This document shows positions 1-64,000 of a stretch of 64,000 nt of DNA, piece after piece (the first letter of the stretch is position 1; every line of letters begins with the position of its first letter). Below the pieces are notes generated by a model that saw only the letters and a program-made list of their open reading frames with translations, ran no database searches and had not been told where the DNA came from. The stretch lies in assembly GCA_903813345.2 (NCBI GenBank), contig CAIIXF020000001.1:15810001-15874000 (forward strand). The letters are read 5' to 3'. A program made the translations under genes and the position numbers. Origin of the DNA: Owenia fusiformis (taxonomy: Eukaryota).

Positions 1-649
1 TTATATAACTGTTTTTGTTAACATTTTTGGTTTTTGCTCCTTTCTACCAATTCTTGAGAATGAAATTAAATGTCTTTCTGAACCTTGTTGGAACAAAATA
101 ACATATACAACATGTTTTTAGACCTCTCAATATTATAGTTATACATGTACAAAGGAATTTTTGGTTGGAAAAAAAGTATTCAAAAAATTAAAACAAAATC
201 CCCAAAAATAGAAAAAATCAAGATAAACCTTTTATTTCATTAACAAGATACTTTTTAAAATCAACCAAAATTTTCTTTGTAGTAATTACAATATTGAGAG
301 ACCTAAACATGTTGTGTTTATGTCGTTTTGTTCCAATGAGGTTCGGAAAGATGTTTCATTTCACTCTGGAAACATGATGCCAAGAACAAAACAAGTGTTT
401 GATGTGTTTTCTAAAACAATATAGATGAAAGTTAATATATATTTTTCAAATTATATTGTTACCATTCAAAACATGACCATTAAATTGACGATGTGTTAAA
501 TTTTAAACTTGACATCAAATACGCCGTGGCAACTAATTTAAACAAGAAGGAGTGGCAGAATTTTTTAACATTATGTGTGCCCCATCATTATATAACAATT
601 ATATATTGGTATCATATCTTTTGCTAGTGAGACATATTTGACTTGCGAA

Positions 650-1700
650 CATTTTCAGTTTGACCACTCACCAAAGACCACAAGGTCAAACTGACAGATC
701 ACACTAGGTCAAATTGACAGATAATCTAAGGCCAGTATAGGTCAATCTGACCAATCGTCTTAGACCGCTAGGTCAAACTGAGAGACCTCTTGGTCAAACC
801 AACCTATCTTCTAAAACAAAAATATCAAATCAATCATATATCTAAGTCCACTAGCTCAAATTGATAAGTTCAAACTAACCAATCCTTTAAGACCACAAGG
901 TAAATCTGATCATACACCTTACCCTGCGTGCAGAGTCTAGTTAAACTACACTCTGCCTAGTAGAGACCATATTACAGTTTAGTAGCCCCGCCCCCACGAC
1001 GGGTACCGCCTTGTACCGGTGACAGTTAAGGTAAATCACTTTTGACCTACGCGCTGACCTTACACCAATCAGCGAGCTTGAAAACATACGCCAAATGCGT
1101 TCTAATTAAATATGCGCATGTCATTGGTCAATTCCGGGCTCACTGATGACGTCAGAAGGAATGACCATACAAAGAACGTCGGTCAAATTTGGCCGACGAA
1201 CACTGATTGGCGCGGTGAGTTCACAGGTTTATTTTAGTTTGAAAGAGTGAAGACGAAGCTCTCTTTTAAGAAGTGAAGTCAAACGAATGCAAAGGGTACA
1301 TACACCTATGATCTTTAAGCTAAACTGACCAAATTTTTCACTACTTTAGGTTAAACTGACATATTGCCTCAACCATTAGGTCAAACTGACCATCTAGGAT
1401 CACAAGGTCAAACTGATTTTCAAGAGTCGCTAGGTAAGACTACTGGGTCAAACTGACTAACTAGGATCAGGGAAACAAGGTCAAATCAAACCATCTAGGA
1501 TCACTAGGTCAGACCAACCATCTAGGATCACTAGGTCAAACTGACCCCCTAGGATCACTAGGTCAAACTGACCCCCTAGGATCACTAGGTCAAACTGACC
1601 ATCTAGGATCACTAGGTCAAACTGATCATCTAGGATCACTAGGTTAAACTGACTGGTTAAGATCACAAGGTCAAACTGGTTATATAGGTCAAACTGACAT
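650..1700 (+). repeat. 27-bp minisatellite (GGTCAAACTGACCATCTAGGATCACTA), degenerate 5' part, continues at ~2575-2670
   Basis: Near-perfect tandem copies at 1500-1700; explains the 9-aa periodic ORF 1481..1720; interrupted by MITE insertions. Confidence 0.9.
920..1298. mobile_element. Non-autonomous DNA element with TACCCT...AGGGTA termini and 9-bp TSD
   Basis: CATACACCT at 911-919 and 1299-1307 flanks the element; related copies at 58390-58461, 39516-39558 and ~60985-61024. Confidence 0.85.
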
Positions 1701-1704
1701 ATTA

Positions 1705-2557
1705 GAGAGATTTCGCACATAAGTGAAAGTACAACTTATACGTATACGTATAGTTTAAAGGGTCATGTCGAACTATTATATTTACTAAAATCAATTTTAA
1801 ATTGTACTTCATGGAACATAACTATTCTGTTATAGAAAAGCTCCATCAACTAGAGACTGTGAATGCACTGTCATCTGCATGTGTAGATTATGCACATTAT
1901 AATTAAATGCTTGCTTCCGTGTCCTAGTTGTTGTAGTGTATTATAAACACGATTCTTTAAAGTGAGTCATGATTCTTTAAAGTGAGTCATTACATAAACA
2001 AGTTGATTATTTCAATGTTTTCATGATCAGTATAAGTTCAGTGAACTTACAAAACAGTATATTTACGTAGATGATAACGTATACAGTTGGTTCTCCGTAT
2101 AAAAATTTGCTTACATGTGTGTGGAACAATTGACCGCAAGCATTTTTTGAAATTAATTGGCTGAGTGGGAACAGTATCCAATCAAATACTTTAACCATCA
2201 ATTTGAAACACCAATCAAACCAGTAGGTTCTAGCAATTCCTGGAAACGACCCATTAGCTCAACATATGACATACAGGGTGTTTCATAACGAGCATCTCCA
2301 AAAGTCAATTTGAGAAGAGACGGTTCTATAAAATATGTACTATATATGAGCCTATTTTATTCTAGACAAACACATTTGGATCAACTAAACATGCTACAAT
2401 TCAAGAAAGTACAAATGGCATCCCTTTGACCTGTATTTATTACAGTCCGAGAAGATCTTTCCTGACGAAAAGCCCACATTATGAAACACCTTGTACGTTT
2501 ACCTATAAGTATAAGTATACGTTATAAGTTGTAATTTCACTAGGTGCGAAATCTCTC
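1705..2557. mobile_element. MITE with ~45-bp TIRs (GAGAGATTTCGCA...)
   Basis: ATTAGAGAGATTTCGCA at 1701 and TGCGAAATCTCTCTAAT ending 2561; TA/TAA flanks; splits the 27-bp minisatellite. Confidence 0.8.
2274..2493. mobile_element. Tc1/mariner-type MITE nested in the preceding MITE
   Basis: TA-CAGGGTGTTTCATAA ... TTATGAAACACCTTG-TA. Confidence 0.75.
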
Positions 2558-2780
2558 TAATGCCTTCGAATATTAGTTCAAACTGACCATCTAGGATCAC
2601 TAGGTCAGACCAACCATCCAGGATCACTAGGTCAAACTGACCACCTAGGATCACTAGGTCAAGCTGACTAATTAGTTAATACCATCACTAAAACTGAGAC
2701 TCATTTTAAGAACAGAATCAGATAATTGATAACCCAAATAAAAAGTAAATGTATAATTGTATGTCAGTGGTATTCTATAT

Positions 2781-3784
2781 TATTATCCCACCGAACGAAA
2801 TTCGAGGGGGATATAGGAAATTCGTCCGTCCGTTCGTCTGTCCGTTCATCCGTCTCTCCGGGCAATTACTCAAATACCGGTTGGCGGATTTGATTCAAAT
2901 GTTATAGGCTAGGCTTATGCCTTATGAAGGTAGGACTTCTGCTCGAGAAGGAATTTTCAATATGGCTGCTTAATTAAAAATGGCGGCCATTTTTCGGAAA
3001 AAATATAATCTTTGATAACTCAAATACTAGGGGATGGATTTGGTTCAAATTTTACATGCACTATATTTCAAAATGGCCGCCATTTTTTGTAAAAAAGACA
3101 TAATCTTCGTTAACTCAAATACTATTGAATGGATTTGGTTCAAATTTTACATGCTGATGCCTAGGGACATAGGATTTTCAAGATGGCAGCTTAATTTCAA
3201 AATGGCCACCATTTTTCGTAAAAGAACGTAACCTTTGATAACTCAAATACCAGTTGACGGATTTGGTTCAAATTCTATATGCTGATGGATTTGGTTCCAA
3301 TTTTATATGCTGATATCTAGGGAAAATGGAGATCTGCTTCAGAAGAAAGGCGTCAACTGAATTTCAAAATGGCTGCCATTTTTCATAAAAAAGGTAATCT
3401 TTGATAACTCAAATACCAGTGGACAGATTTACTTCAAATTTGATATACAGATGCCTAGAGATAGAGGAGCTCTGCTTGAAAAGTAAGTTTCAAGGTGGCT
3501 GCAATTCATCGAAATCTCCGCCACTTTTCATCCTTGATGTCTCACATACCAGTTGACGGATTTGGATTAAATTTTATTTGCTGATGCCTTGAGACCTAGG
3601 AGCTCTGAAATCTAAAGATGACAGCTGAATTTCAAAATGGCAACCATGTTTCATAAAAACATAATCTTTGATCACTCAATTACCAGTGGATGGATTTGGC
3701 TCAAATTTTATATGGCCGCTATTTATCAAAACATGTTTTGTTCGGTGGGATTTGCTACTCTGTGGAGTTGCTGTTTTTCTAGTT
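2781..3784 (+). mobile_element. Helentron-associated non-autonomous element (HINE/DINE-1-like)
   Basis: Subterminal IR ATCCCACCGAAC (2785) / GTTCGGTGGGAT (3740), (CCGT)n microsatellite, internal tandem units, 3' end CTAGTT. Confidence 0.75.
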
Positions 3785-3816
3785 ATGTTTATGCTATCCT
3801 TATTGTTTCTGTTTAG

Positions 3817-6800
3817 GGCTGCACGCCAGAGAGAGCAAAGGGAGCAATGGGAACACAAACAGCAAGAAGGTGGTGAGTCCCCAGGGAAGTCTCGAGATAA
3901 CTGGAGGGACAACAGACCAGATAGACCTAGAGACTCAGACAACAGAAACTGGAGGGATAAGCAAGGTGCATAAATATGAAGTTATTAATTATTTTAGATG
4001 GTTTATCATAGTAGCCCGGACAGAATTGTTCAATGGTCACTTTTTCTTTAATAACTTTTTTAATTTTCAATATTATCAAAATCTGATTACATATTTGAAA
4101 ACTAGAGTGAAATTCTGACATACAAAATTAATTTGTTGATTTTAAAGGCATTTAATTCATAATATGTGTGACACAAATACATAATTCACCATATTGCCTC
4201 ATATTTGACATATATGGCAGCATATTTCGTTAATTTCAATGTTCTGTTGAGAGTTAATATTTGAAGATTGTCGGAGGCCTATAAGGTCATGCTGCCACCT
4301 TTACAATCCTGATGTAATGCAGCATTGACTAATCATCAATACAAGAGACATCCCTCCTCCAAGGGTCTATGAAGTCAACTCTATTGAAATGTTCGGGGTT
4401 GTGTTCAAGAGAATGTGAAAAGGTGGCGCCCCAATGTGCGGGGTGTGATGAGAATAGGTCCTCAGTCTTTTCAAAAGCTCAAACAGCCATCTCAGAGGCC
4501 ATTGAAAAGCTGAAGAACAATTCACATGCATGTCAAGGATCGGCTTAAGAGGAGTTTGACTGGAAAGACATTAAAAACTGTGGCAGTATGACCCTATAAT
4601 TGCATGGGTTAAACGAACTAGGGTTGCTGGTCCACTTTGGGTAACAATGGAATGGCCAAAAACTTTAAATCCTGCAACCCCAACCAATATACTGTACATA
4701 TAAAATGTACAAACCTTTTGAGTACATGTAGCGGTATACATACAAGTCAATTTAAAACAAGGTTTTAAATGCAGTCATTACCTCATACCAATGCAGCAGT
4801 CCATATGACTTTGTAGGCCTATGAGGTTTCATAAATATTAATTTTCAAATGAACATTCAAATCCACAAAACATGCCTCCATTTTTGAACAAATATGAGAC
4901 AAAATGGTGAATTATGTATTTGCGTCACTCATACTATGAATGCCTATAAAATCAAAAAATTAAGAGATGTTCCTTAAATATTTTTTTGTATGTCAGAATT
5001 TCACTCTAGTTTTCAAATATGTAATCAGATTTTGATAATACTGAAAATTAATAAAAAAGTTATTAAAGAAAAAGTGACCATTGAACAATTCTGTCCGGGC
5101 TACTATATTCTTTTAATGATTATTATTGTGTGAGCATGGTGAGAAATTACTACTCTTTTGTTCTTTTTACAGGTAAGAAATTATTCATATCGAATTATTT
5201 TCTGATCAAAATCTTAATGATGAAAAAATGATTCAATTCTTTGTCATTAACATAAAGGGATTTAATGTAATCTTTGTATTATACAAATTTGTATTACTTG
5301 TGCTTTAAATTGCATGTATTTGCTGTTATCCTGTTTAGTACAACCATCTGTTTTGAACTTTTGAGAGAGTTTGAATAAATGGTGTTCTTTCAGGAACTGA
5401 AGCGCGACCAATACCAAAAACTGGTAACCATGGTTCTCAATCCCCAGCCTCCACACCATCTCGTGGTGAACGAACCTACTACGGCAGCTCTAGTGGGCAG
5501 TCCCCTGTGTACGTAGCCCCCTCTAGCGGCGCCCAGGTTGTCTATAGCAATCCAAGACAGGTACTACAAGGACAACCTGGGCCATCTAGCAATCAACACT
5601 CTTTTATTCTAAATTGACTGCTTGACTCATGCATCCAATCTTAAATACAATTCTGTAGAATAAAGAATAACACCTTTTAGTCTATTCCCTTTTAACAAGT
5701 TAGCATAAATAACACATAATCTCAATTGAACCTTTTAAATGGTCCACTCTGAAACACGTGTGACAATCTGAACTTCAATATGTGACTGTCTGAAGTTTCA
5801 TTTCTTGTCAATTCAAACCTTAAAAGATTGGGGATATATGAAATATTTTAGGACTGTAAAAAGTTTGATAATCTTGATTTTTATATTGCCTTTATGTGTT
5901 CATCTATACTGTATCTAAGAGTGATGATTGGAAAGTTGGTGGCTAGATAAGTAACTAATGTATATTGTATAAACTATAAGTTAATAATTAAGGAATAAAT
6001 AAGGTTAAATTTGTATGTGTGGGTATTTATCTTTACAAATGAGAACTTATCACAGTATATAGCAGCCAGAGTAATTCATAACATGCCTCCTTTAAATATT
6101 TAGCACCTTAATTAAATATTGCACTTGATACCAAACTAAATGAACAGTAGACATGGGTGACCTTATGAAATGTTACTGGCCCACACATACTTCTGTTTCA
6201 GATTTATATAATCTTATTCCAATTATTTTCAATCATTAATAGTACTTTGTATCAAGTTAGCAAGTGAAATAATAACCTCATGTTGAAAGTGAAACTTTAT
6301 TCCAGGCCCAAATTCAAGCAAGTCTTTTTCAACAAATCCAAGGGTGGGAGCCAAGCCAAGCCAGCTTCACCACAGAACAAAGGCAAGGGCAAGCAAAATA
6401 CACCCAGTCAGCAAGCAAACAAGGCCAGTTCAGCCAGTCCCAACAACAAGCAAGGCCCAGTCAATCACCAGGCATATCAAGGCCAGGCCAGTCACCAATC
6501 CAAGCCCAGTTCAGCCACTCACCGGGACAAGCAACATTCATCCAGGGGCAAGTCCACTACACCCAAGGCCAAGGCAAAAACATCCAAGGACAACTCCAGA
6601 ACAATCAGTCAAGACCCCTAAGTCAACATATTTCTCAGATTCCAGGACCCATCTCAAGACAACCTTATACTCAATGTAGTCCACAATCAGACTTGCTAGT
6701 GTTCACACCCCCAAAGTCATCCACCTTCCAATCATCTACCAGTAACAATACACAGTCTTTGATGGATATTAGAATACCCCAACCACAGAGGTACTCAAAC

Positions 6801-7688
6801 ATTATCTCTTCTCCAAAAGGTCACAATTTCACCCCTCAAGGTCAAGGTTATTCTCCTAGTCAAGGACACGGTTACTCTCCAGGTCAGAGTTACATTCATG
6901 CAGGGCCTCAAGGGTTCTCTCCAGGTCAAGGACAGTGTCTAGCAAACATTGACGCCCATTGGCCCTCCTTGCCTAGGTCTCCTAATGCTAAAGGAAACAA
7001 TCCAGGTGCTACAGTTAAGCCACTCATGCATATGGACCCGGCCATAGTTCAACACAGCGGTGGTCCCCAGTATATTCGATCCACGTCAGATAGTAACAGC
7101 AAACACTCCAACCCTGCAGTGAAAGCATTATTCACAAACCAACACTCGGATCCATCACTGGCTCGGGTCACAGCAGCTAGCCCCACACAGTCAATCAATC
7201 AAAGTTTTTCATATGCTAATTCACCTCCTAATCCCCAGCAGATTGCCAGTCCCCTGCAGCAGACCCCACCAAACACATGGCACGCCAGACAGTGGACCAC
7301 CACACACCCTACCATCAGACCTGACCAACTGCAGGTATCACAAAGCCAACCCAATACAAACACTCATCAGATGCTCACCAATAGTCAGGCTGTATATACC
7401 CATCATCATGCCCTATATACCCAAGGCCAAGCCCTACACACCCAAGGTCAAGGCCTACTACAAACGCAAGGCCAAACACCACCTACACAATGTCAGGGGA
7501 AACATACACAGGGCAAGGCTATTCCACAAGGCTATATGGTTGGTACATCTCAAGGTCATGGCAGTCAGCAGTTCTACAGTGCTTCAAATCCACAACAATA
7601 TTACATAGCACCAGGCCAGGTTTCCCCTGGTTCACATGCACCTCTTCCTAGACAAACCAGTCAGTATATAAATGCGGTACGTAGCTAA
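3817..7688 (+). CDS. 3' exons of an unidentified gene with a long Q/P/S/G-rich disordered C-terminus (5' part not identified in the window)
   Basis: Phase-compatible exons 3817-3965, 5394-5560 and 6306-7688. The last exon is open in the frame of ORF 6693..7688 from acceptor TTCCAG at 6305. Confidence 0.7.
4008..5106. mobile_element. MITE with long (~200 bp) TIRs, intronic
   Basis: ATAGTAGCCCGGACAGAATTGTTCAATGGTCAC... mirrored by ...GTGACCATTGAACAATTCTGTCCGGGCTACTAT. Confidence 0.9.
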
Positions 7689-7707
7689 TTATTTGGTCAA
7701 CTCTCTG

Positions 7708-7866
7708 ATTACCCATTAATTAATTAATTTGATCGCTCCATATTTCTGTTATCTTCTTTGAAAATTTTCTTTTTTGAAATAAACTCACCGATTACCCATT
7801 AATTCATTATCTGATCGCTCCATATTTCTATTATCTTCTTTGAAAATTTTCTTTTTTGAAATAAAC
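7708..7866 (+). repeat. ~82-bp tandem duplication in 3' UTR
   Basis: GATTACCCATTAATT...TTTTGAAATAAACT occurs twice. Confidence 0.85.
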
Positions 7867-7997
7867 TTAGCAATATATCCATGATCATTATGTGCATGAT
7901 GTATTGTAATGATAAATCCTCTGTTATTAGATTTTTGACACAAAGGACAATCCTAGTAAGACTTGATACTAGAAGCTTAGGGTTCAACAACACTTCA

Positions 7998-8172
7998 TTT
8001 ATTATGTCACCAACACAAGTGCTGACACATCGTTATTATAGTCTCCCAACTTTATTGTGGATGGTGTTTGGTGGGTGGTGTTTGGTGGGTGGTGTTTGGT
8101 GGGCAGTAGTTGGTGGTTGACCTCTGAAACAAATGGGAGGTGGTGGCATTTTGCCTGCTAATGCCTTGTTAT
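7998..8172 (+). mobile_element. Short HINE-like element with GGT-rich microsatellite
   Basis: 5' ATGTCACCA / 3' TGGTGGCAT subterminal IR followed by a short hairpin-like end. Confidence 0.45.
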
Positions 8173-9568
8173 AAATTAAATGAGAGCTCACCTCCAAAAT
8201 AAAAATATTGATTCATTCACAGTTTACAGCAACTATTTTCTCTTCATTAGGTGTCATCCTCCTCTGGAGTGTTCCATAGTAACCCTCAACCCCCAGGTAT
8301 GTACAGCATTCCAAAAGTTCTCATACAATTATACTTTGTGTAACCATATGGTGACATTGTTGTTTTAATGGCCTCTGTTGACATTTTAACAAGTAAAGAT
8401 GTGATATGTTTGTTGTAAATCACATGTTGACATACTACATGATATTTTATAGAGTCTACACAGAAAATACATTCAGAAAATGTTAGTGATGATTGAAAAA
8501 GGTCAATGTAGGATAATTAACTATATTTTAATATATGAATCTCAAACGTTCACCTCCCCGATAACTATTTACATATTGGAATTCTTGATACTACCATATT
8601 TTTTGGAAACATGCAGATACTCCAGATTGTCAGTATCATTGAGCATTTCATGAATATTGCACTATTCAATGAGAAACTATTTGGATGAAATATTAGAGTT
8701 GAAATATCCTGACACAACTTTTTATATGTACATTTTCTCCTGCCTCTACTGCCTCATGTATAATATCAAATTATCAAATGTTGGCAGAACTTAACTATTT
8801 TGGATATTTTCATTCCCGTCCCACAACTATTTGTAGTTAGCTAATAATCTTACATTGATAGATTCAGGTCCCTATAAATACCGTAAATGCCAAGGATAAA
8901 GCTGTAATATGAAGGACTCTGAAATGATTAAGTCAGCCACTGTGATATTTATTACATTACGCTGATTTAATAAATAAATGTCTTGGATTCTGATTAGGCT
9001 CTATAGAATGTCATGATTCTGATTAACTGGAGTTTTATTGAAAACAGTCCAGTAGAAAATTTAGAATGTTAAGCTAAAGTAAAAAAAATGAATTAAGTCT
9101 TATAGGAGTCATTTATATACATGACATGTAAAGATTATACTATTTACCACTGCATCTAATTTTCACACATTTGATCATGAAGTCATACAAAAGAAATGTT
9201 TAATAGGAGTGGGTGGCTATGAGTTACTATGGTTTGAGTGATTTGTTTAAAGGGTTATGTATAAGGCTAAAACGTTTTGTTTCATTTATGAATAGAACAT
9301 TTCACAAGACCATGCTTTGTACTTATACTTGGCAGGTAAATTTAGATATCAATTTTTATTATTCAGGGATCGTGCCTTTTATACTAAACGATGAGCAACA
9401 CCAAAAGCGAGCGTTCGATTTGCTAAACGATATTCGTTACCCTTTAATTATAGTTGATATTCTGGAGGAAACCATTTAATAAGCATGGAGTTTGGATACA
9501 GTATATTGTTTTTATTTTCAGATTTGAAGCCACAGACGCCAAGAAGTCGTGTAGTAGCTGTAGATCTT

Positions 9569-10508
9569 CAGTACATTGAGGCAACACATCAACCACAAAA
9601 TGATACTTGAAATATTGTACAGTACATTGAGGCAATACGTCAAGCACAATGTAACAATTGAGACAATGTACATTACATTGAGGCATTACATCAAGCACAA
9701 TGTAACATTTGAGACAATGTACAGTACATTGAGGCAATACATCAAGCACAATGTAACACTTGAGACAATGTACAGTACATTGAGGGAATACATCAAGCAC
9801 AATGTAACACTTTGAAACAATGTACAGTACATTGAGGCAATACATCAAGCACAATGTAACAATTGAGACAATGTACATTACATTGAGGCATTACATCAAG
9901 CACAATGTAACATTTGAGACAATGTACAGTACATTGAGGGAATACATCAAGCACAATTTAACACTTGAGACAATGTACAGTACATTGAGGGAATACATCA
10001 AGCACAATGTAACACTTTGAAACAATGTACAGTACATTGAGGCAATACATCAAGCACAATGTAACACTTGAGACAATGTACAGTACATTGAGGCAATACG
10101 TCAAGCACAATGTAACAATTGAGACAATGTACATTACATTGAGGCATAACATCAAGCACAATGTAACAATTGAGACATTGCACAGTACATTGAGGCAATA
10201 CATCAAGCACAATGTAACACTTGAGACAATGTACAGTACATTGAGGGAATACATCAAGCACAATGTAACACTTTGAAACAATGTACAGTACATTGAGGCA
10301 ATACATCAACCACCATGTAACACTTTGAAACAATGTACAGTACATTGAGGGAATACATCAAGCACAATGTAACACTTTGAAACAATGTACAGTACATTGA
10401 GGGAATACATCAAACACAATGTAACAATTGAGACATTGCACAGTACATTGAGGCAATACATCAAGCACAATGTAACACTTGAGACAATGTACAGTACATT
10501 GAGGCAAT
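9569..10508 (+). repeat. 51/52-bp minisatellite, ~18 copies
   Basis: Unit CAGTACATTGAGGCAATACATCAAGCACAATGTAACACTTGAGACAATGTA; explains the 17-aa periodic ORFs. Confidence 0.95.
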
Positions 10509-13298
10509 GTTATTATGTGACTACTCAACTTTTAAGAATTGAAATTTTGATTGTACCTTTCAATTTTAGCGTGTAGTGCTGCTGATACTAGATTAGGATT
10601 CTTTCAATTTGATATTTACAGAAAAAATGGTTTTGTATCAAATTATATTGTTGGAGCAATTGATGTCTTTTTATTTTAAACTATAATCTGAAATTCATTT
10701 TATTTTGACACTTATTAAAATATTGAGATGCTGTAAGGAAAACATGAATTCGTTTTAGTTGATTGTGCTCATTGCCATGGCAACATTGTATTATATTATC
10801 ATTATATATTTTTGCTCGATGCATGAACTAGAAAAAACAAAACATCTTGTGCTTACTAAGTCAAGTGTTAACTCATGAATATGAGAATCACAGACAATTA
10901 GCCATGGTTTGATTGGCATGAAGGGCCAAATTGCTTGTTTTAATACTTATGTCAAATTCTCATTGGTTGTCAATGTGTTGGAAATGTACAAACAATTAAT
11001 TTCTGAGATATTGCCAATAATGGAAGGAGTCTGATTGTCAAAGACAATCTAATGTTTTTATAATTCAGGAAAATGAAGGGTCAGTTAGCATTGTATTGGA
11101 CATGCATATGCAAATAGACAAACACACATATTTATAAAGACTTGTTAAATTAAATCTTTAAGAGCCTCTGCAATCCAATTTAGGGATACTTTACCCCCAT
11201 AAATGTAGGGTTTATTTTTCAAATCACCCCCACAACCACTTGTGTATTGAAATCTTGGGGTTTTAAAATCTGGCAGAAGTTGACTCAAAGCTGAATTTTA
11301 TCTAAGTAACCACTAATTATCTAAGTAACCACTTATTTTGAACGCTAAGATTTTAATACACAAGTAGCTGTGGGGATGATTTGAAAAAATCACAATTGTA
11401 TGTATCACATTTGAAAAGTGCTTTATTGTTGTCATCAGTGCTGCTAGGAAGTATGGCTCCACATAAATCTTGTCATCAGAATTCCAGAAAAAGTGCTTTT
11501 CCATTTAACATATTTTATAGATGCAAGAACAAACTAGTGCTCAAACTAGTCCTGATAGACACCTTTCACAAGTAAGAATTTTCTAGATCACGGACATATT
11601 GGAAAACTGACATCTATTGATTGTAGAGCCACATGTTACAAGTTTCTTAAAGAGATAAAAACTGAATTAAATTTACATTTAGGTGAACTGTTGGAGATTG
11701 TTTATTGGTTATTTACATGTACATATCTAGAGTTTCAGTAAACATTGTCCAGACTGAAGGAGTCCATTTCTTTCAACAGAGAAAGTAAACTTTTTATGAT
11801 CATGTATATAATCTTGTGTTTTTAAAATGAAATATTTTGAAATTGGGAAGAACTTTGAATCGTATAGGGTTTGTTAATTGATTTTTGATGTTAACTGGAA
11901 TCCAAGACTTAAAGTATGCTATTCTCAGACAGTGGTAAAGTATGAGATATGATAAATCCATGTAAATCTCTTGAGTTACCTTGAATACTGTTATTATTTC
12001 AAAGGATAAGTAATGTAAAAAATGAATTTATGACCATTATTTTCAGAGTGACTGAGCATGTCACTAATGATCAGCATTCCTCACAGCCAATGAATAATTT
12101 AGACCATTTTCTTAAATAGAAGTAAATAGCAATTGAAACTAAATTTTTTGTTATTGATTGGCCATAAATTGGTGTGACATTGCTTGCCTCTACAATCAAA
12201 TCATAATGATTGCAATGTAAAGGTGATAGTGAGGGAATGATTATATTCTCAATTGAAGATTAATGACCAATCTGGGTCCAAGTAGATTGATGTAAATGGA
12301 TTTTCTCATACTTTCTCATGTATACAAGTACACTGTAGTAGGTTTAGATATATGGTGATTTAAGTTTCATGACTGAGCATGTATCAGAAAACATATTCTG
12401 GGTCAAACAGAGAAACATTTTAGTGAAGTTGTTTATATTTTATTTTGCAGATTTTAGTGCAGTGCATCACCTTACTTTATATGAAACAAACAATAATGTG
12501 TACAGTACATTGGTCAAACAAAGTGTACATTGGTCAAACAACCTAAGCTTGTTTACATCATGTACTACAGACAATTAATGGAGGGTTTATTATTAATTAA
12601 TTTGTGACATTATATAGGCCTAATTGAATTTGTACATACTTTTTATAAATCAACAGCAAGAATAAATGAATATAAATCACTCTAAATGCCTTTAAAATGT
12701 TTTTGCCTGAACCATAGTTTTAAACTATCCCAAAAGAATGAGGTAGAATGAACTACATAAGTTCCTCTAATTGCCTCCTCCTTCAACTGATCATGTCACT
12801 GTCATCAATGTATTTTCAATTTCAAATTTTTTATGTTAATATGGCATTTAATATACAGTAATTGGGATGGGATATGACACGATACGGAAGTTACCGCCAA
12901 AATGTCGATCTTCTAAGCTATGCAATTAATAGAGGACTATGAAGCAATCATCATTCATCACTATGGTGATCATTTGACAAATAACATGATCTTATCATAT
13001 TAGTCATAGCTGGGAGTTGTATTTTATGCGTGCTTGAACAGCGTCTGTTCTGGATAACAGTCATTGTCCCTTGAGGTCTGAAGTCTTTCTAAGTAAAACG
13101 TGTTGTGTGAAGGCGACATTCATCAACTCATTATTATGCAATCAGGAGCATGTTCTAATTGTGGAACAGTAATCACTCAAAAATAAATGTCATCCACGTC
13201 ATTGAGGGGAAATGTCAACTATGTTATTTGGCGAGTGTTCATCCGGATCGATCCAATCCCTGGGCTTCATCTAGTCCAAGGTGACATGCGTTATACTC

Positions 13299-16200
13299 TT
13301 ATTTTTGCCTCATTGACAATGGCATAGACCTCTTTCTCAGCATATCGGAAAATGATTCAGGCTTGGCCTCCTGAAAATATCAACAGGAATGCTAGTTTAA
13401 TATATAATCAATAAAAATTGCAATTCTGTAGAACATGATATTATAGTGACATTTAAATGATAACAATACGATGTTATACTTATAAATATGTATTTTTGTC
13501 TAACCTTTTCGCAGTATACTATCGGGGCAAGTTTGGGAGGCAGCGCCATCTTTTCCACGTAGCCCGGACAACATGGCCCATTGCATATGCTTAGTGTCTT
13601 GATGCTTTTATAGCCTCGCATACAGCAAAGGAACTGCATAAAACAAATGCAATGGATAAATATTAGATGATTAATGTTTTACAATAAAATCATTTATTTT
13701 CGGAGACTGCATAAACCTAACTTAAAAGAAAGGTTAAGAAGTAACTGATGGCAATCTTGACTGATCAATTCATTAATCCTTAAATAAATAGATAAATAGA
13801 TTCATATTTTGCCATGCTAAGAATGCTCCTTTGCTACTGTAGTACTTTGTACAATTTTCCAATGAATTTGGCTCATCAATTCCTGAGAAAATACTTGTCA
13901 AAAAGTGGCTCACTTTTTTGGGACACCCGATAATATATGACTTTTTGTGACAATGATATATACCCTTAATTAATTTATCTCGCACCAAGGCTGATCTCGT
14001 TAATACTCTTTACAGAAAATTATAGAGCCTGTGAAAGTCAATTATTTTACTTTTAACTAAATGTAAATGCCTGATGATATATTTTGAGTGCCAAAGAGGT
14101 ATTTTTGGGTACAAATTATTAGAAGGTGAGCAAATTACCGCAGTTAAGATAGATTTCATCTAATATAACCTTTGGCATTGCGCTCTTTCGCCACTTAATT
14201 TATAAAGGAGACAAGGAAAGATTTAAATGGCAACGTTTCAAAAATATAACCCCTTTTAGGCACCCCGTCGGTACAAAACACTTGTAATTAAAGATTTGTT
14301 TAGCGTGGATGTATGGGACCCCTTCCTTCCCAACAGACTACTTTAATGTCACAATTTCTTATCAAAAACACATGTTCGCATAAACCTACATTGGAAATTT
14401 TGACAGATACAAGTTCCACTGATGAAAATTTACGTCAGGCATCTCTTTACAATTTAAACTATGAATATATTTGATTCAGCTACCGTATATTTGTATTGGA
14501 CATTGTCGACAATTTTGGTGTATCAATCTAAAAAATATAAAATAACTTTTCGAATACCTATTTCGGAAATGCTTGGTTGAGTATTGATTCGACCTTGCAA
14601 TAGTTGAATAAATACGTTGCCAAGTTTGGGAAAATTAAAAAAGATAGATGACTTTTTGGTTTTGAATTTCGGACGTTGATCCTGATTGTTATATACATCT
14701 GACGCAGTTAGATGCAATGAATCAGTGCGCACCAATCTCATAAACTCTATTACCAAAAGGGACGGGAACATTGGGCACTTGGTACATTTGTACCATCCCA
14801 CTGACATTTATCATTGTGTAACATGCTCTCGTACGTTATACGAGCTATGAGCTGACATACTTGACAAAAATGTCATGATGTGATGTATGTAGTGCCTGAC
14901 GCCGTATCTCGGGAGATTCAAAGGAGTTACAGTTTATTGTTCAGAACACTGGTAATTTTAGTTAATTATGCAGATTTGTATCACTTAGCGAAGATGGCTT
15001 CATATTTGCATGGATGAAGCATGAGGTATTAGGGATCCTGTTATCTAAAATGTAACCCATAAACGAGGGGTGTTCAATATGAAATGAGCGCCTTTTTACA
15101 ACACAGATGCTTCTTGTTGACCCATCTCGATGGTTTTTACACCAGTGCCAATTACCTATTAGTCCTGAAAATCTCAAAACAAAAAGAGCAAGATATCTCA
15201 ATTTTACTGGAGGTAGATACGAGTACGCCCAATAAGGATTGGCTCCAGGATCGAAACTCGATATTTTCCAACAATGAAAACGTCGAAATGTCGTTATTTT
15301 CTGAAATTATAACTGACTATTAATTCAAAATAAACCGTTCAAAATATTCGAACCAATATCTCGATCATTTTTGTGAGTTTTGGATTTTTCGTTTGGAAAT
15401 AAGACCAAAATTTACGATTCAAATGTTGAAGTGAACAAAATGGCGGTTGCTTGAATTCGAATTTTGTTCCACGACATGCCCATATATGGGACAGAATGAC
15501 GATGTTGCCCTCTGGGAGCTTATCCTCCTTAGATACCCCAGGACAGAAACGTATATCATGCATTCTAAAGCTTTTTCGCAGTCTCTGTAAAAGTGTCCAT
15601 AACTTATTGATCACCCCTCGTATACTTTCATTACGCTAAATGTATTAAATGTTCTCCGTGAAAATATTTCACGACTACGTCATACCCATTTAAGACGATG
15701 TAGTGAAATATTTTCACAGTAGACATTTAATTTATTTATTGGGTGTATATAATGAAACTTTTCCGACAAAACAGACACAGTTCATTCATTGTAACCTGAA
15801 ATTAGAGATGAGTCCCCTTAAAAAGTAGTTTTATCATCGATAACAGTTTTGGCGAAGTCTGGGAATAGGAATTTCGATGTTTCTGTTTAGCTGTTTAAAA
15901 GCATTTCATTGTATAATCTTAAAAAACAATAAAGGATAATATCCATTATCGCAGTTCATATTGCATTAGATTGATCTTTCCCAACGGTTCAAAGGGATAT
16001 CATAACCTCTTATGAGAAATACTTCATCATCCAGAAAGACAGACGAAACAAAGAGTTGATTAGAATAAATGCAATTTCAGATATTGACCTAACATCCTCT
16101 AATAAGAGTAGACGTTCTGAAAAGTCCGAACATTATTGCATTGATGAAAATAAAATGCAGAAATGAGTTTGGGATTATGAAACAATCACTTTCCGAGAAT

Positions 16201-17173
16201 GTTGAAGGGATAACTCGATTATAGCTTGAGTGTATTAGTGTGATTGTTTTTCTCTCGGAGTGATAATTGTCATGATATAGAATAGAAGACATCTCTGCTT
16301 GATTAAAACCATTTTACAATTTAATTTCGATCTTTAATTTTGGCGTGCAATTTAATTATTTTCACTATTGTGACAATACATTGCCGTCAACGTAATCGAT
16401 CAACTATTAGACCTATGGTAAAAATGGCGTAAGTTTTATCAAGAAGAAATTGGAACAATTATGTAGGGTCTAGAAAACCAAATAATCTGACTCAAAATAA
16501 GACTTTCATTAATTAAATGCTTGTTAAGCTGTGTAATCTTTTCTTGCCTTTATCAATTTAACGTGTCCCAACGTCATCTTCTTTTTCAAAACTGAATTTG
16601 TATTCTTGATAGTAGCAATAGAACCTCCCAAAACATTCCCCAGGCCCGTAAGCTTAGCGGCAAGGGACCGGAGAGGTTCTGTTTTATAAACATTCCAGGG
16701 GTTTCAAATTTGACAATATTTGCCCAAATTCATTTGTAGTGCTCAAATTGGTGAAAAACTCAACCCCCTCCCCTCTCAGTCTCTTACAGGAAATTAACAA
16801 ATTCAAATTTGACAATTTTTGCCCAAATTCATTTGAAGTGTTCAAATTGGTGAAAAACTCAACCCCTCCCCCTCTCCTATAGGAAATTAATATCGTTGGT
16901 GAAAATTGCGCGTCATTAAACTGACGTAGAACTTAATCTATTCGTCATCTTTGAAAACAAAAATTAAAGCAACGCGTTTAACTTAATTCAAACGAAAATA
17001 TTTTTCACTTTTATTTCAAATTGACTTTTTGCTCTTATCAAGATATAAAAACGGCAAAATAGTTCCGGAAGTAGTTGCATGAGTATAATTACCTGGTCAT
17101 CCGTGTATACTGTTACAGCCAAAAATGTCACCAATACAACGTATGTAATCACAGAAATCTGACTTCTATTCAT
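13299..17173 (-). CDS. Putative small secreted cysteine-rich peptide precursor
   Basis: Phase-0 exons 17173-17093 (signal-peptide-like MNRSQISVITYVVLVTFLAVTVYTDDQ), 13633-13505 (FLCCMRG...CNGPCCPGY...YCEK) and 13370-13299 (EAKPESFSDMLRKRSMPLSMRQK*), all with GT/AG. Linkage of the first exon is inferred. Confidence 0.5.
16703..16890 (+). repeat. Tandem duplication, ~100-bp period
   Basis: TTCAAATTTGACAAT...CAACCCC...AGGAAATTAA occurs twice. Confidence 0.8.
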
Positions 17174-18761
17174 TTTTAAGTGTTATATAATATTTGATTT
17201 TAAATATCTCCGAGATGAACCGTCTTATTCTTAGAATTGATTCAGCGTGGCTCAACTTCTATTCAGTTGATTTCAGTTTTTATCGTCTAGTTTGGAGTGA
17301 ATATTCAACCTGAGATATGATATCCTCCTTTGCTTATATCAGGTGTTGTTCCTTCCGTCTCTTCTGATAAGGTCGTGTTGGTATTTGTATCAATCTCTGC
17401 CTCGTTGGCTTATGTTCTGGTGATGCCTTATCGCTGTTGAATCCCTTATGATGCCCGCTTGATATCAGACCCATTGTTTTATACCATCTCCAGCAAAGTA
17501 TTACCCTTCGCAAGAGGGATTGACATTGTATCGGGCTCTTTATAACTACATGTATTAGACGCTTGAACTCACGCAATCAATTGGAAAATTTTGATATTTT
17601 TTTCACAATTTCAATGAGTTAAAATAATTGAAAAGAGAATCTCTACGGGGATATTCGATCTATTGAACGCTAGGGCTGTTCGCCTTTAGTGAATGTGTTA
17701 TGCATGTCTACCCTGGGTGCAGTGGTTGCTAATGATAGCTATATGATAGTTATGTATAGATTTTTCAAATTATTGTAATTTGTGATAGACACTCACAGTA
17801 CGGTAACAGCAGTTAGAGCTGATATTGAAAATGGAGTCAAGTTACATTTCCACCTTTATCATAAGTTTTTTCATAGCTTGTAATGTAAGTAAAAATTCAA
17901 ACATGGAGAGGCTTTAACACGTAGTTCAATGAGGGAGTTCTGGCAGCAAACTTATTCAGGGGGAGTGTAACACCTTGGAAGTCCAAGATGGGGCTCCAGG
18001 GTATATTCAATTATAAATGATAATAGATTTTTTCCATGTATGACATCTATTGCTTTAGTTTTTATATGGTACTTTAAGATGTGACTTGGTGTAATTCTGG
18101 GGACAAAAGTGGTAGGACTAATGGACTTTAAATTATCTTTATTTCCATACTATAGCGATATCCTTTCATATGGATTATGGCACGATATTTTAATATCAAC
18201 TTTACTATGACTGCGCACTAAGTAAATCTGTTTGAAAGGCCATGGTCTTTTTATCATAGTTGGTAACACCTGAGTCGTGTATAAGTGGTATTTTAATGGC
18301 GTTTTTTATAAACATCCTGCCTTTAAGGTTGCGGGGTGGGATCTGTCAAACGACGGCTGGAAGGAATCGGAATTGGAAATAGTGACACTGCAATGAGCAT
18401 TAATTAAAGGGGGGAAGTTCAAAGAACATATTTCTGATAAAGGCTTCATGGCACAGTTTGAAACTAATTAAAACTCATTGAACAGATATTTATCTAAATT
18501 TTGCATTGCATGTCTATTTCAGGTAAGACATAAATAAGACATGAATAAACCTTTAATATAATATCGTGATTTTTAAAGGATTTATTACTTTGCCTCATTA
18601 TGAAAGCGACATCTTTTAACTTTGTAATTGTTAAAATTGAAGCACTGATTACCATTGATTTAGCATAATTACCATTAGACTACATATAGTCTAATATATA
18701 ATACTATGTTTAATGATACTATTTCAAAAAGGGTATCGTATCGTTCGTATGTTATATTTCC

Positions 18762-20420
18762 CACGGGTAACTAGAGTATCCGCGTATATTGAGTATGACC
18801 GGTTCTAAGCTTACGAGTGTGACCGTATTTCTGTTCCTATAAACAGACGAGGTGAGTACTTGCTTTTTATGAACACTTTCGAACGTTTTCTTTTTATCCT
18901 ACTTGGTCAATGAATGATACTTGGTATACTTATAATGCCAGGCATATCACAAGGGGCCTTAATCAAGAGAAAACGTATTAATATTAGATTGAAGCCGTAA
19001 AATCCTAGTTTCCAGCATCTTTGATCAGTTTTTGTGTAACACAACGCAACTCCGAAGAGGATGACACATCTTATGTATAATATATAGCTAGATCTACGAA
19101 TTAGTCATGAATATTTTAAATAATTTAGCCTGCTCTGTCCAAATATGATACATCTTTGAATTTTTGAGAATACGAATGTCACTGGTGCCCCATTATTGGA
19201 GAATACGGTTGTGAAATGTCTTGGATCGGCATTTAACCGGTGTTTGGATACGACTTTTAGCGGTGACAGATGCAAAAGGTAATTCGAAATACCAGAATGT
19301 TGAGACTCTTCAGACGCTTGCAGTAGGTCTCCAATATAAAGTGGGAAGAACTAAATAAGAGTAGATGACTTATAGTGTCAAGAGCCTATTTTTTCCAAAA
19401 GAATTCAGTTAAACGTAGACCGAAAACAATAGCCTTGTTTGATTATAATTATGTTGTCCCATTTCAGACCTTTTGTAGATTTGTGGTTAAATCAGTTGAC
19501 CCGATTTCAGAATGTTGGCGAAAGTAATGGCAAAATATGCTTTTAGAACATTTTTATCGAATTTCAGTAATATATTAAGACAGGTTTTATACCAATACAT
19601 TACAATGTATGGAAAGAAAAGTTTATCATGTATTTGAAAATATGAACATATTATAAAGTTTGTCAGTCTACCCCTAAAGGTGTTCAACAGCTGATTGGTA
19701 CTAGCGATCCCGATGCCACAAAACGCAAGACACTGTTGTGCGCGTTGTGTGAATTTAACACCACACACAAAAATAGTCTTACAAGGCATATGTCCAGAAA
19801 GCACACCTCTGTTTATGATGTTTTTGAATGCGATCAGTGTGGCAAGATTTATAAAAGCAAGGACACCTTGAACGATCACGTTCGAGGGTACCATAATGGA
19901 GAGTTTAGGTGCTCCCAATACATACACTCGTATTCTACACCGGTAACATTCCGATCACATCAATCAGTGGGCCGTGTTACACTCGTTTCCATGACATTTC
20001 ACAAGCGTATCCTCTGGGAAAAGATAAATCCTTCTCTTGCTCACTCTACGGGGGATCATATAAACTGAGATTTGGAGATCTTGTTCAGGTTAGCCATAAA
20101 AAGGTTTGGGATTTGTTTTTTTCTACTGTGATATTAATGATTTGGCTCTAAGGCGAGAAATCTGTACTTTCTGATTGATATTCCATTATGAACAGTTACA
20201 TTGCTAAAATAGCTCATGTTTAACATTTTTTTGTTACATTACTATTAAATACAGCATAAACTATATTCAACAAACACAATTTCAAAAAGGATAATATAGA
20301 AGTTAACCTTTATTTTCCATTTTTAAGCAGCTGTGCCTCTCATGACTTTCCAAAACAGGTCATATTCGTAGCCTAAGAACCGGTCATACTCAATATACGC
20401 GGATACTCTAGTATCCCGTG
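18762..20420. mobile_element. Non-autonomous CAC..GTG DNA transposon with 5-bp TSD (Transib-like) carrying a C2H2 zinc-finger fragment
   Basis: ~60-bp TIRs CACGGGTAACTAGAGTATCCGCGTATATTGAGTATGACCGG / ...GGATACTCTAGTATCCCGTG; TTTCC at 18757-61 and 20421-25. Confidence 0.85.
19739..19920 (+). pseudogene. Two C2H2 zinc fingers, gene fragment inside transposon
   Basis: CALCEFNTTHKNSLTRHMSRKH and CDQCGKIYKSKDTLNDHVRGYH; no evident complete gene. Confidence 0.7.
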
Positions 20421-20475
20421 TTTCCTATCTTTATTCCAGGCCTATACATTTATTACACTTCATAAATAGTATAAT

Positions 20476-22340
20476 TGTTGTCGCCAGAATTACACCACCA
20501 AAAAGTGGTGACATATTGTTATAGTCTCCGTCTACAAGTTTTCATCTACAAGTTTTCACATGTTCAATTCTGACTTTTTATTTAAGATTTGACCTTCAGA
20601 GACTCTGGAGGCTCTTCAAGGTCTCTGAAGGTCAACTCTTAAATAAAGTCTTAAATAAAAAGTCAAGGTAAAAAAGGTCTAAAAGGTATTTTTCAACTTG
20701 CTTCAAGTTGACCAATTTTTTCAAAATTATCTACAAGTTATCAGAAGTTCAAATTTGACTTTAGATTTGAGCTTCATTGACCTTCTCAAGATCAAAAAAA
20801 GTCAAAAAGGTCTTTTTTGACTTGCTTCAAATTGACCAATTTTTCGAAATCATCTACAAGTTATCAGAAATTCAAATCTGACCTGAAATTTGAAATTTGA
20901 CCTTCATTGTCCTTCTCAAGGTCATAAAAGGTCAAAAAGGTATTTTTCAACTTGTTTCAAATTGACCAATTTTTTCCAATCAAATTGACCAATTTTTTTT
21001 CAAAATCATCTACAAGTTAACAGAAGTTTAAATCTGACTTTAGATTTGAGATTTGACCAAATAAATAGTACCGTGGGTACTGGGATCACATGGTGATGCT
21101 CTGAAGTGAATGATGGCTAAAATCGCAGAAAAAACGAATATTTTTTGCCGATTTTTTGTAACAAAATTATTTCATACAACTACTCTTTACAGTGACATGG
21201 CTAGCTTTTTACATTGCAGGACACCTGAAATTATTTGTAAAGCTAGGAAATGGGCCAAAAGTGAATTTCACGAGACAAAAATGGCGACCATTTTGAAAAT
21301 ATGTAGATTTTAAACCAGGAGTCATAGGGGAGTTTTCTGTATTGATGTTGGAAAAAAATTACTTGAAACGGGAATCCTATCGACAGAGGTTTAAGGCAAA
21401 TGGTCCAAAAGTGGATTTCGCGAGACAGATGGACAAATCAATGTTAAAGAGGTAATCAGGTATAGCGAGCAGGCTAAACAAAAAATTGTTTCAATTTTAG
21501 AATATTTTTGGCTCACGTCATTCCTTATCATGTCTATTTTCTAAAAATCACAAAAGTGCATACTTTATTCCAGGAAAACTAAAGATTTTTACAATAATGT
21601 ATTATTTTTCTATGATTTGGGAGAATTTAAACATTTTTTTACATTTTTTAACTAAAATGGCTGAAAATAAAAAACGGATATGATTTTTTATCGATTTTTT
21701 GTAACAAAATTATTTCATACAACTACTCTTTACAGTGACATGGCTTTTTTACAATGCAGGATACCTGAAGTTATTGGTAAAGCTAGGAAATGGGGCAAAA
21801 GTGTATTTCGCGAGACAAAAACGGCGACCATTTTGCAAATAGGCAAGCTTTTGAACCTGGAGTCATAGGGGAGTTTTTTGTATTGATGTTGAACAAAAAT
21901 AACTTAAAACGAGAATCCTATCGACACGGGATTTAAAGCAAATGGTCCATAGTTTTTTTTTTAATATTGATGTTGAATAAAAGTAACTTAAAACGGGATC
22001 GATTCCTTTTGACCGAGGTTTTAAAATGGGCCAATTGTTGACAGACGGACGTAATTTGTTGCTGCTGCATCAGTGTCTTCATTCATTTTCTTCTTTCTTC
22101 TTCCTTTTTCTTGATTTGATTGTTGTCTTGATTTGATTCTTCAGGGTCGGACGGACAGACAGACTGACAAGTGAATGATTGCAATAGCTCACCATGTGAG
22201 CTAAAATGTCGAACATGTATTTTTTCAACTTGCTTCAAATTGTCCAATTTTTTTTCAAAATCATCTACAAGTTATCAGAAGTTAAAATCTGACTTTAGAA
22301 TTGAGATTTGACCTTCATTGACCTTCTCAAGGTCAAAGGA
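20476..22340 (+). mobile_element. HINE-like repeat (TTGACC/GGTCAA-rich units), related to the arms of the 47.5-54.3 kb element
   Basis: Tandem units TTCAACTTGCTTCAAATTGACCAA...ATCATCTACAAG shared with 53.2-54.2 kb. Confidence 0.65.
21058..22206 (-). mobile_element. Second HINE nested in opposite orientation
   Basis: Palindrome TAGCTCACCATGTGAGCTA at ~22186 next to (GACA/GACG)n; subTIR TCACATGGTGA and hairpin AGTACCGTGGGTACT at ~21067; internal duplication 21110-21410 / 21655-21950. Confidence 0.7.
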
Positions 22341-23325
22341 TTGTTATATAGTGGTCGCCCCCCTTCCTTGCCCTCCCATATCTATCTTCATTCTAGCCCT
22401 AATTTGTCCAGAGTTAATTTTAGCTTCATAGACAACATTTAACAAGGCATTAACATGACGAAATATCACTACCTAGTTGATCACAATATTATTGTAGATG
22501 GTTTTGAAAAATGGTCAATTTGAAGCAAGTTGAAAAAAGACCCTTAATTTAACCATGAAAATGTCGTTGAAGGTGGAATCTCAAATCTAAAGTCAGATTT
22601 GAACTTCTGAGAACTTGTAGATGATTATATATTAGATTAGATGATGGTAACCGTCTCGATATGATCATCAATTTATCATATAATAGTACTTGTACCTAAT
22701 TCCCCATTAGGACCATTGGATCGATCACTTAACCAGTGAACTTTTTTCAAGTGTAATGTTTACCAGCCACTGCTACATTTTGAAATATTTGTTGACGTAC
22801 CATAGTGGTCTGAAATTTTTATATTCCTGAAATTGAGACCCAGTAATGGTCGGACAGTCGGTGAGTGAGTGCAAAAATATGAATAAATAGAAGTATAGAT
22901 AAAAATTTAAGGAGTACTTTATATTTATATTATGGACATTCCAGTGATACAATGTACTCTTAATTGCAAAAATTTACATTAGGTTTATCGATAGGTATTT
23001 GTCGTCGAATTGAATAAATAAGTTATCTTGCACAAGTAAGGTAAATCAAATGACGAGTGTTATGATAGCATTTGAGGCTATTTATGAAACATTTGACATG
23101 GAAGATATTGATTATCTGGTAAATCATGTTTATTGTATTTTATTTATATAGCGATTAGAAAGTATCGATCACTATACATGTAAAAACAGCAGCTCTCCGT
23201 AGCTGATAGCACAATAGCAAACATTAAAAATAAATATAAATTAAGACTAATTAAAATTGAGCGCATCAGGAAAGGGGATTTTTAAAATAGAAACATCGTT
23301 TTGTTAAAGAACGGAGTGAATAGTC

Positions 23326-24816
23326 ATGCATGATGTGAAACGGTCATGGGTGAGACTAAAACGATCAAAATGTGCTTATTTAGTACTCGCAATTATAGGG
23401 ATCATCATCGGCAAACTAATAATCAGTTATTTTCGGTTCAACAAATCTTCACGCTATAATGTGGAACCATTAAATGTATCTGATCAGTTTATTTGGGAAA
23501 ATATCGGCAAACTCGCAACTGATGAAAGGGCACAACTAAAGAAAGTCACATCAGATAAATATATACAAGGACACGTAGGATTACATGTCCCATCAACTGG
23601 TATCACATGCAATGGTATATCATCGCCTAGTCATTGGGATGACGAATCCAGGACATTCCAGAATGTCTCGGACAGGCCTATCTATGTGTTTTCTGCGTTT
23701 CTGGACCACGCTTTGAATAATTTCAATAGCTCTGTCGTTCGTGTTGTTGCTGCAGGTCAGCAACGAATGTTTCACAATATTGGACCTATACATTGTATCC
23801 TGTGGTATGATGATAAGGCTACTTTTGGCGTTCCAACTGGAGAAGCCAACTATGAAGTAGTTTATAAAAGTATTGGAGAGAGAGACATGTATACCGTTCA
23901 CTTCATTAACTGCCCTATTAAGAGGAGATCAATGTCAAAACATCCATTCGCTGTATCAGTGGTGCCGTCTCCATGCCAACAACCTGATAACTATCTCACT
24001 GTCCTCAACGTACCCGATGATCGAGGTTATCAGGAGCGAGAGGACTTCGGAGTATGTGTCTCTCCTCTTTACAACCACGTCAATGACATTGTCCCGATGC
24101 TAGAGTTTATCGAGATCCACAAAGCCCTCGGTGCGACCCGTATCACATTTTACGATATGGGTCAAGTATCCATGGGAGAACACGTCCGTGAGTTGATGGA
24201 CCACTACGTTTCACTTGGAATAGTAGAGCTTGTCCCGTGGGTGTACCCGCGTTCGCTGGATGTCAGTTACTTTATGCAAAGGGTTGCCCTAAATGACTGT
24301 CTATATCGCAACAAACTGCAAGTCAAATACCTTGCAGTCAACGATCTGGACGAGTTCATGGTCTCTCGCACTAGCGACTATAACTGGAAGTTCCTATTGA
24401 ATACCATTGAAAAGCAAGATCATAAAACACCAAAAGAAAACATAGGTGCATATTTGTTCCAGCATGTCTATTTTGGTAGAAACCGTGCTGTCCAAAGTAA
24501 AGAACCATTTTTCATGACCCAGACTTCCTTCAAAAGACCGTCTGAACCCTTGCCACCTGGTAAAATTAGATGTAAAGCAATGTACAAGGTAGAAGCTGCC
24601 TACAGCATTGATATTCACTTTCCATACAAACTATGGGCAGGATACACTGAGCGTATCATTGACCCGAAACTTGCTCTTCTTCACCATTACCGCATTGGAC
24701 CTATGAACTTTCCCTCGGCAAAGGGGAAACATATTGATATAGTTGAGGATAAGACTATGACAGCATTTGCGAATAAGATAAAGAGTGCGTTTGATGATTA
24801 TAAACAATCTAATTGA
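23326..24816 (+). CDS. Glycosyltransferase family 92 (DUF23; GALT-1-like), type II membrane protein, intronless
   Basis: 496-aa ORF, N-terminal TM anchor, motifs VFSAF, FGVCVSPLY, GATRITFY, QxxALNDCLYR, DLDE (DxD), LLHHYR. Confidence 0.9.
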   Translation: MHDVKRSWVRLKRSKCAYLVLAIIGIIIGKLIISYFRFNKSSRYNVEPLNVSDQFIWENIGKLATDERAQLKKVTSDKYIQGHVGLHVPSTGITCNGISSPSHWDDESRTFQNVSDRPIYVFSAFLDHALNNFNSSVVRVVAAGQQRMFHNIGPIHCILWYDDKATFGVPTGEANYEVVYKSIGERDMYTVHFINCPIKRRSMSKHPFAVSVVPSPCQQPDNYLTVLNVPDDRGYQEREDFGVCVSPLYNHVNDIVPMLEFIEIHKALGATRITFYDMGQVSMGEHVRELMDHYVSLGIVELVPWVYPRSLDVSYFMQRVALNDCLYRNKLQVKYLAVNDLDEFMVSRTSDYNWKFLLNTIEKQDHKTPKENIGAYLFQHVYFGRNRAVQSKEPFFMTQTSFKRPSEPLPPGKIRCKAMYKVEAAYSIDIHFPYKLWAGYTERIIDPKLALLHHYRIGPMNFPSAKGKHIDIVEDKTMTAFANKIKSAFDDYKQSN

Positions 24817-24899
24817 AATTAATGCTTTAGCTACTATAGTGGAATATGTAGTCTTGCATCAAGACTATCATACTCACGTTATAAGTAAACTATGTTCAG

Positions 24900-25467
24900 A
24901 GAAACAAGGAGGGGATAGAATCAATAGTCTTGCATCAAGACGACTTTCATGTTCACCTTATAAATAAGCTGTTTGGGGAAATAAGCAGGAGGATAAAACC
25001 AGTAGTCTTGTATCAAAACTATTATACTCACCCTATAACTAAGCTGTCAAGGAAAATAGAGAGGTGGACACCGTAGGATTTTTCAGTATCCTTGTGTTAA
25101 TTGATTTGCGAGGTAACTGATGCTGGCTGATTTTTATATTATACAATTTTTATATCTATTCAAATCGAATACCCACCTTAAGCTGATCAGGGACACAAGA
25201 AGGGGATATAATCAATAGTCTTGCATCAAGACGACTTTTATGCTTACCTTATGAATAAGCTGTTTAGGGAAATAGGGAGGAGGATAGAATCAGTAGTCTT
25301 GTATCAAAACTATTATACTCACCCTATAACTAAGCTGTTAAGAAAAATAGAGAGGGGGACAGAGGCTCAGTAGGATTTTTCAGTATCCTTGTGTTAATTG
25401 ATTTGCGAGATAACTGATGCTGGCTTATTTTATATTATACAATTTTTATATCTATTCAAATCGAATA
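24900..25467 (+). repeat. ~290-bp tandem duplication downstream of GT92
   Basis: ATCAATAGTCTTGCATCAAGACGACTTT...TTCAAATCGAATA occurs twice. Confidence 0.85.
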
Positions 25468-26467
25468 AGCTATTAGCAATATAATTCGATATTTCTGAAC
25501 AAGAAACGCTCTGTTACATTCGTGTTTTCTGATTAATGTGTTTCTGATTGATCAGAATGGAAATAAATGAATTCAATATCCTCCCCCGGGACTACATGGG
25601 TAACGAAGTACAAGTCGTCGAATGTCCTATGTGTTTTAGAATATACCTTTTTACAGTGCATGTATGGCTGGCCGATGCACTTCAATTCAACTTCAATTAA
25701 TTCAATGCGTTGGAGGTCAAGCCGTCAGCCGGCAGTTGCATTGACAAGAAATATGACAGAGTTATAATACAATTTGTCCTTTTACGTTATCATATTATCA
25801 AGTTCAAAAAAGACATCTGCTATCCCCTCCAAAATGTTGGTATCCTACTGAAGTCTCCCATGTCCCATTTGCTGGAGCATGTATATGATTGGCGGTAAGT
25901 ACAAATAAGTACTGAAATGAATCATAAATGTCCGATCTAATTGTAATAATCCAGGAACACAATAATTCAAAAACAGGATTCATCACTCTATATATGTCCA
26001 TGCTCAATCCTATGGGGGGGTCAGTTGCCGAAATGAACGCTTTTAAAAATACGTGCATTTTCCGGTATCACATCTCCCGGGAATCTATGACTTTTCGTTC
26101 ACCAATTTCGCTATATCGAACAAATATATAACGAGAGTTCTGGTTCGTGCACTATATACATCACTCCTAGCAACCAGTTATATCAATCCGCGTAATGAAA
26201 CAGCGTGTCTTTAGCCAAAAATTCGATAACCGTTGCCAAAGGGAATCGTATTGTATTTTCTTTTAGATCTTTTGGATGTTTTCATGATATTGTTAAAGTG
26301 ATAACTAATAAAAATAGCAAATGATTTATTCAATTTATATTTTTGCACGGAGGAATAACAAAGCATAACACTGCGTTGTTAGTCATATAAACAACAGCAC
26401 ACGGGAAAGCATACATTTCACTTTGCTTGAATATTATCTTGTTTCCTCTCGACAAAAAGGAATAAAA

Positions 26468-29400
26468 ATGTCTCAGAGTGCAGGGACACTGATAACGACT
26501 AACAATGCGACTTATATCCCACCTAGGTTCATGCCAGGGTAAGTTGAAGCATTTTATTACGCTTGTAAAATATAATTTTCATTTCCGGGTTCCTGACTGC
26601 AGTCAAGTTACTGCATTTTTCCATCGAGATATGTATATTTTCAACCAAATATAAAAATACCAGACTAGAACAAAGAAAGAAAGACTTTGATCCAGAGAAG
26701 CCCCACATTCTTATTTATTTCACAGGGGGCGTCTGTATTACAATGATACATTCTGTCTAATTCATATTTAGTACGAAGTGTCTGGAGTACCTTAAAATGT
26801 AAGGCTCTTTAGCCAAAATGCTAAAGAGCCTTAAAATTTAAGGCTATTTAGCTGTGAACATAGTGTTTTGGCTAGAGAGCCTTTGTGTTTATAATCCATG
26901 TTTATATTGTTTTTTATTGAAGTTTTCGTCATCTAAACAATAAAACAACACTCTCCAAAGTTTTTCAACCCAGAATGCCACTTAAAAATTTCACACATGT
27001 GTAGAGTTGCAAAAAACTTAGTCACATCATGGAGAAACACTCTGGTATAGTGGTTAGGGTGCTCGATATTCACTTCTGCGGCGTGGGTTCGATTCCCAGA
27101 CTGAGCACCTTTTATTTTGAATAACAAGCCGGAAGTTTATTCTCCGAGGTCTGGAAATTATGTACACAATTTTTTCTAGAATTCTTGGGCTTGCTCCATC
27201 GCTCAATCATCAATGTTTAATGAAATTAATCACTTGTATTGGCTTTGCTATAGTCATGAGAATACAGGAAATCCCATTTTAAGATGGCAAGAAGTATGAT
27301 GAAGACCTGGGGATGAAAAAGGATCTTGTTTCTTCTAGATCAGCACATTTTGACGCAGTTTATCGTGAATGCAGGGACATCAGCCAAGGGACATCACAGA
27401 ATACACTTCCAAATATATTGCTCATTAGATTTCAATGCTGATTTTAGAATTTTTCACGTGACGAGATATTTTTGCATAATATTTTCCTCACAAGTGAGAA
27501 TTTAAGCACATGAGAGAGCACAAAGAAAATTTACAGTACAAGCAGCTGAGTACAAGAGGTGAACTGTCGAGGAAACAGCGGCTTATGCAACACAACAACA
27601 ACATTTTTATCCTAGCCTCCAATCCATCAATAAATGTCTATACATCAAAATCTTTACTAAACAGACGTTGTGATTTATAGTGGATAAAATGGTAAAAATA
27701 ACATTTTTCTGGCTATATACGTGATTGCCTGGTCTTACACCTTCTCTGGTGAACCAGAGACATATATTTTCGATATATGCATGAGTCCGTTCAAAATCGA
27801 TGTTTGAACCATTAAAAAGCCAAATTTAGACTGAGGATTGAAAAGGTTCTTTTATTTCTCTCGGTACACCGGAAGTAAATTTATGAGTCGAGCAAAAAGT
27901 GATAATGTTTTTTTATGAAGTGGGGAAGTCAAAACAGTACTAATAGAAGTCATAGTAAGCATTAGAAGATCATTTAAAACCATATAAATCAAATCGACGG
28001 CAAAGTTAGTTGAAATGACTGCAATCTTTATATGTTATCTTCTTCATCTTCGCGGACCTCAGAGAAGACACTTCCGGTTAAATAATCAGTGATTTTATCG
28101 ATCAAAAAAAATTTCTTTTTGAATTTGTCTGATATCTGCTAATATGGTATGTATATTTGTGCTGATTGTTGAATTACAAAATAGGTTGGGTATAGAATAT
28201 GTGAAAGTCGTTTGATCTTGTCCCAGAAGCAACATTTCGTCATTTCTGTCGCCTGGAATTCCTTAAGGGCTCTCTAGCAGAATTGGCTATCAAAATGCTA
28301 AAGAGCCTTAAAATTTAAGGCTCTTTAGCCAAAATGCTAAAGAACCTTAAAATTTAAGGCTCTTTAGCATTTTGGTAACCCATTTGGCTAGAGAGCCTTA
28401 AATTTTAAGGCTCTCCAGGCACGGCCTATTTAGTATCGAGTTTTCACTTTCAGTTCGTGGGTCCATGACACTATTTTTGTAGCTTCTTCCTCGTCATCAT
28501 CAATCTGTTACTTTGTTACTCACTACATGTCTCTCATGCTTACAAGTATACAGTGGAAGCAAGTCAACAGAATTTTTACATTGACAAAATATAACGACTT
28601 ATCGATGTGGAATTGTCTTTTTCTAGGTACCATGGGCATTGTCCAACATTAAAGTTCAGTTATGGGGAGACATATGGAAACTCAACCTCCAAGTACTTCC
28701 AAGATTACAGATCTGAAACATTGAACAATTCTCACAGTGTCTACAACAAAGGAGGTAGTTTCCCAACATTCTATTCACATAATCCTGATATTGTTATGAG
28801 CAATAGATCAAGAACATGGGATAAGCGTTTAGCTGCTCCTCGCTATGAACTCTCACACACTCATCATGATAGACAAGAACAACTGGACAAATTCCATAAG
28901 GTAAGTAAAGCTATTCTTCCCTTGTTCCATGATTGCATCTAGAGTCCCTCCACAACGACTGAATCAAACTTAAAAGTAGGCTATACCTGGTCAGTTTTCT
29001 TGAATTATTTTTATTCTTGTATGTTCTACGCTGAGGACATCATTTTATATACGCTGAGGAAATGATAGCAGTACAGTCTGACAGTAGTAGAAATGGAGTG
29101 GACATGGTTTTTATGTCACGACCAAAAGTGGTGGCAGGTGGTGACATTTTGCATGTTGATTCCTTGTTTACTTATATTTTAATGAAATCTCTAACTAAAT
29201 TTTAATTGATTAATTACTTTTATCAACTTGGTATGTATGAATATAGAAACATGGGCTTTTAATGTAGTGTGTCACATAAACAAAATGTCTTTATTTCAGA
29301 TGTCGCATGCCCACAGAGAGCACTACAAAGACACTACGGGTGAAGTCCCACGTATGGACCACTTTGTTCTACCAGTAAAAGCCGAGGATCAGTTCAAGAA

Positions 29401-31767
29401 ACATTTACCATTGTGAGTATGGGTGTGCAGACAGTCTTTGTCCCTCCGTCCGTCCTATATGGCTATAACATGCTTGCTTTAGTATAAGATGCTAACATAA
29501 GAAATTTATTGATGTGTTTTATGTGTTTGATTTGTGTACAAATCGAGATGATAAGTCTATCAGTTAATTTCCACATGAAGTGACTCACTGGACAGTGTTT
29601 TAAATGTTATTTAAACACGTAATTAAGTTCAGTTTTTTACTCATTTTGCATTTCTTTTGAATATTGGAATTTGAATTTGTTTCCGTTATCTTGATTAATT
29701 ATTTTACCTGCACCATGGAGACGCCAAGTATAATGTTCCTGGAACTGTATTTCTAGTTATAATGCTTTTAGAATAGTGCCATAGTTCAGGAACTGATAGA
29801 TAGATGTCATTTCAATCGATTGTATTGTCTCCAACTAGTTTTGATTGTGATGACAGCTATCTGTCTGACCTATATAGTGCCATGATTAAGAGAGCCATAA
29901 TATATTCAATACTTCCTTCAACATATCCAATGGACGCAAGTCATTTATTTTAAGCACACCCATACAATGTAAGACATTTTAAGCACACCCATATAGTATA
30001 AAATACAAAGTATATATAAGCATACCCATACAATATAAGACAATATAAGCAGCAACGTTCTCGGTGGATAGTAAAAAGGACTCTCAACAGCAACATACTC
30101 GTTTCAATTGTAAAATGCTGTAATAACTGATGACTGATGGTGATATAGAGTCTTATGAGTAAATTAATAAATTGTGTGATAGTCTTGCATCGACCCCTTA
30201 TAAAACACATATCCCCGAACAGTACACATGTGGTGGATGGTGGGGAGGGGGAGACTAGATGCAAGACTAAAATATGTGTGAATATAAAGGATATATCTCC
30301 TTTTGTTGTAACTTAATAATGTCATTAATTAATGATAAAAATATATTTGAATGTTGATTATTAATAAACTATCTGTGTTTTCACCTGTTTAATTTTTATA
30401 ACAACACTATCTGTATACAATCACTTTTGATACACTGTGACGTTTTCTGGAATTGTGCTGTGATATTTACTGGAGATTTCTACCAAATAACGTGAGTATA
30501 TAATTTGCATGTGATATAGATGTACTAATAGGATGTACTAGTGTTCTCGTTTGACTTGTTATTTTTTGTACTAATAGCTTCCTTTCTTTCTACTTAACCA
30601 AGTTTTATTTCAGGGTTCGTATTTCTATTTGAGATTTTAGACATGAATTCTAAATTAAAAACAACTGAGTAATAGAGAACCTCTATTCCATTGAACATGT
30701 GGTAATAAGTCAACCCCTGCTTTGTATTGTAATGAACCCCTAATACTTCATGTGATCAACCTCCGCTTCGTATAAAAAACCTTCATGCTATAAATGATAC
30801 ACTACAAATGTATAGTCAAATTTGCTTCATGTAACAACACCCATTTTAATCTAATTAATCCCAGCAAAAGTCAGCGCCTGTTTTTTTTAAATAAACCCCT
30901 GCTTCGTGTGTTTAAACTCTGCTTTATTTTATAAACCTCTAAATGCAACCCCACTTCGTGTAATAAGCACATGCTCCATGCAATGAACCCGGCCCATAGA
31001 AACTCCCCATAGTCAAACTTTACTTCTTGCAGCCATGTCAGTATCTGCTTCATGTAATCTTGCAACCCACCACCTGCTCTTTGTTCTTGTCTAGGTAACA
31101 AAGTAGTTCAACAAAACTTTACATAGTTAATTTTAAAATTCCACGTTTTCCACGTTTTATTTCAGTTCAGTTTAGATTTGGGTTTTAGTCATAGGTCGGC
31201 AGAAAGATGGCAGAAGTGTTCGGTCTATCCCTTAAAGAGTAGACATACTACTATCGCCATCTTTCTGTCGACCCAAATTCATGGTTGAGTTACAAATTCA
31301 TTTTGTGTTAAATCTGGTTAAATAGACTACTGAACTATGCTTTTAAACAATTACTATATAGGGATATGTCTTAATGTAATGTAATACGAGGGTTGTCCAA
31401 AAGTTCTTGACGTTTTTGCTCTTTCTTGAATATTCATCAATATTAACTATTTAATATACTGCAATTGCTGCAAGTGCTATTTATTATATCCTAAAATTTC
31501 AATATCATGCATTTATGTTTAGTCTTAAAGTACAATTGCGCTATAGATCAAAAACTACACTATAAATTGAGCAAATGTACTGTATCATTTTGTAATGTGT
31601 CTCATACGGTACTTTCCAGCCTCATTAGGACCAATAAATACACCAACGATATCCACCTTCCATACCTCAACAACGTTGCTAGGCGACCACCGATAACAAA
31701 GAAGTGGTATCCCAAGTCGTGTCAAAGAGACAGAGAGATGAGAGACGTCTACTTTGAGGAGAGATAA
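26468..31767 (+). CDS. CIMIP2C: Ciliary microtubule inner protein 2C (FAM166C/C2orf70 homologue)
   Basis: Phase-compatible exons 26468-26538, 28627-28900, 29300-29412, 31620-31767. Protein [41 protein letters not shown]...KYFQDYR...RDVYFEER resembles C2orf70 end to end. Confidence 0.9.
26774..28426. mobile_element. Non-autonomous DNA transposon with 9-bp TSD (MULE-like) in CIMIP2C intron 1
   Basis: TATTTAGTA at 26765-73 and 28427-35; TIRs built of palindromic GAGCCTTAAAATTTAAGGCTC units. Confidence 0.8.
27037..27107 (+). pseudogene. tRNA-derived sequence (tRNA-Glu-like, degenerate)
   Basis: A box TGGTATAGTGGTTAG, B box GGTTCGATTCCC, TTC at the anticodon position; acceptor and anticodon stems pair poorly. 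Confidence 0.65.
31195..31273. repeat. Short inverted repeat / mini-MITE
   Basis: GGTCGGCAGAAAGATGGC ... GCCATCTTTCTGTCGACC. Confidence 0.6.
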
Positions 31768-32909
31768 ATCTATATTGCATTTTATAATTTTATAGTCTTG
31801 AGGCGACATCTTTGAATACACATAAAATGTATATTGTGAAATATACATGGCCATCGAATAGAAAGGCAAAAAGTAATGTCTCTTTACCATTGAATAATTG
31901 AGTTAAAACTTAAAAACGAAACAATCACTCCCATTCCTTATACTGCCATGGTTACCAAGACATTAGGTGGGGTTTGGAATCGGACGAGAAGGGAAGTGTG
32001 CTCTAGTTTAAAGAAACCATATTGCCATATGAATTATACATGTTTTTGTACTGCCAACAAATTCATGAGTGTAAACGAACTTTTATCTATTTTTTCACAC
32101 TTATAAACTGATGAAATTGATGATAACTACCAGTATGTTTAAAGTGTAAGAGAAACTCAGTCATTATACAGAAATAAACACAATCATAATATTTATTTTA
32201 CATCTTAGCTGATGATTAGTCTCTAAGAAAACGTATGATCGCGTTATGCACATGTCAGTATTATATTGCGTTTTTTATTTCATCAAAATACAGTTTTATA
32301 TAACTATGTGCAAATTGATGATTAAATATTTCAAACTATTTTTAATTAGCAATATTGCTGTTTTTGTAAATAATAGATACCAAATATAGAAGAAAACTGA
32401 AGTATTGTACATAAAAATATTATGTTGAATTAGTGTAACGATAGAGCACGGTCGTTAGAAGATATATTTGTATAGTCTCAACTGTATAGTACTCCTGCGT
32501 TTTTAGATTATTGTCAGGCGAAGTTTTTAACATCATTGGCTTCAATGAGAATTTATATTTTAAAATGGAGTTTTCGAGGAACCATTTTCTTAGCGTTTGA
32601 GTTTCTAGGTTATCCTCATGGCGAAGTAGGTTAGGATGTTTGTAATATTGGTGTAAATGATTGTGTGACAATTTAAGAATTTTATTTTTAATAAAACTAT
32701 TTTTGAACAAAAGATCCTCCAAAAATAACATTTTGAAACTAAAAAAGCTTCACATACAACATTTTGATAAAGCTTGGTAAAAAGCAATATAACGATCACG
32801 ACATTTTCCACTTATTTTGATGTCAAACAAAGCGATTATATACCAAACAAATATACATCTTAGAATGGTCTGAGACTAACATAATTTTATGTTAGTCTCA
32901 GGAATGGTT

Positions 32910-33309
32910 GAACTCTTCACACTGGTTTCAAAAGTGTATCCGTTTCGGTAACAGAATGACGAAGCCTCCAAGGTACCATTACCATTTAGTTGCGAACGAA
33001 TAGTTCGTGAGACGCCAGAATGATTAAAACAATTCCTCACTTGTTACGTAAACGAAACAGTTAAAAGTCAAATGTTAAACGTTTTCAAACATCAAGTGAG
33101 GAATTAAATCGATGATTCTGGCGTCCTGTAAACTATTCGATGGCAAAAGCTAAAAAATTCTCAATCATATGATACTGACACAGGTTTGTGCCAAAACGTT
33201 CCTGAAGATTCTGCCTGCATGAAATCATGGAATCGAAAAATCGTTCCTCCGAGGCTGCGCCATTTTGCTATCGAAACTGATGCATTTTTGTAACTAGCTT
33301 GAGGAGTTC
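32910..33309. mobile_element. Diverged MITE
   Basis: Imperfect ~55-bp TIRs GAACTCTTCA...GAAGCCTC / GAGGCTGC...TGAGGAGTTC plus an internal inverted repeat. Confidence 0.6.
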
Positions 33310-34592
33310 CACCACAGTATGGATGTTACTAAACTAGTATCTATAATGCATCAGTAAAAGTGAAGCGCCCAATTGATTTGGTATAACTTGAGAAGTATAA
33401 ACTCATAAGGAATGATATTGATCGCTACCATTTGAAACTAACATTGCAAAAGCGGTTATGGAATGGTATACTATACTGTATTTTAAAAATATTTGATAAA
33501 GCTTTAGTATAACAAAGAAATACAAGGATAGTTCAGACATATACTTGAAACAACCCTCGAGAGCTTTGCAGGAGGCCATTGGATCTCTTGTGATCTTTAC
33601 ATAACCCCATTTTGAAATGGGTAAGATATTGTGAAAATATCAATTATCCCTGAATATATTTTACTTGAGCAGTGTCGAGTTATTTGTATAGTATAGTATT
33701 AATCCGAGTTTTATGAAGGCTACATTTAACAATTTTGAAAATATCAAACCTTCCTAAGCTTCAATTGACCCTGGTTGCCATTCGTTACTGGTGACAACAC
33801 AATGAAGAAAATATATGAATTTAAAGAAAACGAGCCCGATGAATCAATTTTGTGCAATGAGAAACAAATACAGATACCTGTGATTGAAACATGGAGATTA
33901 TAATGGATTTGGGGAATTGATGACGTGAGGGCAAAACAAGACGAAAGCGTTAACCAAGTTACAAGCTCCACGTCCATGAAGATCACAATCAATTTGGAAA
34001 ACTACTTATGTGTGACTTTGCAGTGATGGGATCCAATGGTCAAGATGGTCAACATAATGATCAACACAAGTCAATGTGAAATCTGTCCAAATTAAAGTCA
34101 GCTAATCCATTGGATTCGGAGGTGTCGCATTCCCTCTTGTTATTTAAAAGCAGATGATTTATGAACAAGGTGTCGTTATTTGATCAAAGTTCACGTTACA
34201 TAAAATACAAACTATCGGAAATCACATGACATTAACTGAAGACGTTTGGAGATATAGCATACAAGACTCTGAAACAATAGTCCTAGTGGCAATTGGCGTC
34301 TAGGGGAAATACATATAGTGATTTCTGTATGTAACTACGTGATCACTAGTGATATAATAGAGACTAGAAATAAATTGATATCCATGGCCAGGGGAAAAGA
34401 TCAATAACTATGAATGTTATGTTGTCATTATGTAAGTTACCAAGAGTGATGCCTATGACAGTTTAAAATAAATATTCATGCGCCAAAATACACTTACCTA
34501 ACACCATCTCATAAACAATAAGACTACGAGATAGAGTGATTGGATGGCTCTGTCTGATAAATAATATTTTCCTTGACATAAAGATATCGACT

Positions 34593-35357
34593 ATGGGTGT
34601 CACTAAAGGAGCTCCAGCAAACACAAGTTTGATGAGCAAACTGTTGGACGCACAGGCTGCAAACCATCGCCGCCTCATGCGAATCAACGAGGCGGAGCAG
34701 GCACGCACAAAAAACATATTTCGCATAATCGATAAACACGCCAGAATGGAGCAACTAAGGACAGATAAAGCTCTGGAGAGAGTCAATCACACATGGAAAG
34801 AAATCAAAGCGTATAATTATTGTGTTCATAATCAATACAAAGTAAGTAACTTTATTTGTATGCAAAAGGATTTTAAATTAAAATCAACAAGTGAACTTTC
34901 GGCTGATTCACGGAGGAGGCTGCATTACGAGACAAGGATTATGAACACTGGTTTTTCAAGAGACATACTGAGACCAGAGATAAAGAGGGCGATAATTGAC
35001 AATGACCCAAAAATGAAACGAGAAGTCCAACGGGAGAAACTGTTGGAATCCGCTAAAAACTACCAGGCTCTGTTTCCTATTGACCGAAAGAGTTCGACAA
35101 CCAAAATATTTGAAAATTTTCACACGACTAGAAACAATTTTACTAAACCAGGACAACTGAAACCTTTGAAAAATCACCAAATGGCAGTATTAAATCCACA
35201 CGCTCAAACTGTTTCTCGTGATTATTTACAAACTTTGAAGACATTTCGAAAACATGCACCAACAGTGAAAAGTGACAAAACTATTGATGTGAAGGTCAGG
35301 GTCGGTGTTGAACCATCTCAGACCGAGGACATAATAACATCACCAACTCAGAAATAG
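34593..35357 (+). CDS. Uncharacterised intronless basic, helical/coiled-coil protein (~254 aa from first ATG)
   Basis: Long ORF in AT-rich DNA with protein-like composition; no recognisable family. Confidence 0.6.
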   Translation: MGVTKGAPANTSLMSKLLDAQAANHRRLMRINEAEQARTKNIFRIIDKHARMEQLRTDKALERVNHTWKEIKAYNYCVHNQYKVSNFICMQKDFKLKSTSELSADSRRRLHYETRIMNTGFSRDILRPEIKRAIIDNDPKMKREVQREKLLESAKNYQALFPIDRKSSTTKIFENFHTTRNNFTKPGQLKPLKNHQMAVLNPHAQTVSRDYLQTLKTFRKHAPTVKSDKTIDVKVRVGVEPSQTEDIITSPTQK

Positions 35358-36488
35358 TTTTTTGTCTTAGTATTCGATTGAATATTAAGATGAAGTTTCC
35401 CAAATGAATACATTATAGGTAGAACAAATGAACGATGATATATTGCCTCTTTAACAGGTTTTGATATACACCTGGTACACATATAGCATTAATAAAAATG
35501 ACCATATTTTTTATTTGGCGATAGCATTGTTGTAAGAATGTATGGGGTTTCGAAATATTTTTGATGGGGATGGAGGGATTAGCTCTCCAATCGTTCCAAA
35601 AATAATGTTGCCATTTCAATACTACCGAATCAAATTTTGTGCAACTTGGTATTGATGTTCCCCAAATATTCGCACAGACAGTACGCAATGGGTCTGCTTA
35701 GCGCTGTAACTACTGTGCCGGGGCTTTATCCCAGTAAAAACTGATCATCCGTCCCGGTCGTATATTTACTATTGTAATGTTTGGTTGAACACATTCTGAG
35801 AAAACAAAATAAAAATTTAGTTTAAATACAATCTGTTTTTCTGCCTGTCTGTACCCCCTTTTGTGCCCTGAATTTGAATTATTGTTATCGCATGTTTAAT
35901 TGTGTTTAATAAAATTTAGAACTGCCTTGAACATTTTGGAATTGTTTTCATTTGTCAGATCCTTCTCGCCAAAAAGTAGGAAATTTGTCTTGTTTTTAAT
36001 GTTTTGTATTTAGTTCAAGTTTAGTTCACGTTTTTACCACCGCTAGCGCATTTGTTTCTCTCAGAGGGTAGGACAAGAGTTTATCATGTTGTGCTGTCTC
36101 TCGAACTCCACAGTCACAATATGGATCGTTAATGAAAGAGAAATTATGGTAAAAAAGATCGGATTTAAAACATCGATTTACTCTTATTTTATTTAGTACT
36201 GTTTCTCCTTTTCTATCAAGGTTCTGTAAGTAGGAGATTGAAATTGTAGGTTAGATGTTTTTAGCGAGGAGATCGTTTAGTGAGAAGCTGTTCGTTTCCT
36301 TATGGTCTCCAGGAAGACGGTTCTACAAGGGTATTATTGAGCAAACTGTCCCCGTTTCCTTTATTTTACTAATTGAGCCTGGTAGTTTGTAATCGTTGGT
36401 TGTTTTTAAGATATTATCTCAGTAGTGTTTGAGAAACCTATGCATCTTCTGGATCACCCTGTACTTATATAATCTCCGCATGATTAAT

Positions 36489-37976
36489 GCCCAATTGAAA
36501 AATAAAACTAATTACCAACTTATTACCAACTAATTTACAACTAATTATCAACAATTCTGCTGGCAATTGGAATTAAAGTTAAGCGTTAATTAAATCAATG
36601 ATAATTATGGCCTAATTATCAGTAGCAAGTTCAACGTAAATTAACTTACAATAATGCTGATTTATGATTTTTAGTTGATAATTAAGATATGAAATGTTTT
36701 AGGGTGATAGTAAGTGGTAAATTAAAACGTTTTTGTTCTGAAGTAGATTATTGGTTGATAGTTAACATATAGGATGATTATAATGATAATTAGTCGTAAA
36801 TTAGGCCCATGATTTAGAAATACAAACCCCCTAAATTTAATTTCAAGATGGTGGAAAAAGAAAACATGTGAGAGATATTTCTCTCATAAAATTGAGAATT
36901 ACAACGTGAATGGTGCGTATACTACCATGAAATTTGGTCAACATTATTATAAGGGTATGTAGAACATGAATACAATGTATGTTAAATATTATTCACACTT
37001 CTGTCTGAAATGTTTATGAATTTAAAAATCTTATTGAATCAGATCATATAATATTAATCCTAGAATGCAATTTAGGTACTAACATGGGTTACCTATATTT
37101 CACAAGTAATCCAAATGTGCTCTTCTAAATAATGATTGTTAGATCAAAGACATTTCAAAACATATTTTTGATTATATCTGTTACGTCCTTATTATGTAAC
37201 ATTATAGTCTAATGTTTGTGTTCTGATTTTAGTTGTTGATGGCAATAATGATGTTTTCACATGCTTTTCATGAATCTTAAAAATTTGCAAAATAGAATAG
37301 CTTTAAAAAAGAGGGGGAGAAACCCCAGGGTTCAAAGATGACATACGCTTATAATGTAAATCTGTATTGAGATGACATCGTCGCTGATTGGTTTAGCGAG
37401 TCGATCGTTGATTGTTTAAAACTAGGTCAATTTGAAAACTTTGAAAACCAAGATGGAGGGTACGTTTTCGACAAAAGGAGGTGTGCGAAGGAGGAAATCG
37501 TATGTCATCAATTGAATCATGGGGTTTTCCCTCCTGTTGCTGTGAAATTTCAATAGTTCAAGTTCAATGTTGTCTGTTCTGAAATATCCTAATTAAGATG
37601 AATATTCCGTCACAAAATAGTTCAAGATGAAGCAAAAATCTCTGAGTGAAGAGAAGCAAAAAAGAAGCGAGTCATTTTTGAGATGTCACAAATCTGACTT
37701 AAACCTAACTTTCAACTAATTATCAATAGTAAGTTAGGTGATAATTAGAGATTAACTTACATCAAACTTACAACTAACTTTCAACTAATTTACGTAAATA
37801 GCTCATTTGCATATTGATGGTAGTTAATCGTTAATTAAGTTGCAAATTAAGCGTTAATTAAGTTGATAATTAGCTCATTTGCATGTGAATTTTTACACCT
37901 AACTTTCAACTAATTATCAATAGTAAGTTAGGTGATAATTGGAGATGATTTTCCATAGGCTTTTTTCAATTGGGTG
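36489..37976. mobile_element. Probable MITE with AT-rich subterminal repeats
   Basis: CCCAATTGAAAAA / TTTTTCAATTGGG inverted ends and CAACTAATTATC repeats in both arms; no clear TSD. Confidence 0.5.
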
Positions 37977-39378
37977 TGCAATTGATTGCTGTATTCCACG
38001 CTGAAAGTATTATTTAAATCCATGCATTATCAAAAAGTAACTAAATAAAAAATATAAACATTTTTGCCTCACCCTGTACATTACTATGCTGGTATATTCT
38101 TGAAATAATAAAAGTTTTATATAAATATTTTGTAAGTTCAATGTGTTCGTCTTCTTTTAGTAAGTTATCAAAAAAGAAGTAATACTAACAGAGTCTCAAT
38201 CAATAATCAAAGCTGAGTTTATTTGATAAATATGATAAATATATTTAATGCCCCAAGAAATAAACCGACAGGCTTTGTCATTTACAGATTTACTGAGACT
38301 GTGTCCGTTGGGCAGAAATGACATTCTGTTGTTTATAATCATGAAGTTAGGCGGTTGCCGAAGGATGTCAAGGAAACTATTTTTACAAGTAATTTTGATC
38401 AATATTAAATGGGTGGCTGTGATGTTATCCTCTATCCGTGGCACTGGTTTTTATTAGGCTCTTTGTCTTATGTATCATAAACCTATATGTATCCTTTATG
38501 AATAATAGAGTCCCGCGAAAGGACTCTAGCGGTGGCAATTTGACTGACATTTTCTTGTTTTCTGCTAGCGCTAACTCGCATCAATGAAATGAAGTCCATT
38601 CCTTATAATATGTAGTAATCTACTCGTATCTGAAACAATTTTGGTGTAAATTGATATTTGTCACCGAAGTGATTTCACTGGATTCCTTGTAGGAAACGTG
38701 TTTTCAACACTCAGGATGATATTGAGAGAAGAGAAAATGAAAAAATGTATGTTCGCAAGTCTGCAAATGTCTGTCAATAATCTGATACACCTCGTTGAAT
38801 ATGATCTTCCTGGTCTTACCTTTTACTATTGAACTTGACTAAGACTCGGAACGCATACATTAACCTAACTGTTTTGGCTAAAACGAAATTTTTTATTCTT
38901 TTTGCTTCATCCAAAATGTAGTTACAATGATTGTTATAAGCAAATGGGATGCGATCGTATTGCCACACAAAGCACTTTAACAGATTCACTCATTGGGTCA
39001 AAACGATTCAACAGACATAATTTCGTTTTTGAACAATATATTTTATACACATGTCAAGTGAATACTCCAAGTTAGAGCTTATTTAATGAATCTAAAATAT
39101 GATGATGTTTATGTATGCCACACACCACATCCAACAATTAAAAGCTCTTCAATAAATATTTACCACGATTCTTTCAAATGAAAGTGTGATATTTGTTATG
39201 AAAATATCTCGTAGTGGATTCTATTGATATACGTATTTTACAGTTGCCTCCATCCATTCGATCAGCTATTACATCAAAGTGTGGTGCAGCTCAACACAAC
39301 TGATCTGCTATTGGCATCGTGGCAACGACCGTAACTAAATGTGCCTCATCGATTGCAATTGGAGGTGGTTCCCCGACT

Positions 39379-42300
39379 TTATGTATATACATGAGTCTCT
39401 GCGCCAACGACCAGCTCACTGGAAAAAAAACGTTATTTTACTTCTGACATTTACATAATCTCTTTCTACAGAAGCAGTATAAAGTGTGTCTGTCGAATTG
39501 ATTTGACATTATTAGTACCCTTTGCATTCGTTCGACTTCGCTTCGAAAGAGCAGGGTATGTCTTTACGTCTTAAGGGAAGGTCAGAACATAGGTTTTAAG
39601 TTAGTACCTTTTGCACCATTTTGAATATTGATTCGGGGAATATAATATTATGGAGTTCAAATGTTGTATAATCATTATGCTTTTTCACCACACTGGCTCA
39701 ACTGATACGGTACCCCATTATTTATGCAGACACCACACAAATGACAATATAATCAAAATTATACTGCATCCATTCAAACTGATACTGATAGTTCTCACCT
39801 GAAGTCGATCTCTCCATCACCGTCCTTGTCCAACTCTTTGATCAAATACTCAACCTGCAGAGCAGTCAGAGGAATGCGCGCCATCTATAAAATTGAAATC
39901 AAATTATACAGTATTAAGTTGCTGAAAGTGACCTTTTCCTCATCGACATTCATATCTTCAGATTTAATTGTTAAGTTATCAAGCGTCACACAACCCATCC
40001 TAAACTCATCATATACCACACTTCAAACTTTTTTAATGTTTATAAGCCACCCTATCTATCTTCAAGCCCCTTTTTAATTTCACATGTTTTATATACGTCA
40101 CATTTCCTACCTTCAGGCCCTCTTTAAACTCTTCATACGTCACACTCATGCTGCCATCTTCATCGAATGTGCTGAACAGTTCGGCCACAGTCAATCCCTT
40201 TTCAATGATGTATTTGTGGAGGGACTCCATTGCTTCCCTCACTGGATCGTAAGTGACGAGCTTGCGTTTACCATACGAGTGTTGGTAGCCGTGAATCACT
40301 TCGAGCTCTTTGTGTTTCTTGTTGATTCGTTCGAGCCATTTTTTAAATTTATCACTGAAGAATATTATGTCCTGTAAAAATAATCAATACAAAGGTGAAT
40401 ATTTTCTGAAATTACAAAAATGTATGTTACAATGATTAGTGTTGATTGAAGAAGGATTGAGGTCTCTAGTTCGAGAGGCCATATCTGATATCTCGGACTT
40501 TATTTACATTCGTGAAAGTGTAAAATGCTTGATTTAAGCACTAGACTCAATGCTTTGTTTGTAAAATAAAGCATCATCATTGTTGAATGTTCTTACCGAA
40601 AAATCTAGTGTTGTCAATGCAATATTTGGTATACGTCTCAACAGCTGTAGACCCGTTGTGGCAGAATCATCTCTAATCATATTTTTGCCCAACTGAAAAG
40701 AAGGAAATTCGAAAATGATAATAACTACCATTATACATATGAATAAAATAATATAAAAATTCTGAATAGGCAATATTAATTGGTCGGAATTTATGACAAA
40801 AAAACTGTGTCGAAGGAATCGATCAACTAGTAACTACGCTCTGACTTATGATCTCAACAAAAGAAAGCTCTAGTTATATTTTAACATAGCAATGATTTTA
40901 CAAGATTTTCATACGATGGTATTGAATATTGAAAGTGTAAAATGTCATGTTCGGATTATCATTATTTTCATATTTTGATAATGACATGTATGTTTTCGTA
41001 TTATCTTCTATAATGAATAATTTGATCTGTTTATATATCCTCACACCAAACATCCGGTTGTACGTAAACTATTAGTATTTGTCAATGAATTATTCTATAG
41101 TTTCCATGACCACAAAATTAAAAATTATCATAACACCATTTTATTATCAGGACACATACCTTAAGAACCTTAAGTGAATCATTTTGTGCAAAATCTTGGA
41201 TAAGTAGCAGAAATCCTTCACAAGTGATTCTATTGCACGAGAGATCTAACTCGACAAGGGAGGCATTCTTAGTCAAAGCTACCCCCATAGCCTCAGCACC
41301 ATCATCACCAAATCCGTTCCATGCCAGGTTGAGCCTCTTTAGTCTTATATTTTCCTGCAATATTAATTTTCCTTTAATGGCAAAGACGTTGAGATATGAA
41401 ACCGTCCACATGACCATTCTATGTTAAATGGCTATACATATAACTGTCTAGTAATTGTATATTCATACGATGTACCAACCTTGACTCCCTTGCATATTGC
41501 AACTGCCCCCTTAGTTCTAATGTTGTTCCAGCTCAAGTCTAGCTCTTCAAGAACATCATTTTCAGCTGCAACATAAACACTTTCAAGTTTAATTCTAAAT
41601 CATCAATTAGCTGCAATTTTAACCATTCATAGATCTGTTTTGTATAATAAACGTCATCAATATATAATTTGTATATAATATAAATCATCCATAGATCTAT
41701 TTTGTTTATTTGGGTTTAGTTTGATGAACTGAGGAAGGTTATTCTTTTAGCCTCGTGTCTTTTAGCCTCTACTGTTCCTTGAAGTAATAGTGCTTACTTC
41801 TATAACAAGGGCATTTATCTGTCGCACTTGATAATGATTTCTTATAATTACCTATCACAGATTTGAAAGTAATCCCACCCTGTACTGCAAAGTTGTTGTG
41901 ACTTAAATCCAATACTTTTAATCTGGCATTTTCCTGCAATTAAAATGAATAAAACATCCATAAACTATCCATTGTGAATAAAAATGTCAAAATGCCCTTT
42001 GTTAATTAAACTTTGCATTTCGTTATTTTTCTCGACATGGTCGAAACTGATTAACTATGGTGTGCCTCGGGGATCAGTTTAGCCCCTTTGCTTTTCATAT
42101 TAATCTTTTGATATAAATCTCTCTAAAACATTGATAGTGTACGTTTATGCTTGACTGATTATGTATATAACCGATTTTGGTCTACAAGTGACACCTAAAT
42201 GGGTACCTTACCTCGATGGCACTGGCCATTATTTCGGCATCCTTATCTTCGAACCCATTGTTGGAAATATTCAGCCGGGCAAGATGTACGTTAAACTTCA

Positions 42301-45300
42301 GAAATGAAGCGATCACGTTGGCACCTGTTGTTCTTATATTATTCTCCGATATATCCTAGAAAAATAAATATCCGAAAATTAAACGTTTGTTATGTTAAAA
42401 TATCTCCGCAGACAATATCATTTTGGAGATTTCCGAGATCCAATAACAGTTTTTCATTGTTGACAAGAATGTTAATCTCATTTGATCGCATAAGTGTACG
42501 AAACATTGAACCTAGGATGAAGAATTTTTTCATCCTAGATTGAACTCATGACCATAGTTATGGAATAGGTGTTTTTTATAAGCTAACGTGGCCTTTTTTG
42601 TTCCAGTTCTTGGCACTTACTAGATCAGTGATGGTTGTATTCTCACACATCATCCTGCCTATCTCCTCTATCCCTCTCTCCTCTAGACAGTTGTTCTTCA
42701 GGTTTAAGGTTGTTATGTTATTATTAATCTGAAATGTATGAAGGAATGCTTGTTTTTGGACATTGATTCAACCACCCAAATTATATATTTTTGAGAGTTA
42801 TCTGTGGAGCAAAACTATCTTCTTTCTCTATCTGCTTCTCAAAGAATCGATAGCAGATATTTCTGTAGCTTGTATATACATTCTGATTCATGAGATGACA
42901 AACAAACGTACCACCAGCGGTATTGCCATTGCTCTTGCTCCCTTTGGTCCCATTCCATAATGTTTGATGTCGATTTCTTCTTCAAACGGCAGAGCCTTCA
43001 GGACGCCCGATGCCGGGACGACGTTATACCTTTTGCAGGCGTTATCATAAGCCGTCTTCCCCGTGTCATCATAACGGTAGGCCTTTTCTGGATATGGAAA
43101 TTAGATTCATCAGTTTTGATAAGGAGTTCTAATTGTGGAATCGAGTTAATTATAGCGTGGTCATTGGACACCTAGTTTTATCAGATGAAATTACTTTAGA
43201 ATAGAAACTATAAATAGCCACAAAATGTATTGAATATATTTATTTCAGCTATGCTCTTGAAAATACTTCCTGACATGAAATTATTGAATCAATGGATATC
43301 CTATGAATACGAATGGTGGGGAATGAAAAATGGACATTTGATCGATGTCTTTATTCCATAAACTACAGTAACTGTGCCAATTATTTTTAAAGGGCAAAGG
43401 AAAAATCCGGAAAGATCCGGAAAAACAGGTAAAACATTGAGCAATACCTGGATTAAATGTAATTTGTCGAATGTGTTCCCCTCTACGTAAAAATAACTCT
43501 TCCTTTAATCGGTTAATATTCAACCAGTAACATATTTGGGGACCATAGCCCCCAGGGTACCATCATTTCTTTGGCTTACGGATAACTCACCCCTTAGACA
43601 ACTAATCCCCTAGACAACTCATCCCCTGAACAATTCATCCCCTAGACAACTCATCCCCAAGGCAACAATTCCTCTTAACAATTCGTTCCTTAGACAACTC
43701 ATCCCCTAGCCAAGCCATCCCCTTAACAACTCATCTCCTATACAACTCATCCCCTAGCCAACTCATCCCCTGGACAACTCATCCCCGTTTGTCAGAAACA
43801 CAACACCAAGCTTGTAATTACATTTCTTTGAATCAATATCAGTTTCTGTACATCTAAGTCCGTGGTTATAATAGGAGTGAACACTTTCACCAGGCAATAG
43901 CTTGAAATATCGGGGAACACCTGTTTTTTGCATATATGATCATCCTCAATGGAAATTAATTACAATAAACAGAGTAGACGCGATGTGTTGTATACAGGTT
44001 GTACTAAATTGTACTGTACTGTGTCGTGTTGTGCTGTTTACGGTGTTGCGCCGTGTTGTGTTGTGCTGTGTTTTGTTGTGCTGTATTCGTTCAATGCTAA
44101 ATGTCCTAGACAGTTGCGTTGAGTTGTACTGTAATGTGATGCAATGTAATTGTATCGAATTATATTGTATTTTAGTGTTTATATTGTATTGTTTTGTACT
44201 GTATTATGATAATTGCGTTATGCCCTTATTTTTTGATATACTGTGACTTAAAATGTTGCATACCGTTATCGTATTGTGGTACTATCTCGTGCTATGGTTT
44301 GCAATGACTTGGCGTATTATGATGGCTTTTGTTTCGTCCCATTGTGGTGTGGTGTGTTGTCTTTTGCTTTACTGAGTTGTGCTATGCTGTTTTTCGTGTG
44401 TACACTGTAATGTGGCTGTTTTTATGGATTGCTCTGGTGTATCATGGGTTGTCGTCTGTCGTCTTGCCTTTGTTGGTTGTATAACATAATTTGTTAGTAC
44501 CTCAGTTGAAATACTCGATTTTGATTGGTCAACGAGCGGTGAATAATTTTAACTGTACACCGCGCAATGCATTGCCGGTGAATAATATTCCCAGCATTCC
44601 ACTAAAATGACGTCATTATCAGACGATAAAATGGCCGCCGCTAGCACTAGCCGTTTCAAAAATGTTGAAGATGAGGATATTATTAGTCTCTTAGAGAGTA
44701 AAGACAGTCAAAATACGAAGAAAAATCTAAAACTTTGTACAAAGCTTTTAGTGGACTTCGCCCAGGAGAGTAATTTGACTCCATTGAGTGAACTTACTGC
44801 CGATATACTGAAATACAACATGAACGTCTCGAGGGTCTGGATCCAACTTCAAGTCAACTTCAAGGGTCAGAAAAATCTAAGATATTCTTCGGACTAACAA
44901 AACAATTATAGACCTCTCCATTCGGTTTACTGTCAAAATTATATCCCTCGACTGTAAACCTTGACCTACGGTCTCGGTTTACAGTCTCGGGATATAATTT
45001 TGAAAGTAAACCTCTGGAGAGGTCAATAATTGTATATTGTAATAATACTGTTTACCTATCTGTTTTAATAGACCTTATCTACCTGAATTACCAATACCTG
45101 AATGAAGATCACATACCTGATATATCCAGTACAGTATCAAGGTCAGCTTCTCTCTCCCGATTCTGACCAGCTGTCAACGACCTTCTTGAAAAACGTGTGG
45201 AGCTGGATGTACCCTTCTTGGAGGGCTTCACGTCTAAGTAACTCGCCTTGCTGTTTCTGTCTTTCTCCGCTAAGAAGTCATCAATGTATTCCTTTTCCCC

Positions 45301-46584
45301 ATTCCCCAATGTACCAGTGCCACCTGCCTGAGGGAAAGAATAAATATGCGCATAATTTTTGTATGTTTTTAATTTTGCAGTTCTTGTCAACTGTGCGTCG
45401 GTTGTCTTGGGCCTGGGCTTTGTTTTATTATCATTCTGTTGTTCACCATCGTGTAAACTTACTTCATCACTATGATTTGGCATGGGGACTTTAGTGAATA
45501 ATTCATCGTTCTTTTCATGAATAGCAATGCTATCATCATTATCCTCATCAATTCCAGGTTCGGGAGTGGGATAGCTTGATTCATTTGAGTCATTAGAAAC
45601 TGGCGTATCTGTTATCTCGGGAGATGGTTTGTTGGTCTCAGAGCACTCAGTAACTCTGGATATTGCCTCCTCTCTGGCACTATTGTCCCCAACACAATCA
45701 TGATCTCTCAGAGTTTCAAGATCTGTGGAGCTGCTACAGATACTACATGCCAGAGACGTGCAGCTACCATAATGGTTATAGTCCTTACCTATTGTATTCT
45801 TCGTTCTTATAGAATACATCACACCTGTCTTTTTGCGTTCAAAAGAATATCTCCATTATGTTAATCCAAAAAGTTCTAATATCAAAATGGCATGTTGAGA
45901 AAGAAATTCTCAGGTTAATTGTATTCAAATGTATTCCTAGTTACAATAAATTATTAGGTGGAATAAATCCATAGATGCCAAATCAATCTGAACGATTAAG
46001 GTTTTAAGAAAGCTCAACAAGAAAACCTATACTGTATAAATTCTTCAAGCTTGTACTTCACTAATCCGAAAATCTTTCAATTCAAGGTTTTGTTGTTAAA
46101 TAAGGTAGCTAAAGATGTTATTTTAAAGGATCTTCATTCATACATGAATGTTCAATTTGTGGAAAATTCTCTTGAAAGGACTGTTAAAAATATTGATCGG
46201 CTCGATCACCGAAACGTCAAGTGGATGGACCATTTCATAAATAATGTACGTTCAAACAAAAGATCTCAAAAGGCAATCGGACTCCAACACCCAAGTGTTC
46301 TGATCAATTATGATGGATTGATGGACACACATTTCTTATTTTCTAAAGTATTAATTATTCAATATTAATCGAATTAATTTTATTGGAACATATTGTTTCA
46401 AAAACATTCTTAAAAAATTCCCAAACTGATGGAAATCTTAAATCATGCATATGTACTAATTTAAATCAAAAAGTAAAAAATATTTGATTCATACCTTATC
46501 GCTTCCATAGAGTGATTTTACAGAACCCACTAAGCTCGTGTTCTTGCTTCCAGTCACCTTAAGTGTCGGATTCGACACTTCCAT
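39379..46584 (-). CDS. LRRC74A: LRRC74-like protein (RI-type leucine-rich repeats plus C-terminal EF-hand pair)
   Basis: Exons 46584-46495 (tentative), ~45823-45117 (5' boundary uncertain), 43087-42912, 42728-42621, 42355-42212, 41933-41852, 41565-41480, 41354-41160, 40692-40597, 40371-40111, 39884-39799, 39418-39379, phase-compatible from 45117 on. LDLSWN/LNLAWNGFG repeats; EF loops DEDGSMSVTYEE and DKDGDGEIDFSE. Confidence 0.8.
43580..43787 (+). repeat. 16-17-bp minisatellite ACAACTCATCCCCTAG
   Basis: About 12 tandem copies. Confidence 0.85.
43980..44470 (+). repeat. Degenerate (TTGTR)n pentamer microsatellite
   Basis: TGTTG/TGTAT periodicity; explains the Cys/Val ORF 43902..44246. Confidence 0.75.
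44477..45036 (+). mobile_element. Non-autonomous Crypton-like element with remnant N-terminal ORF and terminal long hairpin
   Basis: MAAASTSRFKNVEDEDIISLLESKDSQNTKK resembles N-termini of DUF3504/Crypton tyrosine-recombinase proteins; ~125-nt fold-back at 44905-45030; TTGTATA at both ends. Confidence 0.55.
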
Positions 46585-47785
46585 GTTCGATTTAACAATT
46601 GTGTTTATCAAACTTGTGCCTTCTATTCAGATCTCGTCATGTTTTCAAGGCAATGCCCATTAATCAACACACAATGGCAGACAATAATCAGTTGTGAGGA
46701 AACAACGAATAACTAAAGTCATATAGAATCCCAAACATTCCAAATGTGGGAACAATTTTATATATTGTAGGTTAGATTCAATTTCGGCATGTATTATTGA
46801 AATAGTATTTAACGAGATTAACCTAAAGTTGATCGTATTTAAAAATGTGCAAAACAATGAGCTTTGTATGGTAAGGTACTTATCCATTTCAAGCCAATTG
46901 GTATAGGGGTATCTTACAATAGGGTAACTTAGTTGTCAAGGATTAATAATTGCCAAATCTTATCAAAATCAACCAATGATAGGTAAATATATATTTAAAT
47001 TTTCTTTAAAAGTGTGCAATAAGAAACATGAGATTGTTACAACCCAAGTATAGTATAAACTAAAACAATAACACATACAGGTATAAATAAAATAAATTCG
47101 TTTTATTTGATCATGTGCTTCTAGGATTGATCAAATTAGATAATAAGCAATAATGACTAATACTTTTGTAAAGTCAGCAGTTTTACCACCAAAGCCATAG
47201 AGAAAACACCAGTCATACGAGGGTTGATCATGAACTTCTCATAATATCTCTCTAATTTCTTTCCTTGATATTCTAATGCATCCAGCAAAAATATATTGAA
47301 TAACAGGAATATTTATTGATGTAAATAAAAAAATGTGTTATAATGCCTCACATTAACCATGTTTAAATACATGAGAAGTTTCTAAATAAGATACTAGTAC
47401 CAAATAATCAAATGTCAAATAATGTGTTGTTTTAACTATATGCAATGAAGATGGGAATTTTGTGATGTCATAAACGTTGTTTGTTTTATTAGGAGGCCCC
47501 ATCGGGGGGCCTCCTATCAATTTTGTAGATATTATTCTTTATTATTATTATTCTTTATTATTTATTCTTCCTCCCTCTTTTTCTCCTACTTCCAACTACC
47601 TTTCAACTAGGTACTACATAGTCCTACTAGGGACCTGGGCTGAACTTGGCGGGAAAGGAATTTTTATCTAGGTCAAGGTCAAAGGTCAAAATCTAGGTCA
47701 AATCTTAGTTTTTTTCAAGTTTCTCAAATCCTGACACTACACTTAAATATTTTTGGCTCATATCGAGATTTTAGCGTCATTTTAC

Positions 47786-47882
47786 CACGTGCTTTTAAAC
47801 CTATTGTTATTGTCACGTGATTCCGCTGATCCAATAGCGTTACAGTAATCGAGTACTAAAACGTCCGCGCGAGGTTTTATAA
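47786..47882 (+). promoter_or_regulatory. Probable Pol II promoter of the chromodomain gene
   Basis: Two CACGTG boxes (47786, 47814), CCAAT (47831) and TATA-like TTTTATAAG (~47875-83), ~40 nt upstream of ATG 47919. Confidence 0.5.
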
Positions 47883-47918
47883 GTCGCGCCAAATCTTGTT
47901 TACAGTGTAAACCAGATC

Positions 47919-50107
47919 ATGAAAACAAGAGGAGTGCGAGTAGATTTCCTGTCTTATTTTCAAAACAAAGCGGATATTAGGCCCAGTAAAATTAAATTAT
48001 TATCCTACTCTGATGAGTACGATGTAGATCGTATCATAACAAAGGTAAGTTATGTCACGTTTCTTTGATGAATGGTACATTTCATTCAGATTTATGAGAT
48101 TGAAATCAAACACAGAATTGGACTTGAAGTTGAAATGATGCAGAAATCATTCAAATCATAATTTGACAGTTGATAAAATAGAATTAGATTTAGCCGCATA
48201 CAGTTTGGACGATAAATAAATGATAAACAATGGATGGTGGTTTGAAAGTCTATAGTTTGCAATCGTCTACGTCTGGCTATCCACTATATTTTACATTTTG
48301 TATACTCTCATCTAGGCTATTGATGTATGGTTGGCCTCTTCAGTGAAAATTCCCAATTATTTTTAACATGTGAAATCCTTACTTCAGCAAATCCACAATT
48401 TATTATTTATCGTTCGAACTATACTAGTATATAGGTAGATTGGCGCCCCAGGAATCTGTGCATTGTTCATTTAGCTTAGCATTCATCAATGAAATCGTGT
48501 AGCCCACCTTTGACAAATAGTCTGGTTTTCCTTTTTCAGTCAACTAGTAAAGGTTATCTAGTAAAGTGGAAGGGATTCAGCCTTTGGGATAGTACGTGGG
48601 AGCCCTTAAACAGCAGATGCTCCAGCACATTTGAATACATATACAGGTATACATTCGACCTCCATATGATTTTACATAAACATTGTCAAAGCCCATTATG
48701 AGACTTTTTAACAGTTTCAATTCAGTCTGAATTAATATTTTTCTGCAAAGTTTTGGCGAGCCAGTTGCCTCGCATACATAGGCCTATTGTATACCCAATA
48801 GCCACTGTCATAGAGTCAAGTTGTTTGTCCAGTGCCCGTCCAGTGGCATCAAATCAGACTTGAAATTGTTTGGAAGCAATATTTTCAAAAAGCAACTTTG
48901 TTAATGTTTGTAATGATCCAAATGAATTAGGCCTTCAGTTGAGATGTCTAATGGAAAACTTTAATGAATTAATAATTGATTAATTAAGTGCCTACCAAAG
49001 AAAACAGCCTCAGATATCTAAAAAAATTTTAATGTCAGGTGATTGGTACAGGTTCTCCGAGCGTTGATCGAAGATATACATGTCAAAGTTTACTCTATCG
49101 ATATGTGAACCTTACGTTCGATATGTTTCAGATACCCAGTTGTAAACAACGAACTTATCCAATCAAACACAGACAACCTACTTTTTGTTATAAGGGAGAG
49201 GCTAGGCAAAAGGACGGGGAGGTGTGGCCTTGTGGCATTTCGACACGATGTGTTTCGTCATTTGTTTGGACGTAAGTAAAGATCAAAATATAGAAGTGTA
49301 CGGATACAATATACTGTAAACCCAGAAACGAAACATACAGTATTGGGAATAGCTAATTGGGAATCAACTCAATTCTTTTATAATTTAGAACTAGACGGCT
49401 GTAATTAATAATACTGACCACCCAGATAATTACATATATTCTTTGTACAATATTCATATTAATTGTATAATGCAACATACTAGTATATCTCATCGTGTTC
49501 GTCACATTATTCAGTACATTGGACAGTCCCTGGCCATGAATTCATCCAGGACATAAGTACCCTTCTTAAATGAATTTTATTCTTCGAAACCCTTGCCTAT
49601 TTTTGAATAGTATGGCAATCATAGGCATTACATTTATGGATCATCAGCTTAATAAAAAAGTATACAGTCAGTTTGCCCAATACAACTGAGGGCCGCACAA
49701 CCTATAAGATATTGAACTCTGTCTTGACATTACCTACAGTATGTCAAATTGATCTCTATGTTAACATCATCAATATGGCATTGATCTTTGTGTTAACATC
49801 ATATATATAACAATGGATCTCCATGTTAACATCATATTCACCTATCTATATAACATACTAAAGTGTAATGTATATTAAATACAATTTTGTTTTAATTCCA
49901 GTGGAGAAAACCAGGCTGTTCAGCAGAGAGGATTTTGAACATTTGAACTTTCCAGATTGCTGGGACCAGTTTAAAGGTGAACGGTCCGGACGCAAGATTA
50001 GCTTTCCAATGAGAATGACTTTAAAAGTGAAATTTTGTAAGGGACATCCTATGCCATATGAAGCAATTGACATTGAATTCGTCACAGAAAGATTTTCTAC
50101 TATCTAG
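47919..50107 (+). CDS. Chromodomain protein, 192 aa, 4 exons
   Basis: Exons 47919-48044, 48540-48646, 49132-49271, 49902-50107 (579 nt, GT/AG, in frame): ...DEYDVDRIITK-STSKGYLVKWKGFSLWDSTWEP..., then an unknown C-terminal domain (FRHDVFRHLFG...FPDCWDQF). Confidence 0.8.
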
Positions 50108-50147
50108 TTTACAAGTTTATCAGTAGAGAATTATGAATCCATCATAG

Positions 50148-52328
50148 TTGTCATTATTATCTCAAACTCAAACGCTAATTTTAATTATGGTCACAGTTGA
50201 GGTTATACATGGCAAGGGCCAGTCAAGTTTTCTTCTAACAAACTTTGAGCTTTGCCAAATAAAAATGGAAGAAGATTCAAACGAAAAACTCAATATGATT
50301 GACATAATAAATAATAATCTCCCAAAATCATGCGTTAAAATCAACCCCATGTCGGAAAGACTCCTGGCTAATCTTAGATTACGGGCAATGGTTGCGAAGT
50401 CAGAAATACGCAAATCCTCTGGAAGAGGAAAATATGCCATAAGCAGGAAAGTTAAAGAAATTATCGTCTTTGATTCGGAATTCGAGAATATCGCAGAGCT
50501 TTATAGTGAAATAGTCAATGAAAAGAAAAAAATGAAAGATATGAACATCTTTATGAAAGTTATATTGTCCGAAAAAGACGAACTCCAAAACAATTTCGAT
50601 CGCCTTATAACTGCACTTGACATAAAAGAAAACAAAGGTAAAAAGATAAACAACGTTAACTCTGCTACCAACCGGTTCAAGAAACAAATAATCATAGAAA
50701 ATTGCAGGAAAGCTCTGTGGTTTACTGAGTCATTTGGACTTACGGTCGATCGGGTACAGTGTTTAGACCAATCGGGTAATGAGTACACTCTAAGGCTAAT
50801 TTCTCAAAAAACGTATGAAACCTTAACCGAAAATGAAAAAGATGGTCTCAGGGGCTTATTACATGTCCTGGACAGATTTGGTATTTCTGATCATGCGTAT
50901 CATGAACTGTCAATGCATTTCCCGGAGATCACAAAGGTGCGTGTAGTCAAAAATATGCGGACAGAGTTGAACGACACAATCGTAATTAACGAGACACCAG
51001 GGGACCTCGCAGGAGCACAACTTAACTTTCAGGACACACTGACGAAATTGATCGATTCAAAATATGCAAAAAACTACGAACTGAGCTCCTCAACCGTGCC
51101 CGTTAGAATTAAATGGTCGTGCGATGGCGCAAAAGTTTCCAACAACAAAAACTTTATCATCGTAAATGTAGGACTTCTAGATCACGACATCATGTCTTTG
51201 GAGGGGAATGAAACTATAGCTATAGTAGAGGGGCCAGAAACGTACCAAACGCTTAAAATATCCCTTGCCGATCTATTTCGCGAAATCAATACACTTGAAA
51301 AAACAAAAGAATTCATATCTTCATCTGGCAGGGTTTATAAGACTGCACTTTTTCTAGGCGGTGATATGAAATTCCTGCTCCAAGTATTAGGTCTCAACGC
51401 CGCTAATGCGAAGTATGCGTGTTTCTCTTGTCCGGCAAGCAAGACTGATTTTTTAGACATGACATTGCCAGAGGAATTCTGGGATAACAAGATGCGAGAC
51501 GTGAACTCTCTTGCTGAACTTTCAAAGAAAAGGGCAATGGGAAGCATAGCTGAACCCCTTCTTTTGATCCCTATTGAGAGAGTAATGATGTGCGAACTTC
51601 ACTTACTGCTTAGAGTAATCGATATTTTGCTTAGAAATCTCATAATGGATGCCCTCAGCGTGGATGAAAAGGTACGTATTCTCGAAGGTCGTGGAAAGAG
51701 CACAAATTTGATCGGTGATACTACGAAAAATCTTGTTACAGTAATACAATCATGCGGGGTCTCTTTCAATATTTGGCCTAAAACCTCAAAATCAGAATCT
51801 AAAGGAGACCAGAAGACAGCCCTCGACTGGACAAGCCTGACAGGCAATCAGGTTAAAGTACTACTTCGAACATTGCCAACGAAACTCGAGCAATCCGATA
51901 TAAAGATCAGTGAAAAAATCCACATAATATCGCTTTGGAAAAAATTTGGGAATCTGTACTTTAATGTGATCAGTAATCGTTATCCAGCGGAGGAACAGGT
52001 TGTCAATTTTTTCGTGAATGCGCGAAGTTGGGCAAAGGAATTCTTAGGCCTCCAATCTAAACTAGAAGGTTACGATAGAGTAACACCTTACATCCACTGT
52101 TTGGTGTACCATACGCCTCGTGTTATTAAAAGGTATGGTAGCCTTAAAATCTTTACAGGGCAGGGTGTAGAAAAGTCCAATGATGATATCAAATCACTCT
52201 ATCATAGGAAAACCCAAAAACATAAACCATCCGTAGAAGCGCTACGTGTACGAACAAGGAAATCAATGACTGCACCATACGCTAGGAAGACGCGCAGATG
52301 GAAAAAACAAAAGCCCAAGTATAACTGA
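50148..52328 (+). CDS. RAG1/Transib-like DDE transposase, intact ORF (true start uncertain)
   Basis: KWSCDG (cf. RAG1 KESCDG, D600), GGDMK (GYDEK, D708), YACFSC (YICTLC), ELH (ALH), TPYIHCLVYH (TNYFHKTLAH), QGVEKSN (EGNESGN, E962), in the correct order. Confidence 0.85.
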   Translation: MSLLSQTQTLILIMVTVEVIHGKGQSSFLLTNFELCQIKMEEDSNEKLNMIDIINNNLPKSCVKINPMSERLLANLRLRAMVAKSEIRKSSGRGKYAISRKVKEIIVFDSEFENIAELYSEIVNEKKKMKDMNIFMKVILSEKDELQNNFDRLITALDIKENKGKKINNVNSATNRFKKQIIIENCRKALWFTESFGLTVDRVQCLDQSGNEYTLRLISQKTYETLTENEKDGLRGLLHVLDRFGISDHAYHELSMHFPEITKVRVVKNMRTELNDTIVINETPGDLAGAQLNFQDTLTKLIDSKYAKNYELSSSTVPVRIKWSCDGAKVSNNKNFIIVNVGLLDHDIMSLEGNETIAIVEGPETYQTLKISLADLFREINTLEKTKEFISSSGRVYKTALFLGGDMKFLLQVLGLNAANAKYACFSCPASKTDFLDMTLPEEFWDNKMRDVNSLAELSKKRAMGSIAEPLLLIPIERVMMCELHLLLRVIDILLRNLIMDALSVDEKVRILEGRGKSTNLIGDTTKNLVTVIQSCGVSFNIWPKTSKSESKGDQKTALDWTSLTGNQVKVLLRTLPTKLEQSDIKISEKIHIISLWKKFGNLYFNVISNRYPAEEQVVNFFVNARSWAKEFLGLQSKLEGYDRVTPYIHCLVYHTPRVIKRYGSLKIFTGQGVEKSNDDIKSLYHRKTQKHKPSVEALRVRTRKSMTAPYARKTRRWKKQKPKYN

Positions 52329-54860
52329 AATATAAATTATATTGTTTCCGAGAGCTATGGTGAATTGTAAAATTAATCAATTCATACCTCTCTTATACAC
52401 TATTTATCTTTCACTTAAGCATGGGCCATTTTTCATGATTCGCGCATCGTTCTAGCGTATGGGGCAGTCTTATGACTGGCTATATAAACTGGAAAATAAA
52501 TAAATTTAAATTAATCAACTCCTCCAGTAGAGAAAATGAAAAGAACATCGTTGCAACTTACAGTGTTAAATAAGTTGTATTATGAATAAAGTACGTTATA
52601 ATTAAACATGTTAAATGTGTGACGTTTTAGCTATTTATTGTTGGAAAACGGCGTCGTATTTCAAAAACGACCTTACTTGTAACTTGTCAGGAAGAAAAGT
52701 TATTAAATGTGGTGTAAATAAAATATGTTAATATAAACGTATTAGTCGTGTTCTTTCATTTCCAACCCTGAGCTAACGATTTAAAAGAATATTAAAGGCA
52801 AAAATTACATTTGTATAACGCCAATTTCGCCATTTTTGCACTTTTTTCAGATCGGTTACATGTAAAGTATAGGAATTTTTGCCAAAAAACTGTTTTTTCT
52901 GGGGGAAGAAAATATTTTCATAGTTGATCGTCAATTTTTTGCACAGTTGACCTTTGTTAATATCTTCACCATTTCTAACCCTGAGCTAATGGATCAATTT
53001 AACATTTATTTAATTATTTGATATTCAATTTTGTCCTATATGGACATCCCATTAGAATTCTGCAATGATGCATGCGTGACATCACATTATGTTAATTAGC
53101 AAATGACGTCAAAATCTCGATATGTGAATCTTTGCACACAGATAGATATTAGTATTCTATTAGTCTTAGCCTTTTGCCGTCTAGAGAAATTTTGCCTAGA
53201 TTTTGAGATATTGAAGGTCAAAAAAAGGTCAAAAAAGGTCTTTTTTCAACTTGCTTCAAATTGACCAAATTTTTTTTAAAACTCATCTACAAGTTCTCAG
53301 GATTCCAAATCTAACCTTACTTTTGACCTTTGACCTTTGGTTGACCTTCAGTTACCTCCGAAAGGTCAAAAAAGTTGATTTTTCAAATCGATTTTCTGGA
53401 TTCAAATTTAGGTATATTTATTCACAAAAGATCTTCTGAGGTCTAAAAAAGTAAAATTTGCAAGGTCAAAGGTCAAGGTCATCAAACGAAATCACAAACT
53501 GTGTTTTCTAAGTTTCTCAAAATTGGAGACTACAAATCAATTTTTTTTACTGAAAGTCAGAATATATATTTCTCTAAAGGTTCTACACATATTAGCAATT
53601 GACTATTTATTAAAATTTTGCTCCAGTTTTGAGATATTAGAACTCAAAAACTGAAAAAAGGTCAAATTTCAAAATTTTTCAAGGTCAAATTTCAACTTGC
53701 TCTAAATTGACCAAACTTTTTTTTAAAAAGCATCTACAAGATCTCAGGAACTCAAATATGACCTTAGTTTTGAACTATGACCTTTAGTTGACCTTCAGTG
53801 ACCTTCGAAAGGTCAAAAAAGTTAATTTTTCAAATTGATTTTATGGATTCAAATTTAGGTTTCTTCAATCAGAAAAGATATACTGAGGTCTAAAAAAGTA
53901 AAACCTGTAAGGTCAAAGGTCAAGGTCATCAAACAAGATCACAAACTGTGTTTTCTAAGTTTCTCAAAGTTTGTGACTACAAATCAATATTTTTGAATTA
54001 AAGTCAGGATATATATTCCTCTAAAGGTTTTACACATAATAACAATTGATAATCTATTAAAATTCTGCACCAGTTTTGAGATATTGGACCTCAAAAACTG
54101 AAAAAGGTCTAATGTTGAAATTTTTCAAGGTCAAATTTCACATTGCTTCAAATTGACCAAACTTTTTTTTAAAAATCATCTACAAGATGCCTGGAGTTCA
54201 TATATGTCCTTGTATTTAAGATTTGACCTTTGGCTGACCTTTAAATGTTCAAAAAAGCCTACAGGGCCTCCGTAAGATTGCTTGCAATCTTCTAGTTAAT
54301 GTTAGACTTATGAATGTTTTGACAAATATCCAGAGGAAAGTTCATTTTTGCAACTCCAATTCCTTATCAATATATTTCTTGTAGACGTCTGGTATCTCAA
54401 TTCTAATGAAACAAGTAAACTAACCTACAATATAACATCATTCACTTGATGATTTTGACGTACAAGCTAACACTTAATGTACATGCAAGCACGTAAATGT
54501 TTTTGATGACTTATGTGATAACTTATTTGATAGGTTATTATGTATATAAACCTGGTTAGTTAGGGTCATTCCCATAATTACTTATTTGCCCAGGAGTTCC
54601 TTGATTTTGGTTATTATGGCAATTATTTCCAGTGAAATATTTCTGTTGTAATATATATATGTTTGCTGGATTAATGGGTCATTCTGCATATTATGTGAAG
54701 ATTTTATTAGAATATATTAAAAAATAAAGAAAATAGAGAGATTTATGAGAGCTTTATGATCTACCGTCGTATAAGCATTTTATTAATGATTATGGATCGA
54801 TCATTCATATACACAAAAATATGTTAATTTTTCTTGTATGGTAGAATCATATTTTTCGTT

Positions 54861-57800
54861 TTATTCTGATGTCTCTGTGAATGTCACATCATAATAATGG
54901 TCATCCAGATCCCATTGGTCGTCTTTCTCGTCAATGTCGATGATGAACGTTGTCTCACTGGGATAATGTGTTAGAATATTGTCGTCCATCCTCACCAGTA
55001 TACTGCAACAAAAACCATATCATATGTTACATTTGTTCTCCAGAGATTGTAACAAAACCTATATCACATGTTTATTTCTGATTTATATTTACACGCCTAA
55101 CCATCGCGTAAGCAGGCGTCACCGTACAGCGTCAAAAATACAGTAGTACAGTTTTCTGTACGGTGACGAAAATTACCTGAGTTGAAGCAAAAACTATAAT
55201 GAGGGTTTTAAAAAGATTAATAAGATGAAAATAAATACGATTTCGGGTGTAATAAAAACAGCATTCTGTTAGGAATGGTTTTAACTTTCTAATTATGATA
55301 AAAGTTTTTCGAGCACTGCTCGGATTTTTTCTGACTGGATTGGCCCACATAATCGACTCGAGAGAAAAATGGTGTTTTTTCACTTTTCGTTTGGTTATTA
55401 TTTTCCCTGTCGTCTGAGAGTATGGATTATTTTTATGAGAATATGTATTTGTTATCTACACATTTTAGAACAGATGAATATTCGGCAAATAATCATTCAG
55501 TGTATTTATTTAAAAAAGATCAGAACTGTACGGTGACGCATCAGCTGTACGGTGACGCTTCCTTAGATTTTATGAAGTGCTCTAAGCTTACTGTTCGAAC
55601 AAGAGGTAAAGAAGCGTCAGATCTACATGTACATTATCACTGGTAAGTATCAAGCGAAGGTTACAGCCGTCACCTTCGCATTTAAGATGGTGGACAGGAA
55701 GTATTAATTTCGATATTTTTAGTTTTCATGGAATCAACTATTTGAAAGTTGACGTAATACTTTGGTATCATTTGAACTAAACCAGGCTTTTCTCATATGA
55801 CTAACAAAGATAGCCTACACAGCCATCTTTACCCCATGCGAGATATTGCATCTTTCATCCTAAAAAGTCACACGTGCAAGATGAGATTTACTTGTGACAT
55901 CCTTTGTTTTAAAACATCAATAACATAGCAACAAGAGAGTTTTTGGTTTTATGATCTTTACCGTATCATACATTTCCAGTAACCTTCCATTAAGCTGTGG
56001 AAGATATCGTTGAACTGTAGCGCCCATGTACTATATATGAACAAATGATCATACTCCAGAGTTTCCATTTCATACAATCTTAGTCTCATTTAGTTCATCA
56101 AAGCATAGCGTCACCGTACAGCTGGTGCGTCACCGTACAAATTTGATCTTTTTTAAATATACATAATGAATGGTTGTTTTCTGAATCTTCGCCCGTTCTA
56201 AAATGTGTAAGTAACAAATACATATTCTCATAAAAATAATCCATACTCTCAGACGGTAGGGAAAATAATAACCAAACAAAATGTGAAAAAACAACCTTTT
56301 TTCACTCTGGTCGATTATGTGGGCCGATTCACTCAGAAAAAACCCGAACAGTGCTCGTAAAACGTTTATCATAATCAGAAAGTTAAAACTATTTCTAAGA
56401 GAATGCTGTTTTTATTTCATATGAAATCGTATTAGTTTTCATCAAACTAATTTTTTTAAACCCTTGTCATAGTTTTTGCTTCAAAGCAGCTAATTTGCGT
56501 TACCGTACAGAAAACTGTACTCCGCTATTTTTTGACGCTGTACGGTGACGCCTGCTTACGCGATGGTAAGGCGTGATTTAGCTAGAAATTCAAGAATGAG
56601 ATTAACTGCAGTCAACAGGGAAGATTCTTTGGGGTGTTGCTTAGAAAAAAGAACCACTTACCCTTTTTTACCCTTTTTATATATGTTTCTTAGTTTGTGT
56701 GTAGGAATGTTATACTTTTCTTCTATCTGAAAGTGCACATTAGAATTTTTGTTAGGTTGTGATCAGAATGTTTATCAGGGATTGAAACTCGTAGAGTATT
56801 TTTGTTCAAGGAGCAGGTAGGTGGTTCTATTTGGTAGTCTGTGAACCTTTTGTAACTTGTTTTCTCACCTGTTAATACACTCATGACGTTGGTGGAACAT
56901 TCCATTAATATAAATTGACAGTCACCCATCTAGTCTTTCTAGAATGTGGAGTAATTTAAAGAATATTGTGATTTTGGACCAAATTGTGGCTAACCCACTT
57001 TAAAAAACAGAGTTTTGGTCTCGGTTTGATGTACTTGGAGCGTGATGGGCGTAATAGCCCAAATCTAGAAGCACTCACAAACGTTTCAATAGACAACATA
57101 ATAAAACTACACCTATCTATTTTGTATATTTCCCGTGTACTCCACGAAAATACTCTACACGTGCCCACCCCCGAATATTGGGACCTTGATTTTACACCAT
57201 GTCACGTTATTAAAATAAGTCAATTAGAATGATAATATTATAATTCTAGGCTCTAAAATACGATTAATGAATAGGAATGAAAAAAATAAAAGTGCACCCA
57301 CCGCCTGTGACAGATGCACAACTGTAGGACTGTGCAATAATAGTGCAGTGAAGACTTTCTCATGCTCGTCCCTGACGTACAGCAGTACTGGAACAAGATA
57401 CATAAGAACTCAAGTCATTTAAAGAAACGGCATTGACTCCCCACCAAATTTTATTTTAAGGTGCCATGGAAATTAACAGGAAATGACAAAAATTTTAAAA
57501 AATTGATATCATTCTTAGAAAAAAGAAAAAAAATGAATTGAAAATCGATCTATTTTCTTTTTTACTACAGCCATTATTTTTCCGACAATTTTTTAAAATT
57601 TCAAAGATCGTATCATTTAAAGCAATATATTGGACACATTTTCTGAAAAATTCAAAAGATTCTGTTCATTGACCTTTCCTGAGCACCTACTTTTAACTAT
57701 TTTTCAGTCACATTTTCAGAGGGCTGAAAATGTTATTTCATCATGTTTATGGTCATTTTGACCATTTCCATTGTGTTCCCGGTCATGTAAATGATATGTG

Positions 57801-60800
57801 GAAGTAGTTTAACTGACTGGAGGTCCAAACAGAACTTTGTTATCTTGGTTCAAAAATTTCAAAATTCAGCATGTTTTTGTCACTTTTTGTTTTGTTATTT
57901 CCTGTTAACTTCCATGGCACCTGAGTAGTGAATAGCCGACTGATTCATTACTATTTCAGGGACTGTCTCACTTTAAGAGAAAATAGACTACTATTATTTT
58001 CACCGTTGTTATGTTTTCCTCACCTTTTTGTTGTTCTTCCTTTGGTGTACCTGGGCATGGATGTGCTGGTGTAGTTGATGTTGTACTAGTAGTGGTAGTT
58101 ATGGCAGATTGTGGCTCTTGGGGCTTGGACAACTTCACCCTTTTAATTGCAGGTGTTGTGTCGGTAAACTCAGTACTGGTTGAGTCTGCTTTCTCGCTGT
58201 TTACTACTTGTGAGACGGGGCGCACCGAGCACTAGAATACAACGGACATCAAATGTACAATCACGTAGGCATATGCGTGGATCGAAGAACATTCATTGAC
58301 CTACTTAAATGAATATACGAAGCAAATGAATAATAACCACTTATACCACACGTTCTGATACATTATTTAAATAGATAAATATACATGAATACCCTGCGCG
58401 CGGAGTCTAGTTATAAAAAAACTCTCTTTTTGGAAGCGAAGTCGAACGAATGCAAAGGGTAATACATGAATACATGAGCTAACGAACACGGAACTCGCGA
58501 TGAAAAATGTGAAATGATATAAAGAAACAAAATATCATATATACAAAATATACATTCGTCTATAGCATATATATATATTACCTGGAATGAGAAGCTTTCG
58601 TAGTCTACTATAGGACGGAACAACAGAGGTTTTTTCTCCAGATTCACCATGGAATAAAACTTTGACCTCTCCTCAGATTCGTGATAGACAATATTGTTGT
58701 CGGATTCTTTCTTACGTCCTAAAATAGAAATTAACAGCCTCAACAAATATTGTAACAGCTTATTTTTCTTTTTCACTCTTTAGCTTATTGAAAATTGGTT
58801 ATTTGCTATGAGGTGTTTGGACTTCACAGTAGAATACCAATTTTAAATTGTTTTCTTATTTCGTTTTGATGTACAAAACTATCATTCACATCATTAAATA
58901 TGAACATACCTAATTCCGGCTGGAATTTACTCTTCTCTTTTCTCCTTTCTTCATCTCGAGTTTTTCTCTCGGCACCCTTGTCACAGAATATCTTCACTTG
59001 GCAATATGCTCTGTGAATTGGTGTCTCAGACTTAAGCTCTTCAAACGTATCTACCTGTACGTGAAGTGGTAAGCCTTTCACGCCCTTCTGATTGCTAAAG
59101 TCCGTACTAAGACAATTCACCGTGAAACTTATCTGCAATGAAAAATTAATAAAACTAAAGATAGACGTTTATGAAGTGATGGAAGTTGATGTGTTAAAGC
59201 CGTGCAATCAGGAGAGAAAATGAGAAGTAGTTGAACATCATGATCAAGCGAGTGTTTGGTCTGTATTTCAGTTGCACTGAATATGCATGCGCAAGTTCCA
59301 ATGGGAAAGTACCAAAAATGATTATAGAAAACAGCAAGAAAAAAGAAAACACCTAAGAGTATTCCAGTTATAAGGAAAATAAACCCAAAGTATCCCAAAT
59401 CAGAATTCAACATGGAGTGAAACAGTGTATAATTTTTCCTCCATCGTTCAAGTTCCAATATCTCAATCCGAGACACCAAAGGACATTTCATTCATACTGA
59501 AGTTATTGAATTCGAATAACATTTATTCTTACAAGGGTTTCTCATACCTTGGCTGGTTGCTCCAAAGGGTTCCATCTCACCACGACAGCATTAGAGGCAA
59601 CATCCTCAGCGCAGCTAGATATTATACCCGTACTATTTTTTATATCTAAAACAATGAAAAAAGAAATTTCATTCAATCTGATCGGCCTAATCAACCGAAT
59701 ATCAAAAAAAGAAGTTTCCATGACAAACATTGGTAGTCGAAATCAATCAAAACTTCATATGTTCTAATATGTTCTGAACTAAATGTGACAATGGTGGTAC
59801 TGACCTATATCTATGATTCTTTGTTTATTGCTGTGTTGCCTGCTATGCCAGAAATCCCAAGCTTTCATATCCTGGTTCGGATCCTTGTCTTCTCGGAATA
59901 GGAGCATAATGAGTGACTGCAATGTGTTCAAAAAGAAGGTAATTGATCGAAGTCTTGTGCGATACTATAAGTTATTGAATGATTTGAAGTGCAATGCAGG
60001 ATATATTCTGCACGAGAAAATTCGTATTGGAACGAGACTAAGTCGAGTGCAAAATACTGAATATCGAGAGCAGAATATATCCTGTATTGCACTTCGAATC
60101 ATTCTATACGATTTTATCGTGTGATCCTCTGTATTGCTACTGAGAATGTCCCCTCCGTACCAATATTTTCTGTATTGCGACGGTGATGATCAATGGGGAC
60201 AATCTCAGTAGCAATACAGATTGGTACAGCACAAGAACTGACCAATCAGAAAGCTTCATTTTACAGATCATACGATAAAATAACATGTTGGCTTATGCGA
60301 AGAGCTGTTTGGACAGGAATAAATATTGCATCCTAAGAAATTAAAGGAAACTCGATTCAAAGTTTGACAAAAAAGAACCACACATTTCTTAAAACCAGAA
60401 AAATCGTATATTTAATCCAATTCCAATATAATAACATCTATAGCATGTTACTAAAAATAGCTGCTATGCTAGTCTTTAGAAGTGCTTAAAATCGCATAAA
60501 AATGAATGTCAAATACCTTCACTGTATTGCACTTCAAACTTCTTCCTTTATTTTTGTATTCTAGTGTTAAGCCATAGTACTGCCCTGAATAAAACAAAGA
60601 TAACATTTTTATACATTATAGATTAAACTATCACGTTGACGCTAATAGTTAAAATGAAGTCGCTTCATGCCCATTTTATTTTATGATAAAAGTTTGATAT
60701 TTTCTTGCAATAACATCTCAGATCTAATACTAAATTAACCACTCGGATTAAATACCACTTATACAGTATTATCAAAGGGACATTATGTTAGAACTTGACA

Positions 60801-63800
60801 ATGACCCACCTTTGTTCATATAAGTGATTTTTTCTTCTTCAATGCGTTGCGCCTTTGATATAGGAGATTCTATGTAGCATGTATAGCCGGTGGGATCAGG
60901 GTCTCTGTAAACAACAAGGGAGACATGAACATCATATACATCATACAAATGATCAAGTGATGATGAGTCAATAGATGATGATGAGTCTATTTTAAGAAGT
61001 GAAGTCGAACGAATGCAAATGGTACGCTTGTTATCACAAACCTTTTTGGTATGACGAGTGAGGGAGTATACACTGGCTGCGGATTGGCTGCCTGCTGTAG
61101 TATCACCGCATTCTTTCCAGTTGACTGAGATCTTTTACGTTTGGCTGCTTTTTTAGTTGGTTTCTTTTCATTTGGCTTATCATCTTCAGGAGGTTCCTTT
61201 ACAGCATCAACACCTAGCGTGTTTACATACACCTTATAAATATACGTACATTTATAATTACTATATATGTGAGGTCTAAGAGAATACGCGGCAACATTGG
61301 AAAGATCAGAATGACCCGACATAGCAAAATCCAATGTGAATGTTCAATGCTAATGCCATTCATGAGAATATAAGTGTACTTTTACCGTACGACCTGTAAC
61401 TCCAACAGACAGCATACAGAATGATCTGCTGATAATAGTGTCATTTATAGATTGAAGTGATATCACTAAAAGGCGAACTTACCGACACGCTGTTTGGCAT
61501 ATCATTGCACGCTCCGTTGAGTCCGTTATCGATTAACTTTGGCTGCATATTATCCTGATATTGATTTGGCATCATGTGTTGAACTGGCATTTGTTGAACC
61601 ATATGATTCTGGTTATCATTCATCATTGGCATCATGGGCTGTCTGTGGTCCATTACTCCAACTTGGTACCCACCAGCGTCCATGTAATACCCCTGATGAT
61701 GCCCAACATTAGGGCCAAACATTGGGGACGCTGCCATAGGGAAACGTTGACCTTGCATAGTTTGGCCTGGGTATGGTCCACTCCAGTCATTATAAGGCCC
61801 CATTATTCTAACTGGAACTTGTCCACCTTGTTGAAACCAACGCCCCTGCGCATCTGGCTTTGCGGTTAGTGGCGGTGGATTTTGTAAGGGGACAATGCCT
61901 TGAGGTGGAATGTGGAAGCGTTGGGGCATCTGGGTCTGCTGATTCAACAACTGTGTCATGTTTGGTGCAGACTGGCTCGCACTTGCCTGGGTTTTATCTT
62001 GTGTATCTTGTTGTTTACTCTTTCCGGTCTTCTTTTTCTTTGCTTGAGCTTTGGAGCGACATTTTGCAGCAGATTTGTCCAAAACTTCTTTCATAATTTG
62101 GCTTATTTCATTAATATGAATTTGGTCTTCCGAATTGACGTTTGCATTTGATTGTTTTTTCCTAATTTTTTCATTCAATATTTGAATTATTTTCTTCGTT
62201 GAATCTGAAGGTTTCTTGTCATCGTCGCTCTCTCTGTTGAGCTCATCGGTTACGGAGTTGTTGTTCTCTTCTATAGTGGTATCTACCATATTATCAAGAA
62301 TCGGTGGAATGTCTGAGTCGGAATCATCATTAGTAGAAGAATATGATGGGAGCATTGCGAAATCATCATTTTGGAATTCATCCAAAGTTTCATGTTCCTT
62401 ACTGGGTGTACCGATCGTTGTCCGAGTGAATGTTTCTGATGAAGTTGACTGATCAACGAAATCTAGTTGAGGTGGTTCCTGGCTAAATGATGCAGATGCC
62501 AGCGTCGCAGTCGGTTCTACATTATGTCCTTGTTGAGTTGAAGACACCTGATTGGGTACTACTCCTTCTACTATTTGATTGTCACCGGGATAATAAGTGA
62601 TGTGTTGTGATGGATACACGTCGTTTTTCACTGGCGATTTATAATCTTCATTCTGGTGGGTTGAGGTGTGAGTCAGGTTTTTATTACTTCCCGTTGTCTC
62701 ATGGACGCCGTTGTGTTGAGACGTTGATAAATCTGATAGCTGTTCTTTTGGCTCCGTGCTAGTTGTCGGGCTCTTTTGAGGACTGTCGGCCAGAGAAAAC
62801 TAAAAATATACGAGATCAGTTAATGTCACGACCTTTCGAATCAAGGCCATTGCTGAAAAAAGCATAGCCTGCCAATGATGAATTATACTTCTATTGATCT
62901 ACACGATGTTTTACTTAACAAAACCCTACTTGGCTTGATTTAAAAATGCTACAAAATTAGAGTGACCATACAATTCGGCATACAAGACTTCAAATTTCGT
63001 ATCAATTAAATTTATTATTTCTGCATAGAATGGCCCACCCTCAAAAAGTTTAATTGAAATTCAGAAGTGTCACATGCACGATATCTATAGAAGCAATTGT
63101 AAAACTATAGAGCACAAGTGTCAGTAAATGGTCTGGTGATAACACGCGATTGTTCACAGGGCATAGCTGTTCGAACTCTTTTACTTTCCCCTTCAGTCAT
63201 ATTGCGAAAGTATACAGCCGAGGAAAAACAGGCATTCAAATATACCCATCAGGTATCATCTTTAAAATAATGTTTCTCTTTTTCGTAATGTTCTTGTGAA
63301 TCTAATTTTGACTACCTGTACGTTTGTCGAAGTGGATTTATTAGAATTGCTGCTTTCGCTATTGGTGAAGTATTCTTCAACATTCGGGGCGTCGCCTGTG
63401 TTATAAGCTCCGTCGGCTCTTTCGTCCTTCCGTCTCCCAACATTCCTACAATATAATAAACCATAAAAATAATCATATTTATATTGTCATCTTCATATCT
63501 ATAATGGGCAGAGATAAATATGGCAAACGGAATAATTAATAGTGTTTATAATTCCAACTTATTTTGTAACGTCAATTGATGTCGAATTAACTCGACACAA
63601 AGCGACATCTTCAATCAAATTGTTTTGATATAAATGTCGAGATTTTGTTATAAGTAAAGAAACATGCGTTTGTTTACCCAGGATTATTTGGGAAATCTTG
63701 GTATTTATCCCTGATTTTAATATCACTGCGGTCTATTGCTGGTAAGTTGTGGTACTCATGGAGTAGTGCAAGGGCTGATGCATGCTCGTCCCCGTTGATC

Positions 63801-63911
63801 GCAGTTGTGGCTGCTGTCAGGGGATGTCCAAAGAATGCCTTGAGATCCTGTGGTACCTCCTCTTTTCCACATGGTCGCAGTATTGATTCATGGTCAGATG
63901 TCACTTCATTG
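54861..63911 (-). CDS. GRHL: Grainyhead-like (CP2/GRH family) transcription factor, 5' end outside window
   Basis: Exons 63911-63678, 63445-63316, 62799-61483, 61232-61042, 60904-60810, 60584-60517, 59916-59805, 59645-59548, 59132-58910, 58718-58582, 58231-58024, 57387-57302, 56726-56662, 55002-54861. Motifs [72 protein letters not shown]. Confidence 0.92.
55092..56575. mobile_element. Non-autonomous CAC..GTG transposon with ~470-bp TIRs and 5-bp TSD (Transib-like) in the last GRHL intron
   Basis: ATTTA at 55087-91 and 56576-80; CACGCCTAACCATCGCGTAAGCAGGCGTCACCGTACAGCG mirrored at the right end. Confidence 0.9.
57460..57921. mobile_element. MITE, possibly Kolobok-type (TTAA at left flank)
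   Basis: GGTGCCATGGAAATTAACAGGAAATGACAAAA / TTTTGTTATTTCCTGTTAACTTCCATGGCACC. Confidence 0.7.
58390..58461. mobile_element. 72-bp minimal copy of the TACCCT..AGGGTA family with 9-bp TSD
   Basis: ATACATGAA at 58381-89 and 58462-70. Confidence 0.8.
59998..60278 (-). mobile_element. Small fold-back element of similar design to the Crypton-like element
   Basis: Hairpin GGATATATTCTGCACGA...TCGAGAGCAGAATATATCC, second IR TGTATTGCTACTGAGA/TCTCAGTAGCAATACA, and TGACCAATCA motif near the other end. Confidence 0.5.
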
Positions 63912-64000
63912 CTGAAAAAAGAATTTTCCACAATAGAGATTTGGAAATAAATTCTAAAAAAAAAATTGAGGTATAAATTGGGCATGGCTAATAATATAAC

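Follow-up and report, generated by a model that had tools for sequence, protein, structure and literature searches.

A RAG1/Transib-related transposase accompanied by a chromodomain protein in a young mobile element of Owenia fusiformis

The vertebrate recombinase RAG1-RAG2 associates an enzyme with a reader of histone methyl-lysine: the PHD finger of RAG2 reads H3K4me3. To our knowledge, RAG2 and RAG2L are the only partners known so far for a RAG1-type enzyme. A mobile element may also carry a chromodomain of its own, as do the chromoviruses of the Ty3/Gypsy group, retrotransposons with a retroviral-type integrase to which this domain is fused; Gao et al. are said to have reported in 2008 that the chromovirus chromodomain directs integration to heterochromatin. 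The RAGL (ProtoRAG) elements are two-gene elements built around a RAG1-fold enzyme (RAG1L plus RAG2L; BbRAGL, PDB 6B40), and one of them, the pelagophyte AanRAGL, has its genes in co-directional order with the partner upstream (PMC9435367). Transib elements, for which we adopted the definition of Kapitonov and Jurka 2005, are described in two reports as having a single gene, 5-bp target-site duplications and ends that start with CACAATG (PMC1131882, PMC10462144). In the former, their terminal inverted repeat (TIR) is defined as an RSS-like CACAATG heptamer that a spacer separates from an A-rich nonamer (PMC1131882).

How does a related locus in the annelid Owenia fusiformis compare with these systems? 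The window that we analysed is a 64,000-nucleotide stretch of contig CAIIXF020000001.1, and it contains an element of 5,366 bp on the forward strand (47759..53124), delimited by TIRs at its ends, by breaks in read contigs and by empty-site joints. The left TIR (47759..47782, forward strand, first letters CATATCGAG) and the right TIR (53101..53124, reverse strand) are each 24 nt long and match at 22 of 24 positions; beyond 24 nt, the similarity between the two ends of the element ceases. One pair of this type was found in the 11-kb region, as opposed to none in any of 40 mononucleotide shuffles (0/40). Both ends open with CATATCGAGATTTT, i.e. CAT. The original prediction had placed the element at 47757-53126; the element itself stood, while its ends had to be moved, as the TIRs put each of them 2 nt further in. 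The TIRs enclose both of the genes discussed below, and the read joints agree with the proposal that the two belong to one mobile element.

Outside these limits, the left flank (47487..47758) is a portion of a very high-copy host repeat, as judged from a word depth of ~2x10^5 vs. 46-53 at 46800-47028. The same repeat is resumed in the right flank (53125..53650) and is followed there by a 447-bp tandem array. The insertion into this repeat is a single case and constitutes no test of heterochromatin targeting.

Contigs from read runs X1 and X2 start or stop precisely at 47759 and 53124. The joint of an empty site (47757->53125) was present in 20 and 19 reads of two RNA runs and also in DNA contigs. 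To the left of 47759, two X2 contigs show different flanking sequence, and the joint of a deletion derivative (48029->52024) was found in the read data. Because the reads thus reveal unoccupied sites, alternative flanks and a derivative with an internal deletion, we conclude that 47759-53124 is a young mobile element. In two contigs, 1,538 and 1,772 nt in length, only 11 and 5 positions, respectively, depart from the window sequence, and the reading frames of both the transposase and its partner are intact. The word depth of the element (235-250) is several-fold higher than that of its neighbourhood (46-53), but this depth is not a copy number. X1 and X2 contigs also break at 52480/52483, near an imperfect palindrome (52268..52469; arms 52268-52295 and 52442-52469) that spans the transposase stop codon.

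The ends of the element differ from those of Transib. The Transib-type arrangement of an RSS-like CACAATG heptamer, a spacer and an A-rich nonamer is absent from both of them, where CAT is found instead. Scanning of the window for CACWRTG heptamers gave 33 occurrences, the level expected by chance (34.4), with none at the element's ends. The sequence at the filled site is GGC-T-[element]-T-GAATC, compared with GGC-T-GAATC in empty copies; the target duplication is 1 bp or none, not 5 bp, at this single insertion, for which other copies of the host repeat serve as the empty sites. In other respects, the element resembles Transib (HzTransib, PDB 6PQN/6PQR/6PQX): both have the features of cut-and-paste elements, with short TIRs and a transposase of ~700 amino acids that has the RAG1-core fold, the DDE residues and the zinc ligands. 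A further difference is that Transib has one gene, whereas this element has a second, conserved one.

The transposase (P0001; 713 aa) is encoded by an intronless gene (50187..52328, forward strand). An uninterrupted open reading frame of 726 codons had been predicted, and this is the stop-to-stop length of the frame at 50148..52328 on the same strand; the first ATG, at 50187, gives the 713 residues. Also as predicted, the D/D/E and CxxC..H..H motifs of the RAG1 core follow one another in order: they are kept across 22 homologues and align to the RAG1 motifs, with the CxxC after the second D and an HxxxxH before the E. In the alignment of these homologues, D313, D393, C412 and C415 never vary, and at least 90% of the sequences retain H637, H642 and E662. 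The residues D313/D393/E662 and C412/C415/H637/H642 are spaced as in RAG1.

The predicted structure of the enzyme also places it in the RAG1/Transib fold, as the original prediction had proposed. The AF2 model (pLDDT 85) matched mouse RAG1 (E 3.1e-14), BbRAGL (9.5e-11) and HzTransib (4.2e-10) in Foldseek. With VIA-align, residues 216-704 of the model were superposed on the core of vertebrate RAG1 (460-1008) with Z 27.3 and rmsd 3.4 over 439 aligned residues, at an identity of ~15%; the corresponding Z scores were 24.4 for BbRAGL and 22.3 for HzTransib (409 residues aligned), and the three superpositions cover model residues ~213-707. The next-best fold was that of the P element transposase (Z 13.2). 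In the model, the RAG1-core architecture is complete from the dimerisation/DNA-binding domain through the C-terminal domain (DDBD/PreR, RNase H with an inserted zinc module, CTD).

By comparison of sequences, the transposase is a remote relative of RAG1. A profile built from the 22 homologues had matches below E 0.01 that were all RAG1 or RAG1L (16/16 sequences), with BbRAG1L at E 1.5e-4, and HzTransib was not matched even at E 10. The Pfam RAG1 model (PF12940) gave the transposase 16.7 bits (E 0.0021), below its cut-off of 25; three of the 22 homologues were found by it at E<=0.01, and none reached the cut-off. The element thus differs from RAGL in an enzyme that falls under the Pfam RAG1 threshold, as well as in its target-site duplication and end sequence. 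A lead to DUF1280 (PF06918), seen in 2 of the 22 homologues below threshold and partly in a coiled coil, was dropped. The best reading places the element on a branch of the RAG1/Transib superfamily that is deep, separate and, it appears, undescribed.

Upstream of the transposase and in the same orientation lies the partner gene, for which a spliced product of 192 aa had been predicted. Its four predicted exons, all on the forward strand, are joined in frame across introns that are all GT..AG. Exon 1 (47919..48044) holds the start codon, an N-terminal tail and the first chromodomain strand with cage residue Y34; exon 2 (48540..48646) holds the chromodomain core with W52 and F55 (Pfam Chromo, E 2.3e-6). 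Exons 3 (49132..49271) and 4 (49902..50107, including the stop codon) encode the first and second halves of a C-terminal domain (homologue HMM, E 3.9e-15 and 4.1e-17, respectively). An annotated protein of Owenia fusiformis, P0026, is identical to the partner product except for one residue (I20L), and exon 4 matches its residues 126-192 at 100%; since P0026 matches, the gene model was reached by independent annotation, too. RNA reads cover the element at a mean depth of 0-2.9 per bin (~6/100 of each run was sampled), and no joint that skips a partner intron exceeded the listing threshold in the two thinly covered RNA runs.

The partner's HP1/CDY-type chromodomain exceeds the Pfam Chromo cut-off of 25.1 both in exon 2 alone (27.8 bits) and in the whole partner protein (29.2 bits), its best relatives of solved structure are CBX1 (E 2.2e-5), CDYL, CBX5 and HP1, and its Y34, W52 and F55 align opposite the cage residues of CBX1, in keeping with the aromatic cage that had been predicted. 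The chromodomain is not the whole of the partner: a conserved C-terminal domain of ~115 aa, belonging to no known family, follows it. A Pfam scan of the partner found nothing besides Chromo even at E 10, and thus no chromoshadow domain, no Pc box and no CDY catalytic domain. This C-terminal domain, unrelated to those of HP1/CBX/CDY proteins, and the transposon-borne gene set the partner apart from that group. The AF2 model of the partner, made from 17 sequences, was poor (pLDDT 55). It had no match in the PDB by Foldseek at E<=0.001, and in a structure search of the Atlas it retrieved its own cnidarian cluster at TM 0.67 and all else at TM<=0.40. The C-terminal domain represents, we conclude, a new family of proteins; negative fold searches with a pLDDT-55 model do not establish a new fold.

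The two genes are closely spaced. Between the partner's stop codon, whose last base is 50107, and the open frame of the transposase, which starts at 50148, lies the 40-nt gap given in the original prediction; 79 nt separate the stop from the first transposase ATG, on the same strand. No gene resembling RAG2, with kelch or PHD domains, was seen, as had been predicted: the second gene encodes a chromodomain and the C-terminal domain rather than a kelch propeller and PHD finger, no further open reading frames of at least 80 aa occur in the element, and downstream of the transposase stop, up to the right end, the list of frames of at least 60 aa holds short ones only; these lay outside the Pfam scan.

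Does the pairing occur elsewhere? The comparison set comprised 25 metagenome loci in ~13 sequence groups. In coral-metagenome contigs, homologues of the partner, with the C-terminal domain, the chromodomain and the same intron position, adjoin related transposases in a tail-to-tail arrangement, as RAG2L does RAG1L. In L001, a three-exon homologue with both domains lies 240 nt past the transposase stop on the opposite strand, and its second intron is identical in codon and phase to that of the window's partner gene. Matches to the C-terminal domain were also found in L012 and in L015/L019/L020, all of which are decayed coral copies. Weaker matches, in head-to-tail order, come from two further lineages: in L007, an exon for this domain ends 9 nt ahead of the transposase open frame on the same strand (E 0.0022), and L008 has a similar, weaker arrangement (E 0.22; 0.0052 in another search); by an independent profile, both were weak (E 0.14 and 1.6, respectively). 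The partner homologues keep the cage residues and a conserved motif in the C-terminal domain. Both annelid and cnidarian DNA thus have the second gene alongside transposases of this family, with two different orientations. As to whether the two genes co-occur elsewhere in this order, the pairing recurs and the order varies, from head-to-tail in the window to tail-to-tail in contigs of coral origin.

Searches of protein collections extended this picture. With the Owenia partner as the sole query, only two matches were obtained among 1.84 billion representatives, itself and a spurious one; relatives emerged only once the coral L001 sequence was added to the query. A profile of the C-terminal domain then covered 37 proteins, five of them with Chromo, including one from Dendronephthya gigantea and two from Acropora, and one coral homologue is annotated as 'chromobox protein homolog 8-like'. 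Cnidarian sequences make up most of two Atlas clusters (98 and 96 members). The transposases accompanied by a partner are 28-36% identical and are spread over different clades of a 29-sequence tree. The original prediction had suggested recruitment of the partner by this lineage; this was contradicted. Judged from these comparisons, the partner is old within the transposase family, because cnidarian elements with transposases of only ~30% identity have it as well. It is either not universal or too diverged to detect, because it was undetected in 9 of the ~13 groups; five of the partner-negative groups had at least one side that could be examined (L005, L010 and L017/L023 downstream; L002, L003, L005 and L013 upstream). 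No convincing TIRs were found in the metagenome elements, those from coral included; L001 and L011 become similar from L001:121 onward, and a matching right end was not found. No description of the arrangement was found in print: the literature search, outside which Repbase, Dfam and the RAGL supplements lay, returned no paper that links Transib or RAG1-like transposases to a chromodomain partner.

We regard it as somewhat better supported than not that the locus is an autonomous, recently active cut-and-paste transposon from a deep RAG1/Transib branch, with a chromatin-reader accessory protein of its own. That the partner is an accessory factor of transposition, taken by itself, is probable, and we infer that its role lies in targeting or regulation. 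A specific mechanism, to which we assign slightly less than an even chance, would be as follows. The chromodomain would read methylated H3 tails of the H3K9me/K27me type, the C-terminal domain would contact the transposase or the transposon DNA, and cutting and integration would thereby be steered or licensed relative to silent chromatin. The PHD finger of RAG2 and the chromodomain-bearing retrotransposon integrases would be functional parallels. Relative to RAG1-RAG2, the reader is of another fold and, by its family, would have the opposite preference (silent, not active marks), and the enzyme serves a mobile element where RAG1-RAG2 is a recombinase of the host; relative to the chromoviruses, the chromodomain resides in a separate protein of a RAG1-type DNA transposon. 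In the head-to-tail form, one transcription unit would probably yield both proteins. A prediction of the complex between the transposase and partner residues 30-192, run without alignments or controls, scored 0.00, which speaks neither for nor against such a contact.

The same chromodomain might serve another end. Instead of being a targeting subunit, the partner could act in anti-silencing or regulation, and it need not contact the transposase; it would occupy the H3K9me/K27me marks of the element, compete with the HP1/Polycomb readers of the host and keep the transposon expressed. Accessory anti-silencing proteins exist in other DNA transposons, an example being VANC of the plant VANDAL elements. 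An HP1/CDY-type chromodomain with an intact cage, the want of a chromoshadow or other known effector domain, and a conserved pairing that suits any function useful to the element are all consistent with such a factor. Nothing is directly contrary to it, but the conserved C-terminal domain would need a role, and the tight head-to-tail coupling (79 nt in the window, 9 nt in L007) suggests joint dosage, though it is equally compatible with anti-silencing. We consider this explanation unlikely, if not markedly so. It is improbable, by comparison, that the head-to-tail "genes" are a single one, from which alternative splicing gives an active chromodomain-transposase fusion, the 192-aa product being one isoform. 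They do share a strand and are separated by a tiny gap, and the phase-1 donor at 49271 could be joined to an AG at 50195-50196 while staying in the transposase frame; such a frame match, however, has a chance of 1/3, and the acceptor site has a poor pyrimidine tract. The joint is absent from the listed RNA-read joints, at very low depth, the annotated Owenia protein terminates at 192 aa, and a Chromo domain was found in 0 of the 22 aligned transposase homologues. The genes of the coral elements, moreover, are convergent and cannot be spliced together.

Two further explanations would deny the partner, or the element, its place in a transposon life cycle. DNA transposons are known to capture pieces of host genes, and among solved structures the chromodomain is nearest to HP1/CDY proteins of hosts; the chromodomain gene could thus be a passenger, a captured fragment with no role. 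Against this, the same two-domain protein accompanies transposases of 28-36% identity in DNA of annelids and cnidarians, in two orientations, with a shared intron position, retained cage residues and a conserved motif in a C-terminal domain that has no relatives outside these elements in the search of 1.84 billion representatives. A passenger is accordingly very unlikely. We give even less credence to the idea that both genes are domesticated host genes and not a transposon, which would agree with the two intact frames and with the annotation of the partner as an Owenia fusiformis gene. It is at odds with the TIRs, the exact contig breaks at the ends, the empty sites, the other flanks and the deletion derivative, as well as with the raised word depth, though the last is no measure of copies.

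To return to the preferred reading, in which the transposon brings an accessory chromatin reader of its own, the same pairing in coral DNA suggests that RAG1-type enzymes have teamed with chromatin readers more than once. A wider proposition, which we hold to be doubtful at present, is that these elements form a third major RAG1/Transib branch, present in cnidarians, annelids, molluscs and nemerteans, with a two-subunit machinery of enzyme and methyl-lysine reader and an integration geometry of 0-1 bp rather than a 5-bp stagger. If it is true, the branch would be an independent and convergent equivalent of RAG1-RAG2(PHD) whose target is silent rather than active chromatin; the combination of a RAG1-type nuclease with a chromatin reader would have arisen at least twice, and would be a general solution, not a vertebrate accident. 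The known end sequences of the superfamily are widened by this element, as is the range of target-site duplications if the single case holds, and the intact, apparently active copy could become a tool.

The finding bears on the origin of V(D)J recombination, where it has long been asked what led a RAG1-type transposase to gain a partner, how many times this happened and what the chromatin reader of that partner contributes. The family offers a natural second experiment: a RAG1-fold enzyme with an unrelated reader, conserved between corals and annelids, in convergent and co-directional orders. It makes testable whether the partner binds the enzyme, whether histone marks gate cleavage as with the RAG2 PHD finger, and whether the partner directs insertions into heterochromatin.

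The element spans 47759-53124 (5,366 bp), a stretch bounded both by inverted repeats and by contig ends. Its 24-nt terminal inverted repeats (TIRs; 47759-47782 and 53101-53124) match at 22 of 24 positions and account for all of the similarity between the two ends; a pair of equal quality arose in none of 40 shuffles of the 11-kb region. Reads from two RNA runs, together with contigs from two further sequencing runs (X1 and X2), were placed on 46800-53650. The flanks (47487-47758 and from 53125 onward) consist of an extremely abundant repeat. An empty-site joint, 47757 to 53125, was found in 20 and 19 RNA reads and in one contig each from X1 and X2; its source is other copies of this repeat. 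Contig ends in X1 and X2 fall exactly on 47759 and 53124, where element copies meet differing flanks, and two X2 contigs carry about 249 letters of other sequence to the left of 47759. In one X1 contig 48029 and 52024 are linked, with a single additional letter between them; it represents an internal-deletion, non-autonomous derivative that retains both ends. Interior contigs of 1,538 and 1,772 nt match the window at all but 11 and 5 positions. From the TIRs, empty sites, differing flanks, deletion derivative and near-identical contigs, we conclude that this is a young, multi-copy, cut-and-paste element. Contig word depth, which does not measure copy number, was 235–250 inside the element, ~570–660 at both ends and 46–53 at 46800-47028.

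With the element in place the site is GGC-T-[element]-T-GAATC, while empty copies have GGC-T-GAATC; the target duplication is therefore one base or none, not five, in this single insertion compared with paralogous repeat copies. The flanking repeat (47487-47758 and 53125-54241) reaches a word depth of up to ~1.4 million in X1 and is also abundant among the RNA reads. Its right-hand side continues into a 447-bp tandem array (53244-54188, 2.1 copies), and related pieces lie at 20663-20982 and 22203-22624. An imperfect palindrome (52268-52469; 28-nt arms, 86% complementary, 146 nt apart) spans the transposase stop codon; a little beyond it, at 52480/52483, X1 as well as X2 contigs break.

Is the enzyme of this element a relative of RAG1? 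The long uninterrupted frame of the original prediction is real: 726 codons are open on the plus strand from 50148 to a stop at 52328, and the first ATG (50187) yields a protein of 713 amino acids (P0001). Judged by its sequence, P0001 is remote from every named protein. The Pfam RAG1 model scored it at 16.7 bits, below the cut-off of 25, and the best RAG1 chain of the PDB had E = 7.8e-4 in a sequence search. Among 8,000 scored candidates, 24 relatives were found at E ≤ 0.001, the best 42% identical; none has a Pfam domain on record, and those with names come from Pinctada imbricata, Mytilus edulis, Desmophyllum pertusum and Tubulanus polymorphus. Across an alignment of 22 homologues, D313, D393, C412 and C415 never vary, while at least 90% of the sequences retain H637, H642 and E662. 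The spacings D393 to C412 (19) and H642 to E662 (20) equal those of mouse RAG1 (D708-C727 and H942-E962), and the catalytic and zinc motifs of the two proteins lie opposite each other in a pairwise alignment. A profile of the family retrieved 16 PDB sequences at E ≤ 0.01, all of them RAG1 or amphioxus RAG1L (best 5.3e-6); HzTransib was not retrieved by it even at E = 10.

An AlphaFold model built on the homologue alignment (pLDDT 85, pTM 0.67) brought the original prediction's RAG1/Transib fold into view. Foldseek matched it to mouse RAG1 (E = 3.1e-14), BbRAGL (9.5e-11) and HzTransib (4.2e-10). With VIA-align, model residues 216–704 superimposed on RAG1 460–1008 (Z = 27.3, rmsd 3.4, 439 residues), followed by BbRAGL (Z = 24.4) and HzTransib (Z = 22.3); the next fold was P element transposase (Z = 13.2). 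These scores establish for the predicted structure a RAG1-core fold running from the dimerisation/DNA-binding domain through the C-terminal domain. For the N-terminal ~210 residues, modelled as a small beta/alpha region plus a long coiled coil, no structural match was found. Before the coiled coil lies a conserved G-R-[KGQ]-[KR] motif (P0001 ~79–82; columns ~205–215 of the homologue alignment), which in sequence resembles the GRPR/K motif that passages of PMC10462144 place in the RAG1 nonamer-binding domain. Many aligned homologues (P0005, P0007, P0008, P0011, P0012, P0014-P0019 and P0021) carry a SAP-like C-terminal tail with Rho_N matches, and the Mytilus homologue is named SAP domain-containing; the tail is absent from P0001 and its mollusc relatives. 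The closest transposase cluster (P0002) has 124 members, one of them on 596 contigs. Because a Crassostrea/Magallana angulata protein is among these members, we regard the family as abundant in oysters.

The partner gene lies upstream on the same strand. Its four exons (47919-48044, 48540-48646, 49132-49271 and 49902-50107) are separated by GT..AG introns throughout and join in frame to encode 192 amino acids. When exon 4 alone was searched with HMMER against 1.84 billion representative proteins, it retrieved P0026, an unnamed 192-aa protein product of the annelid Owenia fusiformis whose sole difference from our model is I20L. The base behind it (47976 A>C) is also C in X1 and X2 contigs, so the gene model has independent support. 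Pfam Chromo was above threshold both for the whole partner (29.2 bits, residues 36–71) and for exon 2 alone (27.8 bits); the closest solved chromodomains are those of CBX1 (E = 2.2e-5), CDYL, CBX5 and HP1. Y34, W52 and F55 occupy the aromatic cage positions. The co-oriented spliced gene and its preserved cage were thus correctly anticipated, as was the 40-nt gap, which runs from the partner stop (ending at 50107) to the opening of the transposase frame at 50148; the ATG follows 79 nt after that stop. Neither a chromoshadow domain nor any Pfam family besides Chromo was detected in the partner, even at E = 10. Residues ~78–192 form a second domain (the C-domain), which, searched alone, retrieved nothing but itself.

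Does the pairing exist elsewhere? The transposase alignment, used to scan metagenome contigs, identified 25 loci that form ~13 groups by DNA identity. In the coral-type locus L001, tblastn with P0026 matched residues 71–185 at 3804-3445 (28% identity, E = 4e-6) and the chromodomain at 4185-4087, both opposite to the transposase strand. This partner has three exons: the first chromodomain strand closes exon 1, the core lies in exon 2, and exon 3 (3804-3379) holds the entire C-domain, ending 240 nt past the stop of the transposase (ORF 549-3140), tail-to-tail. Its first intron (phase 0) interrupts the same chromodomain loop as in the window, and its second falls, in phase 2, inside the codon that precedes a conserved tyrosine, identically to the window. 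A convergent C-domain also follows the transposase in L012 and in L015/L019/L020, which belong to a single decayed element and have the same two in-frame stops in the partner gene (minus-strand stretches L015 1482-1979, L019 1565-2047 and L020 1539-2021). These three are 98–99% identical, and the same decayed element includes L009, L016, L021 and L025. L014 (2367) is a deletion derivative of the L001 type that retains the chromodomain exon and lacks L001 2922-3942, the transposase end plus the C-domain exon. A palindrome just outside the first partner exon (L001 4637-4825; 75-nt arms, 85% complementary) may be a MITE or the element edge.

In L007, a C-domain exon on the transposase strand stops 9 nt before the transposase frame opens (E = 0.0022 with window exon 4 among 3,886 ORFs; 0.14 with a profile excluding L007). 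A similar exon lies 164 nt upstream of the transposase in L008, with a weaker match (E = 0.22 with exon 4, 0.0052 with a four-sequence HMM, 1.6 with an independent profile). The best eight non-self matches of the exon 4 search were all ORFs abutting a transposase. With the C-domain profile, 37 of 1,111 candidate proteins reached E ≤ 0.01. Five bear Chromo, including the 221-aa "chromobox protein homolog 8-like" of Dendronephthya gigantea and proteins from Acropora muricata and A. digitifera. Partner-type proteins also make up two mainly cnidarian clusters in the ESM Atlas (98 and 96 members). Aligned partners keep the cage residues and a common block, LF..DF...P..W...G...FP.[KR]M ... IE.I.I.F. 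In nine of the ~13 groups no partner was found: the contigs of four end at the transposase, and the other five showed none on the accessible side (downstream for L005, L010 and L017/L023; upstream for L002, L003, L005 and L013). Since annelid and coral C-domains are only 28% identical, missed homologues are likely in these sequences; loss is equally possible. An unrooted tree of 29 transposases places the sequences of the window, L007, L001 and L008 in different clades.

The partner is thus a recurrent neighbour of the transposase. The window's gene order recurs in the weak head-to-tail matches of L007 and L008, and the order in L001, L012 and L015/L019/L020 is tail-to-tail. That prediction had the anatomy right; its proposal of independent recruitment in this lineage is too narrow, because the partner is ancient in the transposase family.

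According to passages of PMC1131882, Transib elements encode a ~700-aa RAG1-like transposase as sole protein, make 5-bp TSDs and have ends that begin with CACAATG. In RAGL elements a convergent RAG2L gene is added, and the TSDs are likewise 5 bp long (PMC9435367; passages of PMC10462144), and a pelagophyte has the co-directional order RAG2L-RAG1L (PMC9435367). The window family shares the RAG1-core fold with both, and with RAGL the two-gene logic, including both gene orders. However, it scores below the Pfam RAG1 threshold and its partner is of a different nature; the window element lacks the CACAATG heptamer of Transib and, in one insertion, the 5-bp TSD of both. We therefore file the family as a separate branch of the RAG1/Transib superfamily, neither Transib nor RAGL in the strict sense. 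A 51-bp satellite (9569-10508, 18 copies, 91% matches) supplies most of the CACAATG matches in the window. No description of a chromodomain partner for a RAG1/Transib-type transposase was found in literature full texts; repeat databases and the supplements of RAGL surveys might list these transposases under another name.

What might the partner do? Within one TIR-bounded element, a RAG1-fold DDE enzyme is inherited together with a chromodomain protein whose methyl-lysine cage is intact and whose second domain is specific to the family. Chromodomains of HP1, CDY and Polycomb read H3K9me/K27me-type marks, chromodomain-bearing retrotransposon integrases direct integration into silent, gene-poor chromatin, and the RAG2 PHD finger licenses RAG1 cleavage by chromatin state. 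From such family knowledge we infer that the transposase would excise and integrate the element in the RAG/Transib manner and that the chromodomain would read H3K9me/K27me-type marks; the C-domain may connect the reader to the transposase or to element DNA. The outcome could be either integration into silent, gene-poor chromatin or cleavage licensed by chromatin state. Because so few nucleotides separate partner and transposase on one strand in the window, L007 and L008, the two may form a single transcription unit there; judging from the reading frames, an alternative in-frame junction (49271 to 50197) could possibly fuse reader to enzyme.

The partner's function is our reading of these features. 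That it is an accessory factor of transposition we consider probable. That it works by chromatin-directed targeting or licensing, in contact with the enzyme, is a tentative proposal, with chances slightly short of even. Its main rival, in which the co-inherited reader would serve an anti-silencing role, appears rather unlikely. This family is of clear interest for the question of RAG origin.
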